Source: Alphaproteobacteria bacterium
GTDB lineage: Bacteria; Pseudomonadota; Alphaproteobacteria; CAISOG01
Reading direction: 5' to 3'
Length of the DNA stretch: 64,000 bases
Assembly: GCA_044345375.1 (NCBI GenBank)
Contig: JBIJBF010000005.1
Coordinates: 19,932-83,931 of the forward strand
Part shown: positions 1-64,000 of the stretch, piece after piece
How the letters are laid out: each line of letters begins with the position of its first letter
Numbering within the stretch: position 1 is the first letter of the stretch
Position numbers and translations under genes: made by a program
The notes under the pieces: generated by a model
Database searches by the model: none
What the model was told of the DNA's origin: nothing
The model's input: only the letters and a program-made list of their open reading frames with translations

Positions 1-1
1 A

Positions 2-220
2 GGTGCTTTGGATGTGCGGAGCCGGAATATGAAACTGATTGATGATACCTTCGCGACGTCCCAAGATCCCTACAGCACCTTTAAAAGTTTCTATGAGCAG
101 CGGCGAGCCAGCATGATTGACGAAAATGTTGGCGATGCGGCTTGGGATCAGTTTCAGGAGGATGATGCGGGGTCGGTATCAACGCCCTCTGCCTCTCAAC
201 CACAAAAGTCTCCACGATAG
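2..220 (+). CDS. 3' end of a CDS entering from upstream of the window (acidic, low-complexity C-terminus); possibly a MlaA/VacJ-like lipoprotein given the mlaC neighbour
   Basis: Frame is open from the first base of the window to TAG at 218-220. No recognisable domain in the 70 visible residues. The MlaA idea rests on context only. Confidence 0.3.
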   Translation, partial: GALDVRSRNMKLIDDTFATSQDPYSTFKSFYEQRRASMIDENVGDAAWDQFQEDDAGSVSTPSASQPQKSPR

Positions 221-222
221 AG

Positions 223-936
223 TTGGTCGAAATGAAAAAATTGTTGCCGCTTTTTGGGGGTGTCGCCGCTGTTGTGGCCGCCGTTCACCCTGTAACCAGC
301 CATGCTGAGACGGTCAAAGCGGCAGCTGCGCCAACCACTGCGGCAACGGTTGCGGCGGGTGGATCGGCGGGCGCTGCGGCCAAAACGGTGGCCAGCAATT
401 CGCCTGAGGCGTTTGTGGATAGCCTTAGCCAACGGGCGATTTCGTCCCTAACCGATCCCAAATTAAGCGAGACGGAGCGGGAGGCGCGCTTTCGGGTGTT
501 GTTTTTGCAATCTTTTGACGATCTCACCATCGCCCGTTTTGTGCTTGGCCCCTATTGGCGCAGCGCGACTGAGGCGCAGCGTGGGGCGTTTCGCGATTTG
601 TTCCGTGAGATTTTGGTGCGCACCTACGCCCGCCGTTTTTCCGGCTATAACGGCGAAAAATTGGTGGTGCAGGAAAGCCAAGTTTTGCCGCAAGAAAACA
701 AGATTGTGGTGAAAACCGTTTTAAACCGTGCCCCAGAGCCAGCGGTGGCGGTGGATTGGCGCTTGAAAAAGTCCGAAGACGGGCAATATCATGTGATCGA
801 TCTGGTGGTTGAGGGGGTCAGCATGAGCGTAACCCAACGCAACGAGTATCTCTCGCTAATCCAACGCGGTGGCGGCAGCATGGACAACCTGATCACGCTG
901 TTGCAGCAAAGGCTAAGCCAACCTGCCAGTGAATAA
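223..936 (+). CDS. mlaC: Phospholipid-binding periplasmic protein MlaC (Ttg2D/toluene-tolerance family)
   Basis: Signal peptide (KKLLPLFGGVAAVVAAVHPVTSHA) followed by an MlaC-like core (FVLGPYWRSATEAQRGAFRDLFREILVRTYARRF...). An alternative start at the second ATG (232) is possible. Confidence 0.7.
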   Translation: MVEMKKLLPLFGGVAAVVAAVHPVTSHAETVKAAAAPTTAATVAAGGSAGAAAKTVASNSPEAFVDSLSQRAISSLTDPKLSETEREARFRVLFLQSFDDLTIARFVLGPYWRSATEAQRGAFRDLFREILVRTYARRFSGYNGEKLVVQESQVLPQENKIVVKTVLNRAPEPAVAVDWRLKKSEDGQYHVIDLVVEGVSMSVTQRNEYLSLIQRGGGSMDNLITLLQQRLSQPASE

Positions 937-968
937 TTGTTAACCCTTAAGGATGGAGTGCTGCTTGC

Positions 969-1466
969 ATGGAACCTGATGTAATCCCAACCCCCGATCT
1001 AATCCCTGATGCCGCTAATGCGGCGCAGGCCTTGGCCGATGTGTATGTACCTGGAGCAGATTGGTTGACGTTGTTAATCTATCCCAGCCTGATCACCATT
1101 TTGGCGCTTGGCCTGTATTTTGTGGTCACGGTGAACGTCGGGCGGGCGCGCAGAAAATTTAAGGTGCCGGCACCGCAGACCACTGGTAACCCTGATTTTG
1201 AAAGGTTTTTCAGGGTGCAGCAAAACACCTTGGAGCAGTTGGTGGGGTTTTTGCCGGCGCTTTGGCTGGCCAGTTTGTACGTATCGATTAAGGTGGCCAG
1301 CGCGTTAGGGCTGGTGTGGATTGCCGGCCGGTTGCTCTACGCCAACGGCTATTACCGCGCCGCGGAAAAACGTGGCCGTGGTTTTGTTATCAGCGTCGTG
1401 GCCAGTGGGTTGTTGATGATTCTGGCGTTGGTAGGAGTTGTGTCGCGTTTAGCCATCGGCTACTAG
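969..1466 (+). CDS. MAPEG-family membrane protein (MGST-like)
   Basis: 165 aa with 3-4 hydrophobic helices. The FLPALWLASLY and GRLLYANGYY..AEKR segments are typical of MAPEG proteins. Confidence 0.55.
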   Translation: MEPDVIPTPDLIPDAANAAQALADVYVPGADWLTLLIYPSLITILALGLYFVVTVNVGRARRKFKVPAPQTTGNPDFERFFRVQQNTLEQLVGFLPALWLASLYVSIKVASALGLVWIAGRLLYANGYYRAAEKRGRGFVISVVASGLLMILALVGVVSRLAIGY

Positions 1467-1474
1467 GGCGCTCT

Positions 1475-1942
1475 CTAGGGATTGGCCGATTTCGGCTTCA
1501 CAAATTTGCCGATATTGCCGAACAGCTGTTGGAAGATCGGCGGCTTTTCATCGATCGCCTTAATCTTGCGGTTGCTGGCCTCCACCGCATCGGCCTGCTG
1601 TGGGGTCTGCTCGGTCAGCGTGTTCACCACCCCTGCCTCATCAAACGAAATCGTCACAACCCGCGCCTCAGTCGTTTCGGGCTTAAGAAAGGCGGTGTAG
1701 CGTTGGGTGGTGGTGGCATAATACCAGGTGTTGGTATAGGGCGATTGATAGCTGGGGCTGCCCAGCAGCGATTCCACCTCAGTCTTCGGGGTTTGCCCCA
1801 CCACGATACGGCTTAGTTTTTCCGCCTCAACCTTATTGCCGCGTTGCTGCATATTGGGGCTGCAGGCGGCCAAGCCAAGCAGCAGCAGGGTTAGACTTGC
1901 CGAATGGAACCCAGATTTGATAAGCTTGCGGGGAACTTGCAT
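1475..1942 (-). CDS. bamE: Outer-membrane protein assembly factor BamE (SmpA/OmlA lipoprotein)
   Basis: Internal ATG at 1942 gives MQVPRKL...LLLLGLAACS lipobox, then an SmpA/OmlA-like core (VVGQTPKTEVESLLGSPSYQSPYTNTWYY...). An AAGGA Shine-Dalgarno lies about 10 nt upstream. The longer ORF reaching 2008 would run into pdxH and is unlikely. Confidence 0.7.
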   Translation of the reverse strand: MQVPRKLIKSGFHSASLTLLLLGLAACSPNMQQRGNKVEAEKLSRIVVGQTPKTEVESLLGSPSYQSPYTNTWYYATTTQRYTAFLKPETTEARVVTISFDEAGVVNTLTEQTPQQADAVEASNRKIKAIDEKPPIFQQLFGNIGKFVKPKSANP

Positions 1943-2029
1943 GATAAAAAATCCTTTGGTTTTTCGGTCGTTCGCGTTTTCAGGGGCGGCCAGTTGCAAC
2001 CCAACCATTCAACAGGGCGACAGCTTAAC

Positions 2030-2629
2030 ATGAATCCATTTGGAAATTCTACCGATCCTTACCCGCTTTTTAAAGAGTGGTATGAATTGGCGGCGGCGGC
2101 TGAGCCGGTGTTCCCTGAGGCCGTGACCCTGGCCACCATCGGGCTTGATGGCCGCCCTGCAGCGCGGGTGGTGTTGCTGCGCGGTTATGACGCCACCGGG
2201 CTAACCTTTTTTACCAACAGCACCAGCGATAAGGGGCAGGAATTGGCAAAAACGCCCCATGCCAGCCTGTTGTTTTATTGGCGCCAGCCGATCAGCCGGC
2301 AAATTCGGATAACGGGCAGGGTGCAGGTGGCCGAACCGGCGGTTTCTGATCAGTATTTTGCGGGGCGCCCACGTGACAGCCAAATCGGCGCCTGGGCCAG
2401 CTTGCAATCCAGCCCGATGGCCAGCCGCCAGTTGTTTGAGGATCGCATTGCGCACTACACGCAGCAGTTTGCTGGCCAAGCGGTGCCGCGCCCGCCCCAT
2501 TGGCACGGCTATCACCTGACCCCCGATCGTTATGAATTTTGGCAGGAGCGCCCCGCACGGCTGCATGACCGCTTGTTGTTCACCCACGATGATACAGCGA
2601 CATGGCAGCAGCAGTTGTTGTATCCCTAA
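2030..2629 (+). CDS. pdxH: Pyridoxamine 5'-phosphate oxidase
   Basis: PdxH-like sequence from the internal ATG at 2030 (MNPFGNSTDPYPLFKEWYELA...LLRGYDATGLTFFTNSTSDKGQEL...FWQERPARLHDRLLF). Confidence 0.85.
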   Translation: MNPFGNSTDPYPLFKEWYELAAAAEPVFPEAVTLATIGLDGRPAARVVLLRGYDATGLTFFTNSTSDKGQELAKTPHASLLFYWRQPISRQIRITGRVQVAEPAVSDQYFAGRPRDSQIGAWASLQSSPMASRQLFEDRIAHYTQQFAGQAVPRPPHWHGYHLTPDRYEFWQERPARLHDRLLFTHDDTATWQQQLLYP

Positions 2630-2712
2630 AAATTTGTCATGCCAAGTTCGCAAAGCTTTGTTAGGATGCAGTTTGCTTTGGCAGTTTTGTATCAACGTGG
2701 AGACTTTTAAAA

Positions 2713-3300
2713 ATGCAGGTGATTGTAACAGGGAAACAGGTGCAAATTCGTGAAACGCTGCGCCAGCGTATTGCGGAGGAGGTGCAGCAAGTGGTGGGCA
2801 AATATTTTAGCCGGCCGTTGGAATCGCATGTGACGCTGGCCAAGGATGGCCGGTTGTTTCGCAGCGATCTGACCCTGCATCTTGGGCCCCATTTGTTTAT
2901 CAAAAGCAGCGCCAATGATGATCGGGTGCTGGGTGCCTTTACCCTGGCCTTGGAAAAGGCCGATAGCCGTCTTCGTCGTTATAAGGGGCGGCTGAACGAT
3001 CATCACGCCAACAAGGCGCCGCATGATGAGGTTCCTGAAATCTTAAGCCAGCTAACCAAAAATCTGGGGGAGAGCGGGGCGGCCACCAACGATGCGCCCA
3101 ACCATGCGGCGATTGTGGCTGAGCCGAACGATCCGCTGGCCACCTTGACCGTGGCGGATGCATCGATGCGGCTGGAGTTGGAGGATTTGCCGATTTTCCT
3201 GTTCAACAACAGCGCCAATGGCAAGCTGAACGTGGTGTACCGCCGCAATGATGGGCATATTGGTTGGTTTGATCCGGTTAGCAAGGCGGCCGCTGGTTAA
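2713..3300 (+). CDS. hpf: Ribosome hibernation promoting factor, long form (sigma-54 modulation protein family)
   Basis: MQVIVTGKQVQIRETLRQRIAEEV...SHVTLAKDGRLFRSDLTLHL is a typical HPF/RaiA N-domain, followed by a C-terminal extension. GGAGA Shine-Dalgarno upstream. Confidence 0.8.
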   Translation: MQVIVTGKQVQIRETLRQRIAEEVQQVVGKYFSRPLESHVTLAKDGRLFRSDLTLHLGPHLFIKSSANDDRVLGAFTLALEKADSRLRRYKGRLNDHHANKAPHDEVPEILSQLTKNLGESGAATNDAPNHAAIVAEPNDPLATLTVADASMRLELEDLPIFLFNNSANGKLNVVYRRNDGHIGWFDPVSKAAAG

Positions 3301-4430
3301 AACGGGTCGCGCCTAAGGCGGCTGCCGGCTGGCGGTGGGGTGGGGGCACCGGCGCCCCGCACCTTGCCCTTAAGACGCAGGATATAGCCGATGATTTCGG
3401 CCACCGCCTGGTAATGCTCGGTGGGGATTTCCGCGTCCAGCTCAACGTCCTTATGCAGCGCCCTGGCCAGCGGCGGGTTTTCCAAGATTGGCACCTGGTT
3501 TTCAAAGGCCAGCTGCCGAATCCGCTTGGCCACCTCATCCATCCCCTTGGCCACCAAAATCGGCGCGTTCATCTTGTCGATTTCAAATTTCAGGGCAACG
3601 GCGTAGTGGGTGGGGTTGGTGATGACGACGGTGGATTTTGGCACGGCGGCCATCATCCGTTTTTTGGCGCGTTCCCGCCGAATTTGCTTAAGGCGCGCCT
3701 TGACCATCGGGTCGCCCTCAGCATTGCGCATCTCATCCTTCACTTCCTGAAGGGTCATCCGTTGCCCCTTCATAAAGCTGTAGCGCTGGTAGAGATAGTC
3801 GGCGATCGCCAACAGCGCGGTGGCTAGGCCCAGCGCAAACATCAGGCGGCCAGCCATTTGCAGCAACAGCTGCGTCGATTCGGCAATCTCCATGGTGATC
3901 AGATTTTCCAAATGTTGGATCCGTGGCCAAACCACCATGAAGGCCAGCGTGCCAACCAGCGTGATTTTGATCAAGTTTTTGACAAATTCGACCACCGATT
4001 TCATGCCAAAGATGCGCTTAAAACCGGTCAGTGGGGAGAGTTTGGACAGCTTGGGCTTCAGCGATTCAGCCGACCAAACAAAACCGTGCTGCACGATATG
4101 GGCGGCCAGGGCCACCACCAACAGCAGCCCCATGGTGGGCAGAATCGCGACCAAAAAGGCGGCCAGCATGGGGCTCATCGCGTTGGCCAAGTTTTGGCTG
4201 TCAAGCGTCACACGACCCGCCTGTTCCAAATAATGTTGCATCGACCGGAACATCGAACTGGTGGTCAGCGGCAACACCACGCTTAGCGCGAAAAAGCTGG
4301 CCAGCAGCATCATGGCGTTGATCAGCTCCTTGCTGGTAACCACCTGCCCATGTTTGCGCGCCTCATCCAACTTATGCTGGCTGGGTTCCTCAGTCTTCTG
4401 ATCCTGGTCTTGGTCTTCGGCCAAATCCAC
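3297..4430 (-). CDS. flhB: Flagellar export apparatus protein FlhB
   Basis: Acidic N-terminus (EKTEEPSQHKLDEARKHGQV), four transmembrane helices and an NPTHYAVAL autocleavage-type motif. Confidence 0.9.
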   Translation of the reverse strand: MDLAEDQDQDQKTEEPSQHKLDEARKHGQVVTSKELINAMMLLASFFALSVVLPLTTSSMFRSMQHYLEQAGRVTLDSQNLANAMSPMLAAFLVAILPTMGLLLVVALAAHIVQHGFVWSAESLKPKLSKLSPLTGFKRIFGMKSVVEFVKNLIKITLVGTLAFMVVWPRIQHLENLITMEIAESTQLLLQMAGRLMFALGLATALLAIADYLYQRYSFMKGQRMTLQEVKDEMRNAEGDPMVKARLKQIRRERAKKRMMAAVPKSTVVITNPTHYAVALKFEIDKMNAPILVAKGMDEVAKRIRQLAFENQVPILENPPLARALHKDVELDAEIPTEHYQAVAEIIGYILRLKGKVRGAGAPTPPPAGSRLRRDPF

Positions 4431-4438
4431 CTCCTAAT

Positions 4439-5212
4439 TTAATTGGGTCGCAGCAGCACCGAAAAGCTGTTGTCGTAACTTTGCAAAAACCACGCCATCA
4501 TGGTGGGCAGGGCGATGGCCAGCAGCAGAAAGCCAAAGCCGACCACGGCGGGGGTGGCCAGAAAAAACACCTGCAGGCTGGGCACCAACTTGCCGATCAG
4601 GCCGAAAGACAGGTTGATCATGATGCCGACCACCATAAATGGCACGGTCAGCTGCACCGCCAATTTAAAGCTGTAGCCCACCAGACGGGTGATCACCTCA
4701 GACAGATCGCCGGCCGCTGGCATCACCATGGGGGGAAAGGTGGCGTAGCTGCCGGCCAATATCCGCAGCATGCTGTGGTGCATGTCGGCGGCAAACAGCA
4801 CCGTCAGCCCAACCAGCCCCAAGAAGTTGGCCACCGCGCTGCTTTGGGTCGACATCGCCAAGTTGTAGCCAAAAATATTGCTGAGGTTGATCGAAAAGGC
4901 GATCATCGTGCCGGCCATGTCCAGCGCGGACACCATCAGGCGGCTGATGATGCCGATCAACACCCCCACCATCACCTCCCCCCCAATATGACGCAGCATG
5001 GTGCCGACTTGGGCAGGCGGCTGGGGCATATTGGTGCCCACCAAGGGCAGCAGGATCAGGCTAAGCAGCACCGCAAACAGCAGGCGGATTCGGGTGGGCA
5101 CAAAGCTTTCGCCAAAGCCGGCCATCAGCATCAGCGCGCCGCCGATGCGCACCAAAATCAGCAGCAGGGCGTAGAGATTGCCGCTGATCAGCTGGTCAAG
5201 CGACAGCTGCAT
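4439..5212 (-). CDS. fliR: Flagellar export apparatus protein FliR
   Basis: 257 aa polytopic membrane protein lying between fliQ and flhB, with FliR-like sequence. Confidence 0.85.
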   Translation of the reverse strand: MQLSLDQLISGNLYALLLILVRIGGALMLMAGFGESFVPTRIRLLFAVLLSLILLPLVGTNMPQPPAQVGTMLRHIGGEVMVGVLIGIISRLMVSALDMAGTMIAFSINLSNIFGYNLAMSTQSSAVANFLGLVGLTVLFAADMHHSMLRILAGSYATFPPMVMPAAGDLSEVITRLVGYSFKLAVQLTVPFMVVGIMINLSFGLIGKLVPSLQVFFLATPAVVGFGFLLLAIALPTMMAWFLQSYDNSFSVLLRPN

Positions 5213-5213
5213 G

Positions 5214-5498
5214 TCAGGAATCGCCCCGACCGGTGCCGATCATGATGATGCGATCGTGCAGCTGTTCGGTAAAGCCGCGCAACTGCTCATACATAAAGGG
5301 CGCCAACACAAACAGCGCGGCAAACACCAACAGAATCTTGGGCACAAAGGCCAGCGTTTGTTCCTGCATTTGGGTTAACGCCTGAAACAGGGAGATGGCA
5401 AAGCCAATCACCAGGGCGATCAGCATGATCGGCGCGCTGATGGTCATCAACACCACCAAGGCCTGACGGGCAGATTCAAAAACCGCAGAATTTTCCAT
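5214..5498 (-). CDS. fliQ: Flagellar export apparatus protein FliQ
   Basis: ~90 aa two-helix membrane protein. MENSAV..ARQALVVLMTISAPIMLIALVIGFAISLFQALTQMQEQTLAFVPKILLV is a FliQ signature. Confidence 0.9.
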   Translation of the reverse strand: MENSAVFESARQALVVLMTISAPIMLIALVIGFAISLFQALTQMQEQTLAFVPKILLVFAALFVLAPFMYEQLRGFTEQLHDRIIMIGTGRGDS

Positions 5499-5561
5499 GC
5501 CTAGCGCGACCCCCGTTTTGCATTGCGCCCATCTTAACAGCTTTAGGTTAGCAAAGGCACC

Positions 5562-5688
5562 CTAGAGCATTTTCCATTTAGCCCTACACGTCGTCAGACT
5601 GCGGACTCACCGTGCTCACGTATGTAGTATACGCTCCGCGCGCTTCCCCTTGCCTTCCTAGTGTAGAACTAAAGCGAAAACGCTCTAG
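5562..5688. repeat. Family-B MITE-like repeat, copy 1 (~127 bp with 11-bp terminal inverted repeats AGAGCATTTTC/GAAAACGCTCT)
   Basis: About 90% identical to the copies at 32625-32749 and 40423-40550. Intergenic between fliQ and the amidinotransferase gene. Confidence 0.8.
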
Positions 5689-5705
5689 TTGATGCATTTG
5701 GGCCG

Positions 5706-6581
5706 TCAATCCGTCAATTTTAATGTCAAACAACGGCTGGCACCGCCCGCCATCAAAAAGCTGTCCAGCGGCAATTCATGCAGGGTGAAGCCCAGGTTCT
5801 GCAGGGCGGCGCGCAGGGTATTGGTGATAATCGGCATGACGATGTCTTGGCCGTGCACCACCGCGTTGCAGGCAAAGGCAGCGGCGGCCTGATCATCCAC
5901 CAACAACAGCTTGTCGCCATAAATATCTTTCAGGGTGTCTAGACCCTGTTCATTAAAGGCCAGTGGCGTTGCCATGGCGTAACCGTTTAGCAGCGGGCAG
6001 AAACAGGTGTCCAGATGGTAAAAACGTTCATCCACCAGTTGCAACGGCACCACCCGTTTTTGAAACAGCCCCTGAATCTCCATCGCGGCGGGCAGCTGGC
6101 TGCGGAAGCCATGGCCCAGGAAAATCAGGTCTACGGCAGGGTCATACAGCGCATCGCCGCCGCCCTCAAACATTTCCTGCGTCTGTACCACGCGAAAGCC
6201 CTGCTCAGCAAACCATGTTGCGGCCAAGGGGGATTCGCCCGTCCGTTCTTTGCTGGCAAAGCGGGCGATCAACGCGGTTTTGCCCAACACAAAGGCATGG
6301 TTGGCGGTAAACACCATGTCGGGCAGACCCTTGGCCGGCGCAATCTGTTGGATGCCCCAGCCCAAATCCTGCATGGTGCCTCGCAACGCCGACCATTGCT
6401 GCTGCGCCTTTTTGTGCAACGCCTCAGCATCTTGTGCCCACTCAGCGGGGCGCATCCACGGGTTGATGATATAGCTGACCTCAAAAAAATCCGGCGCGCA
6501 GATCAAATAGTTTGGGGGCAAATTGTCGTGAGCGGGTTGTGCGATGGTCATGATGTGTGTAACCCCAAGGTGGTCGGTCAT
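5706..6581 (-). CDS. Amidinotransferase-superfamily hydrolase (dimethylarginine dimethylaminohydrolase / arginine deiminase-like)
   Basis: Pentein-fold hallmarks and a C-terminal catalytic Cys motif (MAGGASRCLTL). Length matches the DDAH/citrulline-utilisation hydrolase size class. Confidence 0.6.
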   Translation of the reverse strand: MTDHLGVTHIMTIAQPAHDNLPPNYLICAPDFFEVSYIINPWMRPAEWAQDAEALHKKAQQQWSALRGTMQDLGWGIQQIAPAKGLPDMVFTANHAFVLGKTALIARFASKERTGESPLAATWFAEQGFRVVQTQEMFEGGGDALYDPAVDLIFLGHGFRSQLPAAMEIQGLFQKRVVPLQLVDERFYHLDTCFCPLLNGYAMATPLAFNEQGLDTLKDIYGDKLLLVDDQAAAAFACNAVVHGQDIVMPIITNTLRAALQNLGFTLHELPLDSFLMAGGASRCLTLKLTD

Positions 6582-6656
6582 GGTAAGCTTATGGCCCCAT
6601 GTTTAAGCAGTTTGCCGCGTTTGGCAAGTGGGGGTGAAGCTCACTTGTTCCCTTCC

Positions 6657-6828
6657 TTACTTATTCCCCTCTTGCGGAGGGGTGCCCGAAGGGCGGGGTG
6701 GTTCTTTGTGTCAGCAAAAATGCAGAAAAGGACGGTTTGATGGCCAATTTTCATCATATTATCAGTCAGATAAGAACCACCCCGTCAGGCTTCGCCTGCC
6801 ACCCCTCCGCAAGAGGAGGGGAATAAGT
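6657..6828. repeat. Family-A MITE-like repeat, copy 1: full form with two hairpin-containing arms and a ~70 bp core
   Basis: Arm A (TTATTCCCCTCTTGCGGAGGGGTGCCCGAAGGGCGGGGTGGTTC) at 6661-6704 and arm A' (GAACCACCCCGTCAGGCTTCGCCTGCCACCCCTCCGCAAGAGGAGGGGAATAAG) at 6774-6827. The core (TTTGTGTCAGCAAAAATGCAG...) is shared with the 47066 copy. Confidence 0.8.
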
Positions 6829-6882
6829 CAAGCATTCCTCGCAACCATTCTCTATTATGCGTTGCGTGCAACTCGTCTGTAT

Positions 6883-7659
6883 TTAAGCGTTGCGTGCAAC
6901 GCGGGCAACGGTCAGTACCCGCACTTCGGCGGCGCCGGCGCGGAGTAGGGTGGTGGTGCAGGCGGTGGCGGTGGCGCCGGTGGTTAGCACATCGTCGATC
7001 AGCACCACTTTGGCACCGTTCAGCAGGGCTTTGGCGGACGGCTTGACCACAAAGGCGTGGGCGACGTTGCGCTGGCGTTCCCCCTGATGCAGCCCCCCCT
7101 GGCTAGGCGTGGATTTGCGCCGCAACAGCCAGCCGTGGCGGGTGGGCACCTGGCTTAGCCGGCTTAGATCCTTGGCCAACTCCGCCGCCTGGTTGTAGCG
7201 CCGTTGCCATTGCCGCCGCCAATGCAGCGGTACGGGCAGCAGGAAATCGGCATCTTGCAACACATCCGCCCCCGCCTGCCACAACAGCCGTGCCAGCCAT
7301 GGGCTGTAATCCAGCCGATCGCCATGTTTGAACGCCAGAAGATGCGGGGCGCTGTGCGCATCATACAGCCAGGCGGCACGGGCGGCGGTAAAGGGCGGTG
7401 GATCGCTAAGGCATTGGCCGCAGAGCAACGGTTCCCCATCCCCCGCTGCGGCCGCCAGCTCAGCCGCCAACGGCAGGGCGCAACGGCTGCAGGCCAGGGT
7501 CAGCAGGGTTAGATGCTGCCAACAGCTGGGGCACAGGGCGTTGTCCTGCAGCATTTGCGTGCGGCAGTTTAGGCAGCGTGGCGGCAGCAGAAAATCGCGT
7601 AAGGCGGCCACGGCCTTGCGGATGGGCTGAACAACGGTGGATTTTATGGCGGTGTGCAT
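6883..7659 (-). CDS. comF: ComF-family protein (double zinc ribbon plus phosphoribosyltransferase domain)
   Basis: CxxC...CxxC zinc-ribbon N-terminus (PPRCLNCRTQ...CPSCW) and a C-terminal PRTase motif (VVLIDDVLTTGATA). Start placed at the internal ATG (7659); the long ORF runs to 7755. Confidence 0.65.
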   Translation of the reverse strand: MHTAIKSTVVQPIRKAVAALRDFLLPPRCLNCRTQMLQDNALCPSCWQHLTLLTLACSRCALPLAAELAAAAGDGEPLLCGQCLSDPPPFTAARAAWLYDAHSAPHLLAFKHGDRLDYSPWLARLLWQAGADVLQDADFLLPVPLHWRRQWQRRYNQAAELAKDLSRLSQVPTRHGWLLRRKSTPSQGGLHQGERQRNVAHAFVVKPSAKALLNGAKVVLIDDVLTTGATATACTTTLLRAGAAEVRVLTVARVARNA

Positions 7660-7771
7660 GGTTGCCAGCTTAAATCCATGCCACCAGCTGAACAAGTTTC
7701 TTGCGACACCTGTGGTGTTTGTGGTTGGATCGGGTTTCAAATCATCGATCATCACATTAAGGAAATTGGTT

Positions 7772-9352
7772 GTGTCGGCTTCTAACCCTGCTGCTTTGAA
7801 ATCCGCCTCCGCGCTTAAAACAGCCCCCCCTCTTAAAACAGCAATTAGCCCAACCCGCGAGCAAAACTACCCCGAATGGTACCAGCAGGTGGTGGAACAG
7901 GCGGATTTGGCGGAGAACAGCCCCGTGCGCGGCTGCATGGTGATCAAGCCCTGGGGCTATGGGTTGTGGGAGCGGATCCAGCAAAAACTGGATGAGGCGT
8001 TCAAGGCAACCGGCCATGTCAACGCCTATTTCCCACTGCTGATCCCCCTGCGTTTGTTGCAGAAGGAGGCGGATCATGTGGCGGGCTTTGCCAAGGAATG
8101 CGCGGTGGTCACCCACCACCGCCTGGCCGCGGATGCCAACGGCAAGCTGCAGCCCGATGGCGCGTTGGAGGAGCCCTATGTCATCCGCCCCACCTCAGAG
8201 ACCATTATTGGGGAGGTTTATGCGAATTGGGTGAAATCCTATCGCGATTTGCCGATTCTGATCAACCAATGGGCGAACGTGATGCGCTGGGAAATGCGCA
8301 CCCGTATGTTTCTGCGCACCAGCGAATTTTTGTGGCAGGAGGGGCACACGGTGCATGCCACGGCGGCTGAGGCGGTTACGGAGGCCGAAATGATCTGGCA
8401 GCTCTATGCCGATTTTATGCGCGATTATTTGGCCATGCCGGCGATCATGGGGCGCAAAACCGCCAATGAGCGTTTTCCCGGCGCGGTGGAAACCTATGCG
8501 TTGGAGTCGATGATGCAGGATGGCAAGGCCCTGCAAATGGGCACATCCCACAATTTAGGGCAGAATTTTGCCAAAGCCGCCAATATTCAGTTTTTGGATA
8601 AAGATGGCCAGCACAAACACGCCCACACCACCTCATGGGGGGTCAGCACCCGCATGATTGGCGGCTTGATCATGACCCACAGCGATGACGATGGGCTGGT
8701 GTTGCCCCCCCGCGTGGCGGCCTCGCAGGTGGTGATTATCCCGATTATCCGTGATGAGGCGGGGGCTGAGGCGCTGTTGGCCTATTGCGAGAAGTTGGCG
8801 GCAACGCTGCGCCAACTGAGCTTTGCGGGGGAGGCGGTGCGGGTGCAAACCGACAAGCGCGATCTGAAGGGCAGCGACAAATTTTGGGAATGGGTGAAGC
8901 GCGGCGTGCCGATTCGCCTGGAAATTGGTCAGCGGGAGATGGAGCAGGACAGCGTAACCCTGTACCGCCGCGATTTGCCGCCCAAGGAGCGCATCACCCT
9001 TAGTCAAGCTGAACTGCAACAGCAGCTGCCAGACCTGCTGCAAGCCATGCAGGCCGGTTTGTTGGCGCGGGCTGAGGCGTTGCAAAGCGGCCGCAGCTAT
9101 CCCATCAGCAACCGCCAGCAGTTTGAGGAGATTTTCGGCCAAGCTGGGCAGGCTGAGGATTCGCGCGGCGCCAAGCCCTTGGGCTTTGCGATTGCCCCCT
9201 GGTCGGGGGATGGCGCGTTGGAGGATGAGCTGAAAAAGGCCTATGCCGTTACCGTGCGCTGCATCCTGCCCGAACCGCCCGCCAGCGGCGCGGTATGTGC
9301 CTTTACCGGCGCGCCCGCCCGCGAGATGGTCATTTTGGCCAAAAGTTATTAG
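7772..9352 (+). CDS. proS: Prolyl-tRNA synthetase, archaeal/eukaryote-like type (no bacterial editing insertion, C-terminal Zn domain ending in Tyr)
   Basis: YPEWYQQVVEQADL..SPVRGCMVIKPWGYGLWERIQ...GHVNAYFPLLIP matches the Thermus-type ProRS catalytic core, and the protein ends ...VCAFTGAPAREMVILAKSY. The start codon is uncertain: TTG/GTG after an AAGGA around 7772-7778, whereas the ATG ORF starts at 7637. Confidence 0.8.
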   Translation: MSASNPAALKSASALKTAPPLKTAISPTREQNYPEWYQQVVEQADLAENSPVRGCMVIKPWGYGLWERIQQKLDEAFKATGHVNAYFPLLIPLRLLQKEADHVAGFAKECAVVTHHRLAADANGKLQPDGALEEPYVIRPTSETIIGEVYANWVKSYRDLPILINQWANVMRWEMRTRMFLRTSEFLWQEGHTVHATAAEAVTEAEMIWQLYADFMRDYLAMPAIMGRKTANERFPGAVETYALESMMQDGKALQMGTSHNLGQNFAKAANIQFLDKDGQHKHAHTTSWGVSTRMIGGLIMTHSDDDGLVLPPRVAASQVVIIPIIRDEAGAEALLAYCEKLAATLRQLSFAGEAVRVQTDKRDLKGSDKFWEWVKRGVPIRLEIGQREMEQDSVTLYRRDLPPKERITLSQAELQQQLPDLLQAMQAGLLARAEALQSGRSYPISNRQQFEEIFGQAGQAEDSRGAKPLGFAIAPWSGDGALEDELKKAYAVTVRCILPEPPASGAVCAFTGAPAREMVILAKSY

Positions 9353-9374
9353 CAAGCCCAATTTTTTCCAGGAG

Positions 9375-10382
9375 ATGATGATGACCGCTGTTCCTATCCG
9401 CCACCATGTTTTTACCACCGGCAATGCGATGGTCGATGTGCTGGGGCAAGTTGATGACGCCCTGTTGCCGCAGCACGGTTTGCGCGCCAACGACAGCCGT
9501 CCCTTTGACGATCATGAAATGCTAAAGCTGTATCAGCAGATGCAGGCCACCACCGATCTCACCATTATGTCGGGCGGGTCAGCCGCCAACACCGCCGCCA
9601 TTGTGGCGCATTTGGGCGGATCAGCGGCCTATTGCGGGCGGGTTGGCGATGATGAGCTGGGGACGATGTATGGGCAGGAGCTGGCCGATCTTGGGGTGGC
9701 CACCGCCATTGCCCGCGATCCGGCGGCGCCAACCGGGCGCGTGCTTTCCCTGATCACCCACAACGGCGATCGGGCGATGACCTTTACGCTGGGCGCCTGC
9801 GCCAATCTGCATCCGCAGGATTTGTTGGCTGAGCAGGTGACCGCCGCCCATTTTACCCTGGTTGAGGGCTATTCCTGGGGTTCGCCAGGCCCCTTTGCCA
9901 CCAGCATGGCCGCGGTTGCGATCGCCAAGCAGGCTGGCCGCCGGGTGGCCTTTACCCTGTCCGCCCTGTTCATGATTGCCCCCAACCGCCAAGCCTTTCT
10001 GGACTTTATCGCCGAATCGGTCGATGTGCTGATCGGCAATGAGGAGGAGTTTGGGGAATTGCTGCAGTTGCAAACTGCGCCGCGTGAGGATTTGCTGGCG
10101 GCAGCACGCCCACTGGCGCCGGTGGTGGTGGTGACACTGGCCGGCGATGGGGCGGTGGCGCTGGTGGGGGATGACACCTATCGCTGCAACGCGGTGCCTG
10201 TTCCACGGGTGGTGGATGCAACCGGTGCGGGCGACAGTTTTGCCGGCGCTATGCTGTACAAATTGGCCAAGGGTGCGGGTTTTGAGGAGGCGCTGGCGTT
10301 GGGCGCGGCGACGGCATCCAAAGTGATTTCGCAAATCGGCGCGCGCCTGCCGCATCAGGGTGCGTTAGAAAAAGTCGGATGA
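9375..10382 (+). CDS. PfkB-family carbohydrate/nucleoside kinase (adenosine kinase-like)
   Basis: GGSAANTA near the N-terminus and a C-terminal DATGAGDSFAGAM anion-hole motif. GGAG Shine-Dalgarno before the ATG at 9375. Confidence 0.75.
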   Translation: MMMTAVPIRHHVFTTGNAMVDVLGQVDDALLPQHGLRANDSRPFDDHEMLKLYQQMQATTDLTIMSGGSAANTAAIVAHLGGSAAYCGRVGDDELGTMYGQELADLGVATAIARDPAAPTGRVLSLITHNGDRAMTFTLGACANLHPQDLLAEQVTAAHFTLVEGYSWGSPGPFATSMAAVAIAKQAGRRVAFTLSALFMIAPNRQAFLDFIAESVDVLIGNEEEFGELLQLQTAPREDLLAAARPLAPVVVVTLAGDGAVALVGDDTYRCNAVPVPRVVDATGAGDSFAGAMLYKLAKGAGFEEALALGAATASKVISQIGARLPHQGALEKVG

Positions 10383-11671
10383 GCCAAGCCACCGCCTACC
10401 TGCAGGCGCGGCTGGCTGGCTTTGCCAACCGCCGTTTGTGGTGCGTGGGCTTGCTGGGGATTGCGGCGGGCTTGCCCTTTGGCGCATTGGCCGATCCGCT
10501 TAGCGCGTGGTTGGTGGAGCATGGGTTGGGGCTGGGCAGCATCGGGCTGTTTGCCTTCCTAAGCTTGCCCTATACCCTGAAACCTTTGTGGGCACCGCTG
10601 CTGGATCACTACCGGCCGCCGTTTTTGCTGCGGCGGTTGGGTCGGCGGCGGGGGTGGCTGCTGCTGCTGCAACTGCTGGGCTTTGTGGCGTTAAGCACTT
10701 TGGGGTGGATCAACCCCGCCACCCAGATTTGGGCAACGGTGGTGGTGGTGTTTTTCTTTGCGGTGGTGTCCGCCAGCCAAGATATTTTGGTCGATGCCGT
10801 GCGGGTTGAGATTTTAACCGAGGCCGAGGCGCCGTTGGGGGCGGCGGTGGTGATTCCCGCCTATCGCATCGGCATGTTGTTGGCGGGGGCTGGCGGCCTG
10901 GCGCTGGCGCAAACCAACGGCTGGACGGTGGCGTGGGTGGCGATGGCCGCCTGTTTGGGCTTTGGCGCGCTGGGCACGCTGCTGCTGCCCCTGCAACCGA
11001 CACCCGCTGCCCTGACGAACCCCGGCCAGCTTAGCAGCCGACAAATGCTGCGCGATGGCTTTGTGATGCCGTTTCGCCATTTGTTGCAACGCCCCGATGC
11101 GGGTTGGTTTTTGGCCTTTGTGCTGCTGTACCGCATCTCCGACGGGTTTTTTGCGCCGATGCGGGTGCCGATGCTGCTGGCGGTGGGCTTTGACAAGCTG
11201 ACCTTGGCGGAAATCAACAAATTGGTGGGTTTTGCCGCCACGCTGGTGGGTGGGTTTGTGGCGCAGGGCCTGATCCGCCGCTTTGGCCTGTACCGCTTGT
11301 TGTGGTGGGGCGCCTTTGCGCAGGGGGCCAGCAATTTGTTGTTCTGGCCGCTGCAATGGATGGGCGCGGATCGGTTGATGCTGATGACGGCGGTGGCATC
11401 CGACAATTTCGTTGGCGGCGTGGTGTCGATCGCTGTTGTGGTGCTGCTGACCCGTGCCTGCAACCACCCGGACTACACCGCCAGCCAATACGCGGCGCTG
11501 AGCGCGGTGGTGGCCCTGTCGCGCACGATGGTCAGCGGCGTGACCGGCTATGTGGCGCTGGCGCTGGGGTGGAGCGGGTTTTTGTGGCTAAGCGCGGTGT
11601 TGTCGCTGATCGCCCTGCCGCTGCTGTGGCGCATCAAGGCGGGGTTTGTGCAGGAAACACGCACGAATTGA
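10379..11671 (+). CDS. ampG: AmpG-family muropeptide MFS permease
   Basis: 12-TM major-facilitator protein with an AmpG-like N-terminal region. The ATGA start overlaps the stop of the kinase gene. Confidence 0.7.
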   Translation: MSQATAYLQARLAGFANRRLWCVGLLGIAAGLPFGALADPLSAWLVEHGLGLGSIGLFAFLSLPYTLKPLWAPLLDHYRPPFLLRRLGRRRGWLLLLQLLGFVALSTLGWINPATQIWATVVVVFFFAVVSASQDILVDAVRVEILTEAEAPLGAAVVIPAYRIGMLLAGAGGLALAQTNGWTVAWVAMAACLGFGALGTLLLPLQPTPAALTNPGQLSSRQMLRDGFVMPFRHLLQRPDAGWFLAFVLLYRISDGFFAPMRVPMLLAVGFDKLTLAEINKLVGFAATLVGGFVAQGLIRRFGLYRLLWWGAFAQGASNLLFWPLQWMGADRLMLMTAVASDNFVGGVVSIAVVVLLTRACNHPDYTASQYAALSAVVALSRTMVSGVTGYVALALGWSGFLWLSAVLSLIALPLLWRIKAGFVQETRTN

Positions 11672-11732
11672 CCAAATTGCCGCTTAGGGCTTATGCTGTG
11701 CCAATTCTAAAGGTTAAGAAACAGGAGATTTT

Positions 11733-13613
11733 ATGTTACAGGCCATCCGCAACCGCGCATCCGGTTTTCTGACGCGGCTTCTTTTCGTCGCGCTGATTGC
11801 CAGTTTTGCGCTGTGGGGCATTGCGGATGTGTTCCGCAGCGGTTTTGGTCAGGTCACGGTGGCCAAGGTGGGCAAGCAACGCATCCATCTGGATGAGTTT
11901 CGTCAATCGCTGGAGGTTGAGATTGGGCGGATGCAGGCCAACAGCGCCCAGCCGATCAGCATGAAAATCCTGAAAGAACAGGGGCAGCTGACTGAGGTGG
12001 CCAATGCCATGTTGGAACGCAGCATCATGTCGGCCTACAGCCAGCATTTGGGGCTGAACACCGATCCGGCCAGCGTGGCGGCGGCGATTCTGCAACAATC
12101 GGGTCTAAAGGATGCCAGCGGCAATTTTGATCACGCCAAGCTGCTTGAGGGGTTGGCGCGTTTGCAAATGACCGAGGCCGATTATGCGGCTGAGGTTAGC
12201 CGGCAGTTGTCGGTTAGCCGGTTATATCAGGCGGTTGGCACGGTGTTGCATCTGCCCGCCCCGTTGCTGCGCGGGATTGCGGCGGGGGAGTTTCAACAGC
12301 GCAAAATCGATTATGTGCAGCTGCCGGTGGCGTCGTTAAAAATTGCCGAACCCAGCGAGGCCGATTTGCAGGCCTATTACCAGGCCAACATCAACATGTT
12401 TCTTGAGCGCGATTACCGCAGCCTTTCCGTCGTTTCCTTTGACGCGCCATCGATTGCCGAACGCCTGCCGGTGACCGATCAGGCGATTGCTGAGGCGTAT
12501 CAACAGGCGCTGCCCTCCTACCAAATTCCTGAGCAACGGGTGGTGACGCAGCTGCTGTTTGCGGATGAGGCCAAGGCGCGCCAAGCCTATGACCAATTGC
12601 AGGCCAACAACCGCAAGCCAACAGCGTCTGAGGTGGAAAAATGGGGGGGCATTCAGAATGATTTGGGCGCGGTCGGCAGGGCGGATCTGCCAGCTGAATT
12701 GGCGGATCGGGTGTTTGCGGACGCGGTTGGTTGGCGTGAACCGATCAAAAGCCCGCTTGGCTGGCATGTGGTTCGGGTGGACTCGATCAACCCACCGCGC
12801 ACCCGGGCACTGGCTGAGGTACGGCAACAGCTGCGCGACATCATTGCCCTGCGCGATGCCAACCGCCTGCTAAGCGAGCTGCAAACCAAGGTTGAGGACA
12901 GCCTGGCCGGTGGCGGCAATTTGGAGGAGGTGGCGAAGCTGACCGCCCAGCCGATCAAGAAAATCGCGGCGGTTGATCGCTGGGGGCAAGACGCCGCCAG
13001 CAAAGATATCGCCGGCCTGCCCAACACGCCAGCGATCAGAGATGCCATTTTTGCCACCGATGTCGGCAAGCTTGGCAACCTGATGACGCTTGATAACGGT
13101 GGATTTTTGCTGTTTCGGGTGGATCATGAAACCCCCGTTCAGCCCAAAAGCTTTGCATCGGTGCGGGCGCAGGTGCAGCGCGCGGTGGTGCTGAAACGTC
13201 AGCAGGATACAGGTTCGGCAAAATTGGCGCAGTTGCAGAAAAAGGCTCAAGAAAACGGGGCAAGCCTGGCGGCGGTGGTCACGGCTGAGGGGTTGAGTGT
13301 TCGGACCTCCGATTGGTTCGCGCAGGAGGATAACCCGTTGAAACTGCCGCCAAGCGTGCTGATCAAACTGTTTCAATCGCCCAAACAAACCATCCTGACC
13401 GGCCAAGATGCCGAAAAACTGTGGTTGGTGCAGCTAAGCGATTTCCGCGAATTTACCCCCGACCCTAGCGCGCCCTTATCCCGCAGCTATGAGCAGCTGC
13501 GCACCGGCCTGACCGAAAGCCTGCAGGCCGATGTGTTGGACGCGCTGCAAAAAGATGTGCGCACCAGTTTAAAGGTAAAAATCAACCAGTCAGCGATCAT
13601 GGGGCTGTATTAG
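11733..13613 (+). CDS. ppiD: Periplasmic chaperone / peptidyl-prolyl isomerase PpiD-like
   Basis: N-terminal membrane anchor (FLTRLLFVALIASFALWGIADVF), a SurA-N-like chaperone region and a parvulin-type segment (SPLGWHVVRV). Confidence 0.7.
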   Translation: MLQAIRNRASGFLTRLLFVALIASFALWGIADVFRSGFGQVTVAKVGKQRIHLDEFRQSLEVEIGRMQANSAQPISMKILKEQGQLTEVANAMLERSIMSAYSQHLGLNTDPASVAAAILQQSGLKDASGNFDHAKLLEGLARLQMTEADYAAEVSRQLSVSRLYQAVGTVLHLPAPLLRGIAAGEFQQRKIDYVQLPVASLKIAEPSEADLQAYYQANINMFLERDYRSLSVVSFDAPSIAERLPVTDQAIAEAYQQALPSYQIPEQRVVTQLLFADEAKARQAYDQLQANNRKPTASEVEKWGGIQNDLGAVGRADLPAELADRVFADAVGWREPIKSPLGWHVVRVDSINPPRTRALAEVRQQLRDIIALRDANRLLSELQTKVEDSLAGGGNLEEVAKLTAQPIKKIAAVDRWGQDAASKDIAGLPNTPAIRDAIFATDVGKLGNLMTLDNGGFLLFRVDHETPVQPKSFASVRAQVQRAVVLKRQQDTGSAKLAQLQKKAQENGASLAAVVTAEGLSVRTSDWFAQEDNPLKLPPSVLIKLFQSPKQTILTGQDAEKLWLVQLSDFREFTPDPSAPLSRSYEQLRTGLTESLQADVLDALQKDVRTSLKVKINQSAIMGLY

Positions 13614-15109
13614 TGGCGTTGACGCCTGACTTTGAGGCCTTTGCGGCCAGCTGGTTGCAAAAGGAAGCTGCTGAGCAATTCCAGGATATCTGCGTTGCCC
13701 GCACCCTGATTGCCGACATGCTAACGCCGGTTGCCGCCTATCAGGCCCTGCGCGATCCAGCTGAAGTTTCGATGATTTTTGAGTCGGTTGAGGGGGGGTT
13801 AAGCCGTGGCCGCTACTCCATCATCGTCGGCAATCCGTTAAGCGTTTGGCGGTTGAAGCAGGGTGTGGTAGACGGCGGCGCGCCAGCTGGCAAGCCAGAT
13901 GTGCTGGCCAGTTTGCGGCACTTCATCCAATCGGCCAAGGCGGCCGTGCCCCCCAATCTGCCCGCCTTTGCGCAGGGGGTGTTTGGCTATCTTGGCCATG
14001 ATCTGATCCGTTGTGTTGAGGATTTGCCGCGCCTGAAGCCGCAACAGCTGGATATGGCCGACGGCGTGTTGATCAAGCCCGCCACCCTGTTGATTTTCGA
14101 TCATGTCTATGACCGCTTAACGCTGGTGCAACGGGTTATCCCGCAATCAGGGGAAACGGCGGCGGCTGGTTATGCGCGGGCGAACGCGTTGATTCAGGGG
14201 GTGGTGGATCGCTTGCTGGCCGCCAAGCCCGATTTGCCGGATGAGGTGGCGGCAGGCTCATCCAGCCCTGCAAAGCATGCCGTGACCAGCAATTTTCCCG
14301 ACGGCCACTACCAAAAACTGGTGACCGAGGTTAAGGAGTTGATTGCGGCGGGGGAGGTGTATCAGCTGGTGCCCACCCAGATTTTCAGCCGTCCCTTTGC
14401 GGGCAGCGGCTGGCAGCTGTACCGCCAGTTGCGTCGGCTGAACCCGTCGCCCTTTCTGTTTTGCTTGGAGTTTCCCGAACTGGCGGTGGTGGGATCCAGC
14501 CCAGAAATTCTGGTGCGGGTGCGCAACCACCAGGTCACGGTGCGGCCGCTGGCTGGCACCCGCCCGCGCGGCGCCGATGAAGCGCGGGATCAACAATTGG
14601 CGCAGGAATTGTTGGCGGATCCTAAGGATCGGTCAGAGCATCTGATGCTGCTGGATCTTGGCCGCAACGATGTGGGGCGGGTGGCCAAAATCGGCAGCGT
14701 CACGGTGACCGAGCAATTCGTGATCGAACGCTATTCGCACGTCATGCATCTGGTTTCCAACGTCACCGGGCAATTGTTGGCGGATAAAGACGCGGTGGAT
14801 GCGGTGTTGGCGGGCTTTCCGGCCGGCACGGTAACCGGCGCGCCCAAGATTCGGGCGATGCAGCTGCTGGACCAGTTGGAGCCCACCGCGCGCAACCTGT
14901 ACGGCGGCCTGATCGGCTATTTCACCGCCGACCATCAGGCCGATACCTGCATCGCCATTCGCACCGGCCTGGTTAAAGATGGCCAGCTGTATGTGCAGGC
15001 CGGCGCGGGTTTGGTCGCAGACAGCGACCCCGAATCGGAACATCAAGAATGCGTCAACAAGGCGCGGGCGTTGTTGGCGGCCGCTGATGCGGTGGATTTG
15101 GCGGGGTAG
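13613..15109 (+). CDS. trpE: Anthranilate synthase component I
   Basis: Chorismate-binding signature (PGEVYQLVPTQ, LLDLGRNDVGRV, GAPKIRAMQLLDQLE, GGLIGYF). The GTG start overlaps the ppiD stop. Confidence 0.85.
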   Translation: MALTPDFEAFAASWLQKEAAEQFQDICVARTLIADMLTPVAAYQALRDPAEVSMIFESVEGGLSRGRYSIIVGNPLSVWRLKQGVVDGGAPAGKPDVLASLRHFIQSAKAAVPPNLPAFAQGVFGYLGHDLIRCVEDLPRLKPQQLDMADGVLIKPATLLIFDHVYDRLTLVQRVIPQSGETAAAGYARANALIQGVVDRLLAAKPDLPDEVAAGSSSPAKHAVTSNFPDGHYQKLVTEVKELIAAGEVYQLVPTQIFSRPFAGSGWQLYRQLRRLNPSPFLFCLEFPELAVVGSSPEILVRVRNHQVTVRPLAGTRPRGADEARDQQLAQELLADPKDRSEHLMLLDLGRNDVGRVAKIGSVTVTEQFVIERYSHVMHLVSNVTGQLLADKDAVDAVLAGFPAGTVTGAPKIRAMQLLDQLEPTARNLYGGLIGYFTADHQADTCIAIRTGLVKDGQLYVQAGAGLVADSDPESEHQECVNKARALLAAADAVDLAG

Positions 15110-15120
15110 AGCCGTCCCCT

Positions 15121-15240
15121 AGAACCACCCCGTCAGGCTTCGCCTGCCACCCCTCCGAAAAGGGGAATAAGTAGGCCGGAAATTCCCCTATTATAATTCC
15201 CCTCCTGCGGAGGGGTGCCCGAAGGGCGGGGTGGTTCTTT
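15121..15240. repeat. Family-A MITE-like repeat, copy 2: compact form with arm A' then arm A and a short spacer
   Basis: GAACCACCCCGTCAGGCTTCGCCTGCCACCCCTCC...TTCCCCTCCTGCGGAGGGGTGCCCGAAGGGCGGGGTGGTTC, placed immediately after the trpE stop. Confidence 0.8.
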
Positions 15241-15267
15241 ATGGGGTGGTTGCGCAAAGCGTAACCC

Positions 15268-17139
15268 CTACATATCCCCCCGCAGCGATCCGCCCCAGGT
15301 TAGGCGGAGGGCGTAGAGGATGGCCAGTGCGTCGATCAATTCTTGCAGCAGGGCGCCGGTAACGGGGGGGATGGCGCCGGCGGCGGCAAAGCCCATGCCG
15401 ATCAGGCTAAGCCCGATGCCGCCGATGCCGGCCTGCAGGGCGATGCGGCGCATGGCCAGGCTTAGGTGCAGCAGCTCATCGACCTTAGCCAAGGTGTTTT
15501 CCAAAATCACCGCGCCGGCCGCCTCAGCCGTCACATTGCCGCTGCTGGTGCTGGCGCTGCCAAAGGCGATGCCAACGGTGGCGGCGGTCAGGGCAGGGGC
15601 ATCGTTGATGCCATCCCCCATAAACAGGGTGGGCGCGCGGGCGGTTTCGGCGCGCACAATCGCCAATTTTTGCTCAGGGCTTTGCGAGGCCAGGGTGTTG
15701 GGAATGCCCAGCATCGCCGCCAGATAGTCCACCTCAGTGGCGCGATCGCCCGACACCAGCATGATTTTGTCGAATTGATGTTGGGGGCCCAAATGCTTGA
15801 TAAAAAATTTGCTGTCCGCCCGTGGGCTGTCACGAAAGCGCAGCAAACCGGCGTAAGCGCCATCGATGGTGATCACGCACTCCAACCCCGCCGCGGTATC
15901 GGGCAGGCGGGCGGCGGCGCTTGGATCGCTTTTCAGCAATTTGGCGCGGGAGGTGACCTGAACGGTTTTTCCCCCCACCAAACCGGTCAGCCCCTGCCCA
16001 GCCCGCTCCCCCACGCTGCTGGCGGTCAGAAGGGGCAAGGATTGGTCGGATGCGGCCTTTAGAATCGCGCTTGCCAGCGGGTGCTTGGAATAGCGTTCCA
16101 GGCTGGCCACCAGTTGCAGCAGCTGATCGGCGGTCAGGGTATGGGCTGTATCGGCGGCGGGAGCAATATCGGTCAGTTCCGGCTGGCCATAGGTCAGCGT
16201 GCCGGTTTTGTCAAAAATGGCGGTGCGGCAGGTGGGCAGACGTTCCAGCACCGTCGGGTCTTTGATCACAATCCCGCGCCGCGCCGCCATCGAAATCGCG
16301 CTGATCAGGGTGATGGGAATGGCGATCAGCAGCGGGCAGGGGGTGGCGATCACCAGCACCGCCAAAAATCTGGTGACATCGCCAGATAGGTACCAACTGG
16401 CAAGGGCTATTCCCAAGGCAATCGGGATAAAAATCGCGCCCAATTGATCGGCCAGCCGCCGCATGGTGGGGCGTTTTTGCTCAGCCTCAACCATCACCTG
16501 CATGATGGTGGCGTATCTGGAATCGGCGGGCAGGCGGTCGGTTTGCACCACCAACACCGATTCGCCGTTGATCGCGCCGGAAAGCACGGTGGCGCCGGGC
16601 GCCTTATCCACCTGATAGGGTTCGCCGGTCAGGTACGATTCATCCATGCTGCCGTGCCCATCCACCACCGTGCCATCAACAGGGCAGGGATCATGGGGGT
16701 TGACGACGATGTGGTCGCCAAGCGCAATTTCAGCCAGCGCAATCGCCTCAATCTGCTCGCCCCGTTTGCGGTTGGCCAGGCTGGGCATGCGGTTGGCCAG
16801 GGCTGACAGCGCGGCGGATGCCCTGCGCATCGCGTAAGCCTCCAACGCTTGGCCGCCCGCCAGCATGATGACGATCAACACCGCCGCCAAATATTCGCCC
16901 AGCCAGGTGGCGACCAGCAGGGCGATGGCGGCCAACAAATCGGCGCCGAAATCCCGATGCGCCAGCTTTTGCCCAATTTGTTTCAGCATCGGAACGCCGC
17001 CCACCCCTAAGATCACCCATAGCGGCCAATTCTGCTGTAACGCTAGGTGCAAAAACATCGCCAGAAGGGCAGCCGCGCTAAGGCCAATCTGCCACGGCAA
17101 GCCCGCCAGTTGTTTGGGGAGGGAGAAACGGTGGGGCAA
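15268..17139 (-). CDS. P1B-type heavy-metal translocating ATPase without an N-terminal metal-binding domain
   Basis: TGEP actuator motif, CPC in TM6 (ATPCPLLIA), DKTGTLT phosphorylation site and GDGINDAPAL. The protein starts directly with transmembrane helices and has no GMTCxxC domain. Confidence 0.85.
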   Translation of the reverse strand: MPHRFSLPKQLAGLPWQIGLSAAALLAMFLHLALQQNWPLWVILGVGGVPMLKQIGQKLAHRDFGADLLAAIALLVATWLGEYLAAVLIVIMLAGGQALEAYAMRRASAALSALANRMPSLANRKRGEQIEAIALAEIALGDHIVVNPHDPCPVDGTVVDGHGSMDESYLTGEPYQVDKAPGATVLSGAINGESVLVVQTDRLPADSRYATIMQVMVEAEQKRPTMRRLADQLGAIFIPIALGIALASWYLSGDVTRFLAVLVIATPCPLLIAIPITLISAISMAARRGIVIKDPTVLERLPTCRTAIFDKTGTLTYGQPELTDIAPAADTAHTLTADQLLQLVASLERYSKHPLASAILKAASDQSLPLLTASSVGERAGQGLTGLVGGKTVQVTSRAKLLKSDPSAAARLPDTAAGLECVITIDGAYAGLLRFRDSPRADSKFFIKHLGPQHQFDKIMLVSGDRATEVDYLAAMLGIPNTLASQSPEQKLAIVRAETARAPTLFMGDGINDAPALTAATVGIAFGSASTSSGNVTAEAAGAVILENTLAKVDELLHLSLAMRRIALQAGIGGIGLSLIGMGFAAAGAIPPVTGALLQELIDALAILYALRLTWGGSLRGDM

Positions 17140-17260
17140 GGGATCAACCAGGGGGTGGCCAAGGGGTGGATGGTGTTCTTAGAAAAAGCAAAAAGTTTTT
17201 ATAGAATCAATTAGTGGTTGAAGCCTACCAAATCGCTGCCGAAACGGCAACCAACCAGAA

Positions 17261-17290
17261 TTGACAGGTGGGTGTGGCGTAAGACAGTAT
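17261..17290 (+). promoter_or_regulatory. Sigma70-like promoter candidate (TTGACA, 18 nt spacer, CAGTAT)
   Basis: Consensus -35 hexamer with a plausible -10 in the AT-rich island. A second candidate (TTGACA, 17 nt, TACAGT) lies at 17353-17381 and overlaps the first copy of a 17-bp direct repeat (GTAAAGAAATGGTTAC / GTAAAGAAATCGTTAC at 17362-17406). Confidence 0.3.
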
Positions 17291-17454
17291 CTTAGCAATC
17301 CTGCTAAAGTTTATTTTTATATGCGCAAAATTCATCTAAAAGTTGAATGATCTTGACAGATGGTAAAGAAATGGTTACAGTGAATTTATAGTAAAGAAAT
17401 CGTTACCTGGCCAGTTCAGTTTTTTTTTAGACACGTGCCTTGTTGAGATCAGAC

Positions 17455-17535
17455 ATGACCATTTTTGTATCATTTTTGTTGTTGCTTGGTGTGGCCGGAT
17501 TCATCAGCACGCATGTTGTGCTGGGCAAACATTAA
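17455..17535 (+). CDS. Candidate 26-aa hydrophobic small protein (MTIFVSFLLLLGVAGFISTHVVLGKH)
   Basis: Short ORF downstream of the promoter-like elements with a single predicted transmembrane helix. No strong Shine-Dalgarno. Speculative. Confidence 0.2.
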   Translation: MTIFVSFLLLLGVAGFISTHVVLGKH

Positions 17536-17619
17536 AAAATTGTGTTCTTTGGCGCGCGGCGGTTCTCGCGGCGTATATTCCCCCTTGGTTGATGGATATA
17601 TTTGGGCTATGGTGGCGGT

Positions 17620-17695
17620 GCACCCGTAGCTCAGGGGATAGAGCGCTTCCCTCCGAAGGAAGAGGTCGCACGTTCAATTCGTGTCGGGTGCACCA
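17620..17695 (+). tRNA. tRNA-Arg (anticodon CCG)
   Basis: Cloverleaf folds by hand: acceptor GCACCCG/CGGGTGC, D-arm GCTC/GAGC, anticodon stem CTTCC/GGAAG with loop CUCCGAA, T-arm GCACG-TTCAATT-CGTGT, 3' ACCA encoded. Confidence 0.9.
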
Positions 17696-17699
17696 GAAC

Positions 17700-19034
17700 T
17701 CAATCCAAAATCGCTGCAAAAAACCCATCCAGCCCTTTAAAGGCCTGTTTTAGCTGGCTGGCGGTCAGGCAATAGGGCGGCATCAGGTATAAGGTGTTGC
17801 CAAGGGGGCGCAGCAAAAGCCCGTGCTGGATCGCTAGTTGGCGCAGGCCGACGCTAAAGCTGCTGCCGTAACCAGCTGGTTGTTCTGCCAAATCCACCGC
17901 CAGGATATTGCCGCAGCGCCGCCAGCGCACCAGTTGTGGGTAGCGCGCGGCAAACACGGTGCCAATCTCTTGATACCAAGCCTGCAAGCGTTCCATCGCC
18001 TGCCATGCTTCGGGTCGATCAAACAAGGCCAAGCTGGCCGCCGCCGCCGCGCAGGCGATTGGGTTGCCGCAAAAACTGCTGCTGTGGGCAAAGCCCTGCT
18101 GCCAATCATGGGCGTTAAAAACCTGATAAATCGATTCCTGGGTGATGGTTAGCGCCAGCGGCAGCACCCCACCGCTTAGCCCCTTGGAAAGGCACAAAAT
18201 ATCGGGAACGATCGCCGGCTCAAGCTTTTGATGCGCGAACAACCGACCGGTGCGGCCAAAGCCGGTCATGATTTCATCGAAAATCACCAGCACGCCGGCC
18301 TGCTGAAATTTGGCCACGAGGCGGTTCAGAAATTGCGGCCGGCACATCCGCATGCCGCCCGCCCCCTGCACCAACGGCTCCACAATCAGCGCGATCAGGG
18401 TGTTGCCCTGTTGATCCAGCAGCCGATCGGCGGCGGCCAAGGCGGCGGCCTCCCGCCCCTCAACCGCATCATCGCCAGCCCAGGTTTCGGGAAAGGGGAT
18501 GGTATCGACCGCGAACAGCCAATCGCGAAAATTCTGGCTGTAGCTAAGCTGGCCGCTGATCGACATCGCGCCAAAGGTTTCGCCGTGATAGGCGCCGTCA
18601 AAGGCCACAAACCGCTGCCGCTGCGGCTGACCCAGGTTGCGCCAATATTGCGCCGCCTGTTTCAGCGCAATCTCAACCGCCACCGCGCCGCTCTCGCTAA
18701 AAAAATAGCGGCTAAGCTGGGCGGGCAGTTTGGGGCGCAACCCCTGCACCACCGCGGTGGCGGCAGGATGGGCAACGCCGCCAAAGATCACATGATCCAG
18801 CTGTTTCACCTGACGCGCAACCGCCGCTGCGATGGCTGGATGGCCATGGCCATGCACGTTCACCCACCAGGATGAGATCATGTCCAGCACCCGCGTGCCT
18901 GCGGCGCTGTAAAGCCATGGCCCCTTAGCCCGCACCACCGCCAGCAATTCTGGTTCTAGCTTGGTCAAGGTCAGCGGGTGCCAGATGTGATCCCGATCCT
19001 GCTGCTGCCAATCCCAATTCGCCTGTTGATCCAT
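17700..19034 (-). CDS. bioA: Adenosylmethionine-8-amino-7-oxononanoate aminotransferase
   Basis: RDHIWHPLT N-terminus, SSWW..HGHGHP, a class-III aminotransferase core (FDEIMTGFGRTG, LSKGLSGG). Start placed at MDQQANWDW (19034). The 567-aa ORF extension upstream has no BioA counterpart. Confidence 0.85.
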   Translation of the reverse strand: MDQQANWDWQQQDRDHIWHPLTLTKLEPELLAVVRAKGPWLYSAAGTRVLDMISSWWVNVHGHGHPAIAAAVARQVKQLDHVIFGGVAHPAATAVVQGLRPKLPAQLSRYFFSESGAVAVEIALKQAAQYWRNLGQPQRQRFVAFDGAYHGETFGAMSISGQLSYSQNFRDWLFAVDTIPFPETWAGDDAVEGREAAALAAADRLLDQQGNTLIALIVEPLVQGAGGMRMCRPQFLNRLVAKFQQAGVLVIFDEIMTGFGRTGRLFAHQKLEPAIVPDILCLSKGLSGGVLPLALTITQESIYQVFNAHDWQQGFAHSSSFCGNPIACAAAAASLALFDRPEAWQAMERLQAWYQEIGTVFAARYPQLVRWRRCGNILAVDLAEQPAGYGSSFSVGLRQLAIQHGLLLRPLGNTLYLMPPYCLTASQLKQAFKGLDGFFAAILD

Positions 19035-19109
19035 GCCGGATTTTCCTGTTGCTTTGGTTGCGGTAATGATAAAATTGCTGATAAGCGGAAGGGAGACAAG
19101 CGGGTTGTC

Positions 19110-20084
19110 ATGAGCGTTGGATTCAAACATTTTGCCGGTTGGTTCCGCCGTTGGCCATTGTCTATTCAGGGAACGGGGCAGGGAAATGGCCATCGGCAAG
19201 GTCATATCAACGCGCTGCTGGCCTTTTTGTTGTTGGCGGTGATGAGCGCGGCGGTTAAGGGGTTGGATGGCAAAACCCCGCTGATCATGATCCTGTTCTC
19301 CCGCTTTCTGTTCGGTTTTCTTTGCCAATTGCCCCTGCTGCTGCGCCCCAACCATTGGCCAAAATTGCTGGCCAGCAAGCAGTACAACGGCCATATCGTG
19401 CATGCGCTGTTTGGCCTAAGCGCGGTGGGGCTAAACTTTTTCGCGCTGCCGCAATTGCCGCTCGGGGATGCCAGCGCGCTTAGCCTGCTGACCCCGCTGT
19501 TGATGCTGCTGTTGGCGCCCACGATTATGGATGAGGTGGTCACCCCACGCCAATGGCTGATGGTGGGCACGGGGTTTTTGGGGGTGTTGCTGATTGCCCG
19601 CCCCACCGGCAGCTTGGCCAGCTGGCCGGTGTTTTTGATGATCATCGCCGCCATTTTTGCCGCCCTTAGCCAGCTGATGGTGCGCCGCCTAACCACGACC
19701 GACAGCAACGCGACGATTTTCACCTATTACCATCTCAGCGCCCTGTTGCTGCTGGCTTGGTTTATGCCCGCCAGTTGGCACAACCCCGATTGGCAGGAGT
19801 GGATTTTGCTGTTGGTGGTGGGGCTGGCCGGCGGTTTGGCGCAAATGCTGCTGACCCAGGCCTATCGCCTGTTGCCTGCTACCCAGGCCTCGCCCTATGA
19901 ATACACCAGCTTTGTCTGGAGCGTGCTGTTTGGTTTGCTGATCTGGCATGAACAGCCCCATCGTTTGATGCTGCTGGGTGGAGCCATCATCATCGCCAGC
20001 AGCTGGTGGTGCAACCGACACGCGCTGAAAAATTGGCGCCATCGCCCGGATGAAGCGGATGATGCACAGCTGAATTTGCTATAG
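19110..20084 (+). CDS. EamA/DMT-family transporter
   Basis: Ten transmembrane helices in the 4+1/4+1 EamA pattern. Start placed at the ATG at 19110 after a GGGAGA Shine-Dalgarno. Confidence 0.65.
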   Translation: MSVGFKHFAGWFRRWPLSIQGTGQGNGHRQGHINALLAFLLLAVMSAAVKGLDGKTPLIMILFSRFLFGFLCQLPLLLRPNHWPKLLASKQYNGHIVHALFGLSAVGLNFFALPQLPLGDASALSLLTPLLMLLLAPTIMDEVVTPRQWLMVGTGFLGVLLIARPTGSLASWPVFLMIIAAIFAALSQLMVRRLTTTDSNATIFTYYHLSALLLLAWFMPASWHNPDWQEWILLLVVGLAGGLAQMLLTQAYRLLPATQASPYEYTSFVWSVLFGLLIWHEQPHRLMLLGGAIIIASSWWCNRHALKNWRHRPDEADDAQLNLL

Positions 20085-20426
20085 GCTGTCTGTATAGATT
20101 TTCAGGGCGTTTAAGCCGTTATAGGCTTCATGCAGGAACTGCTTGGTGGATTGATCGGTCTTTTTCCAGTTTTGCAGTTGGCTGGCGGTTTCAATCTCCT
20201 GCGCCAGCTCCTGCAACCGCATCAGGCCAACGCCGGCACAGGTGGATTTAAGAGCGTGAATTTGTTCTTTGATGGCAGGATAATCTTTGGCGGTGGATGC
20301 CTGCTGCAGCAATTGACATCGCTCCTGAAATTCATCCACAAACACTTCCAGCAAATTGCCGATGCATCCAGCCCCGATGGAATCAATCAGGTTGTCCAAA
20401 ACATCAGGTATAAAAATTGCTTGCAT
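20079..20426 (-). CDS. Stand-alone histidine phosphotransfer (Hpt) protein
   Basis: About 115 aa with an HALKSTCAGVGL phospho-His helix typical of Hpt domains. Confidence 0.65.
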   Translation of the reverse strand: MQAIFIPDVLDNLIDSIGAGCIGNLLEVFVDEFQERCQLLQQASTAKDYPAIKEQIHALKSTCAGVGLMRLQELAQEIETASQLQNWKKTDQSTKQFLHEAYNGLNALKIYTDSL

Positions 20427-20555
20427 GGAGCGATCCCTAAAAAAAATTCACATTCAACCAAGATTAACGCTAAAGTGGCTGGGCGTTTCCTGTCGTCTTT
20501 ATCCAAGCATAGGAATGTTGCGGTTACTATTCCCTTAAAAGGATAATACGGCGGT

Positions 20556-21119
20556 ATGTCACCTTATATCATTTTGATGCGCCATGCTCAGGCAGCCTTT
20601 GAGGACGCCAATGGTGTGTCCATCCCGGATCATGCACGTCCCCTGACCTGGGCGGGGGAACAGCAGTGTGTGGCTCAGCGGCAGCGGTTGTTGGCGATGG
20701 ATCTGTGCCCCGATCTGATTGTGCATTCTTCATCCCGCCGCACCACCCAAACCGCTGAGCAGGTTGCCCCCAGCCCGCAAATTCCCAGATTGGCTGAGGC
20801 AAAGCTGTACAATGGCCAACAGGATGTTGGTGCCGACGGTTATTGGCGGCTGGCGATCCGTCATTATCAGACCGCGCAACCACAACAGGGCATGATGCTG
20901 ATCGGCCATAACCCCATCATCAGCGTGCTGGCCAGCAAGTTGCTGGCGGATGCGGAGGATTTGGCGGTTGCAGGATCTGTGCAGGGATCATTTCAGGGAT
21001 CTTTTAGCCCCGCTGACATGTTGCTGATCCTGTTGCCCTTGGATGCAAAACTTGCCCAGCCGAATGCCAGTTGGCGGTTCAGCTTTTTGCCGTCTAAAGA
21101 TGGGTTAACACATCCCTAG
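20556..21119 (+). CDS. Histidine-phosphatase-superfamily protein, SixA-like phosphohistidine phosphatase
   Basis: ILMRHAQA...RPLT..G at the N-terminus and HSSSRRTTQTA, as in SixA. Divergently arranged with the Hpt gene. Confidence 0.6.
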   Translation: MSPYIILMRHAQAAFEDANGVSIPDHARPLTWAGEQQCVAQRQRLLAMDLCPDLIVHSSSRRTTQTAEQVAPSPQIPRLAEAKLYNGQQDVGADGYWRLAIRHYQTAQPQQGMMLIGHNPIISVLASKLLADAEDLAVAGSVQGSFQGSFSPADMLLILLPLDAKLAQPNASWRFSFLPSKDGLTHP

Positions 21120-22068
21120 CCTGATTGATTCTGGCTGCCAGCTGCACATCGCCGCCATGATCGGGATGGTTCTTGATCATCAACCGTCGATGCGCGGTGC
21201 GGATTTGTTCGGGGGTAGGGTCTGCAGCTAGTGCCAGCAATTTCAGGGCTTCTGGAACGCTCATGCCGCCATAGCGTGGTGGCGGCGGTGGGGGAGGGGG
21301 TGGAGATTTAGGTGTGGGGGATGGTGGCGACGCTTGGGCGGATGCGCCTGGCGCTGGCTTGCTGGTGTGCGTTTTAGGTGGCGTCTTGGATTGATTGGCG
21401 ACGGCAGGTGCGGGTTTTTTTTGTGCATTGGCCTTAATTGGGGGGACCGGCGCAAGGGCACTGCGCAAAAAAAACGCTATCCCGTTTAACCCTAACTGCA
21501 ACCCGCCCACCAACAATTTGCACGCCCCGCCAATGGATGGCCTGAAGCTTTTAAAACGTTTTCCTACCCGCAATCGATAGTCCTTCCGCCAAAACTTTGC
21601 CCATTGTTGGCGCAGATGTTTTTTCCGGCCTATCGGTGGTGGATAGAGGCCAAAAACCCGCCGCCAATCATCCGCCCGAAAATCCGGGGGCTGATAGCGC
21701 ATGGCCGCCAGCACGGCGTCGCTTGCAAAATAGCGCCGCCAATAATGCACCGCCAGCACCGCAATCAGGGCAAATGTCAGCCCCAATTGCCATTCATGCT
21801 GCCACAACAAATGTGCGGACATGGCCAGCAATAGTCCCAGCACAAAGGCACGCAGCATCAGCTGAACCAGGCGTGGTCTTGCCAGAATAAACAGGCGCAC
21901 CAAGCCCAGCACGGCAAAAAACACCGCCAGCATGATGCAAAACCAAAAGGCTTCTTGTACTTGGGTGTTGGCCTGCGGCAGCAGCACCGCCAATCGGTTA
22001 ACAGCAGCCGTAATTGGTGGGTATAACCAAGCTTCCAGCGATTGATCCAGAGAGTAAGCGGGCATCAA
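21094..22068 (-). CDS. Membrane-anchored J-domain protein (DjlA-like architecture) with a poly-proline linker
   Basis: N-terminal transmembrane helices, a Pro/Lys/Ala-rich linker containing PPPPPPPPPP, and a C-terminal J domain with the HPD motif (MIKNHPDHGGD). Confidence 0.7.
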   Translation of the reverse strand: MMPAYSLDQSLEAWLYPPITAAVNRLAVLLPQANTQVQEAFWFCIMLAVFFAVLGLVRLFILARPRLVQLMLRAFVLGLLLAMSAHLLWQHEWQLGLTFALIAVLAVHYWRRYFASDAVLAAMRYQPPDFRADDWRRVFGLYPPPIGRKKHLRQQWAKFWRKDYRLRVGKRFKSFRPSIGGACKLLVGGLQLGLNGIAFFLRSALAPVPPIKANAQKKPAPAVANQSKTPPKTHTSKPAPGASAQASPPSPTPKSPPPPPPPPPRYGGMSVPEALKLLALAADPTPEQIRTAHRRLMIKNHPDHGGDVQLAARINQARDVLTHL

Positions 22069-22121
22069 GGAGCAACCTTAAGCAGAGCAAGTTATGCGAA
22101 CGCTGCGCAGGAAAGCACCCG

Positions 22122-22991
22122 CTAGGCGGTTGCCGCGACGGCGGCTGCCGCTGGTTTCAGCCTGATAGCATCCAACAAGGTGCGCAATTCCTGGCGGGCC
22201 GCGATATGGGACAGCGACAGGGTTTCGCCAACCGCCACCAGATCCAAGAGCGTTAAGCCTTTTAGGAACATCTCACGGAAGATTACCCGCTCACACAACC
22301 CTGGCACCACCCGAAAACCGATGCGCTTGGACAGATAATCGATCGCCGCGGCCACATCCCGCTTGTTGCGGGCATCCAACTGGCTCAGGCGGTTACGCAT
22401 CACGATCCAATCCAGGCTGCCGCCATCGCGCGCCGCCCGTCGTTTTTTTGCTTCCCAAACCATGGCGCTGTAGACGCTGGGTTTGGGGTTTTGCAAATTG
22501 TCGGCCGACACCTCAGCCAGCATCGCAAAATCTAGGAAACTGTCGTTCAGGGGGGTAATCAGGGTATCGGCGTAAGAATGCGCCAGCCGCGACAAAAATG
22601 TATCGCTGCCTGGGCAATCAACCACCAGGGTGTCACAGCCCGCCTCGATAATTTGCGCCAATTTGGCCTCAAACTGCTGCCGATCCTCCCCCTGCGCCTC
22701 ATTCGCGTTGGGCAAATTGCTGGGCACCAAGGTTTCATGGAACGACACGGGCAAATCAAACTGATGTTTGCTGACATAGGTGCGGCGGTTGGCCAAATAC
22801 GCGCTTAAGGTTCCCTGACGGGCATCCAAATCAAGGCTGGCAACATTTCGCCCCTCCAACAACAAAGACACCAGCAGATGCACCGCCGTGGTTGATTTGC
22901 CAGCACCACCCTTTTCATTGCCAACCACGATAACGCTTAGACCCGCGGTATTCATATTGCTTGAAGTGCTGAGATTGTTTGTATCGTTCAT
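22122..22991 (-). CDS. mipZ: Division-plane positioning ATPase MipZ (ParA/MinD superfamily)
   Basis: VIVVGNEKGGAGKSTTAVHL Walker A and extensive collinearity with Caulobacter MipZ (VLRNRL...ARNKR, HLAARQELR). Confidence 0.8.
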   Translation of the reverse strand: MNDTNNLSTSSNMNTAGLSVIVVGNEKGGAGKSTTAVHLLVSLLLEGRNVASLDLDARQGTLSAYLANRRTYVSKHQFDLPVSFHETLVPSNLPNANEAQGEDRQQFEAKLAQIIEAGCDTLVVDCPGSDTFLSRLAHSYADTLITPLNDSFLDFAMLAEVSADNLQNPKPSVYSAMVWEAKKRRAARDGGSLDWIVMRNRLSQLDARNKRDVAAAIDYLSKRIGFRVVPGLCERVIFREMFLKGLTLLDLVAVGETLSLSHIAARQELRTLLDAIRLKPAAAAVAATA

Positions 22992-23042
22992 AAAAACACC
23001 AAAATCTGTTGTGACGAATAAAACCTATACGCATAAATCTAA

Positions 23043-23120
23043 TGGGGCGAGTGATGGGATTTGAACCCACGACATCCAGAACCACAATCTGGCGCTCTAA
23101 CCAACTGAGCTACACCCGCC
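23043..23120 (-). tRNA. tRNA-His (anticodon GTG) with G-1 and an 8-bp acceptor stem
   Basis: Reverse complement reads GGCGGGTG-TA-GCTC...GAGC, anticodon loop UUGUGGU, T-arm GTGGG-TTCAAAT-CCCAT, 3' CACTCGCC-CCA. Confidence 0.9.
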
Positions 23121-23376
23121 ACGCTCTGGCATTTAAGCGATTTTCTTCACGCATGGCAAGCCCCCGCCAACGCATTTGCATTCTATGTTTAGCTTATGGA
23201 TTCCCTTAGGGGGGGGCGGTGAAAGCGGTTGGAGGATGCGGGCCGAATGCCTAGAAAGCTTGACAGAAGTGCATAACAAGACATACTCCAGAGCATCCAA
23301 GATGATGGCCGTTGTTTGTACTTCGATTGATTTTTTTTGAACCTAACCGCTAATTAATACGTAAAAAGGTTTAATT

Positions 23377-23949
23377 TTGTGCGCTTTTTTTGATGAAAAC
23401 CCCTGTGCAACTGGGCGCTTAACTTCCGTTGTTTGGCGGCGTTTGTGGGGTTTGGCAGGTTTTTTTCTGCTGGCGTTGTTGGGGCTTGGTGCTGAAAAGC
23501 TGTTGGCTGCTCCCGTGCGCGCCAGCACCACGGTTTCAGCCTCCTCCCTGTTGGTGATTCAGCTGACCGCGCTGGAGGAGTTGCAGTTTGGCCGCTTGAT
23601 TAAGCCATCATCTGGCACAACCAGTTTCAAAATCAACAATCCCAATGGTTCCATCACGGTTTCTGGTGGCAACGGCATGAATTTGGATAACGGTGTTTCG
23701 GGCAGTATAAAGGTTCAGGGAACACCCGCCGAAACTTTTACCTTGCAAATCAGCGATGCGGTTTGTGATGACCCCAACATGACCTTTAAGGAGCAGGTTT
23801 TCTGGTTGAATGGCACCCCAGGAACCTCTTTTGTGTTTGCGGAACCAGGTGGTGAGAATGTCTTGCGTTATGGCGGCAATTTAACCGTTGGTGCGGCCAC
23901 CAAGCCTGGTTATCGTCAGTGCATGTTCTACACGGGCGCATCCTACTGA
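23377..23949 (+). CDS. Secreted DUF4402/spore-coat-U-like beta-sandwich protein, putative fibre subunit 1
   Basis: TTG start after an AAAGG Shine-Dalgarno. Signal peptide (FFLLALLGLGAEKLLAAPV), Gly/Thr-rich beta-strand segments (ITVSGGNGMNLDNGVSGSIKVQGTPAETFTLQI) and a C-terminal ...Y. First gene of the chaperone-usher-like cluster. Confidence 0.5.
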   Translation: MCAFFDENPCATGRLTSVVWRRLWGLAGFFLLALLGLGAEKLLAAPVRASTTVSASSLLVIQLTALEELQFGRLIKPSSGTTSFKINNPNGSITVSGGNGMNLDNGVSGSIKVQGTPAETFTLQISDAVCDDPNMTFKEQVFWLNGTPGTSFVFAEPGGENVLRYGGNLTVGAATKPGYRQCMFYTGASY

Positions 23950-23990
23950 TGGTCATTGATAGATTTTTAAATCATAGATGGAGAGTAACA

Positions 23991-24926
23991 ATGGACTTTG
24001 AACAATCGAAAATATTCGCGCGGGGGCGTCGGCTGCTGGTTGGCGGATTTTTGCTGGGGGTCTTTTGGGCAATCTCCACGCCAACGGGTATACAGGTTGC
24101 AAGCGCGCAGGATGCGGCAGCCGCTGACAAGGTTGAGGAGCCGGTTGAGGCGGGTGGTTTGGGCAGCGTGGGGATTACCAAGACCCGTGTGGTGTTTGAG
24201 GGGCGCAAGCGCAGCGATTCGGTGGTGCTGATCAACCGTGGTACGCGCAAAACCACCTATCGCATCTTTTTTCAAAATTTGCGCATGTCGGTCGATGGAC
24301 AATACACCGAGATTAAGGAGCCCGCTGCGGGGGAGAATTTTGCCCAGGGCTTGGTAAGTTTTTCACCACGCCAGGTCACCTTGGAACCATCGGCGACCCA
24401 AACCATCCGCCTAACCGTAAGAACGCCTGAGGGTACGGTGCCGGGTGAATACCGTTCTCACTTATACTTCCAGGCTTTGCCGTCGGATGATGTTGGCACC
24501 AACATTGAGTCGGTTGGTGGCAAGGAGGATCGTTTGCAGGTGCAAATGGTGCCAATTTATGGCCTGTCCATTCCCATTATTGTGCGGGTTGGTGAGCTGC
24601 AGGCCACGGCTTCCCTGAAAAATGTGTCGGTGGTCACCAATCCTGAGGGTGGGCAGGCGATTAAATTTGATGCACTGCGTGAGGGGTCTAAGTCGGTCTA
24701 TGGCGATGTGACCGCGCTTTATACCCCAGTTGGCGGTTCTGAACGGCCGGTTGGGGAGATTCGTGGGGTGGCGGTGCTGACCCCGAATGATCGCCGCACC
24801 TTGCAATTGCCGCTGCAACTGACCGATAAAAAACCTTTGGCGGGCGGCAGTTTGCATATCCAATACCGCACCCAAGAGGATGATGGGCGTCAGTTGATCG
24901 CTGAGTCGACCGTAAAACTGCCATGA
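23991..24926 (+). CDS. Periplasmic pilus-assembly chaperone (PapD-like, two Ig-fold domains)
   Basis: Signal peptide, then GITKTRVVFEGRKRSDSVVLINRGTRKTTYRIFF..., a chaperone-usher chaperone N-domain pattern. The stop overlaps the usher start (ATGA). Confidence 0.6.
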   Translation: MDFEQSKIFARGRRLLVGGFLLGVFWAISTPTGIQVASAQDAAAADKVEEPVEAGGLGSVGITKTRVVFEGRKRSDSVVLINRGTRKTTYRIFFQNLRMSVDGQYTEIKEPAAGENFAQGLVSFSPRQVTLEPSATQTIRLTVRTPEGTVPGEYRSHLYFQALPSDDVGTNIESVGGKEDRLQVQMVPIYGLSIPIIVRVGELQATASLKNVSVVTNPEGGQAIKFDALREGSKSVYGDVTALYTPVGGSERPVGEIRGVAVLTPNDRRTLQLPLQLTDKKPLAGGSLHIQYRTQEDDGRQLIAESTVKLP

Positions 24927-32891: not shown

Positions 32892-35030
32892 CTAATCTTC
32901 TGAGTTCCCCCCCAAGGGCAAACTCCATGGCCGCTGAACATTGGCGGGCCAAGATGGCTTGATCCGCCAGCTGCGGCCGCTGTTGGGCGTCCACCAAATC
33001 GCCTGGGTGCCGGTTTGCTGCAGGCTGCTCCAGCTGATTACCTGACGGGCGGGGCAGGGGAAGGTATCCGGCGTTTGCAGCACCACCGTGTCGGCCTGTG
33101 CGCACACCGATTCGGCCAGCACCGCATCATCCACCTGCCAAAACCACGCCAACACATCGCTGCCGCGTTGCAGCCGGCAATGATCGCTGCTGCAGCTGAG
33201 CTCCTTGGACGCGGGATCGGCAAACTCCTCTGGACGCAGGCCTTCCTCAGGCGTTTTGCCCTGCGCGCTTAGCCAAAATTTGGCCAGCCCGCGTTCTTTT
33301 TGACGGGACGACAGCGCCACCGATCCGTCGCTTAGCCGCACCAGCCAAAGCTTGCCGCTGTTGGCCAGCATCACGGTGGGGGGGGCTTGCAGTAAGGCCA
33401 GCAGGATGCCGGCCGCGATCAGGCCAGTCCCCCAAAGCCGCCAAGACCGTTGCCAGATCGCCATCCATAACCCGCCCAACACCAGCAGCAACAGCACGGT
33501 TTGGCTCCATGCATTCACCCGCAGGATGGCACCGGGCAGGCTGGCCCCCCACGCGGCGATTTGCAGCATCAGGTCAATGCTGTAACCCAGCAGCGGCATG
33601 ACGGCCTGTTCTAAGCCTAGGGGCATGGCGGCGATCGACAGCAGGGCGATCGGCATCACCACCAGCTCGGTCAGCGGCACGGCGATAATATTGGCCACAA
33701 TGCCAATCAGCGAGGTTTGCTGAAAATGGGCAAAGGCAATCGGGGTGGTGGCCAGCGTGGCGGCCAGCGAGGTGGCCAACAGGCCTGTGACGATGGCCAG
33801 CGGTTTCGCCCACCAGCCGCGCCCCTGCCAAAACAGGCGCAGCCGATCGCCATACCCCTCATACAGCGCGACAATGGCGGCTGAAGCAGCAAAGCTCATT
33901 TGAAAGCCCGGGCTTAGCAGCATTTCGGGTTGCAGCAGCAGGACTAGGCTGGCCACCAACGCCAGGGTGCGCAGCGACAGGGCCTGACGGCGCAGGATGA
34001 TCGCCAGCATCAGAATGGAAAAGCCCAAAAAGGATCGCTCAGCCGGCACATTGGCGCTGCCCCCCGCCAGCAGCCAGTAAAAGCCGGCGCTGGCAATCGC
34101 CAGCAGTGCGGCGATCGATTTGATCGAAAACCGCGAGCTTAGCCAGGGGATCAGCGCCAACAGCGCCCGCGTGCCCACAAACACCCATCCCCCCACAATC
34201 GTCATATGCAAGCCTGAGATCGACAATAAGTGGTACAGGCCACTGGCGCGGAAATCCTCATTGACCTGCTTGGGGATGTTGGCCCGCTCCCCCGTCAGCA
34301 AGGCCTTGGCCAAGCCAGCCTCAGCCGGCGGCAGGGCGGCGTCATAGCGTTGGCTTAGGTTGCGCCGCAACCGCGCAATCCATAGGGTAGCGGTGCTGGT
34401 GTCGCTGTTGCTGATAACGGTGGGCGGGGTCATCGCAAAGCCTTGGCCGCCAATGCCTTGGAAAAAGGCCATGCGGCGAAAATCCACCGCGCCCGGATAG
34501 GCCGGCGGGTTGGGGGCATAGGCGGTGCCAAAAAAACGGATGGTGTCGCCAATGCTGGGCAACGGATCCAGCTTGTAGAACTTCATTTGCAACCGCTGCG
34601 GCGTTTGCTCGGGCGGCAGCGATTTGATGTGGACGGCGGTTAGGGTGCCCCGCCAGCCGCTGGTAGCCGGCTCCAACGCCGTTAGGCGGCCGGTGATCGT
34701 GGTTGGCTCCAGCTTGGTGGTCAGCATGGTGGCCGCCACCCCATGGGTGCGCAGGCTGGATGCGGTAAAGCCGATCAGCGGGATCAGGATCAGCCAGCCA
34801 GCCGCCCGCACCACCGCCAGGCGGTACAGCCCTGCCCACAGCCCGCCCGCCAGCAGGGTGAGGCCTAGCCATATGTGCCAATCCGGCTCACGCGCCGCAT
34901 GAAAATACAGGCCGATGCCAAGCGCCAGCAGCGCGGGCAGCCACAACAACCACCGTTCCCGCTCAGCCTGCAATTGGCTGTTCAGCCCATCCATCAACCG
35001 CCAGACAGCGCTTTGCATCGTCGCGATCAT
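32892..35030 (-). CDS. comEC: ComEC/Rec2-family DNA internalisation channel protein (no obvious metallo-beta-lactamase domain)
   Basis: DUF4131-like N-terminal transmembrane region and a competence domain with ISGLHMTIVGG. Start placed at MIATMQSAVW (35030, ATG overlapping the lpxB stop). The upstream Arg/Gly-rich 140 aa of the ORF were discounted. Confidence 0.75.
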   Translation of the reverse strand: MIATMQSAVWRLMDGLNSQLQAERERWLLWLPALLALGIGLYFHAAREPDWHIWLGLTLLAGGLWAGLYRLAVVRAAGWLILIPLIGFTASSLRTHGVAATMLTTKLEPTTITGRLTALEPATSGWRGTLTAVHIKSLPPEQTPQRLQMKFYKLDPLPSIGDTIRFFGTAYAPNPPAYPGAVDFRRMAFFQGIGGQGFAMTPPTVISNSDTSTATLWIARLRRNLSQRYDAALPPAEAGLAKALLTGERANIPKQVNEDFRASGLYHLLSISGLHMTIVGGWVFVGTRALLALIPWLSSRFSIKSIAALLAIASAGFYWLLAGGSANVPAERSFLGFSILMLAIILRRQALSLRTLALVASLVLLLQPEMLLSPGFQMSFAASAAIVALYEGYGDRLRLFWQGRGWWAKPLAIVTGLLATSLAATLATTPIAFAHFQQTSLIGIVANIIAVPLTELVVMPIALLSIAAMPLGLEQAVMPLLGYSIDLMLQIAAWGASLPGAILRVNAWSQTVLLLLVLGGLWMAIWQRSWRLWGTGLIAAGILLALLQAPPTVMLANSGKLWLVRLSDGSVALSSRQKERGLAKFWLSAQGKTPEEGLRPEEFADPASKELSCSSDHCRLQRGSDVLAWFWQVDDAVLAESVCAQADTVVLQTPDTFPCPARQVISWSSLQQTGTQAIWWTPNSGRSWRIKPSWPANVQRPWSLPLGGNSED

Positions 35031-36268
35031 CACGCCAGCAAGCCCGCAATCAGGGCGGCCGCCTGCTGGCTGGGGGGCGGCGCGTGGTGATAGCCCAGCT
35101 GGCCAAGGGCGGCCTGTGCCCCTGCCTGCTGCTGCTGCGCCAGTTCTGGATTGCTCCACAGGGCCAGCAGGGCATCGGCCAAAGCCTGTGGGGTGGCGTC
35201 GTTTTGGATCAGTTCGGGAATCACCGCAGGGCCCGGCTGCAACCCGTGCGTCAACAAATTGATCAGGCTGGCAAAGGGCACCTTGATCAGCCGCTTGGCG
35301 ATGCGATAGGTCAGCGGGTGTACCCGATAGGCGACCACGGTGGGAACCCGTGCCAGCGCCAGTTCCAGCGTGACGGTGCCAGACGCCGCGATCCCCAGAT
35401 TGCTGGCCGCCATCGCCGCGTATTTGTCGGCGTTGTTGGCGATCACCCACGGCTGCGACCAGTTGGCCAGGCGTTTGGTCACCTCAGCCTGCAGGTAATC
35501 GGGCACGATCAGCAGGGTGGTTAGCTGGGGAATGGTGGTGGCCAGTTTTTCTACCGCGGCCTGAAACAGCCGCAAATGGCGGCGCACCTCCCCCCCCCTG
35601 CTGCCGGCCAGCAGGCAGATGATGGGCGTGCTGGGGCTCAGCTGCTGTTGTTGCCGCCAACGGATGCCATCGCCCGCATCCGCGCCGCTTTCCACAATCG
35701 GGTGGCCAACAAAGTGACAGGGCAGGCCGGTGGGCACAAAATAGGGCGGCTCAAAGGGCAGCAGGGCCAGCACGCCGTTGTAGATCGGTGCCATCGCCGC
35801 CGCCCGCTCAGGCTTCCACGCCCACACGCTGGGCGCGACGTAATGCCAGATGGGCAGGGCTGGCTGCAGCTCGCGGATTTTCTTGGCCAGCCGCAGGCAG
35901 AATCCGGGGGAATCGATGGTTAGTAGCAGATCGGGCTGAAAATCCATCACCGCCTGCACGGTTTGGCTCAGGCGGCGGCGCAGGCGGTACAGCCGTGGCA
36001 ACACCTCCCACAATCCCATCACCGCCAGCTCCTGCAGCGGAAACAGCGATGTCAGGCCAGCCCTGGTTAAACTAGACCCGCCAACGCCAGCCAGCTCCAG
36101 TGTTTGCTGCTGCGCCGACAGCAGAGGCCGCAGGGCGTTGACCAGCTGGCCGCCCAGATAATCGCCCGAAAGCTCCCCCGCGACCACAAAAACGCGCTTG
36201 GTGGTGGGGGATGGGGGAGAGGTCATGGGGGGCAGGGCGCTTTTGGGGGGTGGGTTGGCTGTTAGCAT
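35030..36268 (-). CDS. lpxB: Lipid-A-disaccharide synthase
   Basis: RVFVVAGELSGD N-terminus and a GT-B core (LLTIDSPGF, YVAPSVWAWKP). The start is ambiguous between 36268 and 36226. Confidence 0.85.
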   Translation of the reverse strand: MLTANPPPKSALPPMTSPPSPTTKRVFVVAGELSGDYLGGQLVNALRPLLSAQQQTLELAGVGGSSLTRAGLTSLFPLQELAVMGLWEVLPRLYRLRRRLSQTVQAVMDFQPDLLLTIDSPGFCLRLAKKIRELQPALPIWHYVAPSVWAWKPERAAAMAPIYNGVLALLPFEPPYFVPTGLPCHFVGHPIVESGADAGDGIRWRQQQQLSPSTPIICLLAGSRGGEVRRHLRLFQAAVEKLATTIPQLTTLLIVPDYLQAEVTKRLANWSQPWVIANNADKYAAMAASNLGIAASGTVTLELALARVPTVVAYRVHPLTYRIAKRLIKVPFASLINLLTHGLQPGPAVIPELIQNDATPQALADALLALWSNPELAQQQQAGAQAALGQLGYHHAPPPSQQAAALIAGLLA

Positions 36269-36340
36269 ATCAGCTTGGTCTTGCTTAACATCCAAAAAAA
36301 TCGCATAAGCCAATAAATTTCTTACAGGAACACCCCCCTT

Positions 36341-36994
36341 ATGTCCGCAACGCCGCTTAATCCCTTGGGCCAACTGATCATCCTATCCGCCCCCTCAGGT
36401 GGTGGCAAAACGACGATTGCGGGGGAGTTGTTGCGGTTGGATCCCACCCTGCGGCGGTCGATTTCGGTGACCACGCGGGCCAAGCGGCCGGATGAGGTTG
36501 AGGGCAAGGACTATTTCTTTATCAGTCAGGCCGAATTTGATCGCCGGCTGGCCGACAACGAATTGTTGGAGCACACCCGGATCCACAGCAACCATTACGC
36601 CACCCCGGCCGATTACATTATGCAGCAGATTCAGCAGGGCAACAGCGTGCTGCTGGTGATTGAATCCTTGGGGATGCGGCAAATTCGCTTGCGCGATGAC
36701 CTGAAACCCTATCTAACCTCAATCTTTCTGCTGCCGGTCAGCATGCAGGAGTTGCACGATCGGCTGGCCTCCCGCCCCAAGGCCGATCCGCAGGAAAACC
36801 GCCGCCGCCTGGACAACGCCTATCAGGAAATCTCCTTTTACAACGAATATGACTATGTTATCGTCAACCGCACGATTCTGGACAGCACCGCCTTTGCCTA
36901 TGATATTATCCTGGGGCAGGACAAGTCGGAGCAGCGCCCGACCAACCCCGATATACAGGCGCATGTCGCCGCGCTGATCCAACAGATGGTTTAA
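36341..36994 (+). CDS. gmk: Guanylate kinase
   Basis: P-loop SAPSGGGKTT, SVTTRAKRPDEVEGKDYFF and LLVIE motifs. Confidence 0.9.
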   Translation: MSATPLNPLGQLIILSAPSGGGKTTIAGELLRLDPTLRRSISVTTRAKRPDEVEGKDYFFISQAEFDRRLADNELLEHTRIHSNHYATPADYIMQQIQQGNSVLLVIESLGMRQIRLRDDLKPYLTSIFLLPVSMQELHDRLASRPKADPQENRRRLDNAYQEISFYNEYDYVIVNRTILDSTAFAYDIILGQDKSEQRPTNPDIQAHVAALIQQMV

Positions 36995-37091
36995 GTTGGG
37001 GCGAAAAATTTCGCTTGGCTAAGGGTGGGGAATTGTCGTATAGAACAGAGTAATCTTAAAAAACCCTGTCAAAATTTCTTGTAGACATTTC

Positions 37092-37721
37092 ATGGTTGAT
37101 ACCACCAAAACGGCCCCCGATAAACTTGTGGTGAAAAAGCCCCGTGCTGCTAAGGCCGCTGTGCCTAATGCCTCGGCAGCTGTTGCCGATCATCACGATA
37201 CCGAATCGCAGCATACGCGCCGTGACTTTTTGGCGCTGGCCGCGGGCGGTGCCTGTGTGTTGGGCGCGGGGGTGGCGTTGGTGCCCTTTGTTGACAGCAT
37301 GAATCCGGCCGCTGACACCTTGGCCTTGGCCAGCGTTGAGGTGGATATTTCCAAGGTGCAGCCCGGGCAGGGCATGACGGTTAGCTGGCGGGGCAAGCCG
37401 ATTTTTATCCGCCGCCGCACGCCTGAGGAGATTCAGGAGGCTGAGAAGGCATCCTTGTCGGAGCTTAAGGACCCGCAGGCCGACAAAGATCGCGTCAAAA
37501 AGGCCGAATGGCTGGTGGTGATTGGCATTTGCACCCATCTGGGTTGCGTGCCGCTGGGCACCAAATCCACCGAAACGCGGGGGGAGTATCAGGGCTGGTT
37601 TTGCCCCTGCCACGGCTCATCCTATGACACCTCAGGCCGCATCCGTAAGGGGCCGGCGCCCACCAATCTTGAGGTTCCCCCCTACAGTTTTGTCAGCGAT
37701 ACCCTGTTGAAAATCGGCTAA
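37092..37721 (+). CDS. petA: Ubiquinol-cytochrome c reductase Rieske iron-sulfur subunit
   Basis: Tat-type RRDFL signal and Rieske boxes CTHLGC and CPCHGS. Confidence 0.9.
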
Positions 37722-37756
37722 CCCCCCACCCATTTCATTCCACTGGATCCTTCACC

Positions 37757-38971
37757 ATGGCCGCACCCACCAAACCACAAAAACCAGGTCTGTTTGGCTG
37801 GATCGAATACCGCCTGCCGATTTTCGACTTCCTGAACCGCGAGTTGCGGCAGTATCCAACCCCCAAAAACCTTAGCTACGCTTGGAATTTTGGCTCGCTG
37901 GCCGGCATTATTCTGCTGATCATGATTCTGTCGGGGCTTTTTTTGGCGATGAACTATCAGCCCAGCACCGACAAGGCGTTTGATAGTGTTGAGCGGATTA
38001 TGCGCGATGTGAATTTTGGCTGGTTGTTGCGCTACATCCACGCCAATGGCGCCTCAGCCTTTTTTGTGGTGGTGTATTTGCATATTTTTCGCGGGCTGTA
38101 CTACGGCTCCTATAAGGCGCCACGGGAATTGTTGTGGTTGCTGGGCGTGGTGATCCTGCTGCTGATGATGGCCACCGCGTTTATGGGCTATGTGTTGCCC
38201 TGGGGGCAGATGAGCTATTGGGGCGCCACCGTGATCACCAACCTGTTCGGCGCCATTCCGGTGGTGGGGGAGGCGTTGAAAACCTGGATTTGGGGCGGCT
38301 TCTCGGTAGACAACCCCACGCTGAACCGCTTTTTCGTGCTGCACTATCTGATGCCGTTTATGATTCTGGGCGTGGCCTTTTTGCACCTGATCGCGCTGCA
38401 TACCCACGGTTCTAACAATCCAACCGGTTTGGATGCGAAGAAGGAAGATAAGATTCCCTTCCACCCCTATTACACCATCAAGGATTTGTTTGGGCTGGGG
38501 ATATTTTTGGTGATCTTCGCCCTGTTTGTGTTCTATGTGCCCAATTATTTGGGGCATCCTGACAACTACATGCCGGCCAACCCGTTGGTGACGCCCGCCC
38601 ATATTGTGCCAGAGTGGTACTTCCTGCCGTTTTATGCGATTTTGCGGGCGATTCCCGACAAATTGGGTGGGGTGATGATGATGTTTGGCTCCATCGCGCT
38701 GCTGGCCGCCATGCCGTGGTTGGATCGGCATCCGGTGCGCAGTGGCCGCTATCGCCCCCTGTTCAAATGGTTTTTCTGGCTGTTCACCATCAACGCGGTG
38801 GCGCTGGGCTGGGTTGGCGGCAAACCGGCTGAGGGCAACTATTTGTTGATCAGCCGGGTGTGCACCGCCTGGTACTTCTTGCATATGTTGGTGGTGTTGC
38901 CGGTTCTCAGCAAATTTGAAAAACCGCTGCCCCTGCCAGAATCTATTGACGCGGCAGGTCATCATGGTTAG
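37757..38971 (+). CDS. petB: Cytochrome b of the bc1 complex
   Basis: Eight-transmembrane cytochrome b with conserved haem-ligand His pairs and a PEWY motif. Confidence 0.9.
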
Positions 38972-39785
38972 GGGGTTTAAATTTCTGTTGGTGTTGGGCG
39001 CTGTGGCCTTTGCCTTGCCGATGTCGTCGGTGATGGCTGCGGGCGGCGGCGCTGTGGAAGAGGGGGCGGTTTCCACCAACCCTGAGCCTTTGCCCGAACA
39101 TGACTGGAGCTTTCAGGGGCCGGTTGGCACCTATGACCGCGCCGCCATGCAACGTGGCTTTCAGGTCTACCGCCAGGTCTGTTCCAGCTGCCATGGGCTA
39201 AAGCGGGTGGCGTTTCGCAATTTGGCCGATTTGGGCTACTCGCCTGAGGAAATCAAGGCGATTGCGGCGGAATCTCAGGTGACCGATGGCCCGAATGATG
39301 AGGGGGAGATGTTTGAGCGCAAGGCCACCCCCGCCGATCATTTGGTGGGCCCCTATGCCAACGAAAAGGCGGCGCGGGCGGCCAACAATGGCGCCTATCC
39401 GCCCGATCAATCGCTGATCATTAAGGCGCGCCATGACGGTGCCAACTATGTGCGCGCGCTGCTGTTGGGCTATGAGTCAGCGCCAGAGGGCATGAAAATG
39501 CAAGACGGCATGCACTACAACAAATATTTCCCCGGCCGGCAGATTGCGATGGCCAACCCGTTGAGCGAGGGGGTGGTGACCTATCAGGATGGCACCGCCG
39601 CAACCCCAGAACAGATGGCCAACGACGTGGTAACCTTCCTTAGCTGGGCGGCTGAGCCTGAGGCTGAGGCGCGCAAGCGGATGGGCGCCAAGGTTCTGAT
39701 CTTCTTAATCCCGATGACCATTCTGCTCTATCTGTTGAAACGCAAGATCTGGGCGGATGTGAAGAAAAAGAAAAAAGCCGCTTAG
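38964..39785 (+). CDS. petC: Cytochrome c1
   Basis: Signal peptide, CSSCHG haem-binding site and a C-terminal transmembrane anchor ([19 protein letters not shown]). The start overlaps the petB stop. Confidence 0.85.
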
Positions 39786-39868
39786 GGCATCAACTTGGCC
39801 GTTGCCTCTAGCTTTTTCTGTGCGGTTCCCTATATAAGCGGTATACCCAACCTTTTGCAGAAGTTTTC

Positions 39869-40426
39869 TTGATGTTTATTCAAACCGAATCGACCCCCAA
39901 CCCCAACAGCCTGAAGTTTATTCCGGGCCAGCCAGTGATGACCAGCGGCACCGCGGATTTCCGTGAGGTGGGCAAGGCGCAAAAATCACCCTTGGCCAAG
40001 CGGTTGTTTGCGGTTGAGGGGGTAACCGGCGTTTATTTGGGCGGCGACTTTATCAGCGTGACCAAGGATGAGGCGGCGGACTGGGTGTTGCTGAAACCAT
40101 CCCTGATCGGCGCGATTATGGATCACTACACCAGCGGCGATGTGGCGATGGCGGATGCTGCTGCGGGCGCGTCAACCCCAGCCGCGGATGACAGCGAATT
40201 GGTGCTGCAGATTAAGGAAGTGTTGGACACCAGGGTGCGTCCGGCGGTGGCGATGGATGGCGGCGATATCATTTTTGACCGTTTTGAGGATGGGGTGGTC
40301 TATCTGTATTTGCAGGGCGCCTGTTCCGGCTGCCCCAGCTCAACCGCTACCTTGAAAAACGGTATTGAGAATATGTTGCGTTATTACGTGCCAGAGGTAG
40401 AGGAGGTGCGGGCGGCCAATGGCTAG
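39869..40426 (+). CDS. Nfu-type Fe-S cluster scaffold (Nfu_N plus NifU_C domains, CxxC)
   Basis: MFIQTESTPNPNSLKF (Nfu_N) and GACSGC in the C-terminal domain. The stop TAG lies inside the terminal repeat of family-B copy 3. Confidence 0.75.
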   Translation: MMFIQTESTPNPNSLKFIPGQPVMTSGTADFREVGKAQKSPLAKRLFAVEGVTGVYLGGDFISVTKDEAADWVLLKPSLIGAIMDHYTSGDVAMADAAAGASTPAADDSELVLQIKEVLDTRVRPAVAMDGGDIIFDRFEDGVVYLYLQGACSGCPSSTATLKNGIENMLRYYVPEVEEVRAANG

Positions 40427-40550
40427 AGCATTTCCCATTTAGCCCACCACGTCGTCAGACTACGGACTCGCCGATGCTCACGTATATAGGATACGCTCCG
40501 CTCTTCTCGCCTTGTCTTCCTAGTGGTGAACTAAAGCGAAAACGCTCTAG
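40423..40550. repeat. Family-B MITE-like repeat, copy 3 (more diverged)
   Basis: CTAGAGCATTTCCCATTTAGCCCACCACGTCGTCAGACTACGG...AAAGCGAAAACGCTCTAG. Confidence 0.8.
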
Positions 40551-40569
40551 GCCTGCCGCCCCCTCTGTT

Positions 40570-40908
40570 TTGCCGGAATCCTCCCCGCTTACCCTGTTGA
40601 TTGACACCGCGCAGGATTGTCGGGTCGGCCTGTTCGCCGGCGACCAGCTGTTGCTATGGCTTGAGGAAGATGTGGGCAAGCACCACGAAACCCACCTGTT
40701 GCCGTTGATTGACCGCGCGCTGTTGCAAGCCGGCAAGCAATTTGCGGATCTCACCCAGATCGCCGTGGTTGCAGGCCAAGGCGCCTTTACCAGCCTCCGC
40801 GTTGGGGTCGCCACCGCCAAGGCTCTGGCCTTTGGGCTGAACCTGCCGCTCTCATTCCCCTCCTGCGCAGGGGTGCCCGAAGGGCGGGGTGGTTCTTGCA
40901 ACAAATAA
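40570..40908 (+). pseudogene. tsaB: tsaB (yeaZ) N-terminal fragment, truncated where a family-A repeat enters the frame
   Basis: PLTLLIDTAQDCRVGLFAGDQLL...HETHLLPLIDRALLQAGKQFADLTQIAVVAGQGAFTSLRVGVATAKALAFGLNLPL matches the TsaB N-domain (about 95 aa). Reading then continues into repeat sequence (SFPSCAGVPEGRGG) and stops. No C-terminal half was found within 200 bp downstream (the next gene begins at 41024 on the opposite strand). Confidence 0.55.
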
Positions 40909-41003
40909 TTCGAACATGGTGCTGCTCGCGCGCATCACACGCACACCGAAGGGACCACCCCGTCAGGCTTCGCCTGCCACCCCTCCGCAAGAGGGGAATT
41001 AAG
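40851..41003. repeat. Family-A MITE-like repeat, copy 4 (full form with a distinct ~57 bp core)
   Basis: TCATTCCCCTCCTGCGCAGGGGTGCCCGAAGGGCGGGGTGGTTC...GACCACCCCGTCAGGCTTCGCCTGCCACCCCTCCGCAAGAGGGGAATTAAG. Confidence 0.8.
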
Positions 41004-41023
41004 ATGGAGAGGTGAATTTGCGG

Positions 41024-42370
41024 CTAATCCTCAGGAAAACAGACCTTTAAACTATCCACCCAGGCTTGCTGTTCATCGGTCAGGCGGTGGCTGTAGAATT
41101 TGGCCAGTTTCAGGCGTTCGGCGTCAAACAATTCTTGACAGCTTTCGATGATCGCCTTTTTGGTGGATTCTTCCACTTCCAACTCAAAATGGCGGCAAAT
41201 GGCATCGATGATCGGTTTTTGATCCGCAACCCCCAGCAGCAGTTCGGCGTTTAGCCACAGCGGGTTCAGCTCGTAATCCTTGACCGCCTTTTTCCAGCCG
41301 TGCTTGAATTGCAACAGCCATGGCGCGCGCAGTTTTAAGGTGAGATCCAACCGTTGTTCGATGGGCAATTGGGCAATTTCCGCCAAGGCGGGGTCGATGC
41401 GAAGGCCGTTGGCAACCGCATCATCATAGGCGGCAATCGCCATCGGCAATTCTGATGTCATAATAATCAGGCGCATTTTAAAGGCGGTGATCAACCTTAG
41501 GTTGGGCGCGCTGGCCAGGGTGGTGTGTTGGCTAAAGGTTGCGGTGCGCAGGTTGGCGGTTAGGTGCGGCAGGTGCAGATCCTGCTCCGATGACCAATAG
41601 GAATAGCAAATCGGCGCATCCTGCATGCCGGTCAGGCTTTGCACCACCGCGCGTAGGTAAAGATGCGATACACCGGGCATGGCGGTTAGCAACAAACGCT
41701 CAGGCAACCCATCCTCCTCAACCGCCATGGTGTAGTCGGTCAGCTGGGAATGGCCGTCGTTGGTTTCCAACAAGGCTTCCAGAATATTGCGCAGACGCCC
41801 ATCCTCGGGGAACAGGGCGGCCGCCAGTCTGGCCGCCTCCAACGCCTTTTGGGCATCCAAAGGTTGCAGGGCGCGCGCCATTTCGCCAAAGGCACCGCCC
41901 AACATTTCCTGATTGTCGCGGTCGCCGACCAGCAAATCCAGCGCGCTGGTCAGTTTTTCGGCGGCCTGATCCAGCTGGTTGTTGCGGATCAGCGTGATGC
42001 CGATGATGGTTGAGGCCTTGATCAGGCTGTGCAGAATGGCGGGATTCTCAGGATCCTGCGCCAAAGCCTTTCTGGCAAAAATTTCAGCCGCATCATACAT
42101 GCCGCGGGATAGCGCGACATCCGCCATGCCCAATTGCCCCAACGGGTGATCGGCGTCGCGGTCCAGCAGGGTGCGAAAGGCCACCGTTGCCTTGTCCCAC
42201 TGCTGCTCATCAATTTGTTCATAGCCATATTCCAACAAGGCCTCATCAGAAAAGCTGGCAAGATCAACCTTTTCCTCAGCCTTATAGATTTTTTTGGCCT
42301 TAGGTTCAGCGGTGGTTTTGGGAGCGGTTTTTGGATTGGGCTTGCTGGGCATGGTTGAATCCTTAGGCAT
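41024..42370 (-). CDS. TPR-repeat protein of unknown function
   Basis: 448 aa. Lys/Pro-rich N-terminus, then TPR-like helical repeats (AFRTLLDRDADHP...ALAQDPENPAILHSLI). Confidence 0.5.
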   Translation of the reverse strand: MPKDSTMPSKPNPKTAPKTTAEPKAKKIYKAEEKVDLASFSDEALLEYGYEQIDEQQWDKATVAFRTLLDRDADHPLGQLGMADVALSRGMYDAAEIFARKALAQDPENPAILHSLIKASTIIGITLIRNNQLDQAAEKLTSALDLLVGDRDNQEMLGGAFGEMARALQPLDAQKALEAARLAAALFPEDGRLRNILEALLETNDGHSQLTDYTMAVEEDGLPERLLLTAMPGVSHLYLRAVVQSLTGMQDAPICYSYWSSEQDLHLPHLTANLRTATFSQHTTLASAPNLRLITAFKMRLIIMTSELPMAIAAYDDAVANGLRIDPALAEIAQLPIEQRLDLTLKLRAPWLLQFKHGWKKAVKDYELNPLWLNAELLLGVADQKPIIDAICRHFELEVEESTKKAIIESCQELFDAERLKLAKFYSHRLTDEQQAWVDSLKVCFPED

Positions 42371-42463
42371 GAAAAAATGGGCGGGTTGCCGTGCTTTAAC
42401 CTACATAAGCTGAGCCCCATGCGCAAGATTGACCATGCGGCGATCATGGGGCACAGTTGGCCG

Positions 42464-43054
42464 ATGAAGCGTCGAGCCTTAACATTTTTCCGGGTTTTCC
42501 GGCCAAAAATCCTTGTACCTATTGTGGTGGTGGTTGTTTTGCTGGTGGCCTTGGGTTTGAACCTTAAACCCAAAAAAACGTCAACCTTGACGCTGCATCT
42601 GCCGCAAACGCCCAGTTTTACGCTTCCTCAATTGGGAGTGAATGCAGCGCCCAATTTCGCCAGCACGGAACTGGCGGGGCAGGTGGTGCTGGTCAATTTT
42701 TTTGCCAGCTGGTGCACGACCTGCCAGCTTGAGCATGCCTTGCTGGTTGAGTTGCACAAACAGCTGCCGGAGGTCAAATTTATCGGCATTGCCTATCGCG
42801 ACAGCGCGGACAAGGCGCAGGCCTATTTGGCGCGGGCGGGCAACCCCTATGACACCGTGTTGCTGGATGAAAACGGGCAGGGCGCGGTGGCCTGGGGCAC
42901 CATGGGGGTTCCGGAAACCTTTGTGATCAGCCGCAATGGGGTGATCGAATACCGCCAGATTGGCCCGATTTCGGTTGGTCAGGCGCAGGGGCAGTTGCGC
43001 TTCCTGCTAACATCTTTGTTAAAAGATGTGGATACGACCCCCAAACCAAAATAG
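42464..43054 (+). CDS. ccmG: Thiol:disulfide interchange protein CcmG/DsbE (cytochrome c maturation)
   Basis: N-terminal anchor and a TlpA-like thioredoxin fold with SWCTTC and GVPETFVI. Confidence 0.8.
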   Translation: MKRRALTFFRVFRPKILVPIVVVVVLLVALGLNLKPKKTSTLTLHLPQTPSFTLPQLGVNAAPNFASTELAGQVVLVNFFASWCTTCQLEHALLVELHKQLPEVKFIGIAYRDSADKAQAYLARAGNPYDTVLLDENGQGAVAWGTMGVPETFVISRNGVIEYRQIGPISVGQAQGQLRFLLTSLLKDVDTTPKPK

Positions 43055-43063
43055 AGGCGAACA

Positions 43064-43462
43064 TTGATGAATGGGGGGCGCTGCTTCGCCAAGGCTGTGG
43101 TGCTGGGTTGGTTGTTGGTGGGCGCGGCAGCCGCATGCGCTGCACCGCTGTTTGCGGCTGAGGCGTCATCCCTGGATGATCAAGTGCAGCAGATTGCCGC
43201 GCAACTGCGCTGCATGGTGTGCAACGGCCAAAGCGTGGCGGATAGCAACGCATCCTGGGCGCAGGATGTGCGCTATTTTGTCCAAACAAAATTGCAGCAG
43301 GGGTGGTCGGTGCCGCAGATCAAGGCCTATTTGCAGGAGCGCTACGGGCCGCAAATCCTGTTCGAAACCCCCGGAAACAGCCCCGCTGCCTGGATTCTAT
43401 GGAGCCTGCCAGCCGGATGCCTGGTGATGGTGGGTTGGCGCCTGCGCCGCTATATCGGTTAA
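43064..43462 (+). CDS. ccmH: Cytochrome c-type biogenesis protein CcmH
   Basis: Signal peptide, LRCMVCNGQS (the LRCxxCQ motif) and a C-terminal transmembrane helix. Confidence 0.8.
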   Translation: MMNGGRCFAKAVVLGWLLVGAAAACAAPLFAAEASSLDDQVQQIAAQLRCMVCNGQSVADSNASWAQDVRYFVQTKLQQGWSVPQIKAYLQERYGPQILFETPGNSPAAWILWSLPAGCLVMVGWRLRRYIG

Positions 43463-43917
43463 CCCATCAAGGTGGCGGCGCTGTAGATATCCCCATTGAC
43501 GTAGGAGCTGATATGGCGGATGCCATCCTCAAGCTCCACCCGCACGCTTTCGTACAGTTCTTGCATCGATACAACCGCGATGATGTCGCCATTGACCTCA
43601 ACCGGCAGGTGGCGAATTCCATGTTCACGCATCAATCCCAAGGCCTTCTCCGTCGTATCAAAGGGGGAAATGGTGGTGGTCAGGGGCGACATAACAGATT
43701 TCAACGGGGTAAGCGTGGGATCCAATTTGCCAGCGGCGACCTTCATCAACAAATCCCGTTCGCTAAACGATCCGCAAATGGTGTTGTGTTCGGTTACAAA
43801 CAGGATCGCGATGTTGCGTTCTGCCATGATCTGACAGGCCATCTGGACGGTGGTGTTTGCCGGAACCGATGTGACACCCATTTTCTTGAAAATCTTGTTG
43901 AGAGCACGATACGTCAT
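43459..43917 (-). CDS. CBS-domain pair protein
   Basis: Two CBS motifs (VTSV..ANTTVQMACQIMAERNIAILFV and ALGLMREHGIRHLPV). Confidence 0.65.
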   Translation of the reverse strand: MTYRALNKIFKKMGVTSVPANTTVQMACQIMAERNIAILFVTEHNTICGSFSERDLLMKVAAGKLDPTLTPLKSVMSPLTTTISPFDTTEKALGLMREHGIRHLPVEVNGDIIAVVSMQELYESVRVELEDGIRHISSYVNGDIYSAATLMG

Positions 43918-44164
43918 TGAGAAACCTCCTTTGGTAACACTTCCTTAATATACCACAAAAACGCCCAAAATCAGCAAAAATATTTTTTATGGTGGTTGAC
44001 ATTTCGATTCTTCAGGAATAAAAAGAGAGGTTTTTTTTGTGCGGCGCAGCAAAAATGCTGAGCAAACCCGTGATCTGCTGCTGTCTTCCATTTCAATACC
44101 CCCTGTTCAAATGGGGGAAAAACCCGTAAACCAAAGAGATCAATTCTTTTGGAAAGGGCAGGGG

Positions 44165-47062
44165 ATGCAGCATCGTATTCTGGTTTGTGGCGCGCGTGAG
44201 CATAATTTAAAGAATATCACGGTTGAGCTGCCACGCGATCAGTTGATCGTGATCACGGGGCTTAGCGGATCGGGCAAATCGTCGCTGGCTTTTGACACGA
44301 TTTATGCTGAGGGGCAGCGGCGGTATGTGGAGAGTTTGTCGGCCTATGCCCGCCAGTTTTTGGAGATGGTGCACAAGCCCGATGTCGATAGCATTGAGGG
44401 GTTGTCGCCCGCCATCGCTATTCAGCAAAAAACCACCAGCAACAACCCGCGCTCAACCGTTGGTACGGTGACCGAGATTTATGATTACCTGCGCCTGTTG
44501 TTTGCGCGGGCGGGCGTGCCCCATTCCCCCACCACCGGCCTGCCGATCGAAAGCCAAACCGTTAGCCAAATGGTCGATGGCATCATGCAATTGCCTGAGG
44601 GATCAAAATTGTTGCTGATCGCCCCGGTCATCAGCGGCCGCAAGGGCGAGTATAAGAAGGAGCTGCAGGAGTTGCGGCGCAAGGGCTATCAGCGGCTGCG
44701 CATCGATGGGACCATCTATAACGATGACGATCCCCTGCCCACCCTGGCCAAAACCAAGGCGCACAGCATTGAGGTGGTGGTGGATCGGGTGGTGGTGGCA
44801 CCAGAATTGGGCAACCGCCTGGCCGATAGTGTTGAGGCGGCGTTAAAGCTGTCGTCTGGCCTGCTGCTGGTGGAATCGGTGGATGGCAAGATCAAGCAGC
44901 GCTATTCCAGCCTGCACGCCTGCCCCGAATCAGGCTTTACCATGCCGGAGATTGAGCCGCGCCTGTTTTCCTTCAACAGCCCCTATGGCGCGTGCCCCAC
45001 CTGCACCGGCCTTGGCAGCATGCTCGGTTTTGGTGTTGATTTGGTGGTGCCGGATAAACGGCTTAGCCTGCGCGATGGCGCGATTGCCCCCTGGCCGCAT
45101 GAGGGGCGCCAGCCGGCAGCCAGCCTTTACCTCCAAATCCTGCAGTCGTTATGCACCTATGCCCAGCAATCGATGTTGACCCCGTGGCGTGATCTGCCCG
45201 CCAGTTTTCAGCAATTGGTGTTGTACGGCAGCGGCACGGTGGGGATCCCGATGCAGATTGATGGGGTGCGGCTGGATAGCAAGCGCGGCAAGCTTACGAG
45301 CCACGCGCCATTTGTGGGCGTCATCCCCGGCTTGCAAAGAACCTGGGAGGACGCCAATGGCTGGCAGCGTTCTGTGTTGGAGCAATTTATGGAGCCAGCT
45401 CCCTGCAGCGACTGCAACGGGTACCGTCTGAAGCCTGAGGCCTTGTGCGTGAAGCTGGCCGATCACCATATTGGGCAGATTAGCGCCATGTCGGTGGCCG
45501 ATGCCCTGCCGTGGATCCAGGCGCTGCCCGCCAAGCTTAGCCAAAAGCAGCAGGCAATCGCGGAAAGGGTGCTGAAGGAAATTGGCGAGCGCCTTAGCTT
45601 TTTGCATGATGTGGGGCTCAGCTACCTAACCCTGTCACGCCCAGCTGGCACGCTGTCGGGGGGGGAGAGCCAGCGCATCCAGCTGGCCTCGCAAATTGGC
45701 GCGGGGCTGACCGGCGTGTTGTATGTGTTGGATGAGCCCAGTATTGGGTTGCATCAGCATGACAACCAAAAATTGCTCAACACCCTGCAACGGCTAAAAG
45801 ACCTGGGCAACACGGTGATCGTGGTGGAACATGATGAGGATGCGATGCGTCAGGCCGACTATCTGTTGGATATGGGGCCAGGGGCGGGCGTGCACGGCGG
45901 CCAGGTGGTGGCGATCGGCACGCCGCAGCAGGTGATGGCCAATCCCGACAGCCTGACCGCTGCCTATCTCACCGGCACCAAACGGATTGAGCGGTTGCAA
46001 CCCATCCGCACCCCCAACCCCAAACGGGTGCTGACCATCAAAAACGCCCGCGGCAACAATCTTAAGGGGGTGGACGCCACCATTCCGCTGAGCTGTTTTG
46101 TCTGCGTCACTGGCCTGTCGGGCAGCGGCAAATCGACCCTGATTCTGGATACCCTGTACCAGGGGGTGGCGCGCCGTTTTAATAGCAGCCATGATCCGGC
46201 GGCGCCGCATGATGCGATTACCGGCATGGAATATATCGACAAGGTGATCGATATGGACCAAAGCCCGATCGGCCGCACGCCGCGATCCAACCCCGCCACC
46301 TATATCGGCGCCTTTACCCCCATCCGCGATTGGTTTGCCGGCCTGCCGGAATCCAAGGCGCGTGGTTATTTGCCTGGGCGGTTCTCCTTTAACGTCAAAG
46401 GCGGGCGGTGCGAGGCGTGCCAGGGCGATGGGCTGATCAAAATCGAAATGCACTTCCTGCCCGATGTCTATGTGGATTGCGATCAATGCCACGGCCAACG
46501 CTACAACCGCGAAACCTTGGAGGTCACCTATCGCGAGCAGTCGATCGCGCAGGTGCTGGCGATGACGATTGAGGAGGGGGCGGCGTTTTTCAGCGCGGTG
46601 CCCAGCATCCGTGAAAAGCTGCAGGTGCTGGTGGATGTTGGGCTTGGCTATGTCAAGCTGGGGCAATCCGCCACCACCCTGTCGGGGGGTGAGGCGCAAC
46701 GGGTGAAGCTGGCCAAGGAACTGACCCGCCGTGCCACCGGCCGCACCCTGTATATCCTGGATGAGCCCACCACCGGTTTGCATTTCGAGGATATTCGCAG
46801 GCTGTTGATCGTGCTGCAACGCCTGGTGGATCAGGGCAACACCGTGGTGGTGATTGAACACAACCTCGACGTGATCAAAACCGCCGATTGGCTGATCGAC
46901 CTGGGGCCTGAGGGGGGGGACGGCGGCGGCCAAATCATCGCCACCGGCACGCCTGAGCAGGTGGCCAAGGTCAAGGGCAGCTACACCGGCCAATACCTAC
47001 AACGCCTGCTCGCCCCCAAACTTGGTACCGCTGCGAACGGGCCGGGTGCGGTGGCGGCGTAG
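44165..47062 (+). CDS. uvrA: Excinuclease ABC subunit A
   Basis: Two ABC modules ([14 protein letters not shown] and [14 protein letters not shown]), zinc-finger CxxC pairs and LSGGE signatures. Start placed at MQHRILV (44165). Confidence 0.95.
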
Positions 47063-47065
47063 GGG

Positions 47066-47151
47066 GAATTCCCCTCCCGCGGAGGGGTGCCCGAAGGGCG
47101 GGGTGGTTCTTTGTGTCAGCAAAAATGCAGCAATGGACGGTTGACCAACCC
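47066..47151. repeat. Family-A repeat, copy 5: truncated (arm A plus partial core, no A')
   Basis: GAATTCCCCTCCCGCGGAGGGGTGCCCGAAGGGCGGGGTGGTTC followed by TTTGTGTCAGCAAAAATGCAGCAATGGACGGTTGACCAA, the same core as copy 1. Homology is then lost. Confidence 0.75.
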
Positions 47152-47180
47152 TTTTTTGAAAGAAGGTGCGCGTCCCTAAG

Positions 47181-47235
47181 TGTTTAGTTCCTTAGTCTTG
47201 CGGTATAACATACCGCAAGACTAAGGAACTAAACA
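47181..47235. repeat. Perfect inverted repeat with 26-bp arms and a 3-nt loop (TGTTTAGTTCCTTAGTCTTGCGGTAT-AAC-ATACCGCAAGACTAAGGAACTAAACA)
   Basis: Checked by hand: the right arm is the exact reverse complement of the left. AT-richer than the surrounding DNA. It sits exactly where homology to the transposase remnant ends. Confidence 0.85.
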
Positions 47236-47371
47236 AATAATGTCCCAATCATCCGCCCTGCAAAGCACCCCCACCAGCGTCACCAACAACACCTCGCTCA
47301 ACGAATACGTCACCATCCCCGCCACCCGATGGTTCGGCACGTCCTTGATATACTCCAAAAAGCTTATCATC
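47222..47371 (-). pseudogene. ISAs1-family (H-repeat-associated) transposase, N-terminal 45-aa remnant
   Basis: MISFLEYIKDVPNHRVAGMVTYSLSEVLLVTLVGVLCRADDWD matches the DDE_Tnp_1-associated N-terminal domain of ISAs1 transposases. GAGGAG Shine-Dalgarno upstream. The frame then runs into the palindrome and stops. Confidence 0.6.
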
Positions 47372-47510
47372 GTGGGTTCTCCTCACAAAACCCACAAAAA
47401 ACCCGCCCAAAATTAATAAATCGTTAACGATTGAGTATTTCGCCCTGTTTTGTGCAGCAGGGGGGTGATTTTATGTAGCAAGGGGGTGCTTTTGTGCTAA
47501 AAGATCGGGT

Positions 47511-48149
47511 ATGACTCTATTGGCCAACGACCCATCCTATCAGTATTTTCGCGGCAACCGCTATGATTTTCGTCGGCTTGAGGGGACGGACGATCTGCAG
47601 GCGATTTTGGATCTCAGCCAGCAGGTCTATGGGCAGGCGGCGGTTGATTTGGACACCAGACAGCGGTGGAGTGCGCGCTTCCCTGACGGCAATTTGGGCT
47701 GTTTCTTTTGCGGTGTGCTGGTCGGTTTTCTCAGCATTTGGCCGATCAGCGCCAGCGATGCCGAGGCGTTGGAGGCTGGGCAATTGCATGAGGGGCAGGT
47801 GACGCCGCTGACCTTGGCAGAGTGTCAGCAGCAACCGGCGGGGCATTGGCTGTGTCTTTCCATCATCATTTCGGATGTGTTTCGGGGGCTGGCCGGCAGC
47901 CCGATCAAGCATTTGATTGAACAGGCCCTGCTGCGCCTGCATGCGCAGCGGTTGTTGGCAGAACCTTTCCATCTATACGCCCAGGCCTCAACGCCTGAGG
48001 GGATGCGGCTGATGTTGCGCAGCGGCTTTGCCGAGTGCCGCACCGCCGATCAAATGCCCAACGCCCTGCCGCTGCATTGCGTGCGTTGCCCAACCATTGC
48101 ATCGTTGCAAACCACCCTGCTACGTGGGGCGAGCAGCCTGTTAAGCTAA
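47511..48149 (+). CDS. Hypothetical protein, possibly an acyl-CoA N-acyltransferase (GNAT-like) fold
   Basis: 212 aa with no strong motif. A weak GNAT-like segment (LCLSIIISDVFRGLAGSPIKHLIEQAL). Lies next to the IS remnant. Confidence 0.3.
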   Translation: MTLLANDPSYQYFRGNRYDFRRLEGTDDLQAILDLSQQVYGQAAVDLDTRQRWSARFPDGNLGCFFCGVLVGFLSIWPISASDAEALEAGQLHEGQVTPLTLAECQQQPAGHWLCLSIIISDVFRGLAGSPIKHLIEQALLRLHAQRLLAEPFHLYAQASTPEGMRLMLRSGFAECRTADQMPNALPLHCVRCPTIASLQTTLLRGASSLLS

Positions 48150-48202
48150 GGAATTTGGTGCACCCCTACCATAGGGGGTGGGGATGTGGTATAGGGGTGG
48201 GT

Positions 48203-49042
48203 ATGATTGATGCAATTTCTGATGCGCTGGCGTGGCTTTTTGGCTCGATCGGTCAGATTTTTGGCCATAAAACGGCGCGTCACCATGCCCAAAATGAGGG
48301 CGATTGGATTCAGGTTGGCCCCTTTTTGCGGCGGCGAAAAGCCGGTGGGCTTTATGATCCGCAAGAAAATGAGCTGGTGGACAACCAAACGGTGATGATC
48401 GCTATCGCGGTTTTTGCCGCGGAGCTGTGCCTGTCGGATGGCCATGCGGATGAGGAGGAGCGGGCGGCCTTTGCCAATATTTTTTCCTTCCCAGGCTATG
48501 ATCAGCAGGCGGTTCAGGAGCTGTTAAACGAGGCTGAGCGGATGGCGCCGGCTGGCGCGGATGCGGTGGCGACCCGCTTTTTTGGCGAACGCCTGGGCGA
48601 GATTCGCAGCCTGCACAAAAACGCCCGCATCAAAGTTATCATCGGGCTTTGTCACGTGGCGCAGGTCGGCGGCATTAGCGGCGGTGAGCGGGAGTATTTG
48701 TGTAAAGTGGCGGAGGCTATCGGTTTTTCGCGCGGCGAATTTGAGGATTTGTTTAAGCAATATCAGGAGCATTTGGTGCCGCCAGCCTCGCTGGAGGCGG
48801 CGCACGAGCATGGGGAGCATTTGGGGCATGTGGAGGCCAGCCTAACCGCGGCCGAAAAAAGCGTATCGGCCGAGATTGCCTATGCGCGTAAGGAACAGCT
48901 GAACAGCCAGTTGGAGGCGATGCGTCAGTTAAACACCAAGGAGTCAACCAAGGTGGGGCAGGGCAGCGGCGGCAACAGCCAGCTTGACGCCGCCTTTGCC
49001 ACCCAACGCGCCAAGCAACAGGGCGATGGCAAAATGCTCTGA
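48203..49042 (+). CDS. TerB-like domain protein (DjlA N-domain-like) with an acidic/His-rich C-terminal tail
   Basis: Two TerB-like helical repeats (MIAIAVFAAELCLSDGHADEEERAAFANIF and KVIIGLCHVAQVGGISGGEREYLCKVAEAIGF). Confidence 0.45.
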   Translation: MIDAISDALAWLFGSIGQIFGHKTARHHAQNEGDWIQVGPFLRRRKAGGLYDPQENELVDNQTVMIAIAVFAAELCLSDGHADEEERAAFANIFSFPGYDQQAVQELLNEAERMAPAGADAVATRFFGERLGEIRSLHKNARIKVIIGLCHVAQVGGISGGEREYLCKVAEAIGFSRGEFEDLFKQYQEHLVPPASLEAAHEHGEHLGHVEASLTAAEKSVSAEIAYARKEQLNSQLEAMRQLNTKESTKVGQGSGGNSQLDAAFATQRAKQQGDGKML

Positions 49043-49062
49043 TGCTTGAGTTTTTTGCCAGC

Positions 49063-49659
49063 TTAAGGCAGCAAATGGCCCATAAGATCGCGCTTGGTGC
49101 CTAAATAGGCTTGGTTTAGCGGGTTGCTGCCCACCTGCAACCGTTGGCTGCTTTCAACCTTGATGCCCGCTTGGGTAAGGGCGTCAAGCTTGGCCGGGTT
49201 GTTGGTTAGCAGGCGGATTTCGGTCAGCTGAAAATGCCCCAGCATGGCGATGGCGGCGGCATAATCCCGCTGGTCAGTAGGCAAGCCCAGCTGGTGGTTG
49301 GCCTCAAGCGTGTTGGCGCCCTGATCCTGCAGCTGATAGGCGCGTATTTTGTTGCCCAGCCCAATTCCGCGCCCCTCATGCCCGCGCAGGTACAGCAGCA
49401 AGCCGTTTTGCGAGGCCGCGATCATCGCCAAGGCTGCCTGCAACTGTGGGCCGCAGTCGCAGCGCAGGGAGCCCAACGCATCGCCGGTCAGGCATTCCGA
49501 ATGCAGCCGCACCAGCGCGCCGTTGGTGGGTGCGGTGGTGGTGGCCAGCGCCAAATGCTCCAACCCGCTGGCCTGCTCGCGAAAGGCCGACAGCGCAAAA
49601 CTGCCGTGCGGGGTGGGCAGGGTGGTGGTGGCAAGATGGTTCAGCATTAAGGGGATCAT
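49063..49659 (-). CDS. ribA: GTP cyclohydrolase II
   Basis: RLHSECLTGDALGSLRCDCGPQL zinc site and YLRGHEGRGIGL. Confidence 0.9.
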   Translation of the reverse strand: MIPLMLNHLATTTLPTPHGSFALSAFREQASGLEHLALATTTAPTNGALVRLHSECLTGDALGSLRCDCGPQLQAALAMIAASQNGLLLYLRGHEGRGIGLGNKIRAYQLQDQGANTLEANHQLGLPTDQRDYAAAIAMLGHFQLTEIRLLTNNPAKLDALTQAGIKVESSQRLQVGSNPLNQAYLGTKRDLMGHLLP

Positions 49660-49688
49660 GATGGTGGGATAAGGGGGGGCGGCTAAGC

Positions 49689-50780
49689 TTAAAGCGGCAG
49701 CCAGTTTTCTAGACTAAACAGGGCAGGGTTAAAAGGCAAATAGGGGGGGGGCTGATGGCTGCGGGGCAGGAAGTTGATCGGCAGGGGGGCGGCGGGATCC
49801 CCGTTCAGATAGCAGGTGACGACATCATCTTCCACAGGGCTGGGGTGCGTGATATGCACCAACAGGTTCCACGCGCCTTGGGCAAAAATCTGGGTTAGCA
49901 GGGTGGGGCCAGCCTCAACCAACACTTCCAACACCCCGGCTTTGCCCAGGGCGGCGATGGCGGTGATTAGATCATCGGCGTGCTGCACGATGAAGCCATG
50001 CTGGCTGGCTTGTGCGTCATAGCTTGGCGGCACGCGGTGGCGTCGATCAAGCACCACCAAGTGCCGTTGCGTGTCGGGAAAGTCAGGGACATGGCGCACG
50101 GTGAACAGCGGGTTATCGCTAAGCACCGTGCCGCTGCCGGTTAACAGCGCGCCCGCCTTTTTGCGCAGGCGGTGAGCCAAGCGCAGGGATTCTGGGCTGG
50201 TAAAGGTGCGCTGGCCTGGGGGGGGGATCATCGCGTTTTGCCAGGACAGCTTGTCAGAAGAATGGCTGGCGAGTTTGACGGTGACCCAGGGCAGGCCGGT
50301 TTGCTGGTGGTACAAAAAGGGCGCCAGCTGTTGGCGGCAGGCTTGCTCCCAATTGGTGGTTTTTTGGGGGGCCACCACTACCTCAACCCCTGCCGCCCGC
50401 AGGCGTTCGATGCCGCCACCGGCCTTGGGGCTTGGATCACGCACCCCAACCCACACACGGCGAACGCCGGCCTGCAACAGCGCATCAACGCAAGGCGGCG
50501 TGCGGCCATGGTGGTTGCAGGGCTCTAGGGTTACCGCCAAGCCGTCGATCTGTTCCAGCAGGCCTTGTTCGCGGCATTGTTGCAGCACCAGCACCTCGGC
50601 ATGACCCTGACCCGCCCGTTGGTGGGCGGCGGCGGCCAAAATTAGGCCATTCTGGCTAACCGCGGCGGCGCCAACGGTTGGATTGACGATGGCCGAGCCC
50701 AACCAAGCTTGCGCTACCGCTAAGGCTGATTGTTCCGCCAACTGCTGGGGGTTGGGGGTAAGCTGATCCTTAGGGGTCAA
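49689..50780 (-). CDS. ribD: Bifunctional riboflavin biosynthesis deaminase/reductase
   Basis: CMP/dCMP-deaminase zinc motifs (HAEV...EPCNHHGRTPPC) and a C-terminal RibD reductase domain. Confidence 0.85.
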   Translation of the reverse strand: MTPKDQLTPNPQQLAEQSALAVAQAWLGSAIVNPTVGAAAVSQNGLILAAAAHQRAGQGHAEVLVLQQCREQGLLEQIDGLAVTLEPCNHHGRTPPCVDALLQAGVRRVWVGVRDPSPKAGGGIERLRAAGVEVVVAPQKTTNWEQACRQQLAPFLYHQQTGLPWVTVKLASHSSDKLSWQNAMIPPPGQRTFTSPESLRLAHRLRKKAGALLTGSGTVLSDNPLFTVRHVPDFPDTQRHLVVLDRRHRVPPSYDAQASQHGFIVQHADDLITAIAALGKAGVLEVLVEAGPTLLTQIFAQGAWNLLVHITHPSPVEDDVVTCYLNGDPAAPLPINFLPRSHQPPPYLPFNPALFSLENWLPL

Positions 50781-52089
50781 TCGCTTTGACCACCAGCGAT
50801 TCCATTTTTACGGTCAACAGATCGTATTTAAACCCGGGCAGTTTAATCAACCACGGCCCCAGCTGTTGGTTGATGCTGGCCGCCGCCTGCTTGGCGGTTT
50901 CATCGGCGGTATCGGTGGTGCTGGCGGCAAAGGCCACCCAACCGTTTTCGGATGGGGTGGTGGACCAGGTCGCGGTGATGATCAGGCCGGTAAAGCTGGT
51001 AAAGCGGGAGGTGCCAAAGCCATGACCGGCGCTGTCCAGCAAGGGCCGTTCCGCCACCTTTCTCACATCCTCAAACTCCATAAAAGCGAGGCTAGAGGCA
51101 ATGCCCGGCAGCATTTTGTCTGAGAGCAATTCGGTGGATGGGGGTTGGTTGAGGATGGCGAGGGGCTTTTCCGCCTCCTCATGACCAATTTGCAGTTCCA
51201 ACCATTTGGGCTTGGTTTCGGCGGGTTTTGGCTTGGCATCTTTGGGTTGGTTGGCCGCATTCTCCGCCGCATCTGCGGTTTCGGGTTGGGTGATGCTTAA
51301 AGACTTAACGCTGGTCAGCGGCATGTCGATCAGGCTGCCACGCAGAAAAAGCGTGCTGGTGTTGGGCAGGGCGGCCAAGCCATCCACCAGCCAAACTTGG
51401 GGATCGCCCGCCAAACGGACAAAGCCATAGGCCGTGCCGCTTTTGGCGCCCGCCGTTTGCATTTTGCCCAGCAACACATCGGCCAGAATCTTATCCGAGG
51501 CATCGGCAATGGTTAGCTGAACCGAGTTTGGAATGGTCTCAGCTTTTTTGTCGTCTTTTTTTTCTGCAGTTTGCTTGTCATCGGTTTTTTGATCAGTTGG
51601 CGGTGTTTGATCCGCCGCCTTTTCATCGGCCGCAGGTTTTTTGTCTTGATCGGTTTTTTCGTCTGTCGTTGTGGTTTTTTGGTCTTCGGGCTTTTTGGCC
51701 GGCTGATCCTCAACATTCAGTTGCGCGTGGTTGGCGGGATCTTTGGTTTTGGCCTCAAGTTTTTGCAGATTGGCGACGCTAAGCAGCAGGGCGCGCAGGC
51801 GCACCGTTTCCGCGGGAAAATCCTGCTTGCTGGCCACCACCCAGTCGTTGTCTTTTTTGACCAGCTTGGCCTCAAGCGGTCCACGGCGGATGGTTACCGC
51901 CGCCACCTGATCCAATTGTTCGCCAAGTTTGGGGAACAGCAGCGTGCCGCCATCGTTGTGGCCCAAGCGTTCCGACCAATTGCTGATGGTGGCCAGCAGC
52001 ACCACAACGCCCAGAAACATCAGAAAGCGGATTGCCACCCCAGGCAAAAAAGATTGGCGGGCGGGCGGGGTTTTAGGCGGTTTTGGCAT
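50770..52089 (-). CDS. DUF4340-family protein (auxiliary component of the Gld-like ABC module) with a K/D/T/E-rich low-complexity insert
   Basis: N-terminal transmembrane anchor, position immediately downstream of the gldG-like gene, and a ~70-aa charged insert (KKPEDQKTTTTDEKTDQDKKPAADEKAADQTPPTDQKTDDKQTAEKKDDKK). Confidence 0.55.
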   Translation of the reverse strand: MPKPPKTPPARQSFLPGVAIRFLMFLGVVVLLATISNWSERLGHNDGGTLLFPKLGEQLDQVAAVTIRRGPLEAKLVKKDNDWVVASKQDFPAETVRLRALLLSVANLQKLEAKTKDPANHAQLNVEDQPAKKPEDQKTTTTDEKTDQDKKPAADEKAADQTPPTDQKTDDKQTAEKKDDKKAETIPNSVQLTIADASDKILADVLLGKMQTAGAKSGTAYGFVRLAGDPQVWLVDGLAALPNTSTLFLRGSLIDMPLTSVKSLSITQPETADAAENAANQPKDAKPKPAETKPKWLELQIGHEEAEKPLAILNQPPSTELLSDKMLPGIASSLAFMEFEDVRKVAERPLLDSAGHGFGTSRFTSFTGLIITATWSTTPSENGWVAFAASTTDTADETAKQAAASINQQLGPWLIKLPGFKYDLLTVKMESLVVKAIDP

Positions 52090-54058
52090 GGTTGTTCTCC
52101 AAAACAGGCAAGGCTTTGAGTTTGGCTTTTTTGGGACGGCTTAGCAGCAATTGAACCAGCAGGGCGATCAGCAGCACCACCGGAATCAACAGGGTGCAAA
52201 TCAGCAACAGCTGGATTTTCAAGCGCTGCAGATCAGCCTGCAAGGCGGCCTGCACCTGACGCAGCTTTTTGCGAATTTCCAGGGCATCGGCGCGGAATTT
52301 TTGGATTGCCGCGTTCTGCTCAGCCGAAACGCCCACCGCTTGCCCAGATCCCGCATCGGCGGCTCCTGGAGAGGTCTGGCCGCTTTGCAGCTGCGCCAAC
52401 TGCGCCTCGGTTTCTTTCAGTTTTTGCTGCAGCTGTTTTTCCTGTTCACGGAAACGCACCTCAGCCTCCGACTGCAAGCGATTCACCCGCACAAAGGGGC
52501 GCAGGCCGGTGCCGCGGGAGCGCAGGGATACAAGAGCGTCGCTGCCCACCAGATTGTCCATGGCGTTGAAAAACAGATCGCCATTGCCGGCCTTGGGCTT
52601 GCCCACCACCTGACCATAGAACTCCTCCAGCGACAGCCATTGCTCATCGGCCAGGAAATCCGTGTCGGCGATCACCACCAAACGCAGGTCATGCTCGCCC
52701 TTGCTGATAAATTTCTGGCCAGCCTCCCGCACAAAGGGGTTGTTGGGTTGATCGGTGTAAAGCGAGGTGATGGGGCCATTAACCTTAGCCACCAAGGTCA
52801 CGGGCTTGCCCAAAGGCTCCTGCAGATCCGCCAGCGTGCTGGGATCCTTCAAATCGTTCATGACCTTGCGGGAGACCAAACTGGCCTTGTCGCTGGAGGT
52901 CACCAGGGTTGAAAACTGGGTGCTGGCGCCTGGAACCGCTTCCAGCGCGCCGGCTGAAGCAAAATTGAGGCCTGACAATTCACCGGTCATCGGGTCTTTC
53001 GACTCAATCCACTTTGGCCCCACCCCCAGCCATGGCAGATAGTCGATACGCTCTGCACCCTCCCCACGTTTTAGGGTGATTTGGCGGGCCAGCGTCGGAT
53101 CCAAGACGATTTTGGATTTCTCAATTTGCACGCCCCAACGCTTAAACAGCGCCAACAGTTTGTCGTCCAGCACCGTAAAGGGGCGGCCGATGTTTTGTCC
53201 GCCCAACTCATTTTCGGGCAGTGGATCCAGCACCGCTAGAATCCGCCCTTTGTGCATGGCGTATTGATCCAGCATGAAAATCGCCTGTTCGCTGATGTCG
53301 CGTGGTTGGATCAGGATCAGCATGTCAAAATCATTGCTCATCCCCTCCCCATCCGCCGCCACCAGCCGCACGTCATATTCCTTGGACAATTGGCGATAGA
53401 TCATCCAAGGCTGGCTGGGGGTGCCAGAAAGAATGCCGGCGCTGTCGCCCATGATCGGAATGCCGCTGAACAGGCCCACCACCGGCTTACGCTCCCGCGT
53501 TAGGCGTTCAACCAGCCTGGCCAAGTCGTATTCCAAAAAGGTCTCGCGATCCAGCTGGAAAAAGGGCAAGACCTCAATCTTATCGGTGGTGGTGGTGGCG
53601 ACCAAACCAAAGAACACGCTTTCCTGCTCACCAGCCGGCAGCGCTTTCAGGCCATAGGCCATCGCCCGATCCTCCTCCTCAGAAAAGGGGGTGGGGTTGA
53701 TGATCTGCAGCTTGATTTTGCCCTTGGTTTGTTGGTTCAGTTCCTGCAACAAATCGGTCACCCGGGTGGCGTAGCTGGCATAGGCGGGCGCCAACCGCCC
53801 CAAACGTTCGGAGTAGTACAATTTAAAGGTGATCGGTTCCTTAATCGTCGACAGCACCTGTTTGGTGCCCTTAGCTAGGGTAAACAGGCGCTCGCTGGTG
53901 GCATCCACCTTGGTCGTCCTAAGCCAAGGAAGGGCCAGGAAGAAAACCGCCAAACAAACAACCACCAACCCCCACCAACGGCGAGGGGAAAGAGGCGAAA
54001 AAAGTTTTTGAATCGATTGAAAAAACATGGTGCTACGCCGTTTTCTTAAGATGAACAA
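52073..54058 (-). CDS. GldG-like ABC-transporter auxiliary protein
   Basis: 660 aa with N- and C-terminal transmembrane helices flanking a large periplasmic region. Genomic context with the ABC-2 permease and ATPase. Confidence 0.65.
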   Translation of the reverse strand: MFILRKRRSTMFFQSIQKLFSPLSPRRWWGLVVVCLAVFFLALPWLRTTKVDATSERLFTLAKGTKQVLSTIKEPITFKLYYSERLGRLAPAYASYATRVTDLLQELNQQTKGKIKLQIINPTPFSEEEDRAMAYGLKALPAGEQESVFFGLVATTTTDKIEVLPFFQLDRETFLEYDLARLVERLTRERKPVVGLFSGIPIMGDSAGILSGTPSQPWMIYRQLSKEYDVRLVAADGEGMSNDFDMLILIQPRDISEQAIFMLDQYAMHKGRILAVLDPLPENELGGQNIGRPFTVLDDKLLALFKRWGVQIEKSKIVLDPTLARQITLKRGEGAERIDYLPWLGVGPKWIESKDPMTGELSGLNFASAGALEAVPGASTQFSTLVTSSDKASLVSRKVMNDLKDPSTLADLQEPLGKPVTLVAKVNGPITSLYTDQPNNPFVREAGQKFISKGEHDLRLVVIADTDFLADEQWLSLEEFYGQVVGKPKAGNGDLFFNAMDNLVGSDALVSLRSRGTGLRPFVRVNRLQSEAEVRFREQEKQLQQKLKETEAQLAQLQSGQTSPGAADAGSGQAVGVSAEQNAAIQKFRADALEIRKKLRQVQAALQADLQRLKIQLLLICTLLIPVVLLIALLVQLLLSRPKKAKLKALPVLENNHAKTA

Positions 54059-54839
54059 TCACGATGGTTGCTTGCAAAAACAGATAAATCAGCAGGCCGA
54101 AGTAAAGCAGGGTGTCTAGCCCAATCACCCCCTGCGTGGTGCGGTCGTAATGCTCCATCAGGCTAAGGCTGGCCATCGCGTTCAACAGCCAGGCTGGCGC
54201 CCAGCTTTGCAAGAAGCCCAACACGATCGGGGATCCGCTGGCGATCAGCACAAAACAAAGCGCCACCCCCAAAATAAAGGCAATCACCTGGTTTTTGGTC
54301 AACGCCGACATCGCCGAGCCTAAGGCCAACATGGTGCCAGCCAACAGCCAGCTGGCCAGATAGCTAACCAGAATCACCCCGTTGTCGGGATAACCCAAGT
54401 AGTTGACCACCACCCACAACGGAAAGGTCAGCAACAGGGCCAGCCCGGCAAACAGCCAAGCCGCAAAAAACTTGCCCACCACCGCGGTGGTCAGGTCGAT
54501 CGGCATGGTCAGCAGCAACTCATGCGTGCCCAATTTGCGCTCCTCAGCCCACAGGCGCATGGTTAGGGCTGGCATCAGCAGCAGATAAAGCCAAGGATGA
54601 AACTGGAAAAATGGCTGCAAATCGGCCAAGCCGCGCTCAAAAAAACTGCCCAGGGTAAAGGTAAAGGTGCCGGCCAGCGACAGGAAGATAATCAAAAAGA
54701 CATAGGCCAGCGCGTTGGCGAAATAGGCGCCCAGCTCCCGCCGTATCAACACAAACAAGGGATCGCCCAGCAAGCTGGTGTTTTGATGCGTGACCGTTGT
54801 CGCGCCAGCGCTTGCGTTAACCATGACCAAACTCCCCAC
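54033..54839 (-). CDS. ABC-2 family transporter permease (GldF-like)
   Basis: Six-transmembrane ABC-2 permease, overlapping gene boundaries in the operon. Confidence 0.7.
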   Translation of the reverse strand: MGSLVMVNASAGATTVTHQNTSLLGDPLFVLIRRELGAYFANALAYVFLIIFLSLAGTFTFTLGSFFERGLADLQPFFQFHPWLYLLLMPALTMRLWAEERKLGTHELLLTMPIDLTTAVVGKFFAAWLFAGLALLLTFPLWVVVNYLGYPDNGVILVSYLASWLLAGTMLALGSAMSALTKNQVIAFILGVALCFVLIASGSPIVLGFLQSWAPAWLLNAMASLSLMEHYDRTTQGVIGLDTLLYFGLLIYLFLQATIVIVHLKKTA

Positions 54840-55764
54840 CCGTTACACGGCGAAACACGTTATCCATCACATCTTGTTCCAGCAACAGCCGGTCAAATGC
54901 CCAATTCTTGGCGCGCGCTGTTTTGTTTACCTCAGCCAGCAACTCCGCCGGATGTTGGTTGAGCAGGCGAATTCCTACCAGCTGGTCGTTTACCAACACC
55001 TCCTCAACCTCGGTGACCAAGGCGTGTGCGGCAAAGGCCTGGCGCAACCCTGTTAGAACCGAATCCTCGCCATAGGCCAACACCGCCTGATAGCGGGGTG
55101 AAAGCTTGCACAGCTCCACCGGCGTGCCCATGGCCACCATTTTGCCCTTGGCGATAATCATTGCCCGCGTGCACACCGCCCCCACCTCCTCCAACAAATG
55201 GGTGGAGATCAAAATGGCCTTGGTGGCCGACAGGCGCTTGATCAGTTGGCGCACATGGAATTTTTGGTTGGGATCCAACCCATCGGTCGGCTCATCCAAA
55301 ATCAACACCGCCGGGTCATGCAAAATCGCTTGGGCAAAGCCCACCCGCCGTTTAAAGCCCTTAGACAGCGCCTCAATCCGCTTGCCCAACACCTCCTCAA
55401 GCTGCAGGGTGGCAATCGACACCTCCAACCGCTCTTTAAGATAGCTGCCGCGCACCCCGCGGATATTGCCGCAGAATTTCAGGAAGTCCAGCACGGTCAT
55501 GTCCAGATACAGCGGTGCCCCCTCAGGCAGATAGCCCAACTGCGCCTTAACCGCGATTGGATCGGTGGCCAAGTCAATGCCATCCAGATTCACCGTGCCG
55601 CTGGTGGGGGTCATAAAGCCGGTCAGCATCCGCATCGTGGTGGTTTTGCCCGCACCATTTGGCCCCAGAAATCCCAACACCTCCTGCGGTTTGAGGGTCA
55701 GGGAGATTCCATCGACGGCGGCGGCGTTGCCAAATTTTTTCACCAAATTTTCTGCGGACAGCAT
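54817..55764 (-). CDS. ABC transporter ATP-binding protein (GldA-like)
   Basis: Walker A GPNGAGKTT, signature LSKGFKRRVGFAQA and Walker B LILDEPT. Confidence 0.85.
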   Translation of the reverse strand: MLSAENLVKKFGNAAAVDGISLTLKPQEVLGFLGPNGAGKTTTMRMLTGFMTPTSGTVNLDGIDLATDPIAVKAQLGYLPEGAPLYLDMTVLDFLKFCGNIRGVRGSYLKERLEVSIATLQLEEVLGKRIEALSKGFKRRVGFAQAILHDPAVLILDEPTDGLDPNQKFHVRQLIKRLSATKAILISTHLLEEVGAVCTRAMIIAKGKMVAMGTPVELCKLSPRYQAVLAYGEDSVLTGLRQAFAAHALVTEVEEVLVNDQLVGIRLLNQHPAELLAEVNKTARAKNWAFDRLLLEQDVMDNVFRRVTGGEFGHG

Positions 55765-55768
55765 CGCG

Positions 55769-56548
55769 TTACTCTGCTTTCATGTTTTTGGGGCTAGGGT
55801 CGGAAGCATCGGGTTTCGCGGCACCCTGATCTTTGGCAGGGTCAAGATGCTGCTTAGCTAATTCCGCCTCTATAACTTTTTTCATATCGCTGCTGCCAGG
55901 GCCTGTCAAGGATGACCATGTCTTGGCAACACGGCCATCCACCCCGATCAGGATTTTGTGAAAGTTCCATTTTGGCACCGCGTCGCTGCCAAAACTGGTC
56001 TTTGCCCATTGGTAAAAGGGGTGCGCCCCATCGCCCTTAACCACCTGTTTGGCGGCCAACGGGAAGCTGACCCCATAGTTGATGGCGCAGAATTTTTTGA
56101 TTTCGGCGGCATCACCAGGCTCCTGCCCGCCAAAATCGTTGGATGGCACGCCGATCACCATCAGGCCGCGCGGCCGGTAGTTTTGCCACAACTGCTCCAA
56201 CCCCTCATACTGCGGGGTAAAGCCGCATTTCGAGGCGGTGTTGACGATCAGAATGGGGTGGCCGCGGTAGCTGTCCAGCCGAATCTCATCGCCGGTTAGC
56301 CCATCAAAAGCAAAGGCATAAGCGTCCGTAAGGGGGGCGCCAGAATCAGGATGCGAAGTGGTCACGGGGGCGTCCTTTTCAGCAGGTTTTGCGGGATCAG
56401 AAAGTTTTTCAGGATAGGAAAAGCTTGCGTTAGCGGCATGCAGGGGGGCATTGGATCCGGCGCATAAAAACAAACCGATGGCGAATGTCAGGCAGGTAAA
56501 GTGTTGGCGATTGGGTGTCATTGGCCGTCTTTCACCAACAAGGGTCAT
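55769..56548 (-). CDS. Glutathione peroxidase, secreted/periplasmic
   Basis: NTASKCGFT active-site motif, WNFHKIL, and a signal peptide. An alternative start at 56521 is possible. Confidence 0.8.
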   Translation of the reverse strand: MTLVGERRPMTPNRQHFTCLTFAIGLFLCAGSNAPLHAANASFSYPEKLSDPAKPAEKDAPVTTSHPDSGAPLTDAYAFAFDGLTGDEIRLDSYRGHPILIVNTASKCGFTPQYEGLEQLWQNYRPRGLMVIGVPSNDFGGQEPGDAAEIKKFCAINYGVSFPLAAKQVVKGDGAHPFYQWAKTSFGSDAVPKWNFHKILIGVDGRVAKTWSSLTGPGSSDMKKVIEAELAKQHLDPAKDQGAAKPDASDPSPKNMKAE

Positions 56549-57351
56549 GCCGCGGCGCGCAAAACGGTCAGCGCCTGGGCGTGAAGATCGGCGTTGCCGG
56601 CGGCCAACACCGCGGTTTTGCCGCTGGTGGTGATCAGCTGGGATCCATCCCAGCCGGTAATCACCCCGCCAGCACCCTGAACAATCGGTACCAAGGCGGC
56701 GTAGTCATGCACCTGCATCCCTGGCCCCTCACTCACCAAATCGATGTGGCCATTGGCCAACAGCCCAAAGGCGTAGCAATTGCCGCCAAAGCTGGTAAAG
56801 CGGCAGGCATCATGCAGCGCAAAAAACTGCTTCCGGCGCGCATCGTCGTAATAAAAAATGCCGGTGGTGGAAAGAATGGCGTCTTTTAAAACCGATTGCG
56901 GGGTTGTTTTGACGGGTTGGCCGTTAAAAAGGGTGGGTTGGCCGGCAATCCCCAACCAACGTTCGTTGGTGATCGGTTGATCCATCAGTCCCAGCACAAA
57001 TTGCCCCTGATAGGCCAAGCCGATCAGGGTGCCAAACATCGGTTTGCCCACCATAAAGGCCTTGGTGCCATCGATCGGGTCCAGAATCCATTGCCAATCC
57101 GCCCCCGCATTCTCATAGCCATATTCCTCCCCAATCACGCCAAAGCCTGGGTCGGCGGCCAAAATCAGCTTGCGCATCGCCGCCTCAGACTCCCGATCCG
57201 CGATGGTTACGGGCGAGGCATCGTTTTTGGTTTCATGGGCGGGGTGTTGGCGAAAATACGGCCGAATCACCGCGCCCGCGGCGGCGGCCAGCTCGGTGGC
57301 TAAGGTGATGTAGGCGGGGGGGATGGATGCAGCGTTCATGGCCCAGATCAT
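56545..57351 (-). CDS. Inositol-monophosphatase-family phosphatase (possibly histidinol-phosphatase HisN)
   Basis: IMPase motifs (GEEYG, WILDPIDGTKAF, and a C-terminal GG.C.AFG-like region). Confidence 0.7.
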   Translation of the reverse strand: MIWAMNAASIPPAYITLATELAAAAGAVIRPYFRQHPAHETKNDASPVTIADRESEAAMRKLILAADPGFGVIGEEYGYENAGADWQWILDPIDGTKAFMVGKPMFGTLIGLAYQGQFVLGLMDQPITNERWLGIAGQPTLFNGQPVKTTPQSVLKDAILSTTGIFYYDDARRKQFFALHDACRFTSFGGNCYAFGLLANGHIDLVSEGPGMQVHDYAALVPIVQGAGGVITGWDGSQLITTSGKTAVLAAGNADLHAQALTVLRAAA

Positions 57352-57485
57352 GCCAGAGGATGTGGGCGGGAAGCAAGTATATTTTCGTTGCCCAGATCAA
57401 ATGCTTGCCAATTGACAGCTGCTGGCTTTGTGGGCATATCGGTAGCATGTTAAAATCATGTTAGAGATTGCCCCAGGGGTTGCTG

Positions 57486-57830
57486 ATGCCTAAAATTGTT
57501 TTTGTCGATCGTGATGGTTCTAAGCTTGAGGTGGATGCGCCGCTTGGTCTATCGGTTTTGGAGGTGGCGCACCGCAATCAAATTGATTTGGAGGGCGCGT
57601 GTGAGGGCAGCTTGGCCTGTTCGACTTGCCATGTAATTGTGGATCCTGAGGATTATGAGCGGTTGCCGGCAGCGGCTGAGGCTGAGGAGGATATGTTGGA
57701 TCTGGCCTTTGGCCTTACCCACACCAGCCGCTTGGGATGCCAGATTATCATGACGCCGGAATTGGATGGGCTGCGGGTTCGCCTGCCGGCCGCGACCCGC
57801 AATATTCAGGTGGATAAGGCGTCAAAATAG
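57486..57830 (+). CDS. [2Fe-2S] ferredoxin, adrenodoxin type
   Basis: [12 protein letters not shown]...C ligand pattern in a protein of about 110 aa. Confidence 0.85.
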
Positions 57831-57894
57831 TATTTGACATCGCCGCCCAACCCGCCTAATTTGGCGTAACTTGTATAGCTTAAGGGATCATTTT

Positions 57895-58341
57895 ATGTAC
57901 GCAATTATTCGCACTGGCGGAAAACAATACCGTGTTGAGGCCAACCGCAACATTCGTGTGGAAAAAATTGGTGGGGAGGCGGGCAGCCGTATGGCGTTGA
58001 ATGAGGTGATGATGATCGGCGGCGATAACGCTGTGATCGGTACACCCACGGTTCAGGGCGCGGTGGTGAATGTTGAGGTGGTTGAGCAAACCCGCAACGA
58101 TACCGTGTTGATTTTCAAGAAGATTCGTCGCCACAACTACCGCCGCAAAAACGGCCATCGTCAGCCAATGACGGTGCTTAAGGTGCTGGAAATTTTGCGT
58201 CCCGGTCAGGTTTCGAGCCTCTCTTCTAAGGCAGAGGTGGCTGTTGAGGCGGTTGAGGCGAAAAAGCCAGCCGTTAAAAAGGCGGCGGCTAAAGTTCAAA
58301 AAGATGAATCGGTTTCGGTTCAGTCAGATCAAGCGGAGTAG
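57895..58341 (+). CDS. rplU: 50S ribosomal protein L21 with a C-terminal extension
   Basis: MYAIIRTGGKQYRVEAN... is canonical L21. AAGGGA Shine-Dalgarno upstream. Confidence 0.9.
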   Translation: MYAIIRTGGKQYRVEANRNIRVEKIGGEAGSRMALNEVMMIGGDNAVIGTPTVQGAVVNVEVVEQTRNDTVLIFKKIRRHNYRRKNGHRQPMTVLKVLEILRPGQVSSLSSKAEVAVEAVEAKKPAVKKAAAKVQKDESVSVQSDQAE

Positions 58342-58350
58342 ATTTAAATC

Positions 58351-58629
58351 ATGGCACATAAAAAAGCAGGTGGTAGTTCACGCAACGGTCGCGATTCAGC
58401 AGGGCGCAGACTTGGGGTGAAAAAATTTGGCGGCGAGCGCGTGTTGGCCGGCAATATTATCGTGCGTCAGCGCGGCACCAAATTTCATATCGGTGCCAAT
58501 GTTGGTCTTGGCCGTGACCACACGATTTTTGCGCTAACCCCCGGGGTGGTGGCGTTTCGTCGTGGCCGTTTGGATCGCGTGTTCGTTAGCGTGGTTCAGC
58601 CTGTTGAGACGGTAAGCGCTGCTGCTTAA
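58351..58629 (+). CDS. rpmA: 50S ribosomal protein L27
   Basis: [29 protein letters not shown] is canonical L27. Confidence 0.95.
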
Positions 58630-58672
58630 GCTTAAGCGTTTCAAAAACTTTCCAAAACAGGCGCTGCTGGCA

Positions 58673-58873
58673 GTGGTTGCGCTGTACAGCTGGACACTTG
58701 GCGCTGTTCTTCCCCCCGCATGCCGTTTTAACCCCAGCTGTTCGGTGTACGCGCAGCAGGCCTTGCGTCAGTTGCCGTTGCATCACGCCCTGTGGCGGAT
58801 CCTGGGTCGGCTGTTGCGCTGCCATCCTTTTCATGCGGGTGGGGATGATCCGGTGGTGGGGGTGAGGAAGTGA
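58673..58873 (+). CDS. yidD: Membrane protein insertion efficiency factor YidD
   Basis: PPACRFNPSCSVYAQQAL...LLRCHPFHAGGDDPV matches the YidD signature. GTG start. Confidence 0.75.
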   Translation: MVALYSWTLGAVLPPACRFNPSCSVYAQQALRQLPLHHALWRILGRLLRCHPFHAGGDDPVVGVRK

Positions 58874-58884
58874 ATGACCATCCC

Positions 58885-59005
58885 TCTTAATTCCCCTCCC
58901 TTGGAGGGGTGGCCGGCGCAGCCAGCCCCCCATTAAAAATTTTCAGGGGCACCCGGGCCCCTTTAAAAATTTGTCAGGCGCAGCCTGACGGGGTGGTTGC
59001 CTATC
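58885..59005. repeat. Family-A repeat, copy 6 (degenerate)
   Basis: AATTCCCCTCCCTTGGAGGGGTGGCCGG...CAGGCGCAGCCTGACGGGGTGGTTGCC retains the hairpin modules but is diverged. Lies directly after the yidD stop. Confidence 0.55.
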
Positions 59006-59230
59006 GCGGCATTTGACCATTCCAGAATCTTGCCATAAGTGCAGAAGCGTACAACCACCCCCCGCCCATCAAACCACTAAGTGACAGAGTGGTGCACTTG
59101 GTAGTTTAAGTGGCGGTTTTAGTTTTTTGATTGTTTGATCACCTGCATCCTAATCATCCATCCCTGATGTACGCCGCCGATGCCTTGCGTTCGTTTGATC
59201 AGTTTCAGGCGGAGGTGGCGGCGTAAACCC

Positions 59231-60400
59231 CTAATCCTGCAACGCCTGGGCCAAATCAGCGACCAGATCGCGCTCGTCCTCAATGCCTACCGAAAGGCGG
59301 ATCAGGCCGTCGGCGATGCCGATTTGGTGACGCACTTCAGCGGGGATGGTGGCGTGGGTCATGGTGGTGGGATGCTCGATCAGGCTTTCCACCCCGCCCA
59401 AACTTTCGGCCAGGGTGAAGACCTGCACCTTTTTCAGCGCCCGCACCGCGGCGTTTTGCCCGCCCTTTAGGATTGCGGAGACCATGCCGCCGCCGCCGCG
59501 CATTTGTTGGCGTGCCAGGGCATATTGCGGGTGGCTGGGCAGATGTGGGTAATAGACCCGCTCAACCGCTGGGTGCGCCTCCAACCACTGGGCCACCGCC
59601 ATGGCGTTGCGGCTGTGCCGTTCAACCCGCAGGCCAAGGGTTTTGAGGCCGCGATGGGCCAGAAAACTGTCAAACGGGCCGGCAATCGCTCCGATCGCGT
59701 TTTGCAGGAAGCCAAGCTTTTCCGCCAGCTCAGCGTCTTGCCCTACCACCACCAGCCCGCCGATCACGTCCGAATGGCCGTTGATGTATTTGGTGGCCGA
59801 ATGCAGCACGATGTCGAAACCCAATTCCAACGGCCGCTGCAAATAGGGGGTGGCAAAGGTGTTGTCGGCCACGGTGATCAGGCCGTGCTGTTGGGCGATG
59901 GCGGCCAAGGCGGCCAGATCCACCAATTTCAGCAGTGGGTTGGTGGGGGTTTCCACCCACAGCATTTTGGTGTTGGGCTGAATCGCGGCGGCCAGCGCGT
60001 TTGGATCGGTTAAATCGACATAGGACACCGTTAGGTTGGCAGAATGTTTGCGCACCCGCTCAAACAGGCGATAGGTGCCGCCGTACAAATCATCGGTGGC
60101 GATGATGTGCGAGCCGGCCGCCAGCAGTTCCAACACCGTGGCGGCGCCTGCCAAGCCTGAGGCAAAGGCAAAACCAGCGCTGCCGCCCTCAAGATTTGCC
60201 GCCGCCCGCTCATAGGCAAAGCGGGTGGGGTTGTGGCTGCGGCCATAGTCAAACCCCTTATGCTCGCCTGGGCCAATCTGTTGATAGGTTGAGGTGGCGT
60301 AGATCGGGGTGATCACCGCGCCGGTGGTGGCATCATGTTCCTGATCGGCATGAATCGCCCGGGTGTCGAATTGCCAAGCGGGGTTGTTTTTTCTGGTCAT
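59231..60400 (-). CDS. Cys/Met-metabolism PLP enzyme (cystathionine gamma-lyase/gamma-synthase family)
   Basis: PLP-lysine motif HSATKYINGHSDVIGG and the family-wide N-terminus FDTRAIHAD. Paired with cystathionine beta-synthase, which suggests gamma-lyase (reverse transsulfuration). Confidence 0.8.
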   Translation of the reverse strand: MTRKNNPAWQFDTRAIHADQEHDATTGAVITPIYATSTYQQIGPGEHKGFDYGRSHNPTRFAYERAAANLEGGSAGFAFASGLAGAATVLELLAAGSHIIATDDLYGGTYRLFERVRKHSANLTVSYVDLTDPNALAAAIQPNTKMLWVETPTNPLLKLVDLAALAAIAQQHGLITVADNTFATPYLQRPLELGFDIVLHSATKYINGHSDVIGGLVVVGQDAELAEKLGFLQNAIGAIAGPFDSFLAHRGLKTLGLRVERHSRNAMAVAQWLEAHPAVERVYYPHLPSHPQYALARQQMRGGGGMVSAILKGGQNAAVRALKKVQVFTLAESLGGVESLIEHPTTMTHATIPAEVRHQIGIADGLIRLSVGIEDERDLVADLAQALQD

Positions 60401-60401
60401 T

Positions 60402-61772
60402 TCAGGCGTGTCCTATCTGTTTACGGGAATATTGCAGCAAGTCGATCGGGGTGATCAGCCCCAAAAAGTCGTCGCCATCCATGACGATGGCCACCAAGCC
60501 CTGCGCAAACATGGGCAGCAGATCGGTTTGCGGGGTGTTAACCGGCACCGTGATCAGATCGGTGGTCATCACGGCTGCCACGGTAGTGGCAAACTGATCC
60601 GGCCGATCCATCACCGCCAGCAGGATGTCCATCTCATCAACGATGCCCAGCAGCCGGCCGTTGTCCATCACCGGCAATTGCGACACATCGTGCATCTTCA
60701 TTTTGCGGTAGACGGCCTGCAGGGTTTCTGACGGCAAGGCGGTGACCACGTTTTTGCTGTTGTGCGGGCGGGCGATCACATCCCGCAAATCATGGGTGGC
60801 GGCGCGGTTGACCAAGCCCTGATCATCCAGCCAATAATGGTTGTAGATTTTTGACAGGTATTTGTTGCCGCTGTCGCAGACCAGCGTCACCACCCGTTTC
60901 GGGGTGGTTTGCGCCCGGCAATAACGCAGCGCGGCGGCGATCAGGGTGCCTGAGGAGGATCCGCAAATAATCCCCTCATGCTGCAACACCGCCCGGGCGG
61001 TGGCGATGCTTTCGCTGTCGGTGATGGTATAGGCCTTGGCCACCAAATCGAGTTGGCAGTTGGTGGGCACAAAATCCTCGCCAATCCCCTCAACCAGCCA
61101 ATTGCCGGCCTCAATCATCACCCCCTCGTTCACCAGTGGCGCCAGAATCGAGCCCTTGGGATCGGCCAGAATCATTTCGGTGTGGGGCGATACCTTAGCA
61201 AAATAGCGCCCCAGACCGGTCAGGGTGCCGCCTGAGCCAACCCCCACCACCATCGCGTCGATCCGCTGATCCATCTGCTGCCAAATTTCGGGGCCGGTGG
61301 TGCGCTGATGCGCCAGCGGGTTGTTGGGATTTTCAAACTGGTTGACGTAAAATGCCCCACGCTCAGTGGCAATCCGCCTGGCCATATCCTGATAATAGTC
61401 CGGATGGCCAACGCCCACATCCGATCGGGTCATGATCACCTCAACCCCTGAGGCCTGCAGGTGGTGAATCTTCTCCTGGCTCATTTTGTCGGGGATCACC
61501 AGAATCAGGTGATAGCCTTTTTGGCTGGCGACCAACGCCAGGCCAAGACCGGTGTTGCCGGCGGTGGCCTCAACCAATGTATCGCCCGGCCGAATCTGCC
61601 CCTGCTGCTCCGCCGCTGCAATCACCGACAGGGCGATGCGGTCCTTGATCGATCCGGATGGGTTGTGGCTTTCCAGTTTCAAGAACAGGCTGCACAGCCC
61701 CGTATCCAGCTTGTTCACCCGCACCATCGGGGTGTTGCCAATCAGGTCAAGAATGTTTTGCGGTGTGGTCAT
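60402..61772 (-). CDS. Cystathionine beta-synthase (PLP fold type II plus a C-terminal CBS-domain pair)
   Basis: PSGSIKDR lysine motif, GNTG, GSGGT, then two CBS motifs (MHDVSQLPVMDNGRLLGIV...). Start placed at MTTPQNIL (61772). Confidence 0.8.
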   Translation of the reverse strand: MTTPQNILDLIGNTPMVRVNKLDTGLCSLFLKLESHNPSGSIKDRIALSVIAAAEQQGQIRPGDTLVEATAGNTGLGLALVASQKGYHLILVIPDKMSQEKIHHLQASGVEVIMTRSDVGVGHPDYYQDMARRIATERGAFYVNQFENPNNPLAHQRTTGPEIWQQMDQRIDAMVVGVGSGGTLTGLGRYFAKVSPHTEMILADPKGSILAPLVNEGVMIEAGNWLVEGIGEDFVPTNCQLDLVAKAYTITDSESIATARAVLQHEGIICGSSSGTLIAAALRYCRAQTTPKRVVTLVCDSGNKYLSKIYNHYWLDDQGLVNRAATHDLRDVIARPHNSKNVVTALPSETLQAVYRKMKMHDVSQLPVMDNGRLLGIVDEMDILLAVMDRPDQFATTVAAVMTTDLITVPVNTPQTDLLPMFAQGLVAIVMDGDDFLGLITPIDLLQYSRKQIGHA

Positions 61773-62026
61773 GATGTTGTTGTGTGGTGTTGGTGATGGG
61801 GCACTCCCTAACAATACGGGAGCAGGATTAAGACAAGGTTGCCTAACGCAACCTTAGCATGCGGCGCTGCAACAGCAGGGCGCGCCACAACAACACGATC
61901 CACAACAGATCGGCGAAAACTTAATACCGATGGAAGATTCACTCACCATACCAATAAGTGTAGGGAAGTACGCGCCGGCTGTAAAGCGGGTTGGTTGATG
62001 GGTTCGGGGCAGGGTAGGGCAGCCGC

Positions 62027-62404
62027 TTACGCCTCAGGCTGCCAGGGCTCATAGTCGCCGATGGCTTTGGGGCGTTGGCCACCGCGCAGCACGTGTCCGC
62101 GGGGGCGCCAGGCCCATTTGGTGCCGGTGAGGTTGGGGTGGTGCGGTTTTTGCCAGCTGGCGGGCTGGCGCCCCCCCGGTTTTTGCGGGCTGGCGGGCGG
62201 CTGCTCAGCGTTGTGATGCAGCCAGGCGTGCCATTCGGGCGGAACCTTGCTGGCCTCTGGTTGCCCGGCAAACAGCATCCAACGCCTAGGTTGCCGGCCA
62301 GACTTTGCGGGGCGTTTTTCGGTAAAATACCGGTTGCCATAGCCATCACTGCCAACCAATGCGCCGCACAGCAGGGTAAAAATTTTGGTGCCTAAATGCA
62401 TCAC
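62027..62404 (-). CDS. NDUFA12-family protein (NADH:ubiquinone oxidoreductase 17.2 kDa subunit-like)
   Basis: FTLLCGALVGSDGYGNRYF...RRWMLFAG..EASKVPPEWHAWLHH matches the NDUFA12 signature. Confidence 0.7.
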   Translation of the reverse strand: MMHLGTKIFTLLCGALVGSDGYGNRYFTEKRPAKSGRQPRRWMLFAGQPEASKVPPEWHAWLHHNAEQPPASPQKPGGRQPASWQKPHHPNLTGTKWAWRPRGHVLRGGQRPKAIGDYEPWQPEA

Positions 62405-62529
62405 GCCCCCATTTTTTCTAAAGTTATGCTGCTGTGCAGCAGCAACCCAATTGCAAAGCTTGCCCGGAATCTTTTACAATCAGCCGTCTTGCTCCCTAAG
62501 CCTTAATCCATCTATCAGGAACTTGCAAC

Positions 62530-63006
62530 ATGTCATCCCATTCCATCGATTTGTCTCAACTGGTTGCGGCTAGGGGGTTGGATTTGCCAAACCCGCCTGG
62601 CAGCGTGGCCACCTATGTGCCCTATACCCGCAGCGGTTCCCTGATTTTGTTGTCGGGTCAGATTCCCTTTTGTGACGGCAAGGTGCTGTACACCGGCCAT
62701 TTGGGGTCGGATGTATCGTTGCAGGATGGGGCCAAGGCGGCGCAGCTTTGCCTGCTGAACCTGTTGGCGCATTTGCAGGTGGCGCTGCGCGAAACGCCCA
62801 GCCCGATTTTGCGCTGCGTTCGTCTGGGCGGCTTTATCCAGGCCACCCCCCAGTTTACCGAACATGCCAAGGTAATGAACGGCGCGTCAGACTTGCTGGT
62901 GGATTTGCTGGGCGAGCATGGCCGCCATGCCAGAAGCACCGTGGGCGTTTCCAGCCTGCCCCTGAACGCCAGCGTCGAGATTGATGGGGTGTTCTCGATC
63001 GCGTAG
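62530..63006 (+). CDS. RidA/YjgF-family protein
   Basis: About 155 aa with a chorismate-mutase-like fold pattern and a C-terminal ...SVEIDGVFSIA. Confidence 0.65.
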   Translation: MSSHSIDLSQLVAARGLDLPNPPGSVATYVPYTRSGSLILLSGQIPFCDGKVLYTGHLGSDVSLQDGAKAAQLCLLNLLAHLQVALRETPSPILRCVRLGGFIQATPQFTEHAKVMNGASDLLVDLLGEHGRHARSTVGVSSLPLNASVEIDGVFSIA

Positions 63007-63124
63007 AGGATCTTTTGAGAGCATCTTAATCCACTTAAAATGCTTTATAAAGCATTTTTGTTTGATTTTTTAAGCCGTCTCTGTTAAGGTTGGATTCGGA
63101 TCCATCGTAACAGGCCATCGTCTC

Positions 63125-63475
63125 ATGCCTAAGAAAACACCGCTTTTTGAGGCGCCGCCCTATGCGGTCGAACAACGGCTTGTAAGGCTTGGCGCGGATT
63201 TGCGCATGGCACGGGTGCGCCGCAAGCTGACGATTGCTGAGGTGGCGGAGAAGATTGGCACTGGGGTGCGCGCGGTTGCGGACGCGGAAAAGGGGAAGGT
63301 GTCGACCGGTATCGCGGTCTATGTCGCGCTGCTTTGGGCCTATGGTTTGTTGGATCATCTGGCCGATGTTGCCGACCCCGCGCGCGATGTTGAGGGGCAA
63401 CGTTTGGCGTTATCACGTGAAAAGAAACGCGCCAGATTAGGTAAGGCAGGGGGAGGAATCGACAATGACTTCTAA
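63125..63475 (+). CDS. hipB: HTH XRE-family transcriptional regulator, HipB-like antitoxin
   Basis: HTH segment (LRMARVRRKLTIAEVAEKIGTGVRAV). Its stop overlaps the hipA start. Confidence 0.6.
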   Translation: MPKKTPLFEAPPYAVEQRLVRLGADLRMARVRRKLTIAEVAEKIGTGVRAVADAEKGKVSTGIAVYVALLWAYGLLDHLADVADPARDVEGQRLALSREKKRARLGKAGGGIDNDF

Positions 63476-64000
63476 ATCGGCCGAATGCTTTGTCTATATC
63501 ACCCTGCCCGGCGCAACCGAGCCGGTAACCGCCGGGCGCTATACGCTGGCCGCTGATCGGCAGGGGGGTGCGCTGGGGCGTTTTGTCTACGGCAAATCCT
63601 ATCTGGCGCGCACCGATGCTGTCCCGTTTGATCCGATCGAACTAAGGCTTAACGATCGCGTGTTTGAGACCGGCAATCTGGGCGGCATGTTTGGTGCCTT
63701 GCGCGATGCAGGGCCCGATTATTGGGGGCGCCGGATTATCGAACGGCATGCGGGCAAGCCACATTTAAGCGAAATCGATTACCTGCTCTATTCGCCTGAC
63801 GATCGTGCCGGCGCGTTGGGTTTTGGCCTGAACCAGACGCCGCCTGCGCCCAAGCGTTTGTTCAACCAGACGCTGGAATTGGTGAAGCTGCAAGAAATTG
63901 CCGACGCGATTGTCAGGGATGAGGAGTTGCCCACGCATGCGGCAGAGGCACAAGCGCTTGATCTGATGCTGGCCGGCACATCCATGGGCGGCGCGCGGCC
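63465..64000 (+). CDS. hipA: HipA-family serine/threonine kinase toxin, N-terminal part (runs off the window)
   Basis: HipA N-terminal/coupling-domain pattern (YITLPGATEPVTAGRY...GRFVYGKSYLARTDAVPFDPIELRL, GALRDAGPDYWGRR, LLAGTSMGGAR). GGGAGGAA Shine-Dalgarno. Frame still open at the window end. Confidence 0.65.
   Translation, partial: MTSKSAECFVYITLPGATEPVTAGRYTLAADRQGGALGRFVYGKSYLARTDAVPFDPIELRLNDRVFETGNLGGMFGALRDAGPDYWGRRIIERHAGKPHLSEIDYLLYSPDDRAGALGFGLNQTPPAPKRLFNQTLELVKLQEIADAIVRDEELPTHAAEAQALDLMLAGTSMGGAR

Follow-up and report, generated by a model that had tools for sequence, protein, structure and literature searches.

ORF-less copies of a two-hairpin repeat in an alphaproteobacterial genome, and the link of the repeat to DUF559 cassettes across phyla

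What kind of element is the GC-rich repeat that recurs in this 64-kb stretch of alphaproteobacterial DNA (hereafter the window, that is, the whole stretch analysed), and how might its copies have arisen? The source carries MipZ, which we take as a mark of Alphaproteobacteria. Its TrpE has a single close relative, from the same species, all others being at most 54% identical, and the organism is present in samples ERZ27272083, JGI 3300033994/3300042387/3300042924 and SRR27420416. The initial annotation had described a modular, hairpin-rich repeat at six loci, made of two non-identical arms named A and A′, and had read it as a non-autonomous mobile element or a structured-RNA repeat. The description was borne out as regards modular, hairpin-forming, multi-copy and non-coding elements: ten units were found at the six loci, and no ORF lies inside the copies. 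Arm A was matched, with no more than 3 mismatches, at 6661, 15194, 32836, 40852 and 47066, on the + strand in every case, and a 34-nt core of arm A′ is present at 6775, 15123, 32779 and 40953; shuffled sequences gave 0 matches. A covariance model of the unit (R1), built solely from units of other organisms, recovered nine units over the whole window with scores of 27-68 bits, as well as a degenerate tenth one at 58887-59002 (24 bits). No further unit was detected in the window at E < 0.1, except for reverse-strand echoes of the units' palindromic first hairpins. The features are the following.

6661..6704, + strand: copy 1 arm A (type 1), 60.6 bits, E 4e-17; hairpins CCCCTC-TTGC-GGAGGGG and GCCC-GAA-GGGC, tail GGGGTGGTTC
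6705..6773: copy 1 core, 69 nt, between tail-to-tail units; not similar to DUF559 cassettes
6774..6824, - strand: copy 1 arm A′ (type 2), hairpin 2 GCAGGC-GAA-GCCTGAC, 38.4 bits
15122..15171, - strand: copy 2 arm A′ (type 2), head-to-head with arm A, from the covariance model
15172..15193: copy 2 head-to-head spacer, 22 nt
15194..15237, + strand: copy 2 arm A (type 1), 68.2 bits
15240..15269: copy 2 tail segment, 30 nt, a second GGGGTGGTT plus the hairpin GGTTGCGC-AAA-GCGTAACC
32778..32827, - strand: copy 3 arm A′ (type 2), head-to-head, spacer 11 nt, from the covariance model
32836..32879, + strand: copy 3 arm A (type 1), 67.4 bits
40852..40895, + strand: copy 4 arm A (type 1), from the covariance model
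40896..40951: copy 4 core, 56 nt, not related to that of copy 1
40952..41002, - strand: copy 4 arm A′ (type 2), from the covariance model
47066..47109, + strand: copy 5 arm A (type 1), immediately 3′ of the uvrA stop codon
47110..47150: copy 5 core fragment, equal to the start of the copy 1 core, with no partner unit
58887..59002, + strand: copy 6, degenerate unit, 24.3 bits (58887-58927) and 10.8 bits (58966-59002)

Rather than being two non-identical arms, A and A′ turned out to be a single module in opposite orientations, in which hairpin 2 alone differs. The unit is ~45 nt long with the consensus aATT-CCCCTCC-N3-GGAGGGG-TG-(variable hairpin)-GGGGTGG-tt, the loop of hairpin 1 being N3/4. 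Arm A is the unit on the + strand with a short hairpin 2 (GCCC-GAA-GGGC), and arm A′ the unit on the - strand with a longer one (GCAGGC-GAA-GCCTGAC). A 25-nt core of arm A, GGGGTGCCCGAAGGGCGGGGTGGTT, is identical in all five window copies of that arm, and the outer element ends ACTTATTCCCC and GGGGAATAAGT are likewise inverted, that is, the elements have the terminal inverted repeats expected of a MITE. The A-core-A′ and A′-A forms that had been distinguished correspond to tail-to-tail doublets (6661-6824 and 40852-41002, with cores of 69 and 56 nt) and head-to-head doublets (15122-15237 and 32778-32879, with spacers of 22 and 11 nt), respectively, but the scheme does not extend to 58887-59002, which is a single split unit: hairpin 1 and the tail are intact, the middle holds a ~46-nt AT-rich palindromic insert, and hairpin 2 is duplicated. 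The cores of copies 1 and 5 agree over their initial ~40 nt (95% identity over 75 nt). The copies had been described as all intergenic, which is nearly so, the exception being arm A of copy 4, to which a truncated tsaB ORF (40570-40908) owes its final 17 codons and its stop. The polarity of the window units follows one chromosome strand and does not depend on which way adjacent genes run. Downstream of copy 5 there are also the remnant of an IS-related ORF and a perfect palindrome of 26 nt. Intrinsic terminators were considered and rejected, as there is no T-run, weak matches occur at two arms only, the regional count does not exceed that of shuffled sequences, and unit orientation is independent of gene direction.

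The folded structure of the unit is under selection, as indicated by compensatory base changes in both hairpins. Hairpin 2 shows double changes at 3 of its 4 pairs (25 cells), a level reached by 0 of 500 shuffles, and among units gathered beside DUF559 genes double changes occur at 8 of 11 pairs (94 cells; again 0/500 shuffles), with hairpin 1 of these DUF559-adjacent units contributing 4 of 7 pairs. A coding cause of the conservation was rejected because the frames and orientations of the unit differ among hosts and hairpin 2 covaries. As single-stranded DNA, copy 1 is predicted to fold at -53.6 kcal/mol (z = -10).

The unit is by no means confined to this genome. A degenerate pattern of it matched at least 120 genome stretches, and among the matches listed were Bacteroidota, Verrucomicrobiota, Cyanobacteria, Firmicutes, Chlorobi, Proteobacteria, Chloroflexi and Patescibacteria, including isolates of Flavobacterium spp. 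and Serratia microhaemolytica. Complete genomes with many units include those of Flavobacterium akiainvivens and Salinimicrobium. The type-2 34-nt core is identical in the window, in Chlorobiaceae, in Ca. Porisulfidus and in several metagenome contigs. ORF-less tail-to-tail and head-to-head doublets are common members of the family across phyla, with tail-to-tail cores of 20-100 nt and head-to-head spacers of 0-40 nt, and the doublet spacings of the window fit the distributions in 200 foreign loci. This bears on another possibility raised by the initial annotation, a site conserved at orthologous positions in distant relatives: the family is indeed conserved across phyla, but the positions are not orthologous. 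A blastn search with copy 1 gave no match in plasmid and phage collections, and only 34 stretches with a unit were found among 2.9 million viral contigs, a rarity that argues against a mainly phage-borne element.

Tail-to-tail spacing in the family is bimodal, with one class at 20-100 nt and another at 350-500 nt. In 14 loci selected by the unit, an ORF encoding a Vsr-like DUF559 protein (PF04480) lies exactly between tail-to-tail units, in the order + unit, leader of 14-20 nt, DUF559 ORF of ~115 aa, and - unit abutting the ORF end. The reverse test used 80 metagenome loci selected by DUF559 peptides alone, in which the covariance model found 336 units in 346 kb. With a strict regular expression, a + unit was present upstream in 62 of the 74 evaluable loci, a - unit downstream in 54/74, and at least one flanking unit in 65/74; the covariance model rescued eight of the nine others. 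The unit is therefore linked almost always to DUF559 ORFs of this subfamily, which comprises more than 3,000 DUF559 clusters. Stand-alone DUF559 genes include that of Francisella salina TX07-7308 (CP002872.1, ~296.4 kb) and the copy in Serratia microhaemolytica. To our knowledge, DUF559 is very widespread and has neither a known function nor a known biochemical activity; the tight reciprocal link to the unit gives it a concrete, testable substrate.

What the protein might do can be approached through its predicted fold. The DUF559 sequence profile matches PDB 3HRL, an uncharacterised structure, and a fold model made from database DUF559 proteins (pLDDT 88.7) retrieved with Foldseek, in this order, 3HRL, the homing endonuclease I-Bth0305I and Vsr. 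The best characterised match is I-Bth0305I (PDB 3R3P; Foldseek rank 2, E 8.7e-5, TM 0.59/0.74). The model indicates that the DUF559 fold is related to homing endonucleases and is of predicted PD-(D/E)XK type, and the catalytic-type residues are invariant in the DUF559 proteins of the cassettes.

Cassettes can occupy host genes in-frame. In 35 of the 80 loci, the open frame of the DUF559 cassette runs on for 80 aa or more to each side, and the eight host ORFs that were translated encode HsdR, HsdS, Mod, type IIG enzymes and a radical-SAM protein, that is, mostly restriction-modification functions, so that the cassette may shape those systems. Units inside ORFs occur in either orientation and in all reading frames. 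One HsdR site carries the cassette in 16 loci but lacks it in Francisella salina, and a methyltransferase gene is occupied in locus L111 and empty in L036, both comparisons being too diverged to define a cleavage site. For target-site duplications, likewise, the alignments of the orthologue pairs L036/L111 and L131/L136 were too diverged to place the junctions.

Taken as a whole, we consider it likely, with a probability of about 0.6, that the window copies are ORF-less doublets of the module that terminates a small, cross-phylum, selfish DUF559 cassette. They would probably be non-autonomous, REPIN/MITE-like passengers of this element. The active form would be folded DNA with two hairpins per unit or, in an alternative fold, with the arms paired and the unlike second hairpins protruding as a cruciform that resembles a four-way junction. 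The folded unit would be recognised and nicked by a DUF559 nuclease whose gene lies elsewhere in the genome, and the copies would spread or persist via repair or recombination, much as REPINs rely on RAYT and MITEs on a transposase in trans, with convergent gene ends possibly serving as sites that tolerate insertions. Since ORF-carrying relatives exist, the label of non-autonomous element given by the initial annotation is reasonable. Strains differ at or beside two copies (see below), but the hallmarks of transposition were not found: no direct repeat flanks any window copy, and there was no clean empty site among the strain contigs compared. Both results count against the DUF559 element as the source of the copies, and so do others. 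No DUF559 gene lies within the 64-kb window, profile search included; the unit is nearly base-for-base constant across phyla, unlike REP/RAYT pairs, which diverge fast; and other cargos are found between units, namely Fic-domain genes (two loci) and a pentapeptide-repeat gene, in which case the units may be recombination hot spots used by several genes. Furthermore, blastn-short detected no remnant of a DUF559 ORF in the window cores (chance 13-mers only), so descent by internal deletion of a cassette finds no support in the cores.

These observations could instead suggest that the units were there before the enzyme. They would then be an independent repeat of REP/BIME type, tolerated by or useful to the host (e.g. 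as an mRNA 3′-end stabiliser or a protein-binding site), while DUF559 would be a homing endonuclease that targets the tail-to-tail junction, with the units as homology arms and the window copies as unoccupied targets. Such an arrangement would suit the homing endonuclease as nearest characterised fold relative, the excess of ORF-less over ORF-bearing doublets in the unit-selected loci, the cores unrelated to DUF559, the further genes between units, and the position of all window copies downstream of at least one gene end. However, the ORF-less cores range from 11 to 93 nt and have no 'empty site' sequence in common, and some cassettes with a single unit per side lie inside genes that lack a pre-existing doublet. 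The units, moreover, are not intrinsic terminators and keep one strand polarity in the window next to genes of differing directions, and a separate dispersal route for the units would still be required. We regard this explanation as unlikely and favour the units as ends of the DUF559 element.

The covariation supports a folded form but does not distinguish RNA from DNA, and the units could accordingly work as structured RNA: at 3′ ends, with a regulatory or stabilising effect in cis, as a small RNA, or as RNA with which DUF559 associates or on which it acts. Most copies in the window come after a gene end, the right-hand unit of the cassette abuts the 3′ end of the ORF and would belong to its mRNA, and the DUF559 fold resembles RNA-binding RAP-like domains, RAP-like mitoribosomal proteins being among the fold matches of the model. 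Nevertheless, Rfam at its gathering threshold reported two tRNAs only in the whole window, and with E up to 10 nothing above 14 bits in the region of copy 1 (6600-6900). The loops are mostly GNA triloops (GAA 59, GCA 20, AAA 16 and GTA 14) and not the tetraloops typical of stable RNA hairpins; GNA triloops are reportedly especially stable in DNA, as in the d(GCGAAGC) of Hirao and colleagues. In addition, orientation in the window tracks the chromosome strand and not the direction of the neighbouring gene, and units inside ORFs occur in every frame and either orientation. The structured-RNA reading of the initial annotation is weakened by each of these points, and we consider a role at the RNA level improbable; from loop statistics and context, we infer that DNA and not RNA is the active form.

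Two of the window copies lie at or beside strain-level structural differences. Copy 1 is missing from two strain contigs (L214 and L215), which lack window positions 6635-6817. The absence takes the form of an imprecise deletion: the allele keeps 11 nt of arm A′, has lost 26 nt of flank and shows a GGGG microhomology, and since it does so it looks like the product of a microhomology deletion. At copy 2, the 30-nt tail segment (15240..15269) gives way in another contig (L204) to an AT-rich stretch of 1,061 nt, which includes a pentapeptide-repeat gene and an A′-like end in degenerate form, the change occurring exactly at the arm A tail between strains of ~98-99% nucleotide identity. Copies 2, 3 and 5 are present in all strain contigs spanning their sites, and copy 4 in the sole spanning contig (L211), which is essentially of the window's own strain. 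The exchange at copy 2 and the Fic-domain genes between units at two loci would agree with attC-like folded unit pairs at which a recombinase from elsewhere swaps DUF559, Fic and pentapeptide cassettes, an explanation that we consider very improbable given that no integrase was seen near units in the loci examined in detail, that the cargo is overwhelmingly DUF559, that many units are solitary or within genes, and that each cassette carries two inverted units, a poor fit to integrons with one attC site per cassette and IntI.

A literature search found no description of the unit or of its association with DUF559. Among the closest parallels to the proposed DUF559 element is the REPIN-RAYT system, in which REP doublets go with a REP-associated tyrosine transposase (PMC3116915). 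In both systems the units are short, GC-rich and palindromic, are arranged mostly as inverted doublets with predicted single-strand hairpins but also as clusters or arrays, bracket a small enzyme gene, and occur as many dispersed, enzyme-less intergenic doublets, and excision-like alleles end elsewhere than at the boundaries of the element. The enzyme differs, however: no RAYT partner gene was seen, and DUF559, the enzyme between the units, is a Vsr-like protein with a predicted PD-(D/E)XK nuclease fold and not an HUH/Y1 (IS200/IS605-like) transposase. REPs are also lineage-specific, whereas our unit varies hardly at all between phyla, combines two hairpins with a G-rich tail, and belongs to cassettes that also sit in-frame inside genes. 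The BIMEs of enterobacteria are mosaics of two REP types with linkers; here too, units of two subtypes take turns in opposite orientations, and linkers that vary between them give several mosaic forms, but the sequence, the partner enzyme and the cross-phylum spread are different. Bacterial MITEs such as Correia/NEMIS, ERIC and RU elements, some of which lie in-frame within genes (PMC3184786, PMC2759123), resemble the units in being small, non-coding, multi-copy, bounded by terminal inverted repeats and related to ORF-carrying elements. Unlike them, the units showed no target-site duplication, their ORF-carrying relative encodes no known transposase, and both doublet polarities occur, as in mosaic elements. 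Among the free-standing Vsr-like homing endonuclease genes, that of I-Bth0305I lies within a group I intron, and those of the 'fractured genes' lie between split inteins (PMC2677866). DUF559 shares with them the nuclease fold and the state of a small selfish ORF in host genes, often of DNA metabolism, but has no intron or intein, is translated within the host frame and is bracketed by hairpin repeats. Finally, the palindromic elements that Ogata et al. 2000 are said to have found in-frame in protein genes are reportedly AT-rich, confined to Rickettsia and without a nuclease gene; like them, the palindromic repeats of the DUF559 cassettes are inserted with the frame intact, but they accompany a nuclease gene.

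More tentatively, and at somewhat less than even odds, DUF559 with its terminal units may constitute a class of mobile element that is driven by a nuclease, spans phyla and has not been recognised before, with autonomous, non-autonomous and in-frame intragenic forms. If this were true, a large DUF would gain a function, and repeats that have been unexplained for decades a mechanism, DUF559 being the 'RAYT-equivalent' for a whole group of GC-rich hairpin repeats that are so far orphans, perhaps with the one beside ycjD of Escherichia coli among them. In its architecture, the REPIN-like layout of a repeat plus cognate enzyme does occur here with another enzyme class, and a short repeat that is nearly constant across phyla is in itself unusual among selfish repeats. 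The end of ycjD, a DUF559 ORF, abuts a CCCTCTCCC...GAGGGGG hairpin, and downstream of the gene lies a repeat with a hairpin and a G-rich tail, GGGGAGAGGG-TTA-GGGTGAGGGG, for which 5,426 E. coli genomes gave a median of 16 occurrences each. This dispersed GC-rich repeat is, we presume, BoxC. The unit model R1 matches nothing in the ycjD region, for which reason the repeat was rejected as a family member and is at best analogous or a very distant relative.

The units give annotated proteins spurious N- and C-terminal extensions, and a model of the unit would improve annotation. Units were also found to interrupt short-read assemblies.

The GC-rich repeat that had been placed at six loci of the window (Family A) was borne out, and is built of a single two-hairpin module of about 45 nt, aATT-CCCCTCC-N3-GGAGGGG-TG-(hairpin 2)-GGGGTGG-tt. 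Arms A and A′, which the initial annotation had described as non-identical, read as the same module in opposite orientation. That is, arm A′ (type 2 unit) is the reverse complement of the module of arm A (type 1 unit), only with a longer hairpin 2 (GCAGGC-GAA-GCCTGAC in type 2, GCCC-GAA-GGGC in type 1). Arm A occurs five times, always on the + strand (6661, 15194, 32836, 40852 and 47066), with at most 3 mismatches per 44 nt, when no occurrence would be expected by chance, and its 25-nt centre shows no difference among the five copies; for arm A′, the 34-nt centre is found at four positions (6775, 15123, 32779 and 40953). A covariance model made from other organisms' units only (hereafter the unit model) recovered ten units in the whole window, and no further ones except for reverse-strand echoes of the units' own palindromic hairpin 1. 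The two arrangements recognized earlier, A-core-A′ and compact A′-A, were both found, as tail-to-tail and head-to-head doublets, respectively:

Copy 1 (~6661): tail-to-tail doublet, core of 69 nt
Copy 2 (15122): head-to-head doublet, spacer of 22 nt
Copy 3 (32778): head-to-head doublet, spacer of 11 nt
Copy 4 (40852): tail-to-tail doublet, core of 56 nt
Copy 5 (47066): single unit plus the beginning of the copy 1 core
Copy 6 (58887): single unit interrupted by an AT-rich palindromic insert

The genes flanking the copies have housekeeping functions (comF-like, trpE, P-type ATPase, serS, comEC, nfuA, uvrA, rplU and rpmA), and at least one gene end lies upstream of every copy. The claim that all copies are intergenic nearly holds, except that arm A of copy 4 provides the last 17 codons and the stop of a tsaB-like ORF (40570-40908), which matches only positions 2-88 of the 212 of the TsaB model, the C-terminal half of tsaB being absent at this locus. 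The + strand, which carries all five type 1 units, is G-rich throughout the window, and the cumulative GC skew climbs over nearly its entire length, so that all of it is probably part of a single replichore; the orientation of the type 1 units (n = 5) would fit a replication-strand-dependent, single-strand mechanism. Downstream, the truncated copy 5 is adjoined by a 26-nt perfect palindrome (47181-47235) and a 49-aa ORF (~47272-47421), a transposase-associated remnant by its match to DDE_Tnp_1_assoc.

Among TrpE homologues there was one 98% relative, all others being at most 54% identical; the window's alphaproteobacterial lineage is poorly sampled (MipZ present, GC content ~57%). In a contig of a close strain (L204, about 98-99% nucleotide identity) the A′-A pair of copy 2 is unchanged, and exactly at the tail of its arm A, 1,061 nt of AT-rich DNA (L204:2488-3548) stand in place of the 30 nt at window 15240-15269. 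This insert carries a gene for a 295-aa pentapeptide-repeat protein, and its far end is a degenerate A′-like sequence. Presence/absence variation between relatives, which had been put forward as a check, was seen at copy 1, window 6635-6817 being absent from two strain contigs (L214 and L215). However, the junction (GTGGGGG/AATAAGT) retains the last 11 nt of arm A′, lacks 26 nt of the left flank and has a GGGG boundary, indicating an imprecise deletion rather than a clean empty site. L214 also lacks a 30-nt near-tandem duplication (GCGTTGCGTGCAAC...) at 6849-6878 beside copy 1. Its right flank there is 95.7% identical to the window as against 100% for the left flank, which suggests that the element marks a recombination boundary. 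All strain contigs covering the sites of copies 3 and 5 have these copies, the sole contig covering the copy 4 site is 99.9% identical to the window, and another strain contig (L222) departs from the window sequence left of 47345. Repeats are frequent end points of short-read contigs, which stop at the second repeat family (Family B) immediately behind serS and within or next to Family A units. Family A copies thus mark places of instability and cargo exchange; no transposition event was caught at them in the strain contig comparisons.

The unit is not confined to this lineage. Scanning one genome per species with the pattern CCCCTCC-N3/4-GGAGGGGTG-N8/20-GGGGTGG gave matches in at least 120 genome stretches, for a rough chance expectation of less than one. 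The matches listed include cultured isolates and come from Bacteroidota, Verrucomicrobiota and other PVC bacteria, Cyanobacteria, Firmicutes, Chlorobi, Chloroflexi, Patescibacteria, Fibrobacteres, Cloacimonadota and Alpha-, Beta-, Gamma- and Deltaproteobacteria; among them, conservation extends past the pattern edges (T at −1 invariant, ATT usual). The window's exact 34-nt type 2 core was also found in Chlorobiaceae, Ca. Porisulfidus and several metagenome contigs. In viral contigs the unit is rare (34 stretches), and blastn of copy 1 against plasmid and phage collections gave no match. At L010:238-2992 there are tail-to-tail doublets of a variant unit family, with CCCCCTTCC...GGAAGGGGG as hairpin 1 and a common ~50-nt core, and further variants (CTCCTCC/GGAGGAG) occur in L035, L052, L105 and L157.

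By clustering, the ORFs adjoining units in the genome loci form one family, a ~115-aa protein matching Pfam DUF559 (E 1e-26 to 1e-31), and in 14 loci the ORF lies exactly between a + unit and a − unit. The reverse test used 80 metagenome loci picked by two DUF559 peptide patterns only, in which the unit model found 336 units in 346 kb. By a strict regular expression, 62 of the 74 evaluable DUF559 ORFs have an upstream + unit, mostly 14-21 nt off, and 54 a downstream − unit, mostly overlapping the last codon (both sides, 51/74; at least one side, 65/74); of the nine ORFs that seem to be exceptions, eight have flanking units by the unit model. In these cassettes the upstream unit tends to the long hairpin type and the downstream unit to the short type. 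Across all loci, tail-to-tail spacing is bimodal (20-100 nt without an ORF versus 350-500 nt with DUF559) and head-to-head spacing is mostly 0-40 nt, so that the window forms are ordinary ORF-less members of the family; no DUF559 gene was found in the 64-kb window, profile search included. Family A is a genuine structured repeat, shared across phyla and tied to a specific partner gene. We found no description of this association in the literature, most subscription journals lying beyond the search, which is hence no proof of novelty.

On the best-supported reading, Family A is a DUF559-associated selfish cassette in its non-autonomous, REPIN/MITE-like form. The mobile element proposed initially is upheld to that extent, although no target-site duplication flanks any copy. 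Less probably, the units may be an independent repeat into which DUF559 only homes, or, less probably still, they may be cassette-exchange sites. Both alternatives are kept alive by other cargos: at two loci (L121:1664-2389 and L177:199-1004) tail-to-tail units enclose a gene for a Fic-domain protein (motif HPFREGNGR), meaning that DUF559 is not the sole cargo, and in L204 the pentapeptide-repeat gene adjoins copy 2.

With more than 3,000 protein clusters (E up to 1e-20), the DUF559 subfamily is a large one; it has members in Francisella, Myroides, cyanobacteria and one archaeal MAG, named in databases 'endonuclease domain-containing protein' or 'very-short-patch-repair endonuclease'. The acidic and histidine residues typical of a Vsr-like site are invariant in it. 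The only solved structure related by sequence is 3HRL, of unknown function, which is also nearest to the fold model (pLDDT 88.7), followed by the catalytic domain of the homing endonuclease I-Bth0305I and then by Vsr. DUF559 has been grouped with Vsr and I-Bth0305I (PMC3424549), and Vsr-like free-standing homing endonucleases are documented (PMC2677866). Further matches of the model are to several RAP-like proteins from the mitoribosomes of apicomplexans and ciliates and to the endonuclease domain in R2 retrotransposon proteins, a hint that the fold is employed on RNA and in other mobile elements.

Cassettes can reside in frame within genes. In 35 of the 80 loci, a DUF559-selected set enriched for restriction-modification cases, the open frame extends from the cassette by at least 80 codons in either direction, and the eight of these host ORFs that were translated include HsdR, HsdS, Mod methyltransferases, type IIG enzymes and a radical-SAM protein. 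In 16 genes for HsdR, the type I restriction subunit, the cassette sits in frame at a single common site, after ...YHQYYAVNRAVESTLRA, and one to three units lie upstream of it (L131, L136, L143, L150, L151, L155, L161, L165, L166, L168, L170, L175, L180, L182, L184 and L051). The HsdR of Francisella salina TX07-7308 (L260, CP002872.1) has no cassette there; a stand-alone DUF559 gene, directly preceded in the same operon by a GC-rich head-to-head unit pair, lies between hsdS and hsdR (L260:2858-3381). This cultured, AT-rich species would lend itself well to experiments. Between two orthologous methyltransferases of Bacteroidota, the differences are a full cassette and solo units. Since units are translated in differing frames and orientations from host to host, their conservation must be at the nucleotide level; among unit-selected loci, only ~11% of units lie inside long ORFs.

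Covariation shows that selection acts on the folded form of the unit. In 54 gap-free units, hairpin 2 has compensatory double changes at three of four pairs (25 cells), equalled by none of 500 shuffles, and the signal collapses in slid controls. In 134 distinct units beside DUF559 genes, whose model-fitted alignment is biased toward structure, double changes occur at 8 of 11 pairs (0/500 shuffles equal), including four hairpin 1 pairs changing from C-G to U-A. Hairpin 2 has 3 to 8 pairs and, in most units, a GAA, GCA, GTA, GGA or AAA loop. Closed by C-G, G-N-A triloops make classic DNA mini-hairpins of very high stability, d(GCGAAGC) being reportedly such a case (Hirao and colleagues), and DNA is thus favoured as the active form. 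That the units work as RNA is another less probable alternative, with no Rfam family matching the unit and with the triloops favouring DNA. As single-stranded DNA, copy 1 is predicted to fold with z = −10 by arm-arm pairing, the two unlike hairpin 2s sticking out in a four-way-junction-like form. Under the selfish-cassette reading, DUF559 would recognize and nick the folded units, and doublets might be mobilized or maintained in trans.

We rate Family A as belonging to a known type of arrangement, a repeat with a cognate enzyme. REPIN-RAYT (PMC3116915) is the closest in architecture but differs in its enzyme, a Y1 transposase instead of DUF559. Homing-endonuclease cassettes are the closest by fold but have no conserved hairpin ends, and the lack of a target-site duplication sets Family A apart from MITEs. 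In E. coli K-12 (ycjD region, L123:8040-8840), a GC hairpin directly adjoins the 3′ end of the DUF559 gene ycjD; next comes a partial duplicate of that 3′ end, and beyond it a hairpin repeat of similar design, presumably BoxC, which is dispersed through E. coli genomes (median, 16 places each). As the unit model gives no match to it, this repeat is an analogy and a lead rather than a family member.

Family B, a repeat of ~124 nt whose ends are the inverted repeats CTAGAGCATTTTCC...GAAAACGCTCTAG, occurs at window 5562-5688, 32625-32751 and 40423-40550, and several short-read contigs terminate at it. The copy at 5566-5684 is missing from strain contig L213, where the junction shows a 4-nt overlap (CTAG), a clean presence/absence allele that marks Family B as a classical MITE.
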